Below, piece by piece: positions 1 to 64,000 of a stretch of 64,000 nucleotides of DNA. A program made the translations under genes and the position numbers. The notes under the pieces were generated by a model that saw only the letters and a program-made list of their open reading frames with translations, did not search any database and was not told the origin of the DNA. This DNA is from Tricharina praecox. Lineage: Eukaryota. The stretch is taken from NCBI RefSeq assembly GCF_024521635.1, contig NW_026250412.1:62001-126000 (forward strand), read 5' to 3'. The first letter of the stretch is position 1. Each line of letters begins with the position of its first letter.

Positions 1-14937: not shown

Positions 14938-16421
14938 TGGTTCATGTTTGTATTGGCACCGGTGTCAATTTGTCTGCCTAACTAGAGCTAGTAGCTTGGC
15001 GGCCGGTACACACAAGCTTCGCTGCACCTGTGTTGTGGAGACATCAACGCCTACAGTGGGTATTGTAATTTGTGGGATTCGGGGGTAGAGGTGGCTCTAT
15101 GTTGTGGGGAGCGGTGAGCGGTGAACGGCGGTATGGATCTGATGCGGTCGCTGAATGTGAACTGTTCTCTGTTGGTGCTTCTCTGTGTCGGTCTCTTGTT
15201 CAACACATCAGACATTTTCAACCACTACACATATTCCCAAAAGTTGGACTTGTTTTTCTCTCTTGTTGCTTTTCTAGTCAATTGAATTAGTTCATCAGTT
15301 GCCCGTATGTATCCGTCGAGGGTCTCTCACCGGTCAACCGTCAAGACTCTTGCCTCAAGAGTCAAGACTAGGTATCCTCGTTTACGATCAGCGCGCCGCC
15401 GCCGCATTTCCCGAGTCCCGATACTGTCACCGACGGATACGTAGATATGTCATACCCAGTTACAGCGCTCCCGAGTCCCCGTGCTTCTCGCAAACGCACG
15501 GGGAGAATAGGTAGCTGCAAAAATTCCTGGAGACTGTATGCGAAAAAGACTCTGAAGATACGCCACTGCTCCACAAGTGAGACCCTTCCGACCCTGGGAT
15601 GCCCAGTTGAAGTCAGTGTAGGTCCTGAACTGAAACCGGGTATCTATGTAGGTACCAATTACAGATCACTTGCCCCGGAGACTGAACCCTCCCCGAAAGT
15701 GCGGCCCCGCCCGCCCACCACCTTGCTGCCGGTATCTCTGTGTAGTTGACGGACTTGTTATTTTATCGCGGCAAAACAAGCTGAAGGGAGATGTGGAGTC
15801 TAGAATATTCAGCTTCACCTGAACGCGAAGGGGACAAGCGGGATCAGGGATGTGGATTAATGCCCCGGGAAACTCCGTTAGAAGGGATTTTTCCCCGAAG
15901 CCATGTCCCCAAGACGTTAGATTGTTTCATCCGCAAAGATGTGTGCAGTCCCAGAGATCGAAGCGAACTTCGGTTGCGATAGAACGTGGGAGGGAAGCGC
16001 ATCCCACATCCTTCTTAAGGGTCCGAAACGCGAAGACGGTTTTCTTCGTCGACATCCCCACTCGAACTAGATGGATCCCCGAAATCCGACACACCCCCGG
16101 GATGTCGCTCTTGTCAGGAACACACGGGTGGATGAAGATCAGAATGTCGATCCTGACGCTTCTCAACAAGCTACGGACAACTCATCGGTTCCACCATCTA
16201 GTAGGAGAGAGAACGAGAGATCTCCTTTTCACGGACGGCTGAATGCACGGCACTCTGACGGCATTGCCATCTCGCACCGTTGGGGGCTGATAACTCTGTT
16301 CGACAGCGTACAAGCTTGCCACCACCGCTCGTACATATGAAGAACCCTCCTCCCCCCCTCCTCCCGAACGAGGGCAGTGATGAAGTAGCGACTCGTCGAT
16401 CGGTTCGCATTCTTCACCGGT

Positions 16422-17569
16422 ATGGCTAGCGATGGGCTCCCGTACGAGAACCTTGTCCCGTATCTTTCGACCTCGATAATCACCCTCTCAACCCTTGCGG
16501 CGATCATAGTAACCGGCAGGATGTACGGGCGGATGTTTCTGCTGAGGAGCGTGGGCTGGGATGACTACTGCATCGTTGTCGCTGTCCTCGCCGCGCTGTC
16601 GTTGACGACATCTACATGTCTGGCCGTCCGGGCAGGGACCGGACGACACGTGGGATGTTTCCCCAGCCAATCTGTCCCGTCTCCCCAGAGTATGTACTTC
16701 TCCCCGATTTTCTCACCTCCTTCTCCCGATTGAACACGGCGATGCAGTACATGATCGGCACGCAAATCAGCTACTGCGTCTGCCTCGGCTTCGCTCGCGC
16801 CTCTCTCCTGCTGCAGCTCCTCCGCTTAGCGCCGTCACCCAAAATGCGCCGGTTCTACTGGACGCTGTTTGCGCTCAACGCGCTCGTGACGGTGATCACG
16901 CTCTCGATTAGCGTCTTCAAATGTCCGCGGCGATCGGGCATTCACCCGGAAGACGTACCCGCGTTCATCAAGAGCTCGTGCCGAGTCTTCTTTCCTATAC
17001 GGTTTACGGTTGCGGTGATGGGCGTCGTGATGGACTTTGTCTGTTGGCTTGCGCCGCTGAAGCTTATCTAGAGGATCAGAGTACCGAGGCGGCAGAGGTG
17101 GGTGCTGTACGCCAGCTTCGGCGCCGGAGGGAGCGTCTGGGTGTCGAGTGTGACGCGGATGTCGTATTTCATCGATATCCCAAACATTGCTCGCTTCTTT
17201 GCCGATCCTACATGTAGGGCCCCCCACCTCCCCCCGGACCCCTAACGACCCGTGCTGTCAGGCTGATGAAGCGCAGATAAAGTCGTATACCCCGCGCTCT
17301 GGACAGCGATCGAATGCAACCTGGCAATCATCTGCGCGTCGATACCGTGTCTGCACATCGTGGTGAAGAGAGTGTTTCCGCGGATACTGGGGACCACGGT
17401 CGAGAAGGACAGGTCGTCGGAGATTGGCATCAGCGCGGGCGCCGGTGACATGGAGATGAATAGTTCCTATCACAGCACGGTCAATAGCTTGGATGGGGAC
17501 GGGGGAGCGCACGGGAACGGGATGAGGGACGAGAACGGGACGGAGGAGCGGAGTAGAGAGGGCGTGTAA
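16422..17569 (+). pseudogene. PTH11-like (fungal rhodopsin-domain) integral membrane receptor, disrupted; introns 16690-16747 and 17214-17276
   Basis: Motifs RMYGR...GWDDY, GTGRH-x-WDV, DFVCWLAPL and WTAIECNLAIICASIPCL. Frameshift at 16650 and in-frame TAG at 17069-17071 where the family has Trp. Confidence 0.8.
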
Positions 17570-17878
17570 CCGTATGTGGAGGAAGGGACGAAGCGGACGA
17601 ACTTGATACCTCATGCGATGTAAAATAAACTGCCGTGGTCGTACGGAGATGACGATGGAGTACGATCGATTCTTTCCCATCCCCCCCGCATTACAGTCAT
17701 GTTTACTGCGCCGCGCTCCTCACAATGATCCGCTAATACCTGATCAGCAGGAACTTCCCTGGCCGTCCAAATCTCGACACTGCGGCTCGCCGGTCGTGGG
17801 GGTTGGCGGAGAGGTAATGCCCTGCCACTCTTCATCACTGCTATATGATGTGCGCTTTTAAGGTCCTTCATACAACCG

Positions 17879-17963
17879 TCTCTGTTAGTATAGTGGTTAG
17901 TATTTCCGCCTGTCATTCTGTGATAGTCCGCGGGAGACCAGGGTTCAATTCCCTGACAGAGAG
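17879..17963 (+). tRNA. tRNA-Asp(GTC) with 13-nt intron (17916-17928)
   Basis: Same mature sequence as the copy at 10182. Anticodon at 17912-17914; TTTTTT terminator just downstream. Confidence 0.95.
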
Positions 17964-19641
17964 TCATTTTTTGCTCGTCTTTCGTTCTGTTAGCGCATCG
18001 CAAGAATGGCAGTGGCAGTGTGGGTCAGTCATTGCATTAGCCTCGAGGACTGCGGCACTGCCGAATCACCGTGGGAAGAAACGGCGACGTTAAGGCCGGC
18101 GTCAGCCGCGTGGTGGGCAAATACATTGGAACTTGGTGGTGCACCAACGGAAGGGATAAATTACTCAAGAGGCAATAGCCAACATGTAGATAGGTCAAAG
18201 TCGAGAAGAATTCTGTGGAGTACCAGTCTACCGTATCAACTTGAAACTGATCATGTGCTGGATGGTGAAGTTGCTGTTGCAACTTGCCTTTGGTGGAGCC
18301 TTGGAGGCGTCAACATGGTCCACCTCTGGAAGCGACAGTTGCTGGCGGTGCTTTACCGGTTGCCGGTTTAGGTATTCCCTCTGGCCATCATGATCAAATA
18401 TCTCGTCGTCGTCGTCGGACATATCATGTGTTGTTCACCAAACAGCTTCGCCTGGACAACAACACACAATACACACAGAGCCCCCGGGAGTCGGAGGCGT
18501 GGTATGTAGGATCGAGTACTGCTAAGTAAATTCGTGTGGTTTTCCACTGCTGCAACGGATTACGATCCATTATCCATGATGAACGATGTTGATCGCCGTA
18601 GACAGTCTCTGTAGAGGTGCGGCAGAACGGCGTGAATTTCGCTGCCGGATGTACGGGTACTTTTTTCGAGCACATAGAGACTGGAGTGGAGTAGAAGATC
18701 GCCCAGATGATCAGCCACTATCATAGTAGAGTACTCAGGAGTCAATACGATAGTCCGCTCCCGCCGGGCAGCGGTCAGCTCGCATCTTAAGCTACCTACC
18801 TACACTGTCACCAATAAAACCCACATCGCGGCTCTCGGGCCCAGGCCATCCCACCATGCTAGCGCCGTCACTCGGCCTGCTCGAATCCGTGCAACTTTCT
18901 TGCTCGAATTGCGAAATAAATTGAAGATCTCTCTCTTTCCTGCTCGAATACGGAATACCGTCGAGCACATGCGACTTTCCTCCGATAGCTCCTCCTCCAG
19001 GAGTCGAGTGCTGAAAATTGGTGGTGCTGATGTCCGGATGCGCACCGTTGTCTATGCCCTAGGGTACAAGCGATGCGTTGATCGCGCGTTTATTGCACAC
19101 AAAATGTCGTAAAATGCGTTGCACAGTTTTAGTGACAGATGCGCACCGTGAAAATTACGTTATTGCCGAAAAATGCGTGAATTCTGCCAAGCTTTACTCT
19201 CAGGTGTGCTCTAAACTTTAAAGGTAGACGGGGAGTAGCTTTGAGAAGAAAAGTTGTTGTATTGGTCTTTGTTACGTATAAGTGTCATCCGGGAAGCATT
19301 GGAAGAGTCAATCAATCCACACAGTTAGGGAATGACTCTAGGTAATGAAGGAATGACTCTAGTCAATAATCAGGGATGACTCCAGTCACCGAGTAGGAAT
19401 GACTGAGTAAACCCGCGAGACTCGAATAAAAACCCGACCTCGACAGTCTGTTGAAGTTCATGTTGACAGTACGATGATGCTGGCCTTCGCGATGCGTATC
19501 ACGGTGACGTTGGAGTACTCTTGTCTAGGTATACTGCCGCCGTACTCTGCGCTCTCTCTCATCACTATCATCATCACCACATCCACCACCGGTGAGGCTC
19601 TTTTAGTGAAGCACCGGCGGCGGTAGGCCACCGTGGCTAAG

Positions 19642-19701
19642 TTTGTGGCCTCGTCACCTAGGTTTATGGCCTCGTCACCAATGTTTGTGGCCTCGTCACC
19701 A
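19642..19701. repeat. 21-bp tandem repeat x3 (TTTRTGGCCTCGTCACC core)
   Basis: Three consecutive copies are visible. Confidence 0.85.
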
Positions 19702-21689
19702 AGAAGTTAAACTCGTTATCACAACTTGTCCTTTTGTACACTCTCTCTTTTACTTCTGTATCGTACACTGTCTTTACATCACCGTCAATACATACATTCA
19801 CATCAACACTGTGCCAATATTCTCCAGGTCGACCGGCGTGACGAGGATGGGAGCACACACAGAGGAGGGAGCGGAGATGGGAGGTTAGCCGTCTATTCGA
19901 TAGATGGTGATCAAGAAAGAAGAAGAAAACCTGTGGGTGTTAGCTTAAGTCCCCCTCCTCATTTGGTCAACCCCGCCATGCCCACTACGTTTCCTTTCGC
20001 TGATAGCTCCACTCACAGGCAGCTCCTCTCCCGACAGCTCCTCCATCACTTCGCCACGTTGCCAGCGAGTCATTCGCTGCGAGGACAGTGTTCTATCCGC
20101 GGCGGGGGAAGGGTGGTATCCACCGGGAGAACAGCAAGGGCACCGGCGATGAGAGTGTGGTATCGGCGGTAAGGGCAGTGTGGTATCGGCGGTAAGGGCA
20201 GTGTGGGAAGACCAACTTGGCTGACAGCCAGCGCAGGACGCCAAGAACAGCAAGGACGGCAAGGGCACTGGCGACAAGACTGTGGTATCCATGGTGGGTA
20301 GAGTCTGTTATCAGCGACGGGGAGGATGTGCTATCCGCGGCGGTGGCAGTGCGGTATGCAGCCAGGCAACTGTAGGAAGAAGGACAAGGAGCATAGTACC
20401 ACAGATTAATAAATTATGTACCTAAAATAACGCATTTGACAACACTGCAAATTACCTACATAAACGTGTTTTACAACCCAACGCATTACAATACGCATTG
20501 CAGACGCATTGCAGACGCATTGCAGACGCATTGGCGGAGACGCAGTACAACTACCGGCTATGTGGTAAAAATTCGAGTACATACCCCACACACTCTCACT
20601 CTCGAACCCTTGGCTGGCCCTGGGGTTTAGACGGTTTCATCCATCCGCGGATCCGGTTGGGTCTTGAGGGATCGAAGAGACCTTCATGACCGGCGTAAAA
20701 CGGTGTAAGTGGTGTAAGTGGAAATGCGCACTCCAACGTTTGCGGGACTGAAGATGGCTCCTTGTCTCTCCCCCGGCCCCGATTTCCCCTGGATAGAATT
20801 CCGAGATACCGTATTGGATGTATCATGAAGACATACCGTTCGGTAATGCCTGGTTCATCCGTTCCGCCGCTAGTCGGTCCACGTGGGCACCTTCTGCTAT
20901 CCGGTCCAAGATTCACCGATCTCCCAAGCCATCTCCTCCCCGGCCGTCAAATCCTCGCGCCCCACGAAGACTGCCACAACCTCGCGCTCCCGCCCGTGCC
21001 CATCTCGTTCGGATGGCTCAGTCTTCCCTCCCTTGCCCTCCATCATGCATAGTGCCCATGCGCCGAGCAGCGTATTGCGCGGGATGGTTAGAACTTGGGC
21101 CGGTTGGGCTGCTAGCACCACGACCGCGCATCAGGGCATTCGTTTTCCGGAGCTCTGCGCTCGAGGTAGGCCGGAGAGGTGGTTACTGTACTTGGTGGCA
21201 CGGCCTGGCTATTCGACTCTGGGATCGTCGAGTTCGCCGGCGACCAGTTTGACCTATCCAGCCGTCTGCGATCTGGTCGTCCGGGAGCAGGGCAACAGTG
21301 CGGGTGGCTCTCGACTGGCTGCTGGCGACTCTTGCTTGCGTAGGGCTTCGCTTAGATTCCTTTCCTTAACGGCGTATGTCTGGCCGAGCCCGGGGTTTGC
21401 AATGGAGTAGAAATCGTGTTCCGACCGAGTGATGGTGAAGTTGGTGTTGCGTGTGGCAGAGATGTCATCACCTTTGAAGGAGGGTAGCTGGTGATACTTG
21501 GTTTTCTTCTCTCGTCCCATACCACCTCTGCCCCCTTCACCGACTCAACTCCCTCTCTTCCTCCCCCACTCCTCCTTCCGTTCCTCTCTCACCTCACCCT
21601 TCAAAATACAAAAATCTACACACTCCCACCTCCCCTCACCACCCACGAAGTCTTCATCGTTCGCAACTTTCGACGACTACGACCAGATC

Positions 21690-22454
21690 ATGCCGGTCAC
21701 CACCGCGGACCAAGGCGCCGAGGAGCCATCCAGGAAGAGCGTCAACCAGATGAGCCCCAGCAGGCACCACACTCTGCTGGCTTTGCCTCCGTCGCCTTTC
21801 TCCACCCCAGTCAAGAAGAGCGTCAACCAGGCCGGCCCAAGCAGCAGCAGCGACAGATACCTTCCGCCTCTTCCCCTCTCGCCTGATTCAGAGTCCTCGA
21901 AGAAGAGCATCAACCAGACGAGCCCAAGCAGCCACCACACTCTTCCGGCGCTGCCGCCCTCGCCCTTCCTCCCTTCCGAGGATTCCACCGCAGTCGAAGG
22001 CGCCTCTGAGCCCGGCACCGGCACGGAGAGCACGTACCAGGGCAGCTCGAGCCGCTACAACCCGATCCCGATGCTGCGGTCCCTTCAGGCGGTCCCCCGC
22101 GGAAACCCCAAGGACCCCAACTTCAATTCTATCTTCGAATTCCGCTATAAGTGTGATCACCACACCCTGGAGTTCTACAAAGCCCCGTTGAACCTCCGCT
22201 ACTACACCCACCAGTTGTGCCCCGACTGCGAACGCAAGCGCCTCGACCACAGCCCGGTTCACAAGATCCTTACGGCGATTTTCGGCACTTGGTGGACTGG
22301 ACCTGAACCCAAGAATCAGAAGCCGCTCGCTCACGGTCGCGGTAATAAGGGTAAGGGCAAGGACAACAACGAGACGCAGGGCAGTGGTCAAGGAAACAAC
22401 GGCGGCGAGGACAGAACGGGTGGTGGAACTCTCAACTGGGCCCGCGGAGCTTAA
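21690..22454 (+). CDS. Hypothetical protein (254 aa): three imperfect ~28-aa Pro/Ser repeats plus YKCDH-x19-CPDC putative Zn-binding domain (family member A)
   Basis: Open frame 21498..22454 with first ATG at 21690. Repeats KS[VI]NQ..PS...LP.LP.SP. The motif is shared with 53342-53608. Confidence 0.75.
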   Translation: MPVTTADQGAEEPSRKSVNQMSPSRHHTLLALPPSPFSTPVKKSVNQAGPSSSSDRYLPPLPLSPDSESSKKSINQTSPSSHHTLPALPPSPFLPSEDSTAVEGASEPGTGTESTYQGSSSRYNPIPMLRSLQAVPRGNPKDPNFNSIFEFRYKCDHHTLEFYKAPLNLRYYTHQLCPDCERKRLDHSPVHKILTAIFGTWWTGPEPKNQKPLAHGRGNKGKGKDNNETQGSGQGNNGGEDRTGGGTLNWARGA

Positions 22455-23721
22455 CTTGGTTACACCACCGAGGTACTACTGGCATCACTGGCTCAGTAGC
22501 ACCGCACAGCTGTTTAATCCTTCGGCTTAGCTTCTGAATCCTGTTGGCTTGTCTTCTGCGGAAAGGCTGCAATAAGTTTGGTTTGAGAATAATGATCTGA
22601 TTGAACTGCGAACATCTTTTTTCTCCGCCGTGACTACGTAAATATCCTCTCATCCGTTATTACTTGAATATCCCCGTGTCCACGATTCCTCCGCTCCGAC
22701 TGCCGATGTCCAGTTCTTCTTCCATTTTCCTCTCCTCTACGTAGAAATCCCTTCCCTCACAAAACTTCCATGCAGCCTAGAAGCTTCCCCTCGAACTGCA
22801 AGATGCAATATGGGTAGTCCCGACCAGTGCGGCCTCACATACCAGAGCTACGGGAGTGAGTGGCTCGATTGTATAGAGAATGAGTCTGTTACTTTTCCTC
22901 CGTCTAAATACATCCGGTGAACAAATCGGTCGCTCACAAATCGCTTACAGCGACACATAGCCCATTCCATTCCGACCCGATGAATGCGACAATTCCAATT
23001 TCCATTTGAGAGTCTCATATTCCCCAGCGAAGACAATTCAGCGGGGTACACAGCCCCACCCACCCCGCTCTGTCTGGGAAACTGTTATCGAAACACACAA
23101 CCCCACCCAACCCAACCCGCTCAATCTAGCTGCAGAACCCCCGGTTTCCGTGATGGAAACGGAGGGAGATACCGCCTCTCTGATATCATCTGGCGTAACG
23201 CTACCCTGTATCGGCAATTGCGCGCTGCAGCCTGCTGATGCCACTCCCAGTACAGTGTCTTTGCCCATATGTACTCGCTCGGTAACCCGGACCGTGCTGG
23301 GCAGCTGTCTAGTGTCGACTGCCGTATATACGTCTGCTCCGTCTGCTCCGCCTGCTCCTCCAGACGGCGACATGTAGTCTATGCCGCAGGGGTCAGGGCG
23401 GAATGCATCGATGAAGTCCCGCCCCGTCCATGTGAGTGACTACGGACGCGTTGGACTACTTGGAGCGCTACAAATAGATGACAGTATTCCACCAACCATT
23501 TCCCTGTCTTCAGCCTCCGTGACGCCCCGTCCGCCGTCGTCCGAATTGTCCGTAATTTACTAGGCTTCACCAGTTTCCCCTCCTAAAACGGCCGCAGGCG
23601 TTCCTCCTCACCTCCTCCTCGCCACCACTCCCCCTCATCCTTCACCACTGCCCATCTTCAAAGAGTTCAAAACACCATCAGCAGACCTCCCATACTGCCA
23701 TGCAAAAGCCCAAAAAAGGAA

Positions 23722-23806
23722 CTCTCTGTCAGGGAATTGAACCCTGGTCTCCCGCGGACTATCAGTAAATGACAGGCGGAAATACTAACCACTATACTAA
23801 CAGAGA
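23722..23806 (-). tRNA. tRNA-Asp(GTC) with 13-nt intron (TTTACTGATAGTC)
   Basis: Mature sequence identical to the other two copies; intron diverged; downstream T-run. Confidence 0.95.
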
Positions 23807-24631
23807 CGCTTGTGATGGTAATGCGGGCTAGAAAATTCAGAGCGCACCTGGCGTGATCAAGCCAGAGATTGTTCATAGCGGGTGATCGCTGATGATTTCG
23901 TAACGAATAGCAGGGCTGGGGACGGGGAGGGGAGGGGAGGGGTGGGGATCTCGTTCGACTGGAGGGATTGTTCTGGATGTTGAGCTTGGGGATTTCACCG
24001 TTGTGACATGAACGGCGGGGATGAATATCGGCAGGCTGTAGACTTGACCGGCGAGCGTGGTGTGTTGAGGAATCCGGAATATGAGGGCGGGGTCGTTGAC
24101 CAGAGTGTCACTGTACTCCGCAGGTCCGCAGGTATACCATGCTACATCTAGTTCGCGGCCAGCGGTTGGGGACAGTGGAGCCGAACCGGATGTGTGTATA
24201 CCGCCATAGTCTGAGAAATATCTAATGTTACGATGATGAAACAAACAAAAAAAAAACGTACTAAATCTGCGTCACCACGGCGCCGCCTTGCGGATGGCGA
24301 GACGGAGACTCAAGAGCTACTACATACGTTTGCGGCCATGAGCTCGTTGCAATTCCCTAATGCTATGCACACCGGAGGCACTGCGGCCGCGCCTCCACTT
24401 CGGATCTCTCGATGGCATCACGCAATATCTGAGCATTGGCCTACATATCTCTACAGTTTAATCACGCGAATGGAACGTTCAATATAGCAGGGCCGGCTTC
24501 ATTTTTTTGTATCGGTCCGATATGTACACGACTGTGACCACGTCTCCCCCAGCTCACCATGCCCCGCATTTTTCTCTCTATCAATCTCATAGCCTTTCTA
24601 GTCGTTATTTAATCATAGCAACGGTAAGTTA

Positions 24632-25138
24632 ACAGTAGCCATCGTACGGCACTAAGTAATAGTAGATGTTAGTATTATTCATGAATGTAAGTGAGAAGGG
24701 AGGGGGAGATGATGTTTACCTCGTTGCATCCAGGGTGTTGCCACCCCGGACGGTGGTCCGGGGAACCAAGGTCGGTGGTGAGTGTGTTTCTTTTCTGTTA
24801 TAGAGCTATATAGTGGCCATCGTTGGCTTTGATTACTAATAAAAGTTAGTATTATTCATGAATATAAGTGAGAATGGAGGGGGAGATGATATTTACCTCG
24901 TTGTGTCCAGAGTGTTGCCACCCCGAACGGTGGTCCGGGGAACCAGTTACCACCTCGGGCGGTAAGGTGTGAGGTGTGAGGTTTTAGGTTATGACCTCTA
25001 CAGTAGCCATTGTTGGCTTTGATTACTAATAAAAGTTAGTATTATTCATGAATATAAGTGAGAAGGGAGGGGGAGATGATATTTACCTCGTTGTGTCCAG
25101 AGTGTTGCCACCCCGGACGGTGGTCCGGGGAGCCAAGG
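24632..25138 (-). repeat. Triplicated ~180-190-bp unit containing an exon fragment plus a complete spliceosomal intron (degenerate gene)
   Basis: Each unit has CCCCGGACCACCGTCCGGGGTGGCAACAC...CGAG|GTAAA...ACTAAC...TAG on the minus strand. Introns at 25026-25086, 24836-24896 and 24652-24719. Confidence 0.8.
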
Positions 25139-25574
25139 ACCGAGCTCTCGTCGTATCGCTTCTTCGCCTCCCCGGCGCTCAATCTGGTCCTTCGTAGTCG
25201 TTCTTACCAAGGAACCGAAAAATTTTCAGCTCCTTGGTCTCAGTCTTCAGATCGATTGCCTAGGGTCGGTGGCTCGGCAGACTGGTATTTTGTGAAGGCG
25301 CTGGTTCGAGGGCGGCGGACCCAGCTGAATCAGCTGGAGACGTAGCGGGTTGGAGGTGGACTCGGTAAGCCAATAGCGATGGGTTGGTGTCGTTCCTGAG
25401 GATTGAAGTGCATCGGTCGAACATAGAGTCGGGCTGTAATCGGTATTCATCTTCGGCGGATGAGGCTGACTGATGGTTGTTGCTTTTGCATGACCAAGTG
25501 GTCTGAAAAAAAAAGTGGTATCAAGGGATAGGAGGATGAGGAAGGGTGGGATAAATGATAGAGTGTGGAGGGGA

Positions 25575-25748
25575 AGGTGGGGAAGGTGGAAGGTGGAAGG
25601 TGGAAGGAGAAAGGAGGGATGATGAGGTAGAAGGTGGAAGGAAAAAGGAGGGATGATGGAGGTAGAAAGGACGAAGAGATGGAGGAAGGAGGAAGGAGGA
25701 AGGAGGAAGGAGGAAGGAGGAAGGAGGAAGGAGGAAGGAGGAAGGAGA
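25575..25748. repeat. Polypurine tract with 7-bp (GGAAGGA/GGAAGGT)n repeat
   Basis: Direct reading; perfect array around 25681-25747. Confidence 0.9.
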
Positions 25749-28700
25749 TGGGTCTTTAAAGCGATTAGCCCCGAGCGTTGGAGAAATAGGAGGACCCCAC
25801 ACACACAAACAGCCGCCACTCCCGCACGACGCGACAGTCAACGTCATCGGTTGTGCAGCAAATAGCAAAGGAACACCTTGGCAGCAGTAGCAAAAGTTAT
25901 CCGCACGCTCGAAATTCGTAGTATATAGAAACACGATGGTACGGGCGGGCAGGGTCGAAGGGTAGAGCCGCTGATTACCTGTAGCATTCAACTTACTTGG
26001 AGACTCCCCACATACCAAGTCAGCGGAGGTACAGGCCTTTCCATACCCTCCAGAACCGTGTTTACCTGCAGGTGCACTGATGGCAATTTTCACCAGCGGG
26101 CAATAGTGGGACCGATGATACTCAATCCCACCGTCCTCGTCAGACGCTCGCACTGCACAGTCCGACTACCTACGTTACCTGTACCAACGCAGCGAAATCG
26201 TTCACCTTCATCCCCCACTAGAGACTGATCACTCGCCCGACCTCTTTTGATTGCCATAAGTTATCTACCTCCAGTTTTTATCCAACATCCGATTACCACA
26301 CCGCTCCCGAATGGTCCGCATTACGGCTACGAGAATCCAGCCAACGACCTACTCCATTTCTACATGAAGGGCTGTCCTACGAACGATCTTTCCGGCACCA
26401 CATACTACAGACCGACCAAAGCCCCCTTCGTCAGGTCACCAAGTCGCCTTCCATTGTTCGTGAGCGAAACTTGCCTCAGACGGTCTCCATACTTCGCTCT
26501 TGGGTGCCTCGGGTCGATAGACCGTCGAAACCGGTACCGCCCGTGGTTGCGCTCCTGTTCGCAGGATTCATTTCATCCCCCCTCCAGGGCCGGTTTCTCG
26601 ACCGGATAAGAATCGCCGCGCCGCCGTCACGGATGGTCGATCATTACCACCACATTCGCCACTGCTATGCAGATGTCAGAAAGTGCGACATCGGCCAGGA
26701 CTTTTCCTATGCGATGCCCTGGACTCATCGAGAAGGATCGTATACAGAAGAGATGGAGAGAGACGATTAAAAAGCGGACGTATAAAGGATTCCGCATAAA
26801 ATTGAGGTCGAAGTGAGGCAGCCAACGCCGAGGAGATATATCCGGATATTCGTCCGGATATGGTCGAGAGAAGTCGAATACCTATACGCAGGACGCTTCA
26901 CAGGGCTTATCGGCAGCTCGACCGGTTGCGTAGGAGGAGGTCGCCCACTACTACTGCTTTCAAAACCATGGTAAGAGTTTCTTCAGCGATGCCCTCCAGA
27001 GTTCAGTCTTCCTACATACCGGGGTTAATTGCGGTTACTTGCAAATTCGGTGACTTGCACATTCGGTGCCATTACCGTGGATCAGAGAGGCAAGGTGGCC
27101 GAAGAGATGACCTATAAGAACACCGTCGGTTGCCGGGAGTTCGTAATCCATAGCGAGGGACACTATGGACTGTACAACGGCTTGGAGTCGGAGTTGTGGT
27201 GGGTCTCCTACGATGTGTTGGTCGAACAAGACCGGCCACAGCTAGCTGACTTTGCACTACAGGGAACCGTTCCGGCTGTGACGATCGGACTCGTCTTCGA
27301 TGACATTGTGCGGCATCTACCGCAATAGCTGCTGTCGGTAGCTACCCGCAGATACAAGCTTCGGATCATGCGTTGCTCCTGCATGGGTCCCACTACCGGT
27401 TCACGTACCGAGAACATTCTCAAGTGACCGAACATCGGACTCACCAAGTTATCCGACAAAATCTCACTCGATGTTCGAGAACCTCCTATTCTTAGGATGC
27501 AGGACTCAATCGGCAGTGTGTGGATCGACTACAAATCTACAAAGAGAGTGGAGTTACGCCTTCTGCACGATAGGAGGCGTTTTCGAAGCCGTGGGTTTAT
27601 CGACTACTGCGTCCGGGAGCCAGATCACAGGACACATACATCCCAGATATTACTGATCGAATACCCACCTACCTGCAGCCATACGCAGCACACCGAGGGC
27701 CGGGAGTTACCTCTAGACGCCCGTACCCGTACTCGTTTCCTTTGAGGCTTCATGGGCATCAAGTAAAGGTCGCCCAGAAAAGCTCATCTAGCGAAATTTT
27801 GGGACGAATAGGCCGCAACCTTGGTAGCCTATGGACTTGCAATCCGATTGCAATGTCAGGAATATGGGGGTAGAGATGGTTTGGTATGTGGGGGTTCTGA
27901 TCGATTACGAATGGGAAACACTGAGTCTGTATGTAGGCGGCTAATCTCAAATCAGCGGCCCACCTGGAAAATCGAACTTCTCTCCTGCTGAAGATTAGCG
28001 CAGCCGTGACCACCTGCACTACATAGGAGGTGGTATTCGGCTATCAGACTCTACCGCTTTGCCATCCAGTAACTCAATTGCGCGACATCGACACGCCCAC
28101 GTGGCCAGCAATTCAGTACCAAATGCCCGGCGGCGATTACAGCAGCCAAGTGACCGCCAATGTTCCCCTCGTTGACGCGGTATTCGCGTCCGAAGGATGG
28201 CTAGGATGGTGAGAATTACGCTGGCTGGCTGGACGAGGGCTGCGGCGGGCGAGATTGGGAGGCTGTGGCTAGTGACACTCGCTAAGGGCTCGTCACCGTT
28301 CGACGGATGACGGGTCGCTCTACCCTCGGATGTTTATGAGGATGAAGATGGCAACGAGGATAAGGAGGAAGGGCACAGCGCCCGACTCGTTGTCAATACA
28401 TGGTCGGAGACTCGGAGACGGGGAAAGTACAAAGCCAACGGGCGAAATGGTGATTATGCACTTAGGGTTGGAATACAATACGGCTCGATATGCGTAGCGG
28501 AAAACCGAGGCGGCTGTAATCTGGACTTCCGGAGACTGAAAGACTAACAGATATGTAGGGTTATCAGCCGGTGGCGGTCAACTGCACGAGCGTGGGCTGA
28601 TTCCATCCATCGATGAAACATGCCCTCGCCTCAAATAGTGTGCATCTGCGATCCGGACTCCGGAGGTTCCGCCGCATGCATGGGCTCGAGGAGTCCAGGT

Positions 28701-29090
28701 TATGGAACCATGTCGGCGCGACCGAGTCCCGACGGATTGCCCGCAACATACACACATCGCTAAGTCCATGCCTTAGGCTTAAGCTCCCGCTCCCGCTCGG
28801 TTACGGCAGCGCCGGCACAGGCCGCTCTTCTAGACACTCCGACTGCATGCATGGATGATGGTGTGTAGGTACCTACTCTACAGTGGGGCAGAATTCGCAA
28901 TCAGAAAGAGCTTCATGTCTCCATGTTTCCATTCCTCCTGCATTCCTCCGTTGTGGCTGAGTTAGTTACCGGTACGTCACGATGCATCGTGCAACGCGTT
29001 CGGACACTCATCACATCACAACACGTAACAACACCATGCTCGCCACAACAACAACAACAACACCATGCTCGCCACAACAACAACAACACC

Positions 29091-29833
29091 ATGCTCACGG
29101 AAAAGAACGGGAGGAGGCACGAGAGTATTTGTGGCCCGGAGCTGTATAAGCACTATCGGAAAGGCTTAAACGGCATCAGATCTGTCTATCGGAACGAGAT
29201 AACCGAGCAATACCATGCGATATTACGGCGAATTCGGGACTCACTGTATCGGTACACACGAGAACTGTACTCTACATCTAGGTGTACATGGAAGAATTGG
29301 AGATGTTCTTAGGGACACAATAGGGCGCTAGATAGGCAGGGACGCACTGGTAGCGCTGTGAGCTTAGGGATGACTTCTCTTCGTTGTTTGCTGATACGGT
29401 GACAGCAGCTTTCTCTCAGTTCAATCCAGTGGCTTTGTTCGACAGCGACTCTGGTCACTGGGAAGATGATGAAGGAATACTGTGGAATAGGGAACCTCTA
29501 GCAGGCCAGGTACTATACAGCACGATGCACAGCATAAACTCTGGCTACCGGACGGGCTATTTGGGGACGACTCTTCGCAAGTTCGCATTCGAAAACAGCA
29601 GGGAGGTGGTCCTCAATGAGGCATTGGGTGCGGTACTGGCATATACCGTACCACGAAACCACCTATTAACGCCTCGCCATTCGCCACACCAACACATTCG
29701 ACGGGAACGCGTCCTCTTTACCCTTTGCGGAATTATCAGCAGTGGTGATCTTCTAGGGCGGGCGCGCGAGGTGTTCCACTCGATCGATTTTCCTTCACGT
29801 TTGTCCCACCTCCGTCTTACCGTGTACCCCTGA
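29091..29833 (+). pseudogene. Possible degraded or spliced hypothetical gene (two protein-like ORF pieces)
   Basis: ORFs 28923-29312 and 29384-29833 have globular-protein-like composition, but I found no recognised motif and no clean splice solution. Confidence 0.25.
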
Positions 29834-30005
29834 ATCCCAGCCACTGAAAAGTGGCCAACGCAGCGTGCGCACACAGAGTTGCTTTTTCTGCATGGCGTAG
29901 CGCTTCCATGTCAACCCCCGCACAGCCTTGGGAACTGCGTCTTGCGTGAACTACATATTTATCGATGTCCCACCCGGATGCGGGAAACAGTGAGAGCCAG
30001 AAGTC

Positions 30006-31124
30006 ATGAATGCACCACCTGCGCCAACACTGACGAGACGGGTGCGTAGTTACTGTGCGACGCGTGTGCTGGGATAGAGAAGAGCTAACACGGGCACGCG
30101 ATAGTCGACAGCGCCGTTTCCGCGAGTCTTCACCGCACGAACCGAGTCCATCTCCTCCTCCGTCACACTATCCAAGCCCGAAGAGGAGAATCACCTCTTC
30201 GGCCCAGCCAAAATCGCCGTCAACCACTCCATCAGCATCCCCGGCAACCCGATCCTCCCAAAGGACCAAGATGTGAAGAAATTCCTGCGCCGCGACCTCG
30301 AGGTCGACCGCCTCAACGGCATGCACCAGCACCTGTGGTGGGCCGGGCGACCCTACAACATCCGTGCCCTCCACCAACAGAAAGTTTGCAATCGCGGCAT
30401 CGTCATCAACGAAAAACCCTGGCTTCACCTGCTCTGGTACGAACAGATCATCTTCATCAAGCCACTTCCCGCCTACCTCCTGTCGGTGCCATTCTTTGAT
30501 GAGCACATCGAACCTGACGAGGACCTGCGGGCCCTGGCACTCGGCTTCCTGCGATCGTACGCGAAGCTGATCCAGTCCCCCATCGATCTGAAGATCGCGC
30601 ATGACGAAAATCTAGTGCCGGAGAATCTGGAATGGGAGGTGTGGGCGCGCCTGGCCCCGCACTTCACGTACCTGGAGGACAGCAAGGTGAACAAGCGATA
30701 CAAGTACGGCGAGCTGCGGCTGCCGCGCGTAAACCAGGCGCACCGCTTCTGCATCGACTTTCCGAACGGCTACTACTCGCAGTACGTGACGTACAAGCAG
30801 TTCTTCAACCAGAACTTCGCGTGGCTGCTGCTAGCGGTCGTCTACGTCTCCGTCGTCTTGACCGCGCTACAGCTGCTGCTCAGCACCGACGAGAATACCG
30901 TCCCCCTCGAACGCCCGTCCCTCGAAAAGAGCAGTTGGTGGTTCGCTATGATGAGCATGGTCGTCCTGTGCGCCACGTGCGGGCTCATGGTCATCCTCGT
31001 CATCGGCTCGTTTACTTATCATTGCATTTGCACAGTCCAGAATCTGCAGAGGCTCAATATGGACTGGGTTGGTGGGAGGAGGAGGATTGCGGATCCGGAG
31101 AAGCCGGTGGGGTTAGGTAGTTGA
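30006..31124 (+). CDS. DUF6601-type fungal membrane protein; exons 30006-30041 and 30105-31124
   Basis: Motifs LN.MH.HLWWAGRP, ALH.Q, LHLLW...IFIKPLPAYLL, ALGFL.SY..LI.S.IDL.IA, VNKRY.YGELRL.R.N and FF.QNF.WL plus two C-terminal TMs. Phase-0 intron GTGCGT...GCTAAC...TAG. Confidence 0.85.
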
Positions 31125-32168
31125 AGCGTTGTCCGGGGGTGGTCCCGTAGGCCGTGGCGGAGGGGCGGAGGGGCGGAGGGGCGGAGGGGCAATGTCGGTG
31201 ATGCATGTAGATATATGGGAGAGCTGTGGATATGATTCTGTGTTTCTATGTTTATGGGTTTGTTTGCATATCTGTGTACTTATTTTTGTCAGCGTTTCGC
31301 GGGAGTTTGTTGGAAATGGAATTATTGGGTTTTTCGGATTTTTCGAAGAACGAGGGCCTGTGCATGTGGGAATCGGCAATACCCAGTGTTGGCCTGTTCG
31401 AAGGAAGTGGCTCCGCCCACAAGCCTCATCGCCGGCGCTAAGCGCCGCGGATTAATGCATGGATGCATGGATGGCGGGGCTAACTACCCCCACCACATCG
31501 ATGCGGGTACATCATTCTCATGCAACTTTCGTTTCACATTGTTCGCAGACCGGCTCACTGGCAGGAATCGAGATGTGCCAGATGTATTCCCCCAGACGCG
31601 GTGTGTATGTACCCGGTATCAATAGGTAATCAATTGCCACCCAACCCAACCCATCAGCCGACAGTACAGCTACACAGCCATAGCCATCGTGTAAGACGCC
31701 GCCCAAGCTCCAATGGCGGTATCGCACTCGGTCCCGACTCCTCTTCGATCGTGGCGAGCCGTAGGCACACCATCCAACAGCTAGTCAGTTGAAATGGGAA
31801 CACTGGTTTAAACAGTTCAGTTCGGGTTGATTTTGTTCCCGGTTCAGTTGGGAACAGAGGCTGCCAGTTCCCAGTTGGTTTGGGTAGGTGTGCCAGTTGT
31901 TCCCGAGAAAACTGGCAGAACTGTCAGTTCAGCGGATGAACCGGCGGTTCAGTCAGTGGAGGGAAATTGGCCAACATAGGGTCCTATTGGTCCGGAAAAA
32001 GCGATAGTAAATTGAACTGACAGTTCAGTCAGAGGAGCAAAAATGGGCGAAATAGGCTCCTATTGTCACGGAAAAAGTGATAGAAAAGGGGTTTAGTATG
32101 CATAATATTTTTGAATGGTCACAGAGAGAGCAATAGAAGATTTGTACAGTACTAATTCTGAATTTCTA

Positions 32169-32320
32169 CTGCACAATGAAGGGAGGGGGGGGGGGTAAAA
32201 AATTCGCTTTTTTTGCGCATCGGTACGGTCAAAATACGTAATTTCACTTTAGTAATACAATTTTTGTCCGTACTGTTCCGAAAAAAGCGTATTTTTTACC
32301 CCCCCCCCTTCACTATACAG
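32169..32320. mobile_element. 152-bp MITE with ~65-bp TIRs and TA flanks (Tc1/mariner-pogo type), nested in the hAT element
   Basis: CTGCACAATGAAGGG(G)nTAAAAAATTCGCTTTTTT...GTACGGTCAAAA is the inverted copy of TTTTGTCCGTAC...AAAAAAGCGTATTTTTTA(C)nTTCACTATACAG. TA at 32167-32168 and 32321-32322. Confidence 0.8.
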
Positions 32321-32349
32321 TACTCTGATGCTACTCATTCATACTGGGA

Positions 32350-32640
32350 GTATAGCGGTTGAATCCAATGATACTCTCCAGAGCTTCAACACTATCGGTA
32401 CCTAGGGAATGCTGATGATCCGTCAGAACCATCTGGCACTTGGAGGACAGCCGTTCAACCTCAGCCGACATGGCTGCAAAAGACAGAATGTCTATGGCCA
32501 TTCGGCTGAAGCCTAAGATTAGGGAAACGACGATTCTGCGCCGGTCTCAGCCACCATTCGATCGCGTGAGGACTGTTTCCAACATTCCTCCCCACAGTCA
32601 ATGAAAAATAGTCCTGGAGCTCGTCAACTGGTATAGCAGC
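32350..32640 (-). pseudogene. hAT transposase C-terminal dimerisation domain fragment (frameshifted)
   Basis: DELQDYF...AIEWW...RFPNL, then after a frameshift MAIDILSFAAMSAEVERLSS...VLTDHQHSLGTDSVEALE. Confidence 0.85.
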
Positions 32641-33954
32641 GGCCACATGATGGTAGCGAATGGGTGGCGGGTTGTAGGAGGTTACCGGGTAGGTTTGTGG
32701 TGATGACGGGTTTCACCCTAAATTTTAAGCCTCACTGAACTGTTGGGCCTAGCAGTTTTCCCGGTTCAAAACCCGGCAGTTGGTTCAGTTCGCTACCCCC
32801 AACAGTTGGTTGGTCTGGGAACGGCCCCGATTTGTTCCCAGTTCGAACTGTTGGAGGGTCTGGTCGTAGGTATGAAGACTGTAGCAGAGGATGTCGGGAA
32901 TCGGTTCCCGTGTCGGCCTGTAACCTGTTCAGGGGCGCCGAGCGGCGAGCATTCCTCGGGCCCGTTACGGAATTCGTCTCTCGTCTCCGCTGGAATGAAT
33001 GCTGCTATGTATATCGCATATAGGCCATCAGATAGTCGTAGAGTGTACACAGGTGTATTATCACTATGTACATGTTCACTCCCGACTGTCCCGAGTCCAA
33101 TCTCAACCTTGTCTCGCACCAGACGTTTAATCAGCCGGTTCAAACCCTCAGCCCTAATTCGCTCCGCCGGGAGAGAGAGAGAGAGAAAGTAACTCGTGAG
33201 ACAACACCAGGTTGGTGGAGATTGGAGCCCGGCTCGGCAAGTGAGCTGGTGAGCTCAACTGAAACATAGGATTTCACTCGCTTGCTGTTTTTCAGCAACT
33301 TTTTTATCACGTGCGATCACTCAGGAACCAACCCGCCAACCCCCCAACACCCACCCTGTTAGGCACCTCGATTTTTTCCAGTAGACTCAACTCCCTTCAC
33401 CAAAAACACCGGCCTCCAGTGGCATATACCGTTCCGGTTCCGGTGTTATTACACCTACCATCGCCAGAACAGCATTGAGAAGAGAACGTAACACGATCGA
33501 TCGAAGGAATGCGTCCGAAATAGCTATCTTGAATGGATACTGTTTTTGCACATGGGACGATTGCTGCTCCCTAGCGGGCGGAGTAGCAAAGCGAAGCGCT
33601 TCGCGTGAAGCTTCCGATGCGATATTCTACTTGCTCGTCCTCACTGCAATACATACGCCCTTTTCTCTCTATACTTGTCACCTCCGACGGACGGCGAAGG
33701 CTGATACCCTGATTTGGAGACGAGGGCTGGCACGGAACTCTGCGCTTTCCCGAAGGAGCACAACACACGCTGTCCCGACTCCCGAGTCCGAGGAGGCAAG
33801 GGTGTCGATACACCATTGGCTTCTTGGGATGAATCCTGCAGACTCGGAGTGGAGTAGCCTACGGCTCAGGAGGATGGAAAGGCAGACGGGGGTGGGACTC
33901 CGGGAAATAGAGAATCACCACACCGTTTTCAATCGTCCTTGGCAGCAGTCATTG

Positions 33955-34028
33955 GAGTGTTAGAGTGTTCAAGTGTTGGAATGTTCAAGTATTGGAGTGT
34001 TCAAGTATTTGAGTGTTGAAGTACTGGA
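33955..34028. repeat. Imperfect 16-bp tandem repeat (GAGTGTTCAAGTRTTG) x~4
   Basis: Direct reading. Confidence 0.7.
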
Positions 34029-34890
34029 TGAAATAGAATGGAGTGCGTTGAACGAATCCTGCAGGCTGCAAACCGGCCATCCGTGAATGTAGTAGTAGTA
34101 CCCACTGAAGTATCGAGTGAAAGCTCTCCACGACCATCTTACAAAGCACGCAATTGATAACATAGTAGGTAGGCGGTGTGATTCCGCTCCGCCGAATTCA
34201 GATCTCCACATTCATGATGTACTTCTAATGAAATCTTTAAGTGCAGCAGAATGCTCTGGCTTTTCGTCCAATTCAACGATCGCCCCGATCACTACCAAGC
34301 ACTCGCCAAACAAGGGACCCATTTTTTTGTTTCAATATTGTGTACTCGGCCAGGTCCGGCTATGGCAGTTCTAAGTCCACACTCCGTGTTTCTATACCGC
34401 CGGACATCGTAGGGTTTTTCCCCTCTTCCACTATCCGCAAGTAAACCGAGACACCAGGTCCGTAAGCATCATGCGTGAGCACCCATGGCGAGTTACTTCC
34501 ATTTAGGGCTTGTGGCGAAACCTAACAGCAAACATCGAAAGCCCAAATCTATAGAGACCAGCTGGTTAGAAAGCTCTGCAAGGGTATGGGAATTCAGTAG
34601 GCCCACACCCCGGCAATACTTCAACGACATGGATTCTGATTGCCGAGTGAAGTCGTTCTGACCTATGTGTGCAGCGTGCTTGATGCCCCATAGCGTCCAC
34701 CCACGACACACAGCTATTCGTCTACTGCCATCTAGGCTCTAGATAGCGTCTTCTTAGTGGTTCCGTCCATATCACATCTGGGACGAACCAGCGAAAGGCC
34801 CGGCCCCGTCTGGTAACCTCCAGGTCATGATAGAAAGCGGAGTCCTGATGACATCCACAGACGAAAACGGGCATTCCTCCCGCTCAGAAG

Positions 34891-34898
34891 TATAAATA
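34891..34898 (+). promoter_or_regulatory. Putative TATA box of the RanBP2-zinc-finger microprotein gene
   Basis: TATAAATA about 195 bp upstream of ATG 35086, followed by a CT/CAA-rich leader typical of fungal 5' UTRs. Confidence 0.45.
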
Positions 34899-35085
34899 CA
34901 GCGCCTCTCCCCCCATCCTCGAGACCTCTCCATAATCGCGATCATACCAACAAACATACCCTGAATCCAGAAGTTCAACAGCATACGTCAACAACAACAG
35001 CAACACAGATCTTTCAGACTCTCGGACTCCCTCCCCCCCAACCACCCTCTACCAACTGATAGAAGAGCAGCTGCAGCCTGCAGGA

Positions 35086-35286
35086 ATGGCTTGGAGTTGC
35101 CCCCGCTGCACCCATCTCAACAGTGAGAAGTGGCGGAAGTGTGTGGAATGCAATGCTCCGAGAAGCGTCCCCTGGGGTCAGCAGCCGCCCGGCAAGGGCG
35201 GAAAGCGGAACCCAAAACCCTCGAGACCACCGCAGCGTGATGTAGATAGAAATGGACCCAGGGAGCAGACTTTTGCGCGGTCCTAG
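35086..35286 (+). CDS. 66-aa microprotein with a RanBP2/NZF-type zinc finger and basic tail
   Basis: WSCPRCTHLNSEKWRKCVEC fits W-x-C-x2-C-x3-N-x6-C-x2-C exactly. Confidence 0.75.
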   Translation: MAWSCPRCTHLNSEKWRKCVECNAPRSVPWGQQPPGKGGKRNPKPSRPPQRDVDRNGPREQTFARS

Positions 35287-36375
35287 CCAGTCCTGAAGGG
35301 GGATTTTTTTACGGTTTTTTTTGGCATTTTTTTTGGCGTTTCTTTTGGGCGTTGTTCTTAGTTCGTTTTTTTTTTTTCTTTTCGTTTTCACTTACGGGCA
35401 TCGGTAGTATTATTCCGTCGGTCTGCGGATGAGGGATGTGACGGGATAAATTCAATCCACATTTATCAAGCTGCATAAGTACCTCATCATGAAGAGAGTC
35501 AACTTCGCCGGCCATGCGTGTGGGAGTCACGTGGTGACGTTAGTGCGACGGTTTCTAAAGCAGTTCAACTTGGTTCGCCAACACCTATATAGAAACAGCG
35601 GAACTAATCTCGATTCTCGTAACAGCTTCCAGAACAGAAACTCGTGGTCTTGCACAGCCCCCGTTGATCGGCTCAAATCTGGCATTCTGCTCCTGGGTAC
35701 ATGTGTACTCACATCAAATCCTCCGTCCTCTTCTCGTACATGAACCCCCCTAGAAGCTCCCATGGTACCTCCTAGAGTTATTTTGCTTCTCCCCAATTCT
35801 TCCTCGGCCTCGTATTCAAAGCGATAAGAACCTTGGACGGGTTTTCACTCCTGCACGTGATACAGCTACAGAACCGCTAGCAGTTTCAACGGCAGCGTCA
35901 GTTGCAAAATGATCTTTGAAATTTCCGCCAGAGAACTCCGGAATGCCGTCTAAGAGTCAAACATAGTCGGCTGTTGTATTAAATCTGCACATGAGAGAAG
36001 AAGCTGCCTCATTCACAATCGACAATCTCGTCTGCTACCGTTAGTAGAAAGTATGTCGCACCTCGAGTATGACATTTGTTGGTTCAATAGCCGTGAGATC
36101 GCATTACAAAGTTAAATAAGGTAAGGAAAGCCTATGATGGGCACAGGTGCAATTGCGGTCTGCAAACACAAACATGTATGCCGCTCGGTCCAGAAAAAGG
36201 AAACAACGAGTGACGTATTGTGTACATGTGTGAATCACAGACCATCAAATAGTGTTCTCAATCGCAAAATATCCTGATTTGGGTTCTTGGCGCTTTCACT
36301 TTGAGACCTATCTTTTCAACCACGATAGAGCTCGACAACACATCGCAACACACCCGCCCTATCGGCAACTCCACC

Positions 36376-38796
36376 ATGTCAAACCGATATCCAAAAATAT
36401 CGAACGGGCCGCCCGAAGTTGAAGCATCTAACTTCAAACCCGCGGCTTCTACTCACGGTCCTACGATAGCAAATCTCTCCCTAATGCCGCCACAAATTCC
36501 CCCAAAGAATCCGCTGAGGAAGTCGCGAGAAAACATCAAGACCACCACCGCACCTCCACCTCGCAGTGCCACTCCGCAGTCCAGCAATGGTCTAGGTCGT
36601 AACACCCCCGATCTCGTCCGCTATCCAGAAAGGAGTTCTACGCCGATGCTCGAAGGGTTAGGACGTGGGCGTAGAGCATTAGGAATCAATGCCGGTCCAA
36701 TTCAGAGTCGGCCACCCACTATTGTGGCCGCGGAACAACGACGACTTGGTCGTCACAGTACCCCCGATCTAACTCGGAGTTCTATACCGGTGGCCGGAAC
36801 ACTGGGACGTGGACGAGGAAGAAACCATGGTAATACTAACGCTTCGAACCACAGTACGTCCGCTGCGGTGGTGGGACGAGGAATGCCAGGCCGCATTACC
36901 CCCGATATGGTGCGGCGACCGATAACACCACTGTTTCGAAATGAAGGACCCGGCCCTGTACTCATGGGTCCAGGATTCGCCAACCGCAATTCATCTCGCG
37001 CTTCCACGCCGGCCCTGCGGTCTACATCCTTGCAGCACCCTCCCTCAGCTGTGCCATCACGAAACCGTCCGCTTCCACAGGAAAATCGTACTCTCAACAT
37101 CCAGAAGCCAGGAATCGACAATTCTCGTCCAAGTTCGGCTGCTACCTACAATTCTCGCCCAGGCTCGGCTGCTACCTACAATTTTCGCCCAAGCTCGGCT
37201 GCTACCTACAATACCTTTCGGCGTCCCAGCAATCCCGGAAGAGATGGTCAACCGCAGCGGCTGAGCACTGCGAATTCGCTGTCTCGCCCCACATTGGCCA
37301 GCGCAGCAAAGCAGAACCCAGCGACAGGGATCAAAGCTTCGCGACCCCAGCCTGGTTTGACTACCTCCAACAACACATCTCATCGCACCAGTACGAGCAG
37401 ACAATCCGGAGAGCTGCTACCGCACCCCTGCCCTACACCTGCGGGTACTGTTAAGAATATTCCGACGATGATATATTCACCTCCGATGCCGCCCCGGTCA
37501 GTCACGGCGTACGGTTCACGGGCAGCAGTAGCTAAGCCTTCTACCGGCCAGCAAGGCTACCACCAGGGCTACCGCCGCCCATCCACTGCCTACAGTCAGC
37601 GGAAAGATTTCTCTCCAAGGAGCCGTCGGCACGTTCCCATTAGCAAGGAGAAGAAGGAGGAAGTAAAGCGTATGCTCTCGACCACTTCGTTCGAGGGTAA
37701 GCGTTCGCTTCTTCCCGTTCCCACGATTAAGATTTCTACGCCTAGCGAGAAACCGAGGCCGCAGCCTACTCCATCTTCAGGTTCTCTGAAGAGACTAAGT
37801 ACCCTGAGCACCAACAGTGTTGTCACTGCCATCTTTAATCCGATCTCCGCCGATCAGAGAAGACCCGATTCCGCCAGCAGCAACGCCACAGCCGTCTACT
37901 CGTCTTGGATGCACAGAGGTGATCCACGGGATGACAGGTCTAGAGCAATCGGTGCGCACTTGGCAAAGGCAAAAGATGACTTCGTGAATGCCCTGGAGCT
38001 GTTAATCGCCGATGAGAGCTTCCCACACGCGGAACGGGAGGCCATCGTCCAGAGCGAGGAGTACGCGGCGTTGAGGGAGTTTGCACCCAAATTGGAGGAT
38101 CCGAATGGAGTGAAAGCCAAAGTCGAGGAGGAGTTCACGCCGAGAAGGGGATTGTGGATCGACCCCTACATGCTCACATCCCCGGCCATGAAACACCCCA
38201 TCCTCAGCCCCAAGGAGGCGGCCGAGTGGGAGGCAACCCTGCGACAAAGCGAGCTCGCCATCGACCACCTTAAGACTACTGGTGGCGTCTGCTACCGTCA
38301 GTATCACTACCTTCGCCAAGAACAACGCCTCTGGAACGTGGTGGCTGAGCGCGTCGAAAAGCTCCGCAAGAGCTGTGTGAGGACGAAGGCGAAATTCGGC
38401 CTAGGAGAGCGCCGTCACGACCACCGGACATCTACAAGTAGCACTCTAAACGAATCTGGATCTACCAAGTCGCAGCAAACGGCCCTTAGCGACGAGGAGA
38501 TTGAGACGTTGGCTCGGTTGAGAGGACAATGCGAACGCCTGAGAGATGGAACTTACTCTCCTACGAGTACCACTCCCAACGAAGCGGACAAGGACATGAC
38601 CGCGCCAGCACCAGCAACACCGGATTCGAAAGCGCTCAGGGATTTCTGGCAGTCCAAGGAGGAACAGGAAAGCCGACTCGTTGCCTCGAATCCACCCAAA
38701 CAGCGGCATGCACGTACTAGCTGGGGCCAACTATTTCCTGTCAAGACCGCGTGGAGGATCAATTCGCTGCCGGATATGTCGAAAGGGCCTAAATAA
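36376..38796 (+). CDS. Hypothetical Ser/Pro/Arg-rich protein (~806 aa) with helical C-terminal region
   Basis: Long uninterrupted ORF, ATG in CACC context, PQIPPKNPLR motif, and a 30-bp coding repeat (N.RP.SAATY x3) at ~37120-37212. Confidence 0.75.
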   Translation: MSNRYPKISNGPPEVEASNFKPAASTHGPTIANLSLMPPQIPPKNPLRKSRENIKTTTAPPPRSATPQSSNGLGRNTPDLVRYPERSSTPMLEGLGRGRRALGINAGPIQSRPPTIVAAEQRRLGRHSTPDLTRSSIPVAGTLGRGRGRNHGNTNASNHSTSAAVVGRGMPGRITPDMVRRPITPLFRNEGPGPVLMGPGFANRNSSRASTPALRSTSLQHPPSAVPSRNRPLPQENRTLNIQKPGIDNSRPSSAATYNSRPGSAATYNFRPSSAATYNTFRRPSNPGRDGQPQRLSTANSLSRPTLASAAKQNPATGIKASRPQPGLTTSNNTSHRTSTSRQSGELLPHPCPTPAGTVKNIPTMIYSPPMPPRSVTAYGSRAAVAKPSTGQQGYHQGYRRPSTAYSQRKDFSPRSRRHVPISKEKKEEVKRMLSTTSFEGKRSLLPVPTIKISTPSEKPRPQPTPSSGSLKRLSTLSTNSVVTAIFNPISADQRRPDSASSNATAVYSSWMHRGDPRDDRSRAIGAHLAKAKDDFVNALELLIADESFPHAEREAIVQSEEYAALREFAPKLEDPNGVKAKVEEEFTPRRGLWIDPYMLTSPAMKHPILSPKEAAEWEATLRQSELAIDHLKTTGGVCYRQYHYLRQEQRLWNVVAERVEKLRKSCVRTKAKFGLGERRHDHRTSTSSTLNESGSTKSQQTALSDEEIETLARLRGQCERLRDGTYSPTSTTPNEADKDMTAPAPATPDSKALRDFWQSKEEQESRLVASNPPKQRHARTSWGQLFPVKTAWRINSLPDMSKGPK

Positions 38797-40048
38797 GCTG
38801 GTGTCTGCGTTCAGTGTGAGGGAACCTGAAGGAGGGATTGGATGCTGGGAGTCCGTCCGGAGGGTGTTACAGGCGTACATATGAGAGGATGAGGAGGATA
38901 CCGGTGGGTGTACAGCGTGGCGATCCACGACGAGGCGCAAGAAAAGTGTTTTTGTCATTACATACTTGAGATAATACATTGGTTTTGCTGTAGTGTGTTT
39001 TCCTTATTAATTGTAATTCAGAGACAACTCTCGTGCACATAGGCGAGGAGAAAAGCGACTGCGGAATTCCGGAATATGATAAACACACTCAGTAAAGGCC
39101 TTCCAAAACATCTCGGCGCCCTATTTCTCCCTCGAATTCGTCGTTCGTCGGCGATTTAGATGTCGCCATGGGATTTCACTCATCAGCTGGACTGGTAAGC
39201 TTTATTCGGATACAGACACTCCAATCCACTATCTAATGCAACTTTATCGAGGGTTGACTCTCAGGAAGAGCTGGCCCTTGGGAGGGAGAGCAGTGGAGAA
39301 CCGGGTATCGAGCTCGCAGCCAGCGGTTGGTTAAATCCAGGTGGAAACGGCTATGAATATAATCTGCCATGATCTACTGAGTTTGAATGCAATGAATGAT
39401 GATTAAACATAAAAAACAAAGCCAGCAGGGCAAAGGTGTGTCACATGATAGTTCTACACGAGTGATATCCTATGCACCACCGTCACTCCAAAAACAAAAA
39501 CCATCATCACCCCGGTGGGTAGCTTGAAAACCCCAAGAGTAGAGGTTTTCACCCCGGGTTGAGCCTAGAGCTTTCCCTCAACTCTCCTCGCCGATTGCAT
39601 GGCCTAGTAGACCACTAGACCATGCGGGGGTTTTTTCGTGCTGGAAACTTGAATTCGATGCCTATAAAGTGCTGGGTGACACCCTTGCAACGGCCAAGTT
39701 CAGCCACTGTCAATTTGGCTGCGGTGAACGAGCAAACAACACCATACATGCCTTGTGCTTTGAATGGATCTGATGCGACATATAAGTCTACGGATCGTCA
39801 TCTTAGCCGAGATGTTTGAGAATTGAATAGGTGGGCACTCATAGAATGTTGCCGACGATATGAGAAATAGTATTTGAGATCACCTTTAATGCTTTCATTA
39901 TAGCTACTACTTGGAAGGACAACCTGCTCCGCACAACACCCAGAAATCCACTCTCTATGCCTACACACACACACACACATATCCACTCTCTATGCCTACA
40001 CACACACACACACACATATCCACACGCCCAGAAGTTTACCAAACCACG

Positions 40049-40603
40049 ATGTCGGAGCAGAATAGCGTTTCTTTCCCCACCACCGCCTGCAGCGCCAGCT
40101 CGAGTGTCTACTCCGTAGACTCTTTCGGCACCCCGACCGGTTTTCGCACTTCCACAACCTCCTTACAATCCGCGCACCCCCCACCCGCTTGGCAGAATTA
40201 CTCCGTGCAATCTTTCGGCTCGCTCTTCGACGAGAGCACCGAGCCCGAGCCCAAGACGAGCGACCATTCCTCAGTACACTCCTCCGTCGCAAGTCTCACC
40301 TCGCCCACGCGCACCCTGAGCAGCTATTCTGCGGTATCAGTCCGCAGCGACGGGCCTGTACGGTCGAGTGGATTCCGTCATTCGCTTTCGGCGGTACTAT
40401 CGAGGAGACATAGTCTGCGCCATTCGAGCAGAAATAATTCCGTACTAGTTGCGACGGATACGCCGGCTTCAAGTGCTTCGTCTTTGTCCACTGGAACTCG
40501 GCCCAAGAGCTTTGAGGATTCGAGTCTCAAGAATGTCGTCCGCAAGTATTTTTCCCGCGTCTCATTTTCGCCGTCTACTCCTGCTGAGCCCGGCCGACGT
40601 TGA
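40049..40603 (+). CDS. Hypothetical Ser-rich protein (184 aa)
   Basis: ORF from MSEQNSVSF, preceded by a (CA)n-containing duplicated leader at ~39948-40020. Confidence 0.55.
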   Translation: MSEQNSVSFPTTACSASSSVYSVDSFGTPTGFRTSTTSLQSAHPPPAWQNYSVQSFGSLFDESTEPEPKTSDHSSVHSSVASLTSPTRTLSSYSAVSVRSDGPVRSSGFRHSLSAVLSRRHSLRHSSRNNSVLVATDTPASSASSLSTGTRPKSFEDSSLKNVVRKYFSRVSFSPSTPAEPGRR

Positions 40604-42151
40604 ACATCGCTTCCGTCGCGACCACCGGAAATATCATACGGGAGGGCCATGCTTCCCATCACGTTACGGGACACTACGAGATGTCATGCGCCTCCTCAAC
40701 CTCCCGCTGACCATCGCAGAACCCCACCTCTCCGCCGACAGTTATGGTGGCGGTTTACAGTGAGTAGTTAAAGCTGGCAGTTCTTGGTAGTTAACTTCTG
40801 AGAATAGGGCGTATGATTGCTATGAATTGATATTTGCAAAAACGTGTCCTGGGTTCATAATGTCATTTACATTCTATGCTTTCCTACCGAGCTTTATCTG
40901 GTTTATGGGAGCAAATGAGCCTAACGTATCACAAATCCTCACGCCACGCTCTATCGTATAGCCGGCACCGTACTTAGGATTCTATAAAGCCGGCCTATCG
41001 GTGTGTGTTGCGTTTGCTAAGGCCTTGTAGGCTTTGAACTCCTCTATACCTACATTCCGTCCATCCATCTCCAGCAAAACACCCAATCTTGCACGCCCAG
41101 TTCTTGACAAGTACCTACCGGTAACTCCCTACTATGCGTACTTATCACTACTAGTATATAGTATTCGCTGTAACGTGAGATTCCCGGGGCAGTGCACTGT
41201 TTACGGATGCTCGCGGATGCAATGCGATACCTACTTTATTAACGGTCGGAATTCACCATGCGGGATACAGATTAGGTATTTCTTACCAGATATGTAGCGG
41301 TAGTTACAGTCGTTAGAGATCTGTACTACCTATCGCAGGCGGACGGATTCATTGGCTTTCCGACAGGCTGAAACGGGGCATCACTAGCGGCGCGCAGACA
41401 AGGCTGACGAGACACCGGAGAAGCTTCAAGCCGTCACGCTCTCAACCACCACTGACAAACCGCACATCTCTCCCCTTCTCCTGCAAGACTGCATAGTTTT
41501 GAGGTAAGAAAATCGGTCACGGTCGTGAATCCGTGATGGTGGGTGATAAATTGAGAATCACCGCGCGATTCCTCAGCAAGGCTAAACCTTGCTAAGGCCA
41601 TCATCCAGCCTGTTCCAATAGTTACCAACGAATCCGCCAAGTGCGTTGCCAAGATAGATACGCTTGCCGCCAAACCTCGAGAACCCCTATTACCGATATT
41701 GTAGATAAGGCTCCCATCCGCTGGGTATCGGATCTTCCGTACCTCTAATTCCCGCCTGCACGCGGAACGGATGACTCCGCACCACAACCGTCACTATTGA
41801 ACCCTGTGGTCCAGCTGAATCCCGACAGGGCGTCTGTCGATACGATGATTGTGCCTGGGTTTATTAGTGGCTCTGCGCTAATTGGTCACAACCCTTGCGG
41901 AGGAGGTGTTCGATTTCCTTTTTGAGCATACTCAAGTACGGTACCTGGTGACTGGGTTTAAGTATGACTCTAATTCTTTAATTTTGCCTCCTTTCTGTTG
42001 GAATTGTCACCTGCAGAACACTTGTCCCGTTCCACTCCTTTTTATACCCGAGTCAAGTGCTAGGCATATGTAGTATTTAACGCCTCCGAATCCCCAGAAA
42101 TTGCACTGCAGCGCAACCAACATTCGGTTTTCAACATTCGTTACCAACATA

Positions 42152-43693
42152 ATGAAGCTACATTCGTTCATCTCACTCCTTGCCGTGGCACAGGCAGCCT
42201 CCGCAATCTCTCTCAACGTCGACGATAAGCAATCGATCAAGGAAGCTGCGGCTACAGCGGCAAAGAAGCTGGCCGCACTCTACCCGCGGAACGAAACCTG
42301 GTTCATTCCCGGCGACTTTGGTGTGATCCAAACAGCGGATGGGCGCAATGATAAGGGATACTATTGGTGGGAAGGCGGTGCAGCGATGGGGGTGCGCGTG
42401 GCTTCTCTCCCCGAGTCCTCCGCCACTCCGCTAATCAACATCACCAGGCATGGATCGATTACTGGGCGATAACCGGCGACGATAGCTACAACTCCATCGT
42501 CACCGAAGGCATCCTTCACCAGGTGGGCGAAAATAACGACTTTCAGCCCGCGAACCAAACGCTGGGCATCGCCAACGACGACCAAGCAACCTGGGCAATT
42601 GCCGCCCTTTCCGCAGCAGAACGCGGGTTCCCGGATCCTCCCGCCGACAAACCGCAATGGATCACTCTCGCAAAGACCGTGTTCGATCGCCAGGCGGCAC
42701 GGTGGGACGAGGGCAACTGCAGTGGTGGCCTCAGGTGGCTGGTGTTCAACTCGAGCGAAGGATACGATTACAAGAACTCAGCTGCGAACGGACTATTCTT
42801 CCAGCTGGCGGCGAGACTGGCCCGGTACACCGGGAATGAAACGTATGTGGAGTGGAGCGAGAAGGCCTACAACTGGGCTAGGGCGGTCAAGCTCATCGGC
42901 CCCGAGTACGAAGTTTACGATGGCCTGCATGATAGTGACGACATGTGCGGTGATCCGTCTAAAGTTCGGTGGACTCACACAGCCGGAGCCTATATAGCCG
43001 GCGCCGCAAATCTCTACGACTACTATGTTTGTCCCTCCTCTTCCCTGCCTCACTCCTCCTGACTAATACCCACCCCAGTCCTCGGCCAACGACACCTCCC
43101 AGACGACAAAATGGCAACTCGAAACCAGCTCCCTCCTCAACGCGACGGACGAGGCGTTCTTCAATCAAAACGACGGCACCGACAACATCATGCGGGAGTC
43201 CGCGTGTGAGTCACCGGCGCCCTTCACGCGCTCCCCCACCTGCAACACCGACCAGCGCTTCTTCAAAGCATTGATGTCGCGCTTCCTCGGCGCAACCTAC
43301 CAGCTCGCACCTTTCACGCGCGACTACATCACCGAGCGGCTGCGGGCCTCGGCTCTCGGCGCTGCAAGGTCGTGCACTGGAAAACCCGGAGGAGACACCT
43401 GCGGACTCAGCTGGATCATCGGGGAGTACGATGACTCTCCGTATGGAATTGCGGAGGGTGGTGTCAGCGAACACATGGCGGCCCTCGAGGTCTTCCAGAA
43501 CTTGCTGGTGGGAGATGTTGACGCGCCAAAGACGCAAGAGTCGGAGTCTGCTAGTGCTGCTGGAAAATCAACCACTGTTGAGGATGGCGGGGCGAAGCCG
43601 ACGAGTGTGGGGGCGAGGGCTGTGGGTGCGGGAGCGCTTGTGCCTGCGGTGGCGTTTGCAGGCATTGTGAGCTTAGCTTTGGTGCTAGTTTAG
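42152..43693 (+). CDS. GH76 mannan endo-1,6-alpha-mannosidase, Dfg5/Dcw1-like, GPI-anchored; exons 42152-42391, 42448-43026, 43079-43693
   Basis: Signal peptide, YYWWEGGA, catalytic NDD (GIANDDQ), C.GGLRW, YKNS..NG.FFQLAARLARYTGN, VYDG, CNTDQ.FFK and a hydrophobic C-terminal GPI signal. Both introns are GT-AG with CTAAT branch sites. Confidence 0.93.
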
Positions 43694-44746
43694 ATAGAGT
43701 TGGTGAACGGGTGAGGACAAAATTGCTTGTTGGAAGACAGTCGGACATAAGCGAAGGCGAAGCCTATCTACAAGAAGTTGTTGATAGATCTCCCAAGAGA
43801 TACGAGCCTCAAGGCGTATACCATGAATACTGATTTTGCTTGTCCTATGAATGTCGCTTCTAAGGCCACCTCTTCGAAATGTGTGACCGACCGAAACATC
43901 ATGAAAGCCTTCATTCGCATCATTAGTGATAACTCGGGCGAAGCCACCATTCCGTGGCGGATGATGTCACTCGATTCTACGCACTGTCACCGCCTTCAGA
44001 TGCTGCGTCAGCGGTGATACCGCCGCCTGGAGTGCAAGTGCTCTTCTTCTTACTTCGTAGCACTCCATGTGAAGGATTTCCCATCACTCCCGCACCGCCA
44101 CTGCTACTGCGGACACGCTTCCCAGCTCCAGCCTCCCGCCAATTCCCGCCGGCCGCCAACGGCCAGCCGCTCCGTCCTCCGGAAGTGACACATCCCCGCC
44201 GGCTCCACAAAAGGAAAAATCTTGAAGGAGTCAAAATTCCAACCGACAAAACATGATGCCTGTGACAAAATAAATAAGAATATTCAGCTGAGAAGATGAA
44301 TTTGCTCGTATCCCTTGCAGCTTTCCCCATTAGTGGTTCGTGAAGACATATTTCGCCACCAACACCGACTCCGGGCCTGTTTCCCTGCGTTGACCGTAGT
44401 TAAGGTTGTAGATTACCGTAACTCGCTTCCGAGATTCCTGCGAATCCCCCGATACCGTACTAACTCCCGTTCATTATGTTGGTGCAGTGGAGTTGAGGCC
44501 TTTTGTGGCCTTCAATATTTTCAACTTTCCGGCCAAATGGCAACAAGATCGGCATGGCAGATAGCTTGAGTGGGAGATTCCTCAAGTTACACGAAGTCCT
44601 AGTACTCAATTGGTTCCTGCAACCGGAACTGTCAGCCACGTAATGTATGCGGGAGCTTACACGCGCCCACCCCGCAACCCGGCGGCCAACTCTATCACGG
44701 ACACCACCCCCTCTCTTGAATCTTGTCCCGTCCACAACAAGCTATC

Positions 44747-46205
44747 ATGACGCGACAAAATATCTCCACGCCTCCAGAGTCCATCGCCAGCTCCTCCGGC
44801 TATTCCACTCCCACCAGAAGCGAGTACAGTTATGACCACGGCTATGACAGCGAAAACGGCATCCTGACACCGCGAACCATGAGCCCCCCTCCCACGCCTA
44901 CTCGCCAGCGTAGGCGTCCTCAAAGCACTACACGCACGGAACCGCCCGCTGCACCGCCGGTGGCAGGCAATGGGCCCGTGGAGGTTACTGGGCTCGCGGA
45001 GGGTACTCGGCGCGCGACTACTCGATGGTCACGGAGCCGAATCATTTTCGCGTTGGGATTCCTACTCCTGGCGATCGCAGCTGAGCTGAAGTGGGAATGC
45101 GTTTTCTCCCACGGCCACACACTGATCGTTGAGCCATCAGTCGCCGATTTCCCAGCGCTCACGAATATGCAGGTGCGGCTTTGTAGTATGATGGAGAACA
45201 GCGTTGGCGGAATCGTTACCTCACACAAGCTGAAGCAAAGCGAGATAGCGGTGCGCCAGCTCCATACATTGGTCAAGATGTCGAGGCTGGGTGGCAGGTC
45301 TGTCCCCCCTCCCCATCCAACCCACGTTAGGTCTTTCCGGTTAATCGAGCTTATTCTGAATATAGGGAAGACCTATCGAATCGTCTCGCCGACTTTGCCG
45401 ACGCCGCAAGAGACAGCTCGAAGGAGATAGCCCGCTTCTCCCACACGTCCATCAGCTTGCTCCACGACATCAGTGACTTGGATGTGCAGGTGGTCCGTCA
45501 GCTGGAACATCTGCAAGCCGAACGCATCGCCGCCGAACCCTACTCCGACATGTACCGTCTACTCGTGTCTCCCTTCAAACCTCTCCCGAGCCACGACCTT
45601 GCAGCCGCTGAACAGGCAATATCGGATATGTTCATCCGATCCTCCGACGCGATCGGGAGCTCCATCGCAAGGCTACTCGTGAACACCGTGATGGCTGTAG
45701 AAGGGCTCAACGACATGGAAAAAAAGCTGCTTGTCATCTTCGAAGCCGCTCAGCGCGAATCAATGGTCATCGATGACGCGGATGAGTACCAAGGAGCCTG
45801 GGACTGGCTAGTGAAGTTCCTGTCGGACCACAAAGTGGTGACGGAAGAGAACAGGCACCTTCTGCGTGGATTGAGTGGGTATCACTCGGAGGCGGTAGCA
45901 CTGGTCACGCGGACATTGGCGCAGCTCCAGTACGTCGAGGAGAGTCTGAAGAATCTAAGGGATCGTATGGCGGAACCGGCGTTGCTGGCTGCCGCCGAAT
46001 ATGAGAGAGAGCAGCTTTCAATTCCGCTTGACGAGCAGATCAAGAGTATCAGAAGCGCCGTGGACACAATGGGCACAATCTTGGGTAAAGCTGCTATTCG
46101 CGACCGAAGGTAATTCCATCATTTCCGAAGAACGTAGCTACTCTACATGGCTGACATCAACGACACTATAGATACATGGAGGCGATTTTGTCTGGAGATC
46201 TATGA
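44747..46205 (+). CDS. Fungal hypothetical single-TM coiled-coil protein; exons 44747-45297, 45366-46109 and probably 46172-46205 (alternatively ends at TAA 46113)
   Basis: The intron 45298-45365 joins ORFs 44723-45430 and 45457-46113 in frame. TM segment IIFALGFLLLAIAA, then long heptad-like helices. Confidence 0.75.
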
Positions 46206-46868
46206 GCTGGAGGGGCACCATTATACGACGGTAATAAGTTTCGATGCGATAACTCACGGGGGAGTGGGTATATACGCAATGGATGGAGATGGGACAAGGC
46301 TGGGAATGGAGTTATAGTTATTACTCGTGTGATGGGAAGAAAACGTACGGAATATGATATCCAGCCACTAATCCTTCCCCACGCATAGCAACAATCCAGC
46401 CACCGCCCTCCCCATTGCCCCGCAGCTATAGGAGCTCTCTAACTGGTGCTCGAACGCCGCATACCGCATACTGCAGCTCCAGAGTCCACAAACACCACGC
46501 TCCTGTACCATTAGCCACGGTCTTCACAAATACTTGGCAGAGCATACACCCCGCGTCCCCACCGACCGGCGAGCCGAAGAAGGAAGGCCACTGGGCCGGC
46601 CGATGCCACGTCAGCCACCACCCACAAAACCCCACCCGCCCTTCTTCCTCAGTCTCCTTCCTCCCTCTTTCCTCCCCACTCGCGAGAGTCCGGTGTAACC
46701 ACGCCGCATGGTACGAGCGAATTCTTCTTCGATTCGAACGTCTTCGGGCCGCCGGCACGACATACGACAACCCGTCCCCAACGGTGCGAGCGCGAGCGAC
46801 CGAATCGAAATGGCCTCCGGACGACACTGCATGACTGCCCGGGCAGCTGGTGGAGCCCGAGTCCCCAT

Positions 46869-47385
46869 GGGAGCCCTTCACGGGGCGACAAAAAAACAAT
46901 CGGCGGATACCTATAGGACGAAAATCGAGACAGTGGAAAGGCGTCAGCACTTTTCAGCAACAGCAACAGCATCATCATCAACAACAACAACGCATCAACA
47001 ACAATCGCGGTATTCGTCACCGGTAAAAAATCGGAAAGCGGAGACTGTCCCAGGGAGCCTTTACCCGCGGCAAAGGCGACAAAAAAAGTACCATCGGGTG
47101 CACCGGTTCAACAAACCACGCAACTCGAGGCGGCAGCAACCACAACAGCAGCAACAACGGAAACGGAATTTGGCCCCGATAAAACCAATCGGGTTGACGG
47201 AGACCACCAGATCGACCATTAGGGAGCCTTCACCTCACGGCAGAGGCGACAAAAAAACAAATTCGGCGGATAAACGACGAAAATCCAGACATGACTTGTA
47301 AATCAATGAATATTCGACATTCCCAGGGAGCCTTTACTTTACCGCGAAGGCGACAAAAAAAGCACCATCCATCGGGTGCACCAAA
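46869..47385. repeat. Four imperfect GGGAGCC(C/T)T...GGCGACAAAAAA units in A-B-A-B order
   Basis: Units at ~46870, 47053, 47223 and 47326. Units 1 and 3 continue TCGGCGGATA; units 2 and 4 continue CCATCGGGTGCACC. Confidence 0.65.
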
Positions 47386-48069
47386 TTGAAAATCGATATT
47401 GAAAAGACGTTCGCGATTCTCCGAGGGCCATAGGGCGGCGGTAAAAAGTCGGCGGACAGGCAACACGAAAATCAACAATCGAAATTTGTACTCTGTTAAT
47501 GAATGACGGACCGACCGGAGGTGATGGGCCGAGCGGTTGGTAGTCAAGGCGGCGGCGATAAAGGGATAGAGCGGACAGTGGATTGAGGGCTTGGTTGGTG
47601 ATGTGTGGACACTGGACTTCGAGGACTGCATCTAATATCAATGAACTGAAGCTGTCTACTCTGTACTTTTTTTTTATCGTTGACGGTGATTGTGACACTT
47701 GAGATGCATGCTGAGCCACTACGCCACTACGCCGCTCCCACACTACGCCACTGCAGCATTTCGCCATCACACCCACACGCCACAGATACCAAGTCACGCG
47801 CCACAAATGCGAAGCCGCTAGCGAACGCAAGCCCACTATCGTCGTCGAGAGCATCACCTTTTCTAACCACATCCACAACCGTCTTTGCTACAAACAACTC
47901 TCATCTCCACTCTTTTCTACAAACAACTCTCATCTCCACTGCTACTCCTTACTTTACCTTCAAACACTCCTCTCCCCCACCCACAATACCCCCACCCAGA
48001 ATACCTAAGGTATCTTCAAGCTCTCCGCGATCTTCCTCACGGAAAGCTGATTTAAGCCGACCATACCAG

Positions 48070-48795
48070 ATGTCATCTGACATCCCCGAGATGGTTCGCT
48101 CGTGTTCTGTGGCTGCGACTTGCGGCAGGCCATCGAACATCGACGACCAAGTCAAGCTGCCGAGGAAGCATCACAAGTACTCGGCACTTCCGGTGTCGGC
48201 ATTGGGAGCTTCGTGGCACGCATCGCGACCCGACGAGGCGCAGATGAACCCGATCGATAATGCGAACGGCAAAGCCAACAGCAAGAAGACTGGCAAGGCC
48301 AGTGACAAGACGACGACTGACGGGCACTCACTGTTGACTTCGACTCTTGTGGATCTTACCTCAAGATTGGAATACTACCAGAAGACGGCCACTCCAGTCG
48401 CTGCTGCCTCGAGCGATAACCCGACCAACGTCAGCCCTAATATCCTTTCGAGTTTTTCCATGAGTGACCATCAAATTCTCGATACCAACCCCAGCAGGGC
48501 TATTGGTGAAAACGCCTTCAATCTCGGCTTCCGCTCCGGTCGAGTATACCAAGGAGCCTACCAGCACGGCTACCACAAAGGTTTTATTGATGGTCTTGGC
48601 ATGGCCATCGTTAACCTCGAGAACATCATCCGTCAGCAGACCGAGAAGGCCGATCTCAAGGAGACTGAAGAAGGACGTTACAAGAAGGACAAACTCAAGA
48701 AGGTTGAAGGACACACCGATAAACCCCACATCAAGGAAGCCGACGGAGGAGACGAGCGCCGTACCGATGTGCCTCGCGAAACGTTGAGAAGGTAA
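48070..48795 (+). CDS. Hypothetical protein (~241 aa) with GxxxG(Y/F) repeats and charged tail
   Basis: Open frame 47680..48795, likely ATG 48070. Contains GFRSGRVYQGAYQHGYHKGFIDG. A possible terminal intron may follow 48791. Confidence 0.55.
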   Translation: MSSDIPEMVRSCSVAATCGRPSNIDDQVKLPRKHHKYSALPVSALGASWHASRPDEAQMNPIDNANGKANSKKTGKASDKTTTDGHSLLTSTLVDLTSRLEYYQKTATPVAAASSDNPTNVSPNILSSFSMSDHQILDTNPSRAIGENAFNLGFRSGRVYQGAYQHGYHKGFIDGLGMAIVNLENIIRQQTEKADLKETEEGRYKKDKLKKVEGHTDKPHIKEADGGDERRTDVPRETLRR

Positions 48796-49161
48796 ATACC
48801 AGCAGACACTAAGCTTTGATTCTATGTTGCTAGAATCATCGCGAGAAATGACGCACCTTTCTCTGTTTCTTGACAGCATGGTTCGATTTGAACGAATAAA
48901 AATTACTTTGGGATCATAACTGGAAGACTCTTCGCCGTGATTATGTGCTCATGAAATTTCCATGCCCGTGAATTTTCCCGTACCCCGAAAAATCCAGGAT
49001 TACACACTGCTCATCGTGCAAGTGCCTGCCCGGAATTTGCGGACAGATAGCAAGATACATACCCTGGAGAGGGCCTGAACCGTAGGAAACTCAAGTGAAT
49101 ATGTATCATTGTGCAACTGCGCTGGAAATGTCTATTGCTCTCCTCTCCGCGATATCCTAAG

Positions 49162-51528
49162 CTAGTCGCCTCCTCCCCCTCCCCCTCCACCACCACCTCC
49201 ACATCCGCCGCTGCTGCTGCCGCCGCTACTGCCACCATCTCCACTGCTCCCGCTGCCCATATCCCCCCCAGCCCAATACGCCGAATCTCGGGAATCACTC
49301 ACTGCGTCGCCCCACCTACCATTGCTGCTGCTTCCCTTTCCGCTCCCTCCCTTCCCGCTCTTCCTGATCTCCAGTGTACTCCACATCATCCTGACCGTCG
49401 GATCGACCGCGAAGTTCTCCGGGCACAGCGAATCCACGCTGCTCCCAGTCGCCTGGCTGATAGTTGTTGGATACCCAGCGTCGGCGACGAACTTCGGAGC
49501 TCCGTACTTCGCGCGCACCTCGGTTGCGCGGCGGTGATGATAGAGTAGCTGCTCAAAACGGTCGCGCAGGCTTGCGGCGGCGGCGGTGTCGGCGATGTCC
49601 GCAAAGACCGCGTTGCAGGCCGAGATGTGCGTCGCCGGATCGCCGGGCTCGGGGAGGAGGGTCCGCAGGGTCTCTTTGCGGATTATGAAGGTGCTGAACG
49701 TGGGGAGGTGGGTGGCGCGCACGCCCTCGCAGTACCAACATCCGCCTGGAGTCGCGATCACTGTCAGCTCAACGTGTGCATGGAGTGGGGATGATGCCGG
49801 GAGACGCACAGCAGTCGTACAACTCCCTGAAATTGCTCCAGTACACCTGGCATGTCCGGATGAAGGCCGTGTTGTGCTCCCATTCGCACCGCCGCTCGCC
49901 GTGGTTGACGAACCGCTTGGTCGTCGCCATGGTGTGCTTGAAATATCCCTCCGGCCGGAGGAGGTGCGTGCTCCACACCAGGTCCATATCCAGCGTCGGC
50001 ACGAGCGGATTCCGCGCAAGAAACGCGTACTTCTTCCAGAGCGTAAAGAAACGCTGGTATTTCCTGAAGGCGAATTTTAAGCGGTCCGGATTAGTGGTGT
50101 TAGTGGTGGACCAGTCGAATGCTACGACCTGTCGGTTGAAGATCCCCTGCCGTGTCACGGCGGATACCAGGTCGATGCCGAAGGGCGAGGGGTTTAGGTG
50201 GAAGTGCGTCATCATCTGTTCCAGAAAGAATTGGCGGTCAGGGTTGGGCTTGGAGATAGCCGTCTCCCGAGCGTTGAGTACGGTGAACTTCCAGATGTCT
50301 TCCATACCGACTAGAGGCTGGGTTGCCATTGCCTTGTCGAACTTGGGCAGGAGCTTCGAGAAGAGTTCATGGGGCCAGTGATTAGGGGACTTTGCATGAT
50401 ATTGCGAGATATCAGGCTCCAGTTTTCCCATTCTGGCGAATAACGAGACGGGAAGCATTACGCCCGTGGCTTCGGCACGACGAAGGGCAGAGATAAACCG
50501 GCCGCTCGAAAGTGATTCGTAGGTCAAGATATCTTGACAGCCGTCATTGGTACAACGTAACTCGAAGCCGTGATCGGCCCAGCCATTGCTTTTCATTGCA
50601 GGCGTGGATGGAGCTGCCGGCTCAGTGATCTTTTGGACTACCGTCCAAGGCGTAGCCGTGACTGTTCCACAAGTGGGACAAGTGACGTCCTTCCGGTCAG
50701 GCATGTCGAGATTATCAACAGGAAGTCTTGATGATTTGGTCCATGCCACTTCCGCTACAGGGTCCATCGTGAAGTCGAAATTTTGGTCGATGGAATTGCA
50801 CTAGGGGGGTCAGTCAAAGGAGAAAATTCAAGATGAAATACAGAACCAAGCACTTACAATGGCATCCAGTGGCAGACCGGAGAGCCAGAGGTCCAGTCTT
50901 CCGGTTTGGTGACAGTCTTCAAGGAAAACCAGGGCGTTCAGCATATACGTGTGCCAAATCATAATCACATCTGCATCGATCAGCTCACGCACCCCCGGAC
51001 GGTCGCTGTAGGATGATTACCAAGTGGCGGCAAACCCTGGACTCCAAAATCTACCCTCGCTGCCTTAGTCTTGGGTTTGTCATTTGGTGACGACCTCCAC
51101 ATTGCCAGTCGTTCCATCAAATTATCCTTCGAAAGCTCGTCCATCGGCATTCCCCCGAACGTTCTCGGCAGCACCTTCTGCCACCAAACGGTAAACCTCT
51201 CTACCGCGCGGGTCACATAAACCTGCCATCGCTTCTCGGCAATTCGGTTGATATCGTGCTGCCCAATACCCGGCGGTGAGCCGAGGCCGAAAAGTCCGGG
51301 AGTGTTGCTGATGGCGAGACGGAGCTTTTCAAAAGCAGCAAGAAGTCGGTAGTGCTGTAGGACTTGTTCTTCGGTGGGAATTTCATACCCACGCTGTGTC
51401 GATGAAGTGTCGCTATTGGATGCGGTAGAGACGTATGTCCCAGAGCTGGCGTTGCTTAATCGTGGATGGCCGTTGGCGCGGGCCTGAGGAGGTCTCGGCA
51501 ACTGTGGACCTGTGGATTCAGATGCCAT
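49162..51528 (-). CDS. Glycine-rich domain-containing protein (GRDP/DUF1399 family); exons 51528-51021, 50970-50858, 50800-49810, 49745-49162
   Basis: Motifs H.RLLAAF..LR, RW.VYVTRAVERF..WW, LPPLDV.MIWHTYMLN...FLEDC, PF.IDLVSAV.RQG.F, KY.RFF.L, LVPTLD.DLVW.THLL, C.CWYCE, ATHISA.NAV and a poly-Gly C-terminus. Confidence 0.88.
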
Positions 51529-53341
51529 GGCTATTTATTTGCGAGTCGATAATACTGATCCGTAGCTCCCAAGAACCGGAGAAATATGGCGATTTTTATA
51601 TTACGGAGCGAATCCTCAGATGTCAAGAGGACCGGTCGCGCTATACATAGCATAGTCTCGTTTGTTCTTCGTAGTAGATAATAGATATCCGCCGGTCAAG
51701 CGAATGCATCAAACGACGCGCAAGGCTAACCGTCGTCACACGTGTATCCGGGCCCCTGGTGATTGGACCGGTGCTGCAGCCGTGTGGCTGTGCAGTCGTC
51801 CCACGGCTTCATCGGGAGACCCATTGCACCGTCTGCAGGGCCTGTTCGATTATTCAACAGTGGAGAACGCCTCGCATATGCACCGCCCCACCGCTCGACA
51901 CCATGCGTCTGGGAGGACTGGTCGAACCGGCAGCCGACGGTGGCGTTACGGCCGGGCGATCGTGCCATCCAGTAGCGAGACACGGACGGTTGGCGCGATA
52001 TAAGCTGTCTTCGTATCGTTTACTCACATGGGATACCGATGGTGTATCACGTCTCGTCCGCAGCTGTGATCTTCAGCGTAGCGTGACTTGTCCAGGAGTG
52101 CAGGGACCATGTACCCGGAAACGAAAATTAGTAGTGTCGCTTTAGGGTCGCGACCAGCATGGTAGTTACTCATATATAACTGCCCACTAGACGAAAATCC
52201 TCTGCTCCTAACCATGATCAGCGTACCGGGTATAGGCCATTCCCCAGGGATCCGCTGAAATCCCTACAACGGCTATAATAACGGCTCTGCTGCGGATTTG
52301 ATGGATTCCGAAACGAGCCGGAGCGATGGCAAACTCATGCCAACAGCTACCCAGTCAAGACTGATCGGCGGTTTCGTGGAGCAGCCGGGAGACGCAGTTC
52401 AACTTGCGCAGCAGGGCGTTCTCCGTCATGATCCTGCCACTTACATACCTCTTATGTGGCATGCTAATGAGGAGGAGGAGCCATGAGGTCCAAACCAAGG
52501 AATTTCATCGAGCATCGGTTTGACCACCTCGGATTCCCTATTCGATGAGGCTGTGGGAAACCTCCCTTCCGGTGGTGCTATGACGATTTTGTGGAGCAGC
52601 AGGAAGCCGGATACCCGTCATATACTCTGAAGATGGCACTTTCACGACCATCCCGCCTCGCCTACGCACTATACCGAGGTAATTTCCCCTCCGAAACGCA
52701 CAGGACGACGGATGAGCATTCGATCTTTATGCCAACCCTGAAGGCTAGAAAGCGGATGTGAGTTTTGGATTCAGAGTTCAAACTGTGGGGAACCGAGAAA
52801 CGGATGATTACACGACGACGAGCTGGACTAATAAGCGAGACTACAAGCCGTCGTGGCGGTTGAGTTTAGGTTATTTTGGATGGCACCAATGGCACTAGAG
52901 GAGACTATCCGCGCTTTCCGGATGATCTACGGGGCTATTTTAGACGAGCGGACCTTCGACATCACTGGAGTGAATGGCTGCATTTTGATGAACTACAGCT
53001 TTCTCTCGCTGTGATCCAGTAGTGAAGATATCTGCATTGAAGAGCGCGACTTGAATCCAACCAACTACCAAATACATATCTGGGACCTTGAAGACAGAAT
53101 CTGGGTGTGTATTGGCAGGGGGAAATCGGCACATGTGCCTCCGGTTATATCCTGGGAGTAGACATCCCTAGATTCCCTACACAGCCCATCGATCCATTCT
53201 AGCCATCCATTGCGGCGTATGAATTGGAGGACCATCCGAATATATAGCCTTTTCCACATGGAAAGCGCCTTCCACATGAACAGCCTCTTCCATCATCCCA
53301 CCGGTTTCCCTCCAACTCATCGCAGGTTCTCACCCGCTTGC

Positions 53342-53608
53342 CTACCACGCGCCAGTCCCATCCCGCACCTCTTTGCCGCCGGTATCCACAAGATTCCACA
53401 GGCGGGACGCAAGAAGCAGCGACTTCAGGCGCTCCATCCACCACTCCCTCGACCACGCAGACGGATGTTCGATCCTGCAGTTTGGGCAGCGCTGGTGCGT
53501 GTAATAGCGCTCGCTAAGCGGGAGGAGACAGAACGAGGCGGTGTAGTGATCGCATTTGTATAGGAGGCCCGCGGCGGAATTCGCAGTTTGGAGCGTGTTT
53601 TTTGACAT
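53342..53608 (-). CDS. Small protein (88 aa) with YKCDH-x19-CPNC motif and Trp-rich tail (family member B)
   Basis: ATG 53608. 18 of 28 residues are identical to the motif region of 21690-22454. A further 3' exon cannot be excluded. Confidence 0.65.
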   Translation of the reverse strand: MSKNTLQTANSAAGLLYKCDHYTASFCLLPLSERYYTHQRCPNCRIEHPSAWSREWWMERLKSLLLASRLWNLVDTGGKEVRDGTGAW

Positions 53609-54601
53609 ATAAACTGGTAGCCGTGGTAAGCGGGGGAGGGGTGGGGGAGAGCATGGTGGGGTGCTGAGGGGGGTTATGTGTCCAAGGGGGTGGGTCGAGT
53701 TGAACTGATGAAGGAGCTGGGCTATAAACGCTGGACGGCGGGTGAGGTTGCAAGAACGGCTGGGAGAGATCGGGAATACCGGTAGGCTGTAACCCACAGA
53801 GGTGGAAATGTTATTTACTTTTTCTTGTCACTGCTGCATTCCACCCCTACATACCGTAGCTGACAGTAGCTGCCGGTATACCTAGCGAGTATCGCTACCC
53901 TAATAGTACCAACCAAAGCAACCCTTCAAGAATCAAGATGCCGCACTACACCGTAAACTTCACAAAGAATCACTCGCTAGTGAGGGACCTTGCGTGCAGC
54001 CCTCGGCAAAAGTGCTCGACTATGTCTATGCCCTGTACGTTGAAGTAGGAAAGCTTTCGATAACTCACCTCCAGTACGCCGGCAGGGAGGCATGGAATGA
54101 AACACGCACCAGCGTATCCGTCGGTTTGGCAGTTGGACACGCTGATATCATAGACTTGAAGTAGACGGACGTTTCGTTTCCCGAAGGACCGCATGGAATT
54201 TCGCGACTGTTCCTGCAGGGAAGAAGCAGGAACGCTCGGAGATATGGGCGTCACCCATGGGGCTTTTGAGGACGTTAAGGTTATCTAACCTACGTTCGCG
54301 CCCGGGTTTGGGCTATTGTTGCTGTCTTCGGGGAATGGTCCGAAGTTTAAGTTCACGATTGCGTTGAAGGGCAGCTATTCCGCGGAGGAGGCTCCCGTGG
54401 CTATAGTTGCGTGAAGGGCTATTCTCTCTTTCTGCTTGCTTGCTCGAAGGAATCGCATCACATCGTGTCGCAATTTCATCTTGCTATGGTACTCTTTACA
54501 GTACAGCTGCCAACAGCACCAGAAACGTCAAAACGCCCTTTTATGAGCCACTCTATGTGCGAAATGATCACGGCTAGATGGTACCCCCACACACATGGTG
54601 C

Positions 54602-55037
54602 TCAAAACCAGCCCGAAGCTTCCACCTCCCCTTCCATACTAGCCGGCTGCTTGCGCATCCGGTACCTGATCGGCGAGCGGCTGTGGAGCCGGTTGTACCT
54701 CTTCCACGCCCAGGCCTGCAGCCTCACCCACCGCGAGGCTTGGCTGAGGATGAAGCAGTGGATGCACGGGTGCTCGATGCGGTTGCGAATGTCGTCGGCG
54801 GGTGAGTCGGCTTCGCGGGTGCAGCCGCAGCTGTACTTGACGGCTATATAATTTTAGCGGTTAAGTACTCGGCGATAGGAAGTAGGGGGTCTTACTGGGC
54901 GTGGAATGGTAAGTAGAGCCCTGGAAGGACATAGTTCTTAGGTGTACGGTTGAGCGCTCCATTTCCACTTTTGATGTTGTCAGTGCTAACCGGAGTCGGG
55001 GGCGTTCGGCGAGGTGGGGATCCGTTGGATCCGTCAT
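54602..55037 (-). CDS. Small protein (127 aa) with YSCGC-x18-CIHC motif and Trp/Arg-rich tail (family member C); exons 55037-54896, 54843-54602
   Basis: Not in the ORF track. ATG in CAAAATG context; the intron GTAAGA...GCTAAA...TAG joins in frame; exon 2 has a strong C/G third-position bias. Confidence 0.7.
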
Positions 55038-55234
55038 TTTGAGGTGATGGCGCGAAGTTTGTTGTATGTTGTATGTTGAGGTGTGGGTGTGTCTTGCAGT
55101 AGGGGGAGGATAAAGGAAAGTTCAAGATGACCGACGTTCTTTGAATGTGCTGTCCAAATGTGACGCCGGTTCGCCCTAATACCAACCAACCACCGAACCC
55201 GTGCGAAGATACTCGACACGGGTACAACACACAC

Positions 55235-55594
55235 CTACCGATCGGCATCCTTTCCACCCTCAGTCTCCACCACGACTCCGATTTCACCCTTCTTCCATCC
55301 CAGCTTCCACTTCGCCGACCGCCACTTGACAAACGCCCAAGCACCCAGCAGAGTCCTGCTCTTGACACAGTACCTACACGGACGCCGCCGCAGAGCTGGC
55401 AGGTCAACTCCGGAGGACTCGACGATCACTGTGCGGCAGTGTCCACAGCCGTAAACGACGTTCAGCTGGATGGTGCCATCGGAGTGCATAATCGACATTG
55501 TCAGCGGCGCGGGATCGCACGGATCGAGCCGGCGGAAGGAGGGTCCAGGTGTGAAACGCTTGAGCGGTATCAGCGGATGAAGGGAACAATCCAT
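55235..55594 (-). CDS. Small protein (119 aa, or 87 aa from ATG 55498) with YGCGH-x20-CRYC motif and Trp/Lys-rich tail (family member D)
   Basis: Open frame 55235..55621 with the same motif architecture and strand as its neighbours. Confidence 0.55.
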   Translation of the reverse strand: MDCSLHPLIPLKRFTPGPSFRRLDPCDPAPLTMSIMHSDGTIQLNVVYGCGHCRTVIVESSGVDLPALRRRPCRYCVKSRTLLGAWAFVKWRSAKWKLGWKKGEIGVVVETEGGKDADR

Positions 55595-56203
55595 CGGAGA
55601 CGACGAGACACCGCTCTCCACCCCTCGATATACCCCGCACCTGAATTGAGTTAAAATTCACCTCTATCGACGATAGAATCAGCACTAAAGATAAGATCAT
55701 GATAACCGTGTTTCCGCAGCTACCGAGCAATAGAGATCCGGAGCGGGCTGCGGGCCTGACAACGGCACACTTCCACCTCGCTGCGTGCGGTCTTTGCCAT
55801 GAGTGTCGCCGAGCGCGGATGAGATGAATATGTCCAGTCACCTATCAGGCGCGAGGCTCAAGCCTTCCTTCCCTGCACGCTCATCACCCCCCTTTACGGC
55901 GGTGCATCTTGATTCTCGAATCGTAAGAAATAAGCGGGTGTGCAGGATACGCGCTTAGCGACTGGTTGATGGAGCTGCCGCTTCGCAATACCTATAGCCC
56001 TCCGAACTGCACTAACTAAATCGCATTCCTGGCATACAGAGTCGAAGATGGTTATTACGAGTGTATTTTACCTATCGAAGAAATACCTTTAAATGGGTGA
56101 TATATCACCGCAGATAGTTATGGAGGAAATGAAAGATCAAGATTTGAGACAACCTATCCATGAGCAGAAGGAGATTCTCGAGGCACATAGCGTAAGAGTT
56201 AGA

Positions 56204-56284
56204 CTTAGGCGAAGTGTTAGGCGAAGTGTTAGACGAAGTGTTAGGCGAAGAGCTGGGCGAAGAGCTGCGTGAAGAGTTGCTAGG
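56204..56284. repeat. 12-bp imperfect tandem repeat (TTAGGCGAAGTG-like) x~6
   Basis: Direct reading. Confidence 0.75.
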
Positions 56285-56912
56285 GGCATATAACTATGTG
56301 TACCAATCGGTGATTGGGATGCTGGATGGAGTAGCTAGCTGGGTACACAATATATCTATGAACTCTCAAGCATATAAAAGGTATACCACCGTGTAGCTTC
56401 TCCTGTTACTCTGTTTTCCCTGTTCTGACCTATCGGCGGCGGAGATGCTTTGCAAAGGCCGTGGTGCTCTGGAGTACGCGGCAGAGAGGTGCCGGTTGCA
56501 CGGCTCATGCTGATACCATTCCAGAGATTCTTCTTCTTCGGGCCGGTCATCTCGCCCCAAAGGAGGGTCTTCCTTCTTTCATCTCGGAGAGACGGATAAG
56601 AAAACAACCTCCCTCACCCCGAGAATTCCCGTAAGTTGACTGAAGGACGGGCTCACGGAGCTACGGACTCGTGGTGCTAATCGTATCAGATTCCCACACT
56701 CCCCAGGCTTCAAAGGGATTCCCGTGATGCAGTGTTGTACATAGACCAGTCCAGACCATTTTTTGGTATAGTTGGGACTGGTCGGGATATATCCAGACCG
56801 ACCAACCATAGGTCGGGATAAATCTGGCTAAGAAACGTTTATTTGCCAGGCACGTTCATTACACAGCCAGGAGTAATTAGTAGAAACAACTCTTCAGTAT
56901 AGACTATCACTA

Positions 56913-57704
56913 CTAGTACACGAAATCCTCCTCACAAAGAACAGCCAACATCTGCTCAATTATTTCAACATCCTCCTCCGCCAGCTTCTCTGGCCCTCCT
57001 CCGCCGTAGTCGGAGTTGTTACCGGCATCGCTACCACAGTGAAAGGTAACGTCTCCCTCGTCTTCCTCGGTCTCCTTTCGGTCTAGTTTTCGATCGAACG
57101 AATTTGCTCCTCGGTCAGAAGCGTCTCCTCCGGGTCTCCTCCGGGTCGGAATCCTCACCCACGTAGCCGCGACAAGACCAAAGTCTTCCCAGCGCACGGG
57201 GTAGAGCATCTGCTCTATTTCGTCCGACCATTTGTGCCCGAGTATCGCGACCACAGGGTACTCTCCCACGTCGTCCGAACCGCTCCCATCGGACATGGTC
57301 TCGACTGAGTCGTTATCGGAGACGGCTGCCATCAGCGGCACACTGGGATTTCGAAGTAGTCCATATCGGAAATGGAGCGCATTAAAAACGTATTCGAGGC
57401 CATCGCGATCGTCGTCAAGCACCACTACTGACGGACCTCCACGTCCCGTGATCCATGACTGCCATAGATCGATCCTTTCTTGGTAGGAAGAATCGGGGCC
57501 GAACATGCAATTGAAGACTCGCGAGGCCGCCCAGAGAACCGATGAGGATACCAGAAAACGAACATTGAACGGGGGTACGGAGCCATCAGGAGATCGATAA
57601 TCGTCCGGAACCGTAGTCTCGATGAATAAGTCTCCACCGCTGACGACGGCGGCGTTGTCGTCATCGTTGTCGGCATCATCGTTGTCGGCAATGGTTGGGT
57701 TCAT
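56913..57704 (-). CDS. BTB/POZ-like domain protein with acidic C-terminus (263 aa; possibly an internally deleted derivative)
   Basis: GDL.I...RFLVSS.VL..ASRVF..MF...S.YQE...V.LDDD..GL..VFNALHFR is the fungal BTB signature. The domain appears cut just before the expected (C/A)DKY helix. Confidence 0.65.
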   Translation of the reverse strand: MNPTIADNDDADNDDDNAAVVSGGDLFIETTVPDDYRSPDGSVPPFNVRFLVSSSVLWAASRVFNCMFGPDSSYQERIDLWQSWITGRGGPSVVVLDDDRDGLEYVFNALHFRYGLLRNPSVPLMAAVSDNDSVETMSDGSGSDDVGEYPVVAILGHKWSDEIEQMLYPVRWEDFGLVAATWVRIPTRRRPGGDASDRGANSFDRKLDRKETEEDEGDVTFHCGSDAGNNSDYGGGGPEKLAEEDVEIIEQMLAVLCEEDFVY

Positions 57705-59604
57705 CTTTACAAGCTGGTATCGTTAGCCTTCCATCTATCCATCCACTCACAGATTGGCAAATATCAACAGCGACAGACATCGCGGCGATATGCTGCCGCT
57801 ACTAGCAGCAGCGACGTGGATGATGATACTGGCAGTGCGCGCAAATAGTGGTGGACGATAGGGAAGCAAAGATGGGAGTACCAACATGTTTCCATGGAGG
57901 AAGGTGTCTTATTGGGCCAAAGGCCCGGAGCTGCAACGGCTCCTTCGACTCTCTACGCGCACACAGGCCCCGGGGGCAAGAAGCCTCGAGTGTATCATGG
58001 TGGACATAGCAATTGTTGATATAGGAGTTGCTGACGATGTAGAGTGCTCCTAGTGGAGTTGATAGAGGTGGTTGTGTTAATGGTTGTTGGAGGGAAGGTG
58101 GTGATTGTAGGAAGAGAAGTGGTGGTGAGCGGGCTGTGCAGCGGCTTTGTTGCGGGTTGTGGGTTGTGAGTTATGGGTTGTGACTTGGGGTTGAGGGTTG
58201 AGACCGCACATTTGTGGGATCTTGGACTGCGGGCGTGCGGGCTCACGTGCTCAGCAGAATGCCAAGCTTCTTTGCAGCGGGAACGTTGAATGCCGCAAGC
58301 CTCAAGGAGCAACGGAAAGAAAGAAGTAGGGATCCAGACGATTCGGCTATCCATTAGCAGTGATCGCAAACATTGAAAACCGCAGATGAACCGGACACCG
58401 CCGAGTTTCGGTCACCTACACCTAGCCGGCTCCAAAATGGATTTCCAATATCACACCCGAGCCCTCAAATCCAGGGCGTATGCCTAAAGCTGCAGTTTAG
58501 TGCCTCAAGCCCGATTTCTTATGCGGTACGTATGATAGGTGAGCGGAGGTCACCGGCCTATTGATACTTCTTTCCATCTGGTCGGGTGGGACATCTTGAT
58601 CCAATCTAAGTGGGGATTTTTAGATTACTCGGGAGATTCTTTACTGCATTAGATGACGTCCAAGCAGAATCCAGGTGGGATATGTGTTAGAAATGGTATC
58701 AATCCGCAATATAGTCGATCACTCGCCCATATCATCGCTGCAGTCGGCGTGCCAGTTCCACCGTCCATTCTACCGAGTTCAGGCGTACTACAACACCTCT
58801 GCAGTACTGCAACAATCCCGATTTCCATTCCTACAACAAAGCCGCCACAATATTCAGCCACAGCTACATACCTACGGCGCTACGGTCAACGTCCGAGTGA
58901 GCGCTGTGAACCTCGTCATCAGCCTCATGGACCACGATTGAACATGTAGAGTAGTACCCTATGAGGTCAAGCGCAGGGTTCTTACCTCACCACTACATAT
59001 CATCACTATTAACTAGTACTTTGAAGCGATCCAAACACCGGTAGCCTATCACCGCGCTTGCCAGCGGCCTGGCCAGTGCTGAGCGTATCACCGAAGGCCA
59101 GGTATCACCACTGCACCGTACATAGCAACGAGTCACGATGCATCCCAGCCCAGTCCGCTCGCCGGAGGCCCCACCGAAGGCGCGGAGATGCTACTGCGCC
59201 CACTGCACCCACTGCATCAACAGCATCAACAGCCTACTCACACTTTAAAATAGCGGCGGGTGATCGACGTGCCCATCGCTTACGGTATATACATATGTCA
59301 TAGGTGGTTAAGGACATATCTACACGACGGAAGACGGTGCATTTATCCGAGTGGCCACTAGCTGCATCCCCCATCCATCGGGGCCATCGGGAACATCGCC
59401 AGTATCTACGGCAAAGCAAACAGAATCACCTCTCCTCAACTCGACTCTGGCAGCTCGGCCCTGGCAGGATGGAAGGTTGGCAGCTCCCCTATCGCATCCA
59501 CGTGTCAGATTGCTGGAGCTTGGAGCCTGGAAGATGCAGTCTGCGGCGGTGGGGGCGGGGGCGGGGACTGATTGGCTCCCCTGGTCCCTAGGTGGGAGAT
59601 CCTG

Positions 59605-59636
<32 letters not shown>
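59605..59636. repeat. (TGA)n microsatellite, ~10 units
   Basis: Direct reading; shorter and interrupted at the paralogous site ~63394. Confidence 0.9.
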
Positions 59637-59639
<3 letters not shown>

Positions 59640-60669
59640 GAGCGGGCAGAACTGACGTCTTTTCCCGGTTTCTGATGGTTTCCGATTTGACTGGAGAGGG
59701 TTCGTGATAGGGGGGGACAGTGACGCGCAATACATATTTAGGTACCTACTCGTACAGCCTACCTAGTACGGTAGTACCTACCTCTTACTGTTGACACACT
59801 GGAAAAGCTGTCGCCAGTGTACATACCTAGAGTTTTGTCAGTAATAGGTATTGGTATTGATACCGTATGGGACTCTGCAGAGCTGTGTTGGCCGGCCGGT
59901 TTCGCTCAGGAGTCGGGAGTTAGGACATCCGACAGATGATGGGATCGATTCCTCAGCTGCAATGCTTTACTCGAGGTATGTATGGTACCTACATACTGAG
60001 ATATCTTCTGCGGTGAACCTGAACGATCCTGTGAGTCTATGACTGGTTGCATCGATTTTGGGCTTTTTCCAGTACTTCCTACTTATGAAGTAAGTAAGTA
60101 AGTGGTTCCTACGTCGTCCCGCATTTCTCAGCCCGGGAGATCGCGGGAGATAGCGGGAGTGCGGGAGTGCGGGAGTGCGATGAGGGGAAGAAATAGCTTT
60201 CGCCTGCCACCAGCAGCGCATGTTGTATTGCCTATTGCCTCCGCCTCCTCCTCCGTCAGCTTCTCTGGCCCCCTTAGCATCCTGCTCCGCAGGTCGCTCC
60301 TTGTCCCATTTCACCCAATCGAAGAACTCGACGGGTCTCCCGCGCCGGACGTATTCCGGTCTTATCGACCCATTCAGTGGTGTCGTCTTCGAACTTCATA
60401 TATGCCAAGCTGTCGAGACTCTGCTTCAGCATCTTGATATCTGTCAAGATTAGACGCCCGGAAGGCTCTAGAAGACTCACGATCCCAATGGCTCCACCTG
60501 ATGACGCGGCATGAACCGTGCTCGTCTCAGAAGCCGAAGGACCTGAGTATCTCCTACGTAAGAGTATTATGTCTTAGACAAGAAGAATGTGTATATAGAG
60601 GGCCTCTCTAGCCCGATCAGAAGTAGAGAACCAACTGAACATTGTCTATCTATCTATCCATCTCTATCT

Positions 60670-61111
60670 CCATCATCCATATTCTTGACAATATCCTCCA
60701 TCGTCAAGGAATCCCGCCAGCTTCACTGGCCCGCCTCCGCCGTAGTCGGAGTTGCTACCGGCATCGTTACCACAGTGGCATCGCTACCACAGTGATAGGT
60801 AGCTTCTTTCTCGTCTTCCTCGGTCTCCTCTTCGGTATAGTTCTCGTTCTCGATCGAACTAATTTGCTTTTCGGTCAGAAGCGTCTCCTCTTCACCCACG
60901 TAGCCGCGACAAGACCAAAGCCTTCCCAGCGCACGGGGTAGAGCATCTGCTCTATTTCTTCCGACCATTTATGGCCGAGTATCGCGACCACAGGTTACTC
61001 TTCCACGTCGTCCGAACCGCTCGCATCGGACATGGTCTCGACTGAGTCGTTATCTGAGACGGCCGCGTCATCGTTGTGGGTATCGTCGTTGTCGGCATTG
61101 GTGGGGTTCAT
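60670..61111 (-). pseudogene. Pseudogenised paralogue of the BTB-like gene lacking the entire BTB segment
   Basis: Reads MNPTNADNDDTHNDDAAV|SDNDSVETMSDASGSDDVEE*. TAA at 60995-60997 replaces the TAC of copy 1. Confidence 0.8.
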
Positions 61112-61447
61112 CTTTACAGCTCAGCTGGTATCGTTAGCCTTCCATCCATCCATCCATTCACATGACGACAACTATCAACAGCGACAGACAGCGCGCACTA
61201 CCACAGTGATATGCTGCCGCCACCAGCAGCAGCAGCGACGCGGTTGATGATAATGACAGTGCCCGCGAATAGTGGCAGACGATAGGGAGTAAAAGATGAG
61301 AGTACTAACATGTTTCGATGGAGGAAGGTGTATTATTGGGCCAAAGGCCCGGAGCGGCAACGGCTCCGTCGACTCCCTGCGCGCACGCAGGCCCCAAGGG
61401 CAAGAAGCCCCAAGTGGCTGGTCACCCACATCCGTGTGAATGTAGCA

Positions 61448-61654
61448 GTTGTTGATTATGGAGTTGTTGATTATGGAGTTGTTGATTATGGAGTTGTTGA
61501 TTATGGAGTTGTTGATTATGGAGTTGTTGATTATGGAGTTGTTGATTATGGAGTTGTTGATTATGGAGTTGTTGATTATGGAGTTGTTGATTATGGAGTT
61601 GTTGATTATGGAGTTATGGTTTGATTATGGAGTTGTTGATTATGGAGTTGTTGA
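61448..61654. repeat. 15-bp minisatellite (GTTGTTGATTATGGA): 11 perfect units, one variant, then ~1.5 more
   Basis: Perfect array 61448-61612. Confidence 0.95.
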
Positions 61655-64000
61655 CGATGTGGAGTGCTCCTAGTGGAGTTGATAGAGGTGGTAGTGGTAG
61701 TGGATGTTGGAGGGAAGGTGGTGATTGTAGGAAGAAAAGTGGTGGTGAGCGGGCGGTGCAGCGGTTTTGTTGCGGGTTGTGCGTTGTGAGTTGTGCGTTG
61801 TGACTTAGGGTAAAGGGTTAAGGGTTGGAACTGCACGTTAGGGGGGTCTTGGACTGCACGTTAGGGGGATCTTGGACTGCGGAAGTGCGGGCTTGAAGGC
61901 TTGACAGAGTTTCAAGGTTTGTTGCAGCGGGAACATTGAATTCCCCGAGGAGAAACGAAAAGAAGCTAAAGATCCAGAGGACTCGGCTATCCATGAGCAG
62001 TGATCGGAAATATTGCGAACGCCAGCTGAACCGGATCCCGTTGAGTTCAGGTCACCACATCCAGCCGGCTCCAGCTTCCACGGCGAGTTTAAAGACTTCA
62101 CATTGGATTCCCAACACAATACTCCGAACCCTCCTATCGTGGAGGTATCCTACAGCTGCGGCTTTGATTCCCCAGTCCAGATTCTTGATGTGGTACGTAC
62201 GATAGAATGAGCGGAGGTCACGGGCCTGTTGCGATATATCTTTCCATCTTGTCAAGCACGACATCTTGGTCTAACCTGTATGGGGATTATTAGATTACCA
62301 AAGAGGCGCTCTAGAGTATTATAACACGTGCAGCCTGAATCTGGGTGCGATATGCGTCAGAAGTTTATCTAACATCCACGCCGGGTGCATTCGAACTTCG
62401 TGAAGAGCCGAGTGGCACTTCGCAACATCACGCCTGTATCATCGGCAGGCTCACGCCGCCATCCGTGCCTCCGAGTTCGGACGTACTACAACATCTCCAC
62501 AAGACTGTACCCACCCCGACTTCCATTCCTACAACAAAGCTGCCACAATGTTCAGCCACAACTACCTACGGCAGTATACTCAACGTGCGAGTGAGCACTG
62601 TGAAGCTCGTCATCAGCCTCACGATTCAATTGAACACGTAGGTAGTATCTATCCTACGAGGTCAACTTTCAAGGGCAGGGTTCTTACCTCACCACTACTA
62701 TCACTATTATCACTATTAGTACTCGGAAGCGATCCAAACACCCAGCCTATCACCGCCCTCCCCAGCGGCCAGTGCTGGGCGTATCACCAAAGGCCAAGTA
62801 TCACCGCTGCACCGTAGGCTGTAGCACTGTACGAGTCGAGTCGAGGCGAGGTGATTCTGTTTGCTTTGCCGTAGGTAGGCACTCGTAGACAGATAATGGC
62901 GATGGCCCCGATGGCTCCGATGTCTCCGATGGCCCCGATAGGGGATGCAGCCACTCGGATAAATGCACCGTCTTCCGTCGTGTATACCTCTGTTACTACG
63001 TATGCGATGGGCCCGTCGATCACCCGCCACTATTTTAGAGTGGGAGTATGTATATACATACATCATAGGTCGCGTCTTCTCGCTGCTGATGCTGTGAGCG
63101 CAGTGGGCGCACTGGCATCTCCGGGCCTCGGGGGGGCCTCCGGCGAGCGGGCTGGGCTGCGTCGTTGCTACGACTCCGTTCAGCTCAGCCCTGGCAGGTT
63201 GGCAGACTGGCAGCTCCCCTATCGCATACATGATCCACGTGTCAGATAGCTAGAGCCTGGATCCTGGAGTCTGGAGTCTGGAGCCTGGAGGATGCAGTCG
63301 GCAGCGGCGGGGGCAGGGGCGGGGGCGGGGGCGGGGGCTGATTGGGCCCCCTGGGACCTGGGCAGTGGGTGGGAGTCTACTGGGAGGTCCTGCATGATGA
63401 TGATTATGATGGAGGGGCGGGCAAAGCTGACGTCTTTTCCTAATTTCTGATTTGCTTGGAGAGGGGTCGTAGAAGGGGGGAACATATGCGTAGAGTTGTC
63501 AGTATTGGTGGATACCTACCGATTAGACTATGGCAGTGGGCACTATACAGAGCTGTGTTGTCTGGTTGGTTCGCTCGGGAGTCGGGAGTCGGGAGTCGGG
63601 ACAGATGGTGGGATCGATTCGTCAGCTACGTTACTCGAGGTACCTACAGGCTGCATATCGAGAGATCTTCTGCGGTAAACACGAACGATCCTGGGTGGCT
63701 ATGACTGGGTGGATCAATACTTAGCTTGTTCCAGAATCTACTCCATAAGTATGATAAGTACTTGTTTCTACCTCGTCCCGCTTTTCTCGGCCCGGGAGAT
63801 CGCGGGAGATCGCGAGAGTGCGAGGAGGGGAAGGAATGGCTTCTATGGCTTCTATGGCTTCCGCCAACATCCCACGTTGCATTGCCTGTTACCTCCGTCA
63901 CCGCCTCCGTCACCGCCATCCCGTACTCGGGAACACTAGGTCTACCGTCTACTTTCTCCAGACCACAGCCATCACATATTTATCACCACGGCCTCCGGGA

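Follow-up and report, generated by a model that had tools for sequence, protein, structure and literature searches.

Three small genes (g3, g2, and g1) lie in tandem on the minus strand of the window (the whole stretch of DNA analysed, 64,000 nucleotides in length), and a matching array is present in a second fungus. On balance, we regard these as three real, separately conserved small coding genes that belong to a lineage-restricted, unnamed family of zinc-knuckle-like proteins, probable binders of polyanions; that they represent a real, conserved gene family is, taken by itself, highly likely. The three genes, together with their coordinates, motifs, and tails, had been proposed in an earlier note on this DNA, and all were confirmed in the sequence. 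The features of the array, and those of an unlinked fourth gene, g4, are as follows.

53342..53608, minus strand: g1, an ORF of 88 amino acids (aa)
53477-53560, minus strand: motif of g1, YKCDH-x19-CPNC, followed by the AWSREWW... tail
54602..54843, minus strand: exon 2 of g2 (translated), with the stop codon at 54602-54604
54755-54835, minus strand: motif of g2 in exon 2, YSCGC-x18-CIHC, followed by the RWVRLQAWAWKRYNR tail
54844..54895, minus strand: intron of g2, 52 nt, GT..AG (GTAAGA...CGCTAAA...TATAG)
54896..55037, minus strand: exon 1 of g2, an ATG plus 47 codons plus 1 base
55080..55150, minus strand: conserved block of ~70 nt upstream of the g2 ATG, aligned with ~1660-1735 of L001 (second fungus)
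55235..55594, minus strand: g3, a 119-aa ORF
55367-55453, minus strand: motif of g3, YGCGH-x20-CRYC, followed by the GAWAFVKWRSAKWKLGWKK tail
21690..22454, plus strand: g4, an unlinked paralogue of g1, with the motif located behind three S/P-rich repeats
22146-22229, plus strand: motif of g4, YKCDH-x19-CPDC

When all six frames of the 64-kb window were searched with the strict pattern Y.C[GD][HC].{17,21}C..C, four stop-free matches were obtained, including that at 22146-22229 on the plus strand, and three of the four are located on one strand within 2.3 kb. The mean and maximum numbers of matches in 100 shuffled windows were both 0 (mononucleotide shuffling in 1-kb blocks, a null that is not codon-aware). 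With the relatives added, the motif is relaxed to [YF]-x-C-x-[HC]-x18-20-C-x-x-C. Seven distinct members are considered here, i.e. the four in the window (g1–g4) and three in L001. The aromatic residue, C, [HC], CxxC, the 18-20 spacing, and a similarly positioned Trp are common to all seven; in each, the motif keeps the spacing of its subtype, and a Trp/basic segment begins 6-8 residues past CxxC. The Trp/basic stretch had been placed directly after the motif in the earlier note; it is present in every case, but begins at this short distance. These tails contain 2–5 Trp per 36 residues (3–5 in six members and 2 in g4), and their net charges range from +1 to +12. When 1500 stop-to-stop ORFs from the window and L001 were searched with an HMM of the seven members, no extra copy emerged, the highest-ranking non-member having an E value of 0.085.

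The relatives outside the window derive from one other organism, a metagenome fungus, in which L001, L002, and L003 each carry three family genes on the same strand with the x18/x19/x20 subtype spacing maintained. The order g2 to g1 is the same in the window and in L001–L003, and a g3-like gene is also present. Because the array recurs in this second fungus, the genes are regarded as real and conserved. Identities between the orthologues of the two fungi are 46–52% and 28%, and the intergenic DNA is unalignable, in agreement with the earlier proposal of an old, diverging cluster. In a blastn comparison of the window with L001, only 54639-54837 and 53438-53579 were aligned, both of which correspond to coding cores. 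The g1 orthologue in L001 (2953-3222, 89 aa) exhibits 46% identity, and exon 2 of g2 shares 76.5% DNA identity and 52% protein identity with L001 1976-2215. The sole relative found for g3 is a 174-aa gene of L001 (BLASTP E = 0.004, 28% identity), which contains FACRH-x20-CAAC and the tail LGAW..WR..WK..W.KK; the interval 1371-1667 of L001, upstream of the g2 orthologue, was also examined and is not a g3 relative.

The reading frames are intact in both species, and the cores are under purifying selection, with dN/dS values of 0.18–0.56 (g1 core versus L001, 0.18, Fisher p = 5e-5; g1 versus g4, 0.24, p = 0.003; g2 exon 2 versus L001, 0.56, p = 0.04). The description of these genes as hypervariable was therefore an overstatement. 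The g1 and g4 proteins match each other with a BLASTP E value of 8e-13 and share 20 identical residues, 8 of which are specified by different codons. Between L001 and L003, 4 differences were found in 1173 coding nt versus 38 in 4914 other nt, and one of the four coding differences alters a residue when the ORF translations are compared. GC3 values of the family genes (0.74 in g1, 0.86 in exon 2 of g2, 0.68 in g3, and 0.77 in g4, i.e. 0.68–0.86 with g2 represented by exon 2) are comparable to those of annotated genes in the window (PFF1, 0.75; DUF6601, 0.81).

Tandem diverged paralogues with only 28–52% identity between species, and with tails rich in Trp and Arg/Lys, could also represent clustered, fast-evolving effectors (killer/antidote, allorecognition, or antimicrobial) whose Trp/Arg/Lys segment acts on membranes. 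We consider such a role unlikely, as dN/dS is below 1 wherever measured, with no sign of positive selection in those values, the g2 to g1 order is stable between the species, no known conflict-family partner gene is located nearby, and neither a signal peptide nor a hydrophobic segment is apparent by eye. In addition, the helical hydrophobic moment of the seven tails was matched or exceeded by 12–97% of shuffles, so that their amphipathicity does not exceed that of shuffled sequences, and the amphipathic tail suggested in the earlier note was not upheld. The same note referred to BTB relics beside the genes; no Pfam BTB match was obtained for 56913-57704 (E ≤ 10) or for 22 other ORFs in the 40–64 kb region (E ≤ 0.1), in an HMM search below whose sensitivity degenerate relics could fall. 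A role in recognition or defence is speculation, and it is most improbable that g2, g1, and g3 constitute a conserved but fast-diverging, largely unannotated three-gene system in filamentous fungi whose Zn-knuckle/Trp-basic microproteins cooperate, for example in a killer/antidote system, in allorecognition, or in a small RNA-binding complex that controls a developmental switch; if they did, a fungal microprotein system of a new class would be defined.

Within the array, g2 is predicted to be spliced. Its exon 2 lacks an ATG and is closely preceded by an in-frame stop, and removal of 54844-54895 joins the ATG-bearing exon 1 to it in frame, for a protein of about 127 aa. The donor, the branch-like CGCTAAA, and the acceptor share alignment columns with a 56-nt GT..AG interval of L001 (1918-1973); removal of the intron restores the frame in both the window and L001, and in each of them exon 2 is preceded by an in-frame stop. 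The comparison with L001 thus lends support to the intron predicted at this position. The coding signal of exon 1 is weak (GC3 of only 0.57); in a global alignment with exon 1 of L001, 17 of the 39 aligned residues are identical, and BLASTP of the two exons gave no match. The synonymous sites of g2 are unusually conserved, dS being 0.33 in its core versus 1.3 in g1. The ~70-nt block upstream of the ATG may be either a promoter or a 5′ UTR, and beyond this block no intergenic similarity to L001 was found by tblastx or blastn.

Two presumed cDNA contig sets, X1 and X2, were treated as cDNA because both contain a GT..AG joint; their contigs carry no strand information. All three array genes are covered by RNA contigs, and two intergenic stretches are without cover. 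The depth is 23–38 at g1 (an X2 contig over 53232-53622 at 23.1 and an X1 contig up to 53566 at 37.6) and only 2–6 at g2 and g3. One contig bridges the 3′ end of g3 to exon 1 of g2, and the ~70-nt block falls in transcribed DNA (54944-55415 in X1 and 55041-55337 in X2). The X2 contig at 54673-54867 is unspliced and extends 24 nt into the g2 intron. Of the transcript evidence called for earlier, cover of the three genes was obtained; the splice at 54844-54895 was not seen, which, like the parts without cover, counts neither way. The metatranscriptomes X3 and X4 gave no cover of the locus.

These data bear on whether the ORFs are decaying or non-functional, with the g1 RNA belonging to a convergent plus-strand transcript and the cover of g2 and g3 being background. 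The X1 cover of g1 does run unbroken from a plus-strand spliced RNA (joint 52784 to 52848, GT..AG on the plus strand) as far as 53566, and the low depth at g2 and g3, the unseen g2 splice, and the absence of g1 and g3 from the public protein collection are in keeping with decay. It is nevertheless very unlikely, in view of the frames that are intact and under purifying selection in two species and of the conserved 5′ region and intron signals of g2. Moreover, the plus-strand spliced read has no long ORF, and in X2 the g1 contig has a depth of 23.1 versus 4.2 for the plus-strand spliced contig, a contrast consistent with a distinct short RNA of g1 size.

For the claim that the three types form one family, sequence statistics do not support the homology of g1 to g2 and g3, and comparisons among the three types fell short of significance. 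BLASTP produced no alignment of g1 with g3 at E ≤ 100, aligned only a 5-residue word of g1 and g2, and gave an E value of 0.04 for g2 and g3. In hhalign comparisons between the types, E values were 0.038–0.38 (0.38 for the g1 type versus the g2 type and 0.054 versus the g3 type). Subtype HMMs searched across types gave a best E value of 0.031 (1500 ORFs), and the g1-type HMM placed the g2 orthologue of L001 16th, with an E value of 3.3. The values that involve g1 would fit a reading in which g1/g4 and the g2/g3 types are unrelated small Cys-rich genes sharing a short ligand pattern by chance. This we judge improbable, because a pattern that never occurs in 100 shuffled windows has three of its four matches on one strand within 2.3 kb, the three types are likewise neighbours on a single strand in L001–L003, and the same ligand positions, spacing, aromatic residue, and Trp distance are found in seven of seven members. 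We therefore infer a common ancestry of the three types.

These proteins would probably each contain one Zn site, judging from the motif. The core would most likely fold as a two-knuckle zinc-ribbon-like site that holds one Zn through a Cys plus a His or Cys and a Cys-Cys pair. Zinc ribbons consist of two CxxC-type knuckles on beta-hairpins and bind one Zn. Zn_ribbon_8 (PF09723), zf_Tbcl (PF13451), and the Cas12f1-like TNB domain (PF07282) likewise have two ligand pairs separated by ~20 residues; the second of these in the family is, as in these zinc ribbon/treble-clef domains, a CPxC/CxxC knuckle (CxxC in all seven members). Unlike a zinc ribbon, the first pair is C-x-[H/C], with its ligands one residue apart rather than in CxxC, and downstream of the ligand region there is a conserved Trp/basic segment; the fold itself is a prediction. 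Below the Pfam threshold, the g1 type matched only Zn ribbon, treble-clef, and RING models, in each case across the two ligand pairs, and its matches to the three models above span the ligand region exactly (17-56 in P0001 and 17-48 in the L001 orthologue). The bit scores, obtained with the g1 type only, were 16.8 for Zn_ribbon_8 (cut-off, 26.3), 14.8 for Cas12f1-like TNB (24), and 12.6 for zf_Tbcl (34.4), and g2, g3, and g4 gave no match to these models. Membership in the zinc-ribbon Pfam families was rejected, as the scores are far below the curated gathering cut-offs.

Two other known sites were considered and rejected. The C-x-H followed by a distal C-x-x-C resembles the second half of a C3HC4 RING finger (PF00097), with which P0001 was aligned at profile positions 13-40 (E = 0.029, 14.7 bits versus a cut-off of 21). 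RING fingers contain eight Cys/His ligands in a cross-brace around two Zn; only four ligand positions are conserved in the seven members, so no RING cross-brace is possible, and the g2 and g3 types had no match. A redox site of the thioredoxin/PDI type (CGHC) in g3 was dismissed on the grounds that the L001 relative has CRHS at this position; no thioredoxin Pfam match was found for g3 at E ≤ 10. The AF2 models (n = 2) have mean pLDDT values of 47.9 (g1) and 52.7, too low for the geometry of a metal site to be read. In the low-confidence g1 model (47.9), a hairpin is formed at residues 15-26 around C19/H21, and the Trp/basic segment is helical in both models at these low confidences.

The proteins would most likely act as intracellular, Zn-stabilized mini-domains that offer an aromatic/basic surface, formed by the Trp- and Arg/Lys-rich segment 6-8 residues after the core, to a polyanionic partner. 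The intracellular mode is considered the most likely because no signal peptide or transmembrane feature was seen by eye. The putative partner would more likely be RNA or DNA than an acidic membrane lipid, and nucleic-acid binding is suggested here tentatively. The ribosomal proteins eL43/L37ae, eL37, and eS26 are similarly small and basic, with a Cys4-type Zn site (putative in the present family) beside an Arg/Lys-rich RNA-binding segment, and they are among the weak matches of the family profile to sequences of solved structures (E = 0.32–5.3, not significant). The resemblance is compositional only, and these ribosomal proteins are not known to be Trp-rich. The tails also resemble PAF26-type cationic Trp-rich membrane-active peptides, with which they share a composition of Trp and Arg/Lys (PMC6566136). 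Those peptides are short and secreted or synthetic, whereas the segment described here is located inside proteins of 88–127 aa behind a Cys/His motif, lacks amphipathicity beyond shuffles, and is accompanied by no signal peptide as judged by eye.

Fungal genomes commonly contain lineage-specific families of small genes without an assigned function, and the locus gives no indication as yet of a surprising mechanism. At least g1 and g3 are missing from the public protein collection even though purifying selection acts on them, which makes the locus a concrete example of conserved small genes overlooked by fungal annotation. The family, for which there is no Pfam model, combines a conserved Trp/basic segment with a first ligand pair that is unusual (C-x-H or C-x-C), and further members in other fungi could be recovered with a profile of it. 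If a Zn site and a ligand were demonstrated, a small, compact binding module would be added to those known; for proteins as short as these (88–127 aa), expression and metal analysis should be straightforward.

The family appears to be unnamed, as had been proposed, with no Pfam match above the cut-off for any of the seven members. No published account of such a family was found by full-text searching, which is weak evidence given that the motifs are poorly text-searchable. The family profile had no significant match among the sequences of solved structures (best, E = 0.035, an inositol kinase), g3 alone had 0 matches in the same set, and phmmer with g3 against 1.84 billion representatives also returned 0. 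In a scan of viral contigs, 0 of 28 pattern matches were confirmed. The scan of prokaryote genomes with the g2 alignment yielded a single locus, L004; the match is fortuitous, lies antisense to a 429-aa ORF, and runs into a stop immediately past the motif. A search of the public protein collection with g3 and g1, limited to the ‘near’ length range, in which fused or split forms could have been missed, returned no match; of the clustered trio, at least g1 and g3 are absent from this collection. Residues 130-215 of g4, searched within the same length range, matched only the window's own 300-aa entry, and g4 is the sole family member in the collection (P0010, 300 aa, NCBI/UniRef), the queries being of the g1 and g3 types. 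In the ESM Atlas, the best scores were 0.81 for g3 and 0.86 for g1, both below the lead level of 0.9; the named clusters nearest to g1 (0.84–0.85, a lead only) are small zinc-binding proteins.

Three adjacent small genes on the minus strand (g1 to g3) and an unlinked g1 paralogue on the plus strand (g4) share a Cys/His motif, as follows.

53342-53608, minus strand: g1, 88-aa protein, YKCDH-x19-CPNC
54602-54843, minus strand: g2 exon 2, YSCGC-x18-CIHC
54844-54895, minus strand: g2 intron, 52-nt GT..AG interval
54896-55037, minus strand: g2 exon 1, ATG-bearing, joined in frame to exon 2
55235-55594, minus strand: g3, 119-aa protein, YGCGH-x20-CRYC
21690-22454, plus strand: g4 ORF, motif at 22146-22229, fourth match to the strict pattern

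ORFs and translations place the three clustered genes and their motifs where the earlier note had described them. The strict pattern, Y.C[GD][HC].{17,21}C..C, has four stop-free matches across the window's six frames and none in 100 block-wise mononucleotide shuffles. A relaxed pattern added two matches, both without Trp and with stops within the tail, and a family HMM found no additional copy among 1500 ORFs. The Trp- and Arg/Lys-rich stretch described as following the motif directly is present, but it starts 6-8 residues past the CxxC. The N-terminal half of g4 (21690-22100, plus strand) contains three Ser/Pro-rich repeats of ~28-30 aa (KKS[VI]NQ..PS..HHTL.ALPPSPF), which are missing from all three clustered genes; the public entry for g4 (P0010, 300 aa) begins, with no Met at that point, 46 residues before the first ATG.

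A metagenome scan using the g1 and g4 alignment as the query identified three near-identical contigs of another organism, a second fungus (L001-L003). In each, three family genes follow one another on a single strand: a g2 orthologue (YSCGC-x18-CVNC, then WRVRLRTWTWKKYNR), an 89-aa g1 orthologue (YECDH-x19-CPDC, SREWW), and a 174-aa gene (FACRH-x20-CAAC plus RLGAWERLRRWRKGTTWKGVWYKK) that resembles g3 (BLASTP E 0.004). The x18, x19, and x20 spacings are constant inside each subtype. In blastn comparisons of the window with L001, only 54639-54837 (76.5%) and 53438-53579 (73%), i.e. the coding cores, were aligned, and intergenic DNA was unalignable save a ~70-nt block 5' of the g2 start. In the coding parts, 4 of 1173 positions separate L001 from L003, vs 38 of 4914 elsewhere. 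These genes are confirmed as a real, conserved cluster, and the original observation is both borne out and extended. The ~70-nt block 5' of the g2 start (window ~55080-55150, minus strand; L001 ~1660-1735) is a probable promoter or 5' UTR element. A Trp/Lys/Arg-rich 70-aa ORF (53065-53277, minus strand) lies just downstream of g1, where L001 has the third family gene; its tblastx similarity (33% over 24 aa, internal stop, 25 bits) is not significant, and it may be a relic or a chance ORF.

The GC3 values of g1 (0.74), g2 exon 2 (0.86), g3 (0.68), and g4 (0.77) compare with 0.75 and 0.81 in the annotated PFF1 protease and DUF6601 genes and a bulk GC of ~0.50-0.59 in the window; that of g2 exon 1 is just 0.57. 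The g1 and g4 proteins align with 52% identity over 42 residues (BLASTP E 8e-13), using different codons at 8 of 20 identical residues, and their dN/dS is 0.24 (Fisher p 0.003). Between the window and L001, dN/dS was 0.18 for the g1 core (p 5e-5), 0.25 for g1 residues 1-59 (p 7e-5), and 0.56 for g2 exon 2 (p 0.04), by our own Nei-Gojobori counts, to which Biopython NG86 gave similar values. In g2 core codons 1-52 (54686-54841), dS is unusually low (0.33 vs 1.26-1.32 in g1), suggesting constraint at the nucleotide level, for which strong codon bias (GC3 0.86), an antisense feature, and gene conversion are possible sources.

Exon 2 of g2 has no ATG, and an in-frame stop immediately 5' closes its frame in both species. 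Comparison with L001 supports the proposed intron at 54844-54895: donor (GTAAGA / GTGATA), branch-like site (CGCTAAA), and acceptor fall in shared alignment columns, and the intervals (52 nt in the window and 56 nt in L001) both restore the frame from an upstream ATG. The exon-1 peptides are weakly alike, with 17 of 39 aligned residues shared in a global alignment and no alignment by BLASTP.

Two sequencing runs, X1 and X2, whose listing as RNA is a guess, behave like cDNA, since both contain a 63-nt GT..AG joint (52784->52848) and coverage is patchy, with 53706-54375 and 55850-56500 uncovered. The g1 contigs have depths of 37.6 (X1, 52500-53566) and 23.1 (X2, 53232-53622). The GT..AG orientation of the joint is that of the plus strand, and therefore a convergent plus-strand spliced RNA exists (52500-53566, intron 52785-52847), which in X1 is continuous into the g1 region. 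No long ORF was found in it; this RNA could be non-coding, either antisense or convergent, or the last part of a gene whose start is to the left of 52500. In X2, the plus-strand spliced contig (depth 4.2) is separate from the depth-23 contig, which comprises the g1 coding region with ~110 nt downstream and 14 nt upstream and, the contigs being strandless, fits an independent short g1 mRNA. The sole difference in X2 is C>T at 53364, read from the codon as Arg82 to Gln in the poorly conserved g1 C-terminus. Contigs over g2 and g3 have depths of only 2-6; one is unspliced and extends 24 nt into the g2 intron, another runs from the 3' end of g3 into exon 1 of g2, and none spans the exon junction, spliced or unspliced.

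Sequence statistics tie g1 to g4 and each window gene to its L001 counterpart. The g1 type has no BLASTP link to the g2 and g3 types (hhalign E 0.054-0.38), and the link between g2 and g3 is weak (BLASTP 0.04, hhalign 0.038, cross-subtype HMM 0.031 among 1500 ORFs). Tandem duplication followed by fast divergence is a likely origin of the three types, which have in common their ligand pattern and its near-constant spacing, an aromatic residue two positions ahead of the first Cys, and an equally distant Trp/basic segment, and which lie in tandem on one strand in two species.

AF2 models of g1 and g2 exon 2, built on shallow alignments, have mean pLDDT values of 47.9 and 52.7, too low for metal-site geometry; in both low-confidence models the Trp/basic segment is a helix, and in that of g1 C19/H21 lie at a hairpin turn. 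The tails contain 2-5 Trp per 36 residues (3-5 in six of the seven; two in g4) with net charges of +1 to +12. Their description as amphipathic is unsupported because the helical hydrophobic moment of the seven tails is not above that of shuffles. We infer both the Zn site and the ligand of the family: putative Zn would stabilise a two-knuckle mini-domain, which would offer the aromatic/basic segment to a polyanion, more likely nucleic acid than membrane.

The family was unrecognised in the earlier note, and none of the seven members (four in the window, three in L001) matched a Pfam model (2025 copy) over the cut-off. Sub-threshold hits of the g1 type (Cas12f1-like TNB, RING C3HC4, a treble-clef model, and Zn_ribbon_8) all lie over the two ligand pairs. 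Solved-structure sequences gave no significant match to g3 alone or to the family profile, 1.84 billion representative proteins gave none to g3, Atlas leads were all below 0.9, and the portion of the literature reached by our search held nothing relevant on such a family. Neither g1 nor g3 had word-index matches in the protein collection, and g1, g3, and the plain g4 ORF were all absent as exact sequences; the g4 protein matched solely its own public entry. Three neighbouring genes on the same 1.2-Mb contig are present there as exact sequences. At least two of the three clustered genes are missing from the public protein collection. No Pfam model covers their family, a variant among small zinc-motif proteins so far found in two organisms. 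The only 'relative' from prokaryote genomes (L004, 2001-2189) was rejected as a chance match of the short motif, which is read in the frame antisense to a 429-aa bacterial ORF and is followed at once by a stop.

Pfam detected no BTB domain in the neighbourhood, leaving the BTB relics suggested beside the cluster unsupported; for the supposedly BTB-like 263-aa annotated neighbour (56913-57704, minus strand; P0009, NCBI/UniRef), Pfam gave nothing at E<=10. Two adjoining ORFs at 42355-43693 (plus strand) belong to one gene, the first matching the front half of glycosyl hydrolase family 76 (E 3e-77) and the second its back half (E 4e-31); the gene is presumably interrupted by an intron or a change of frame.
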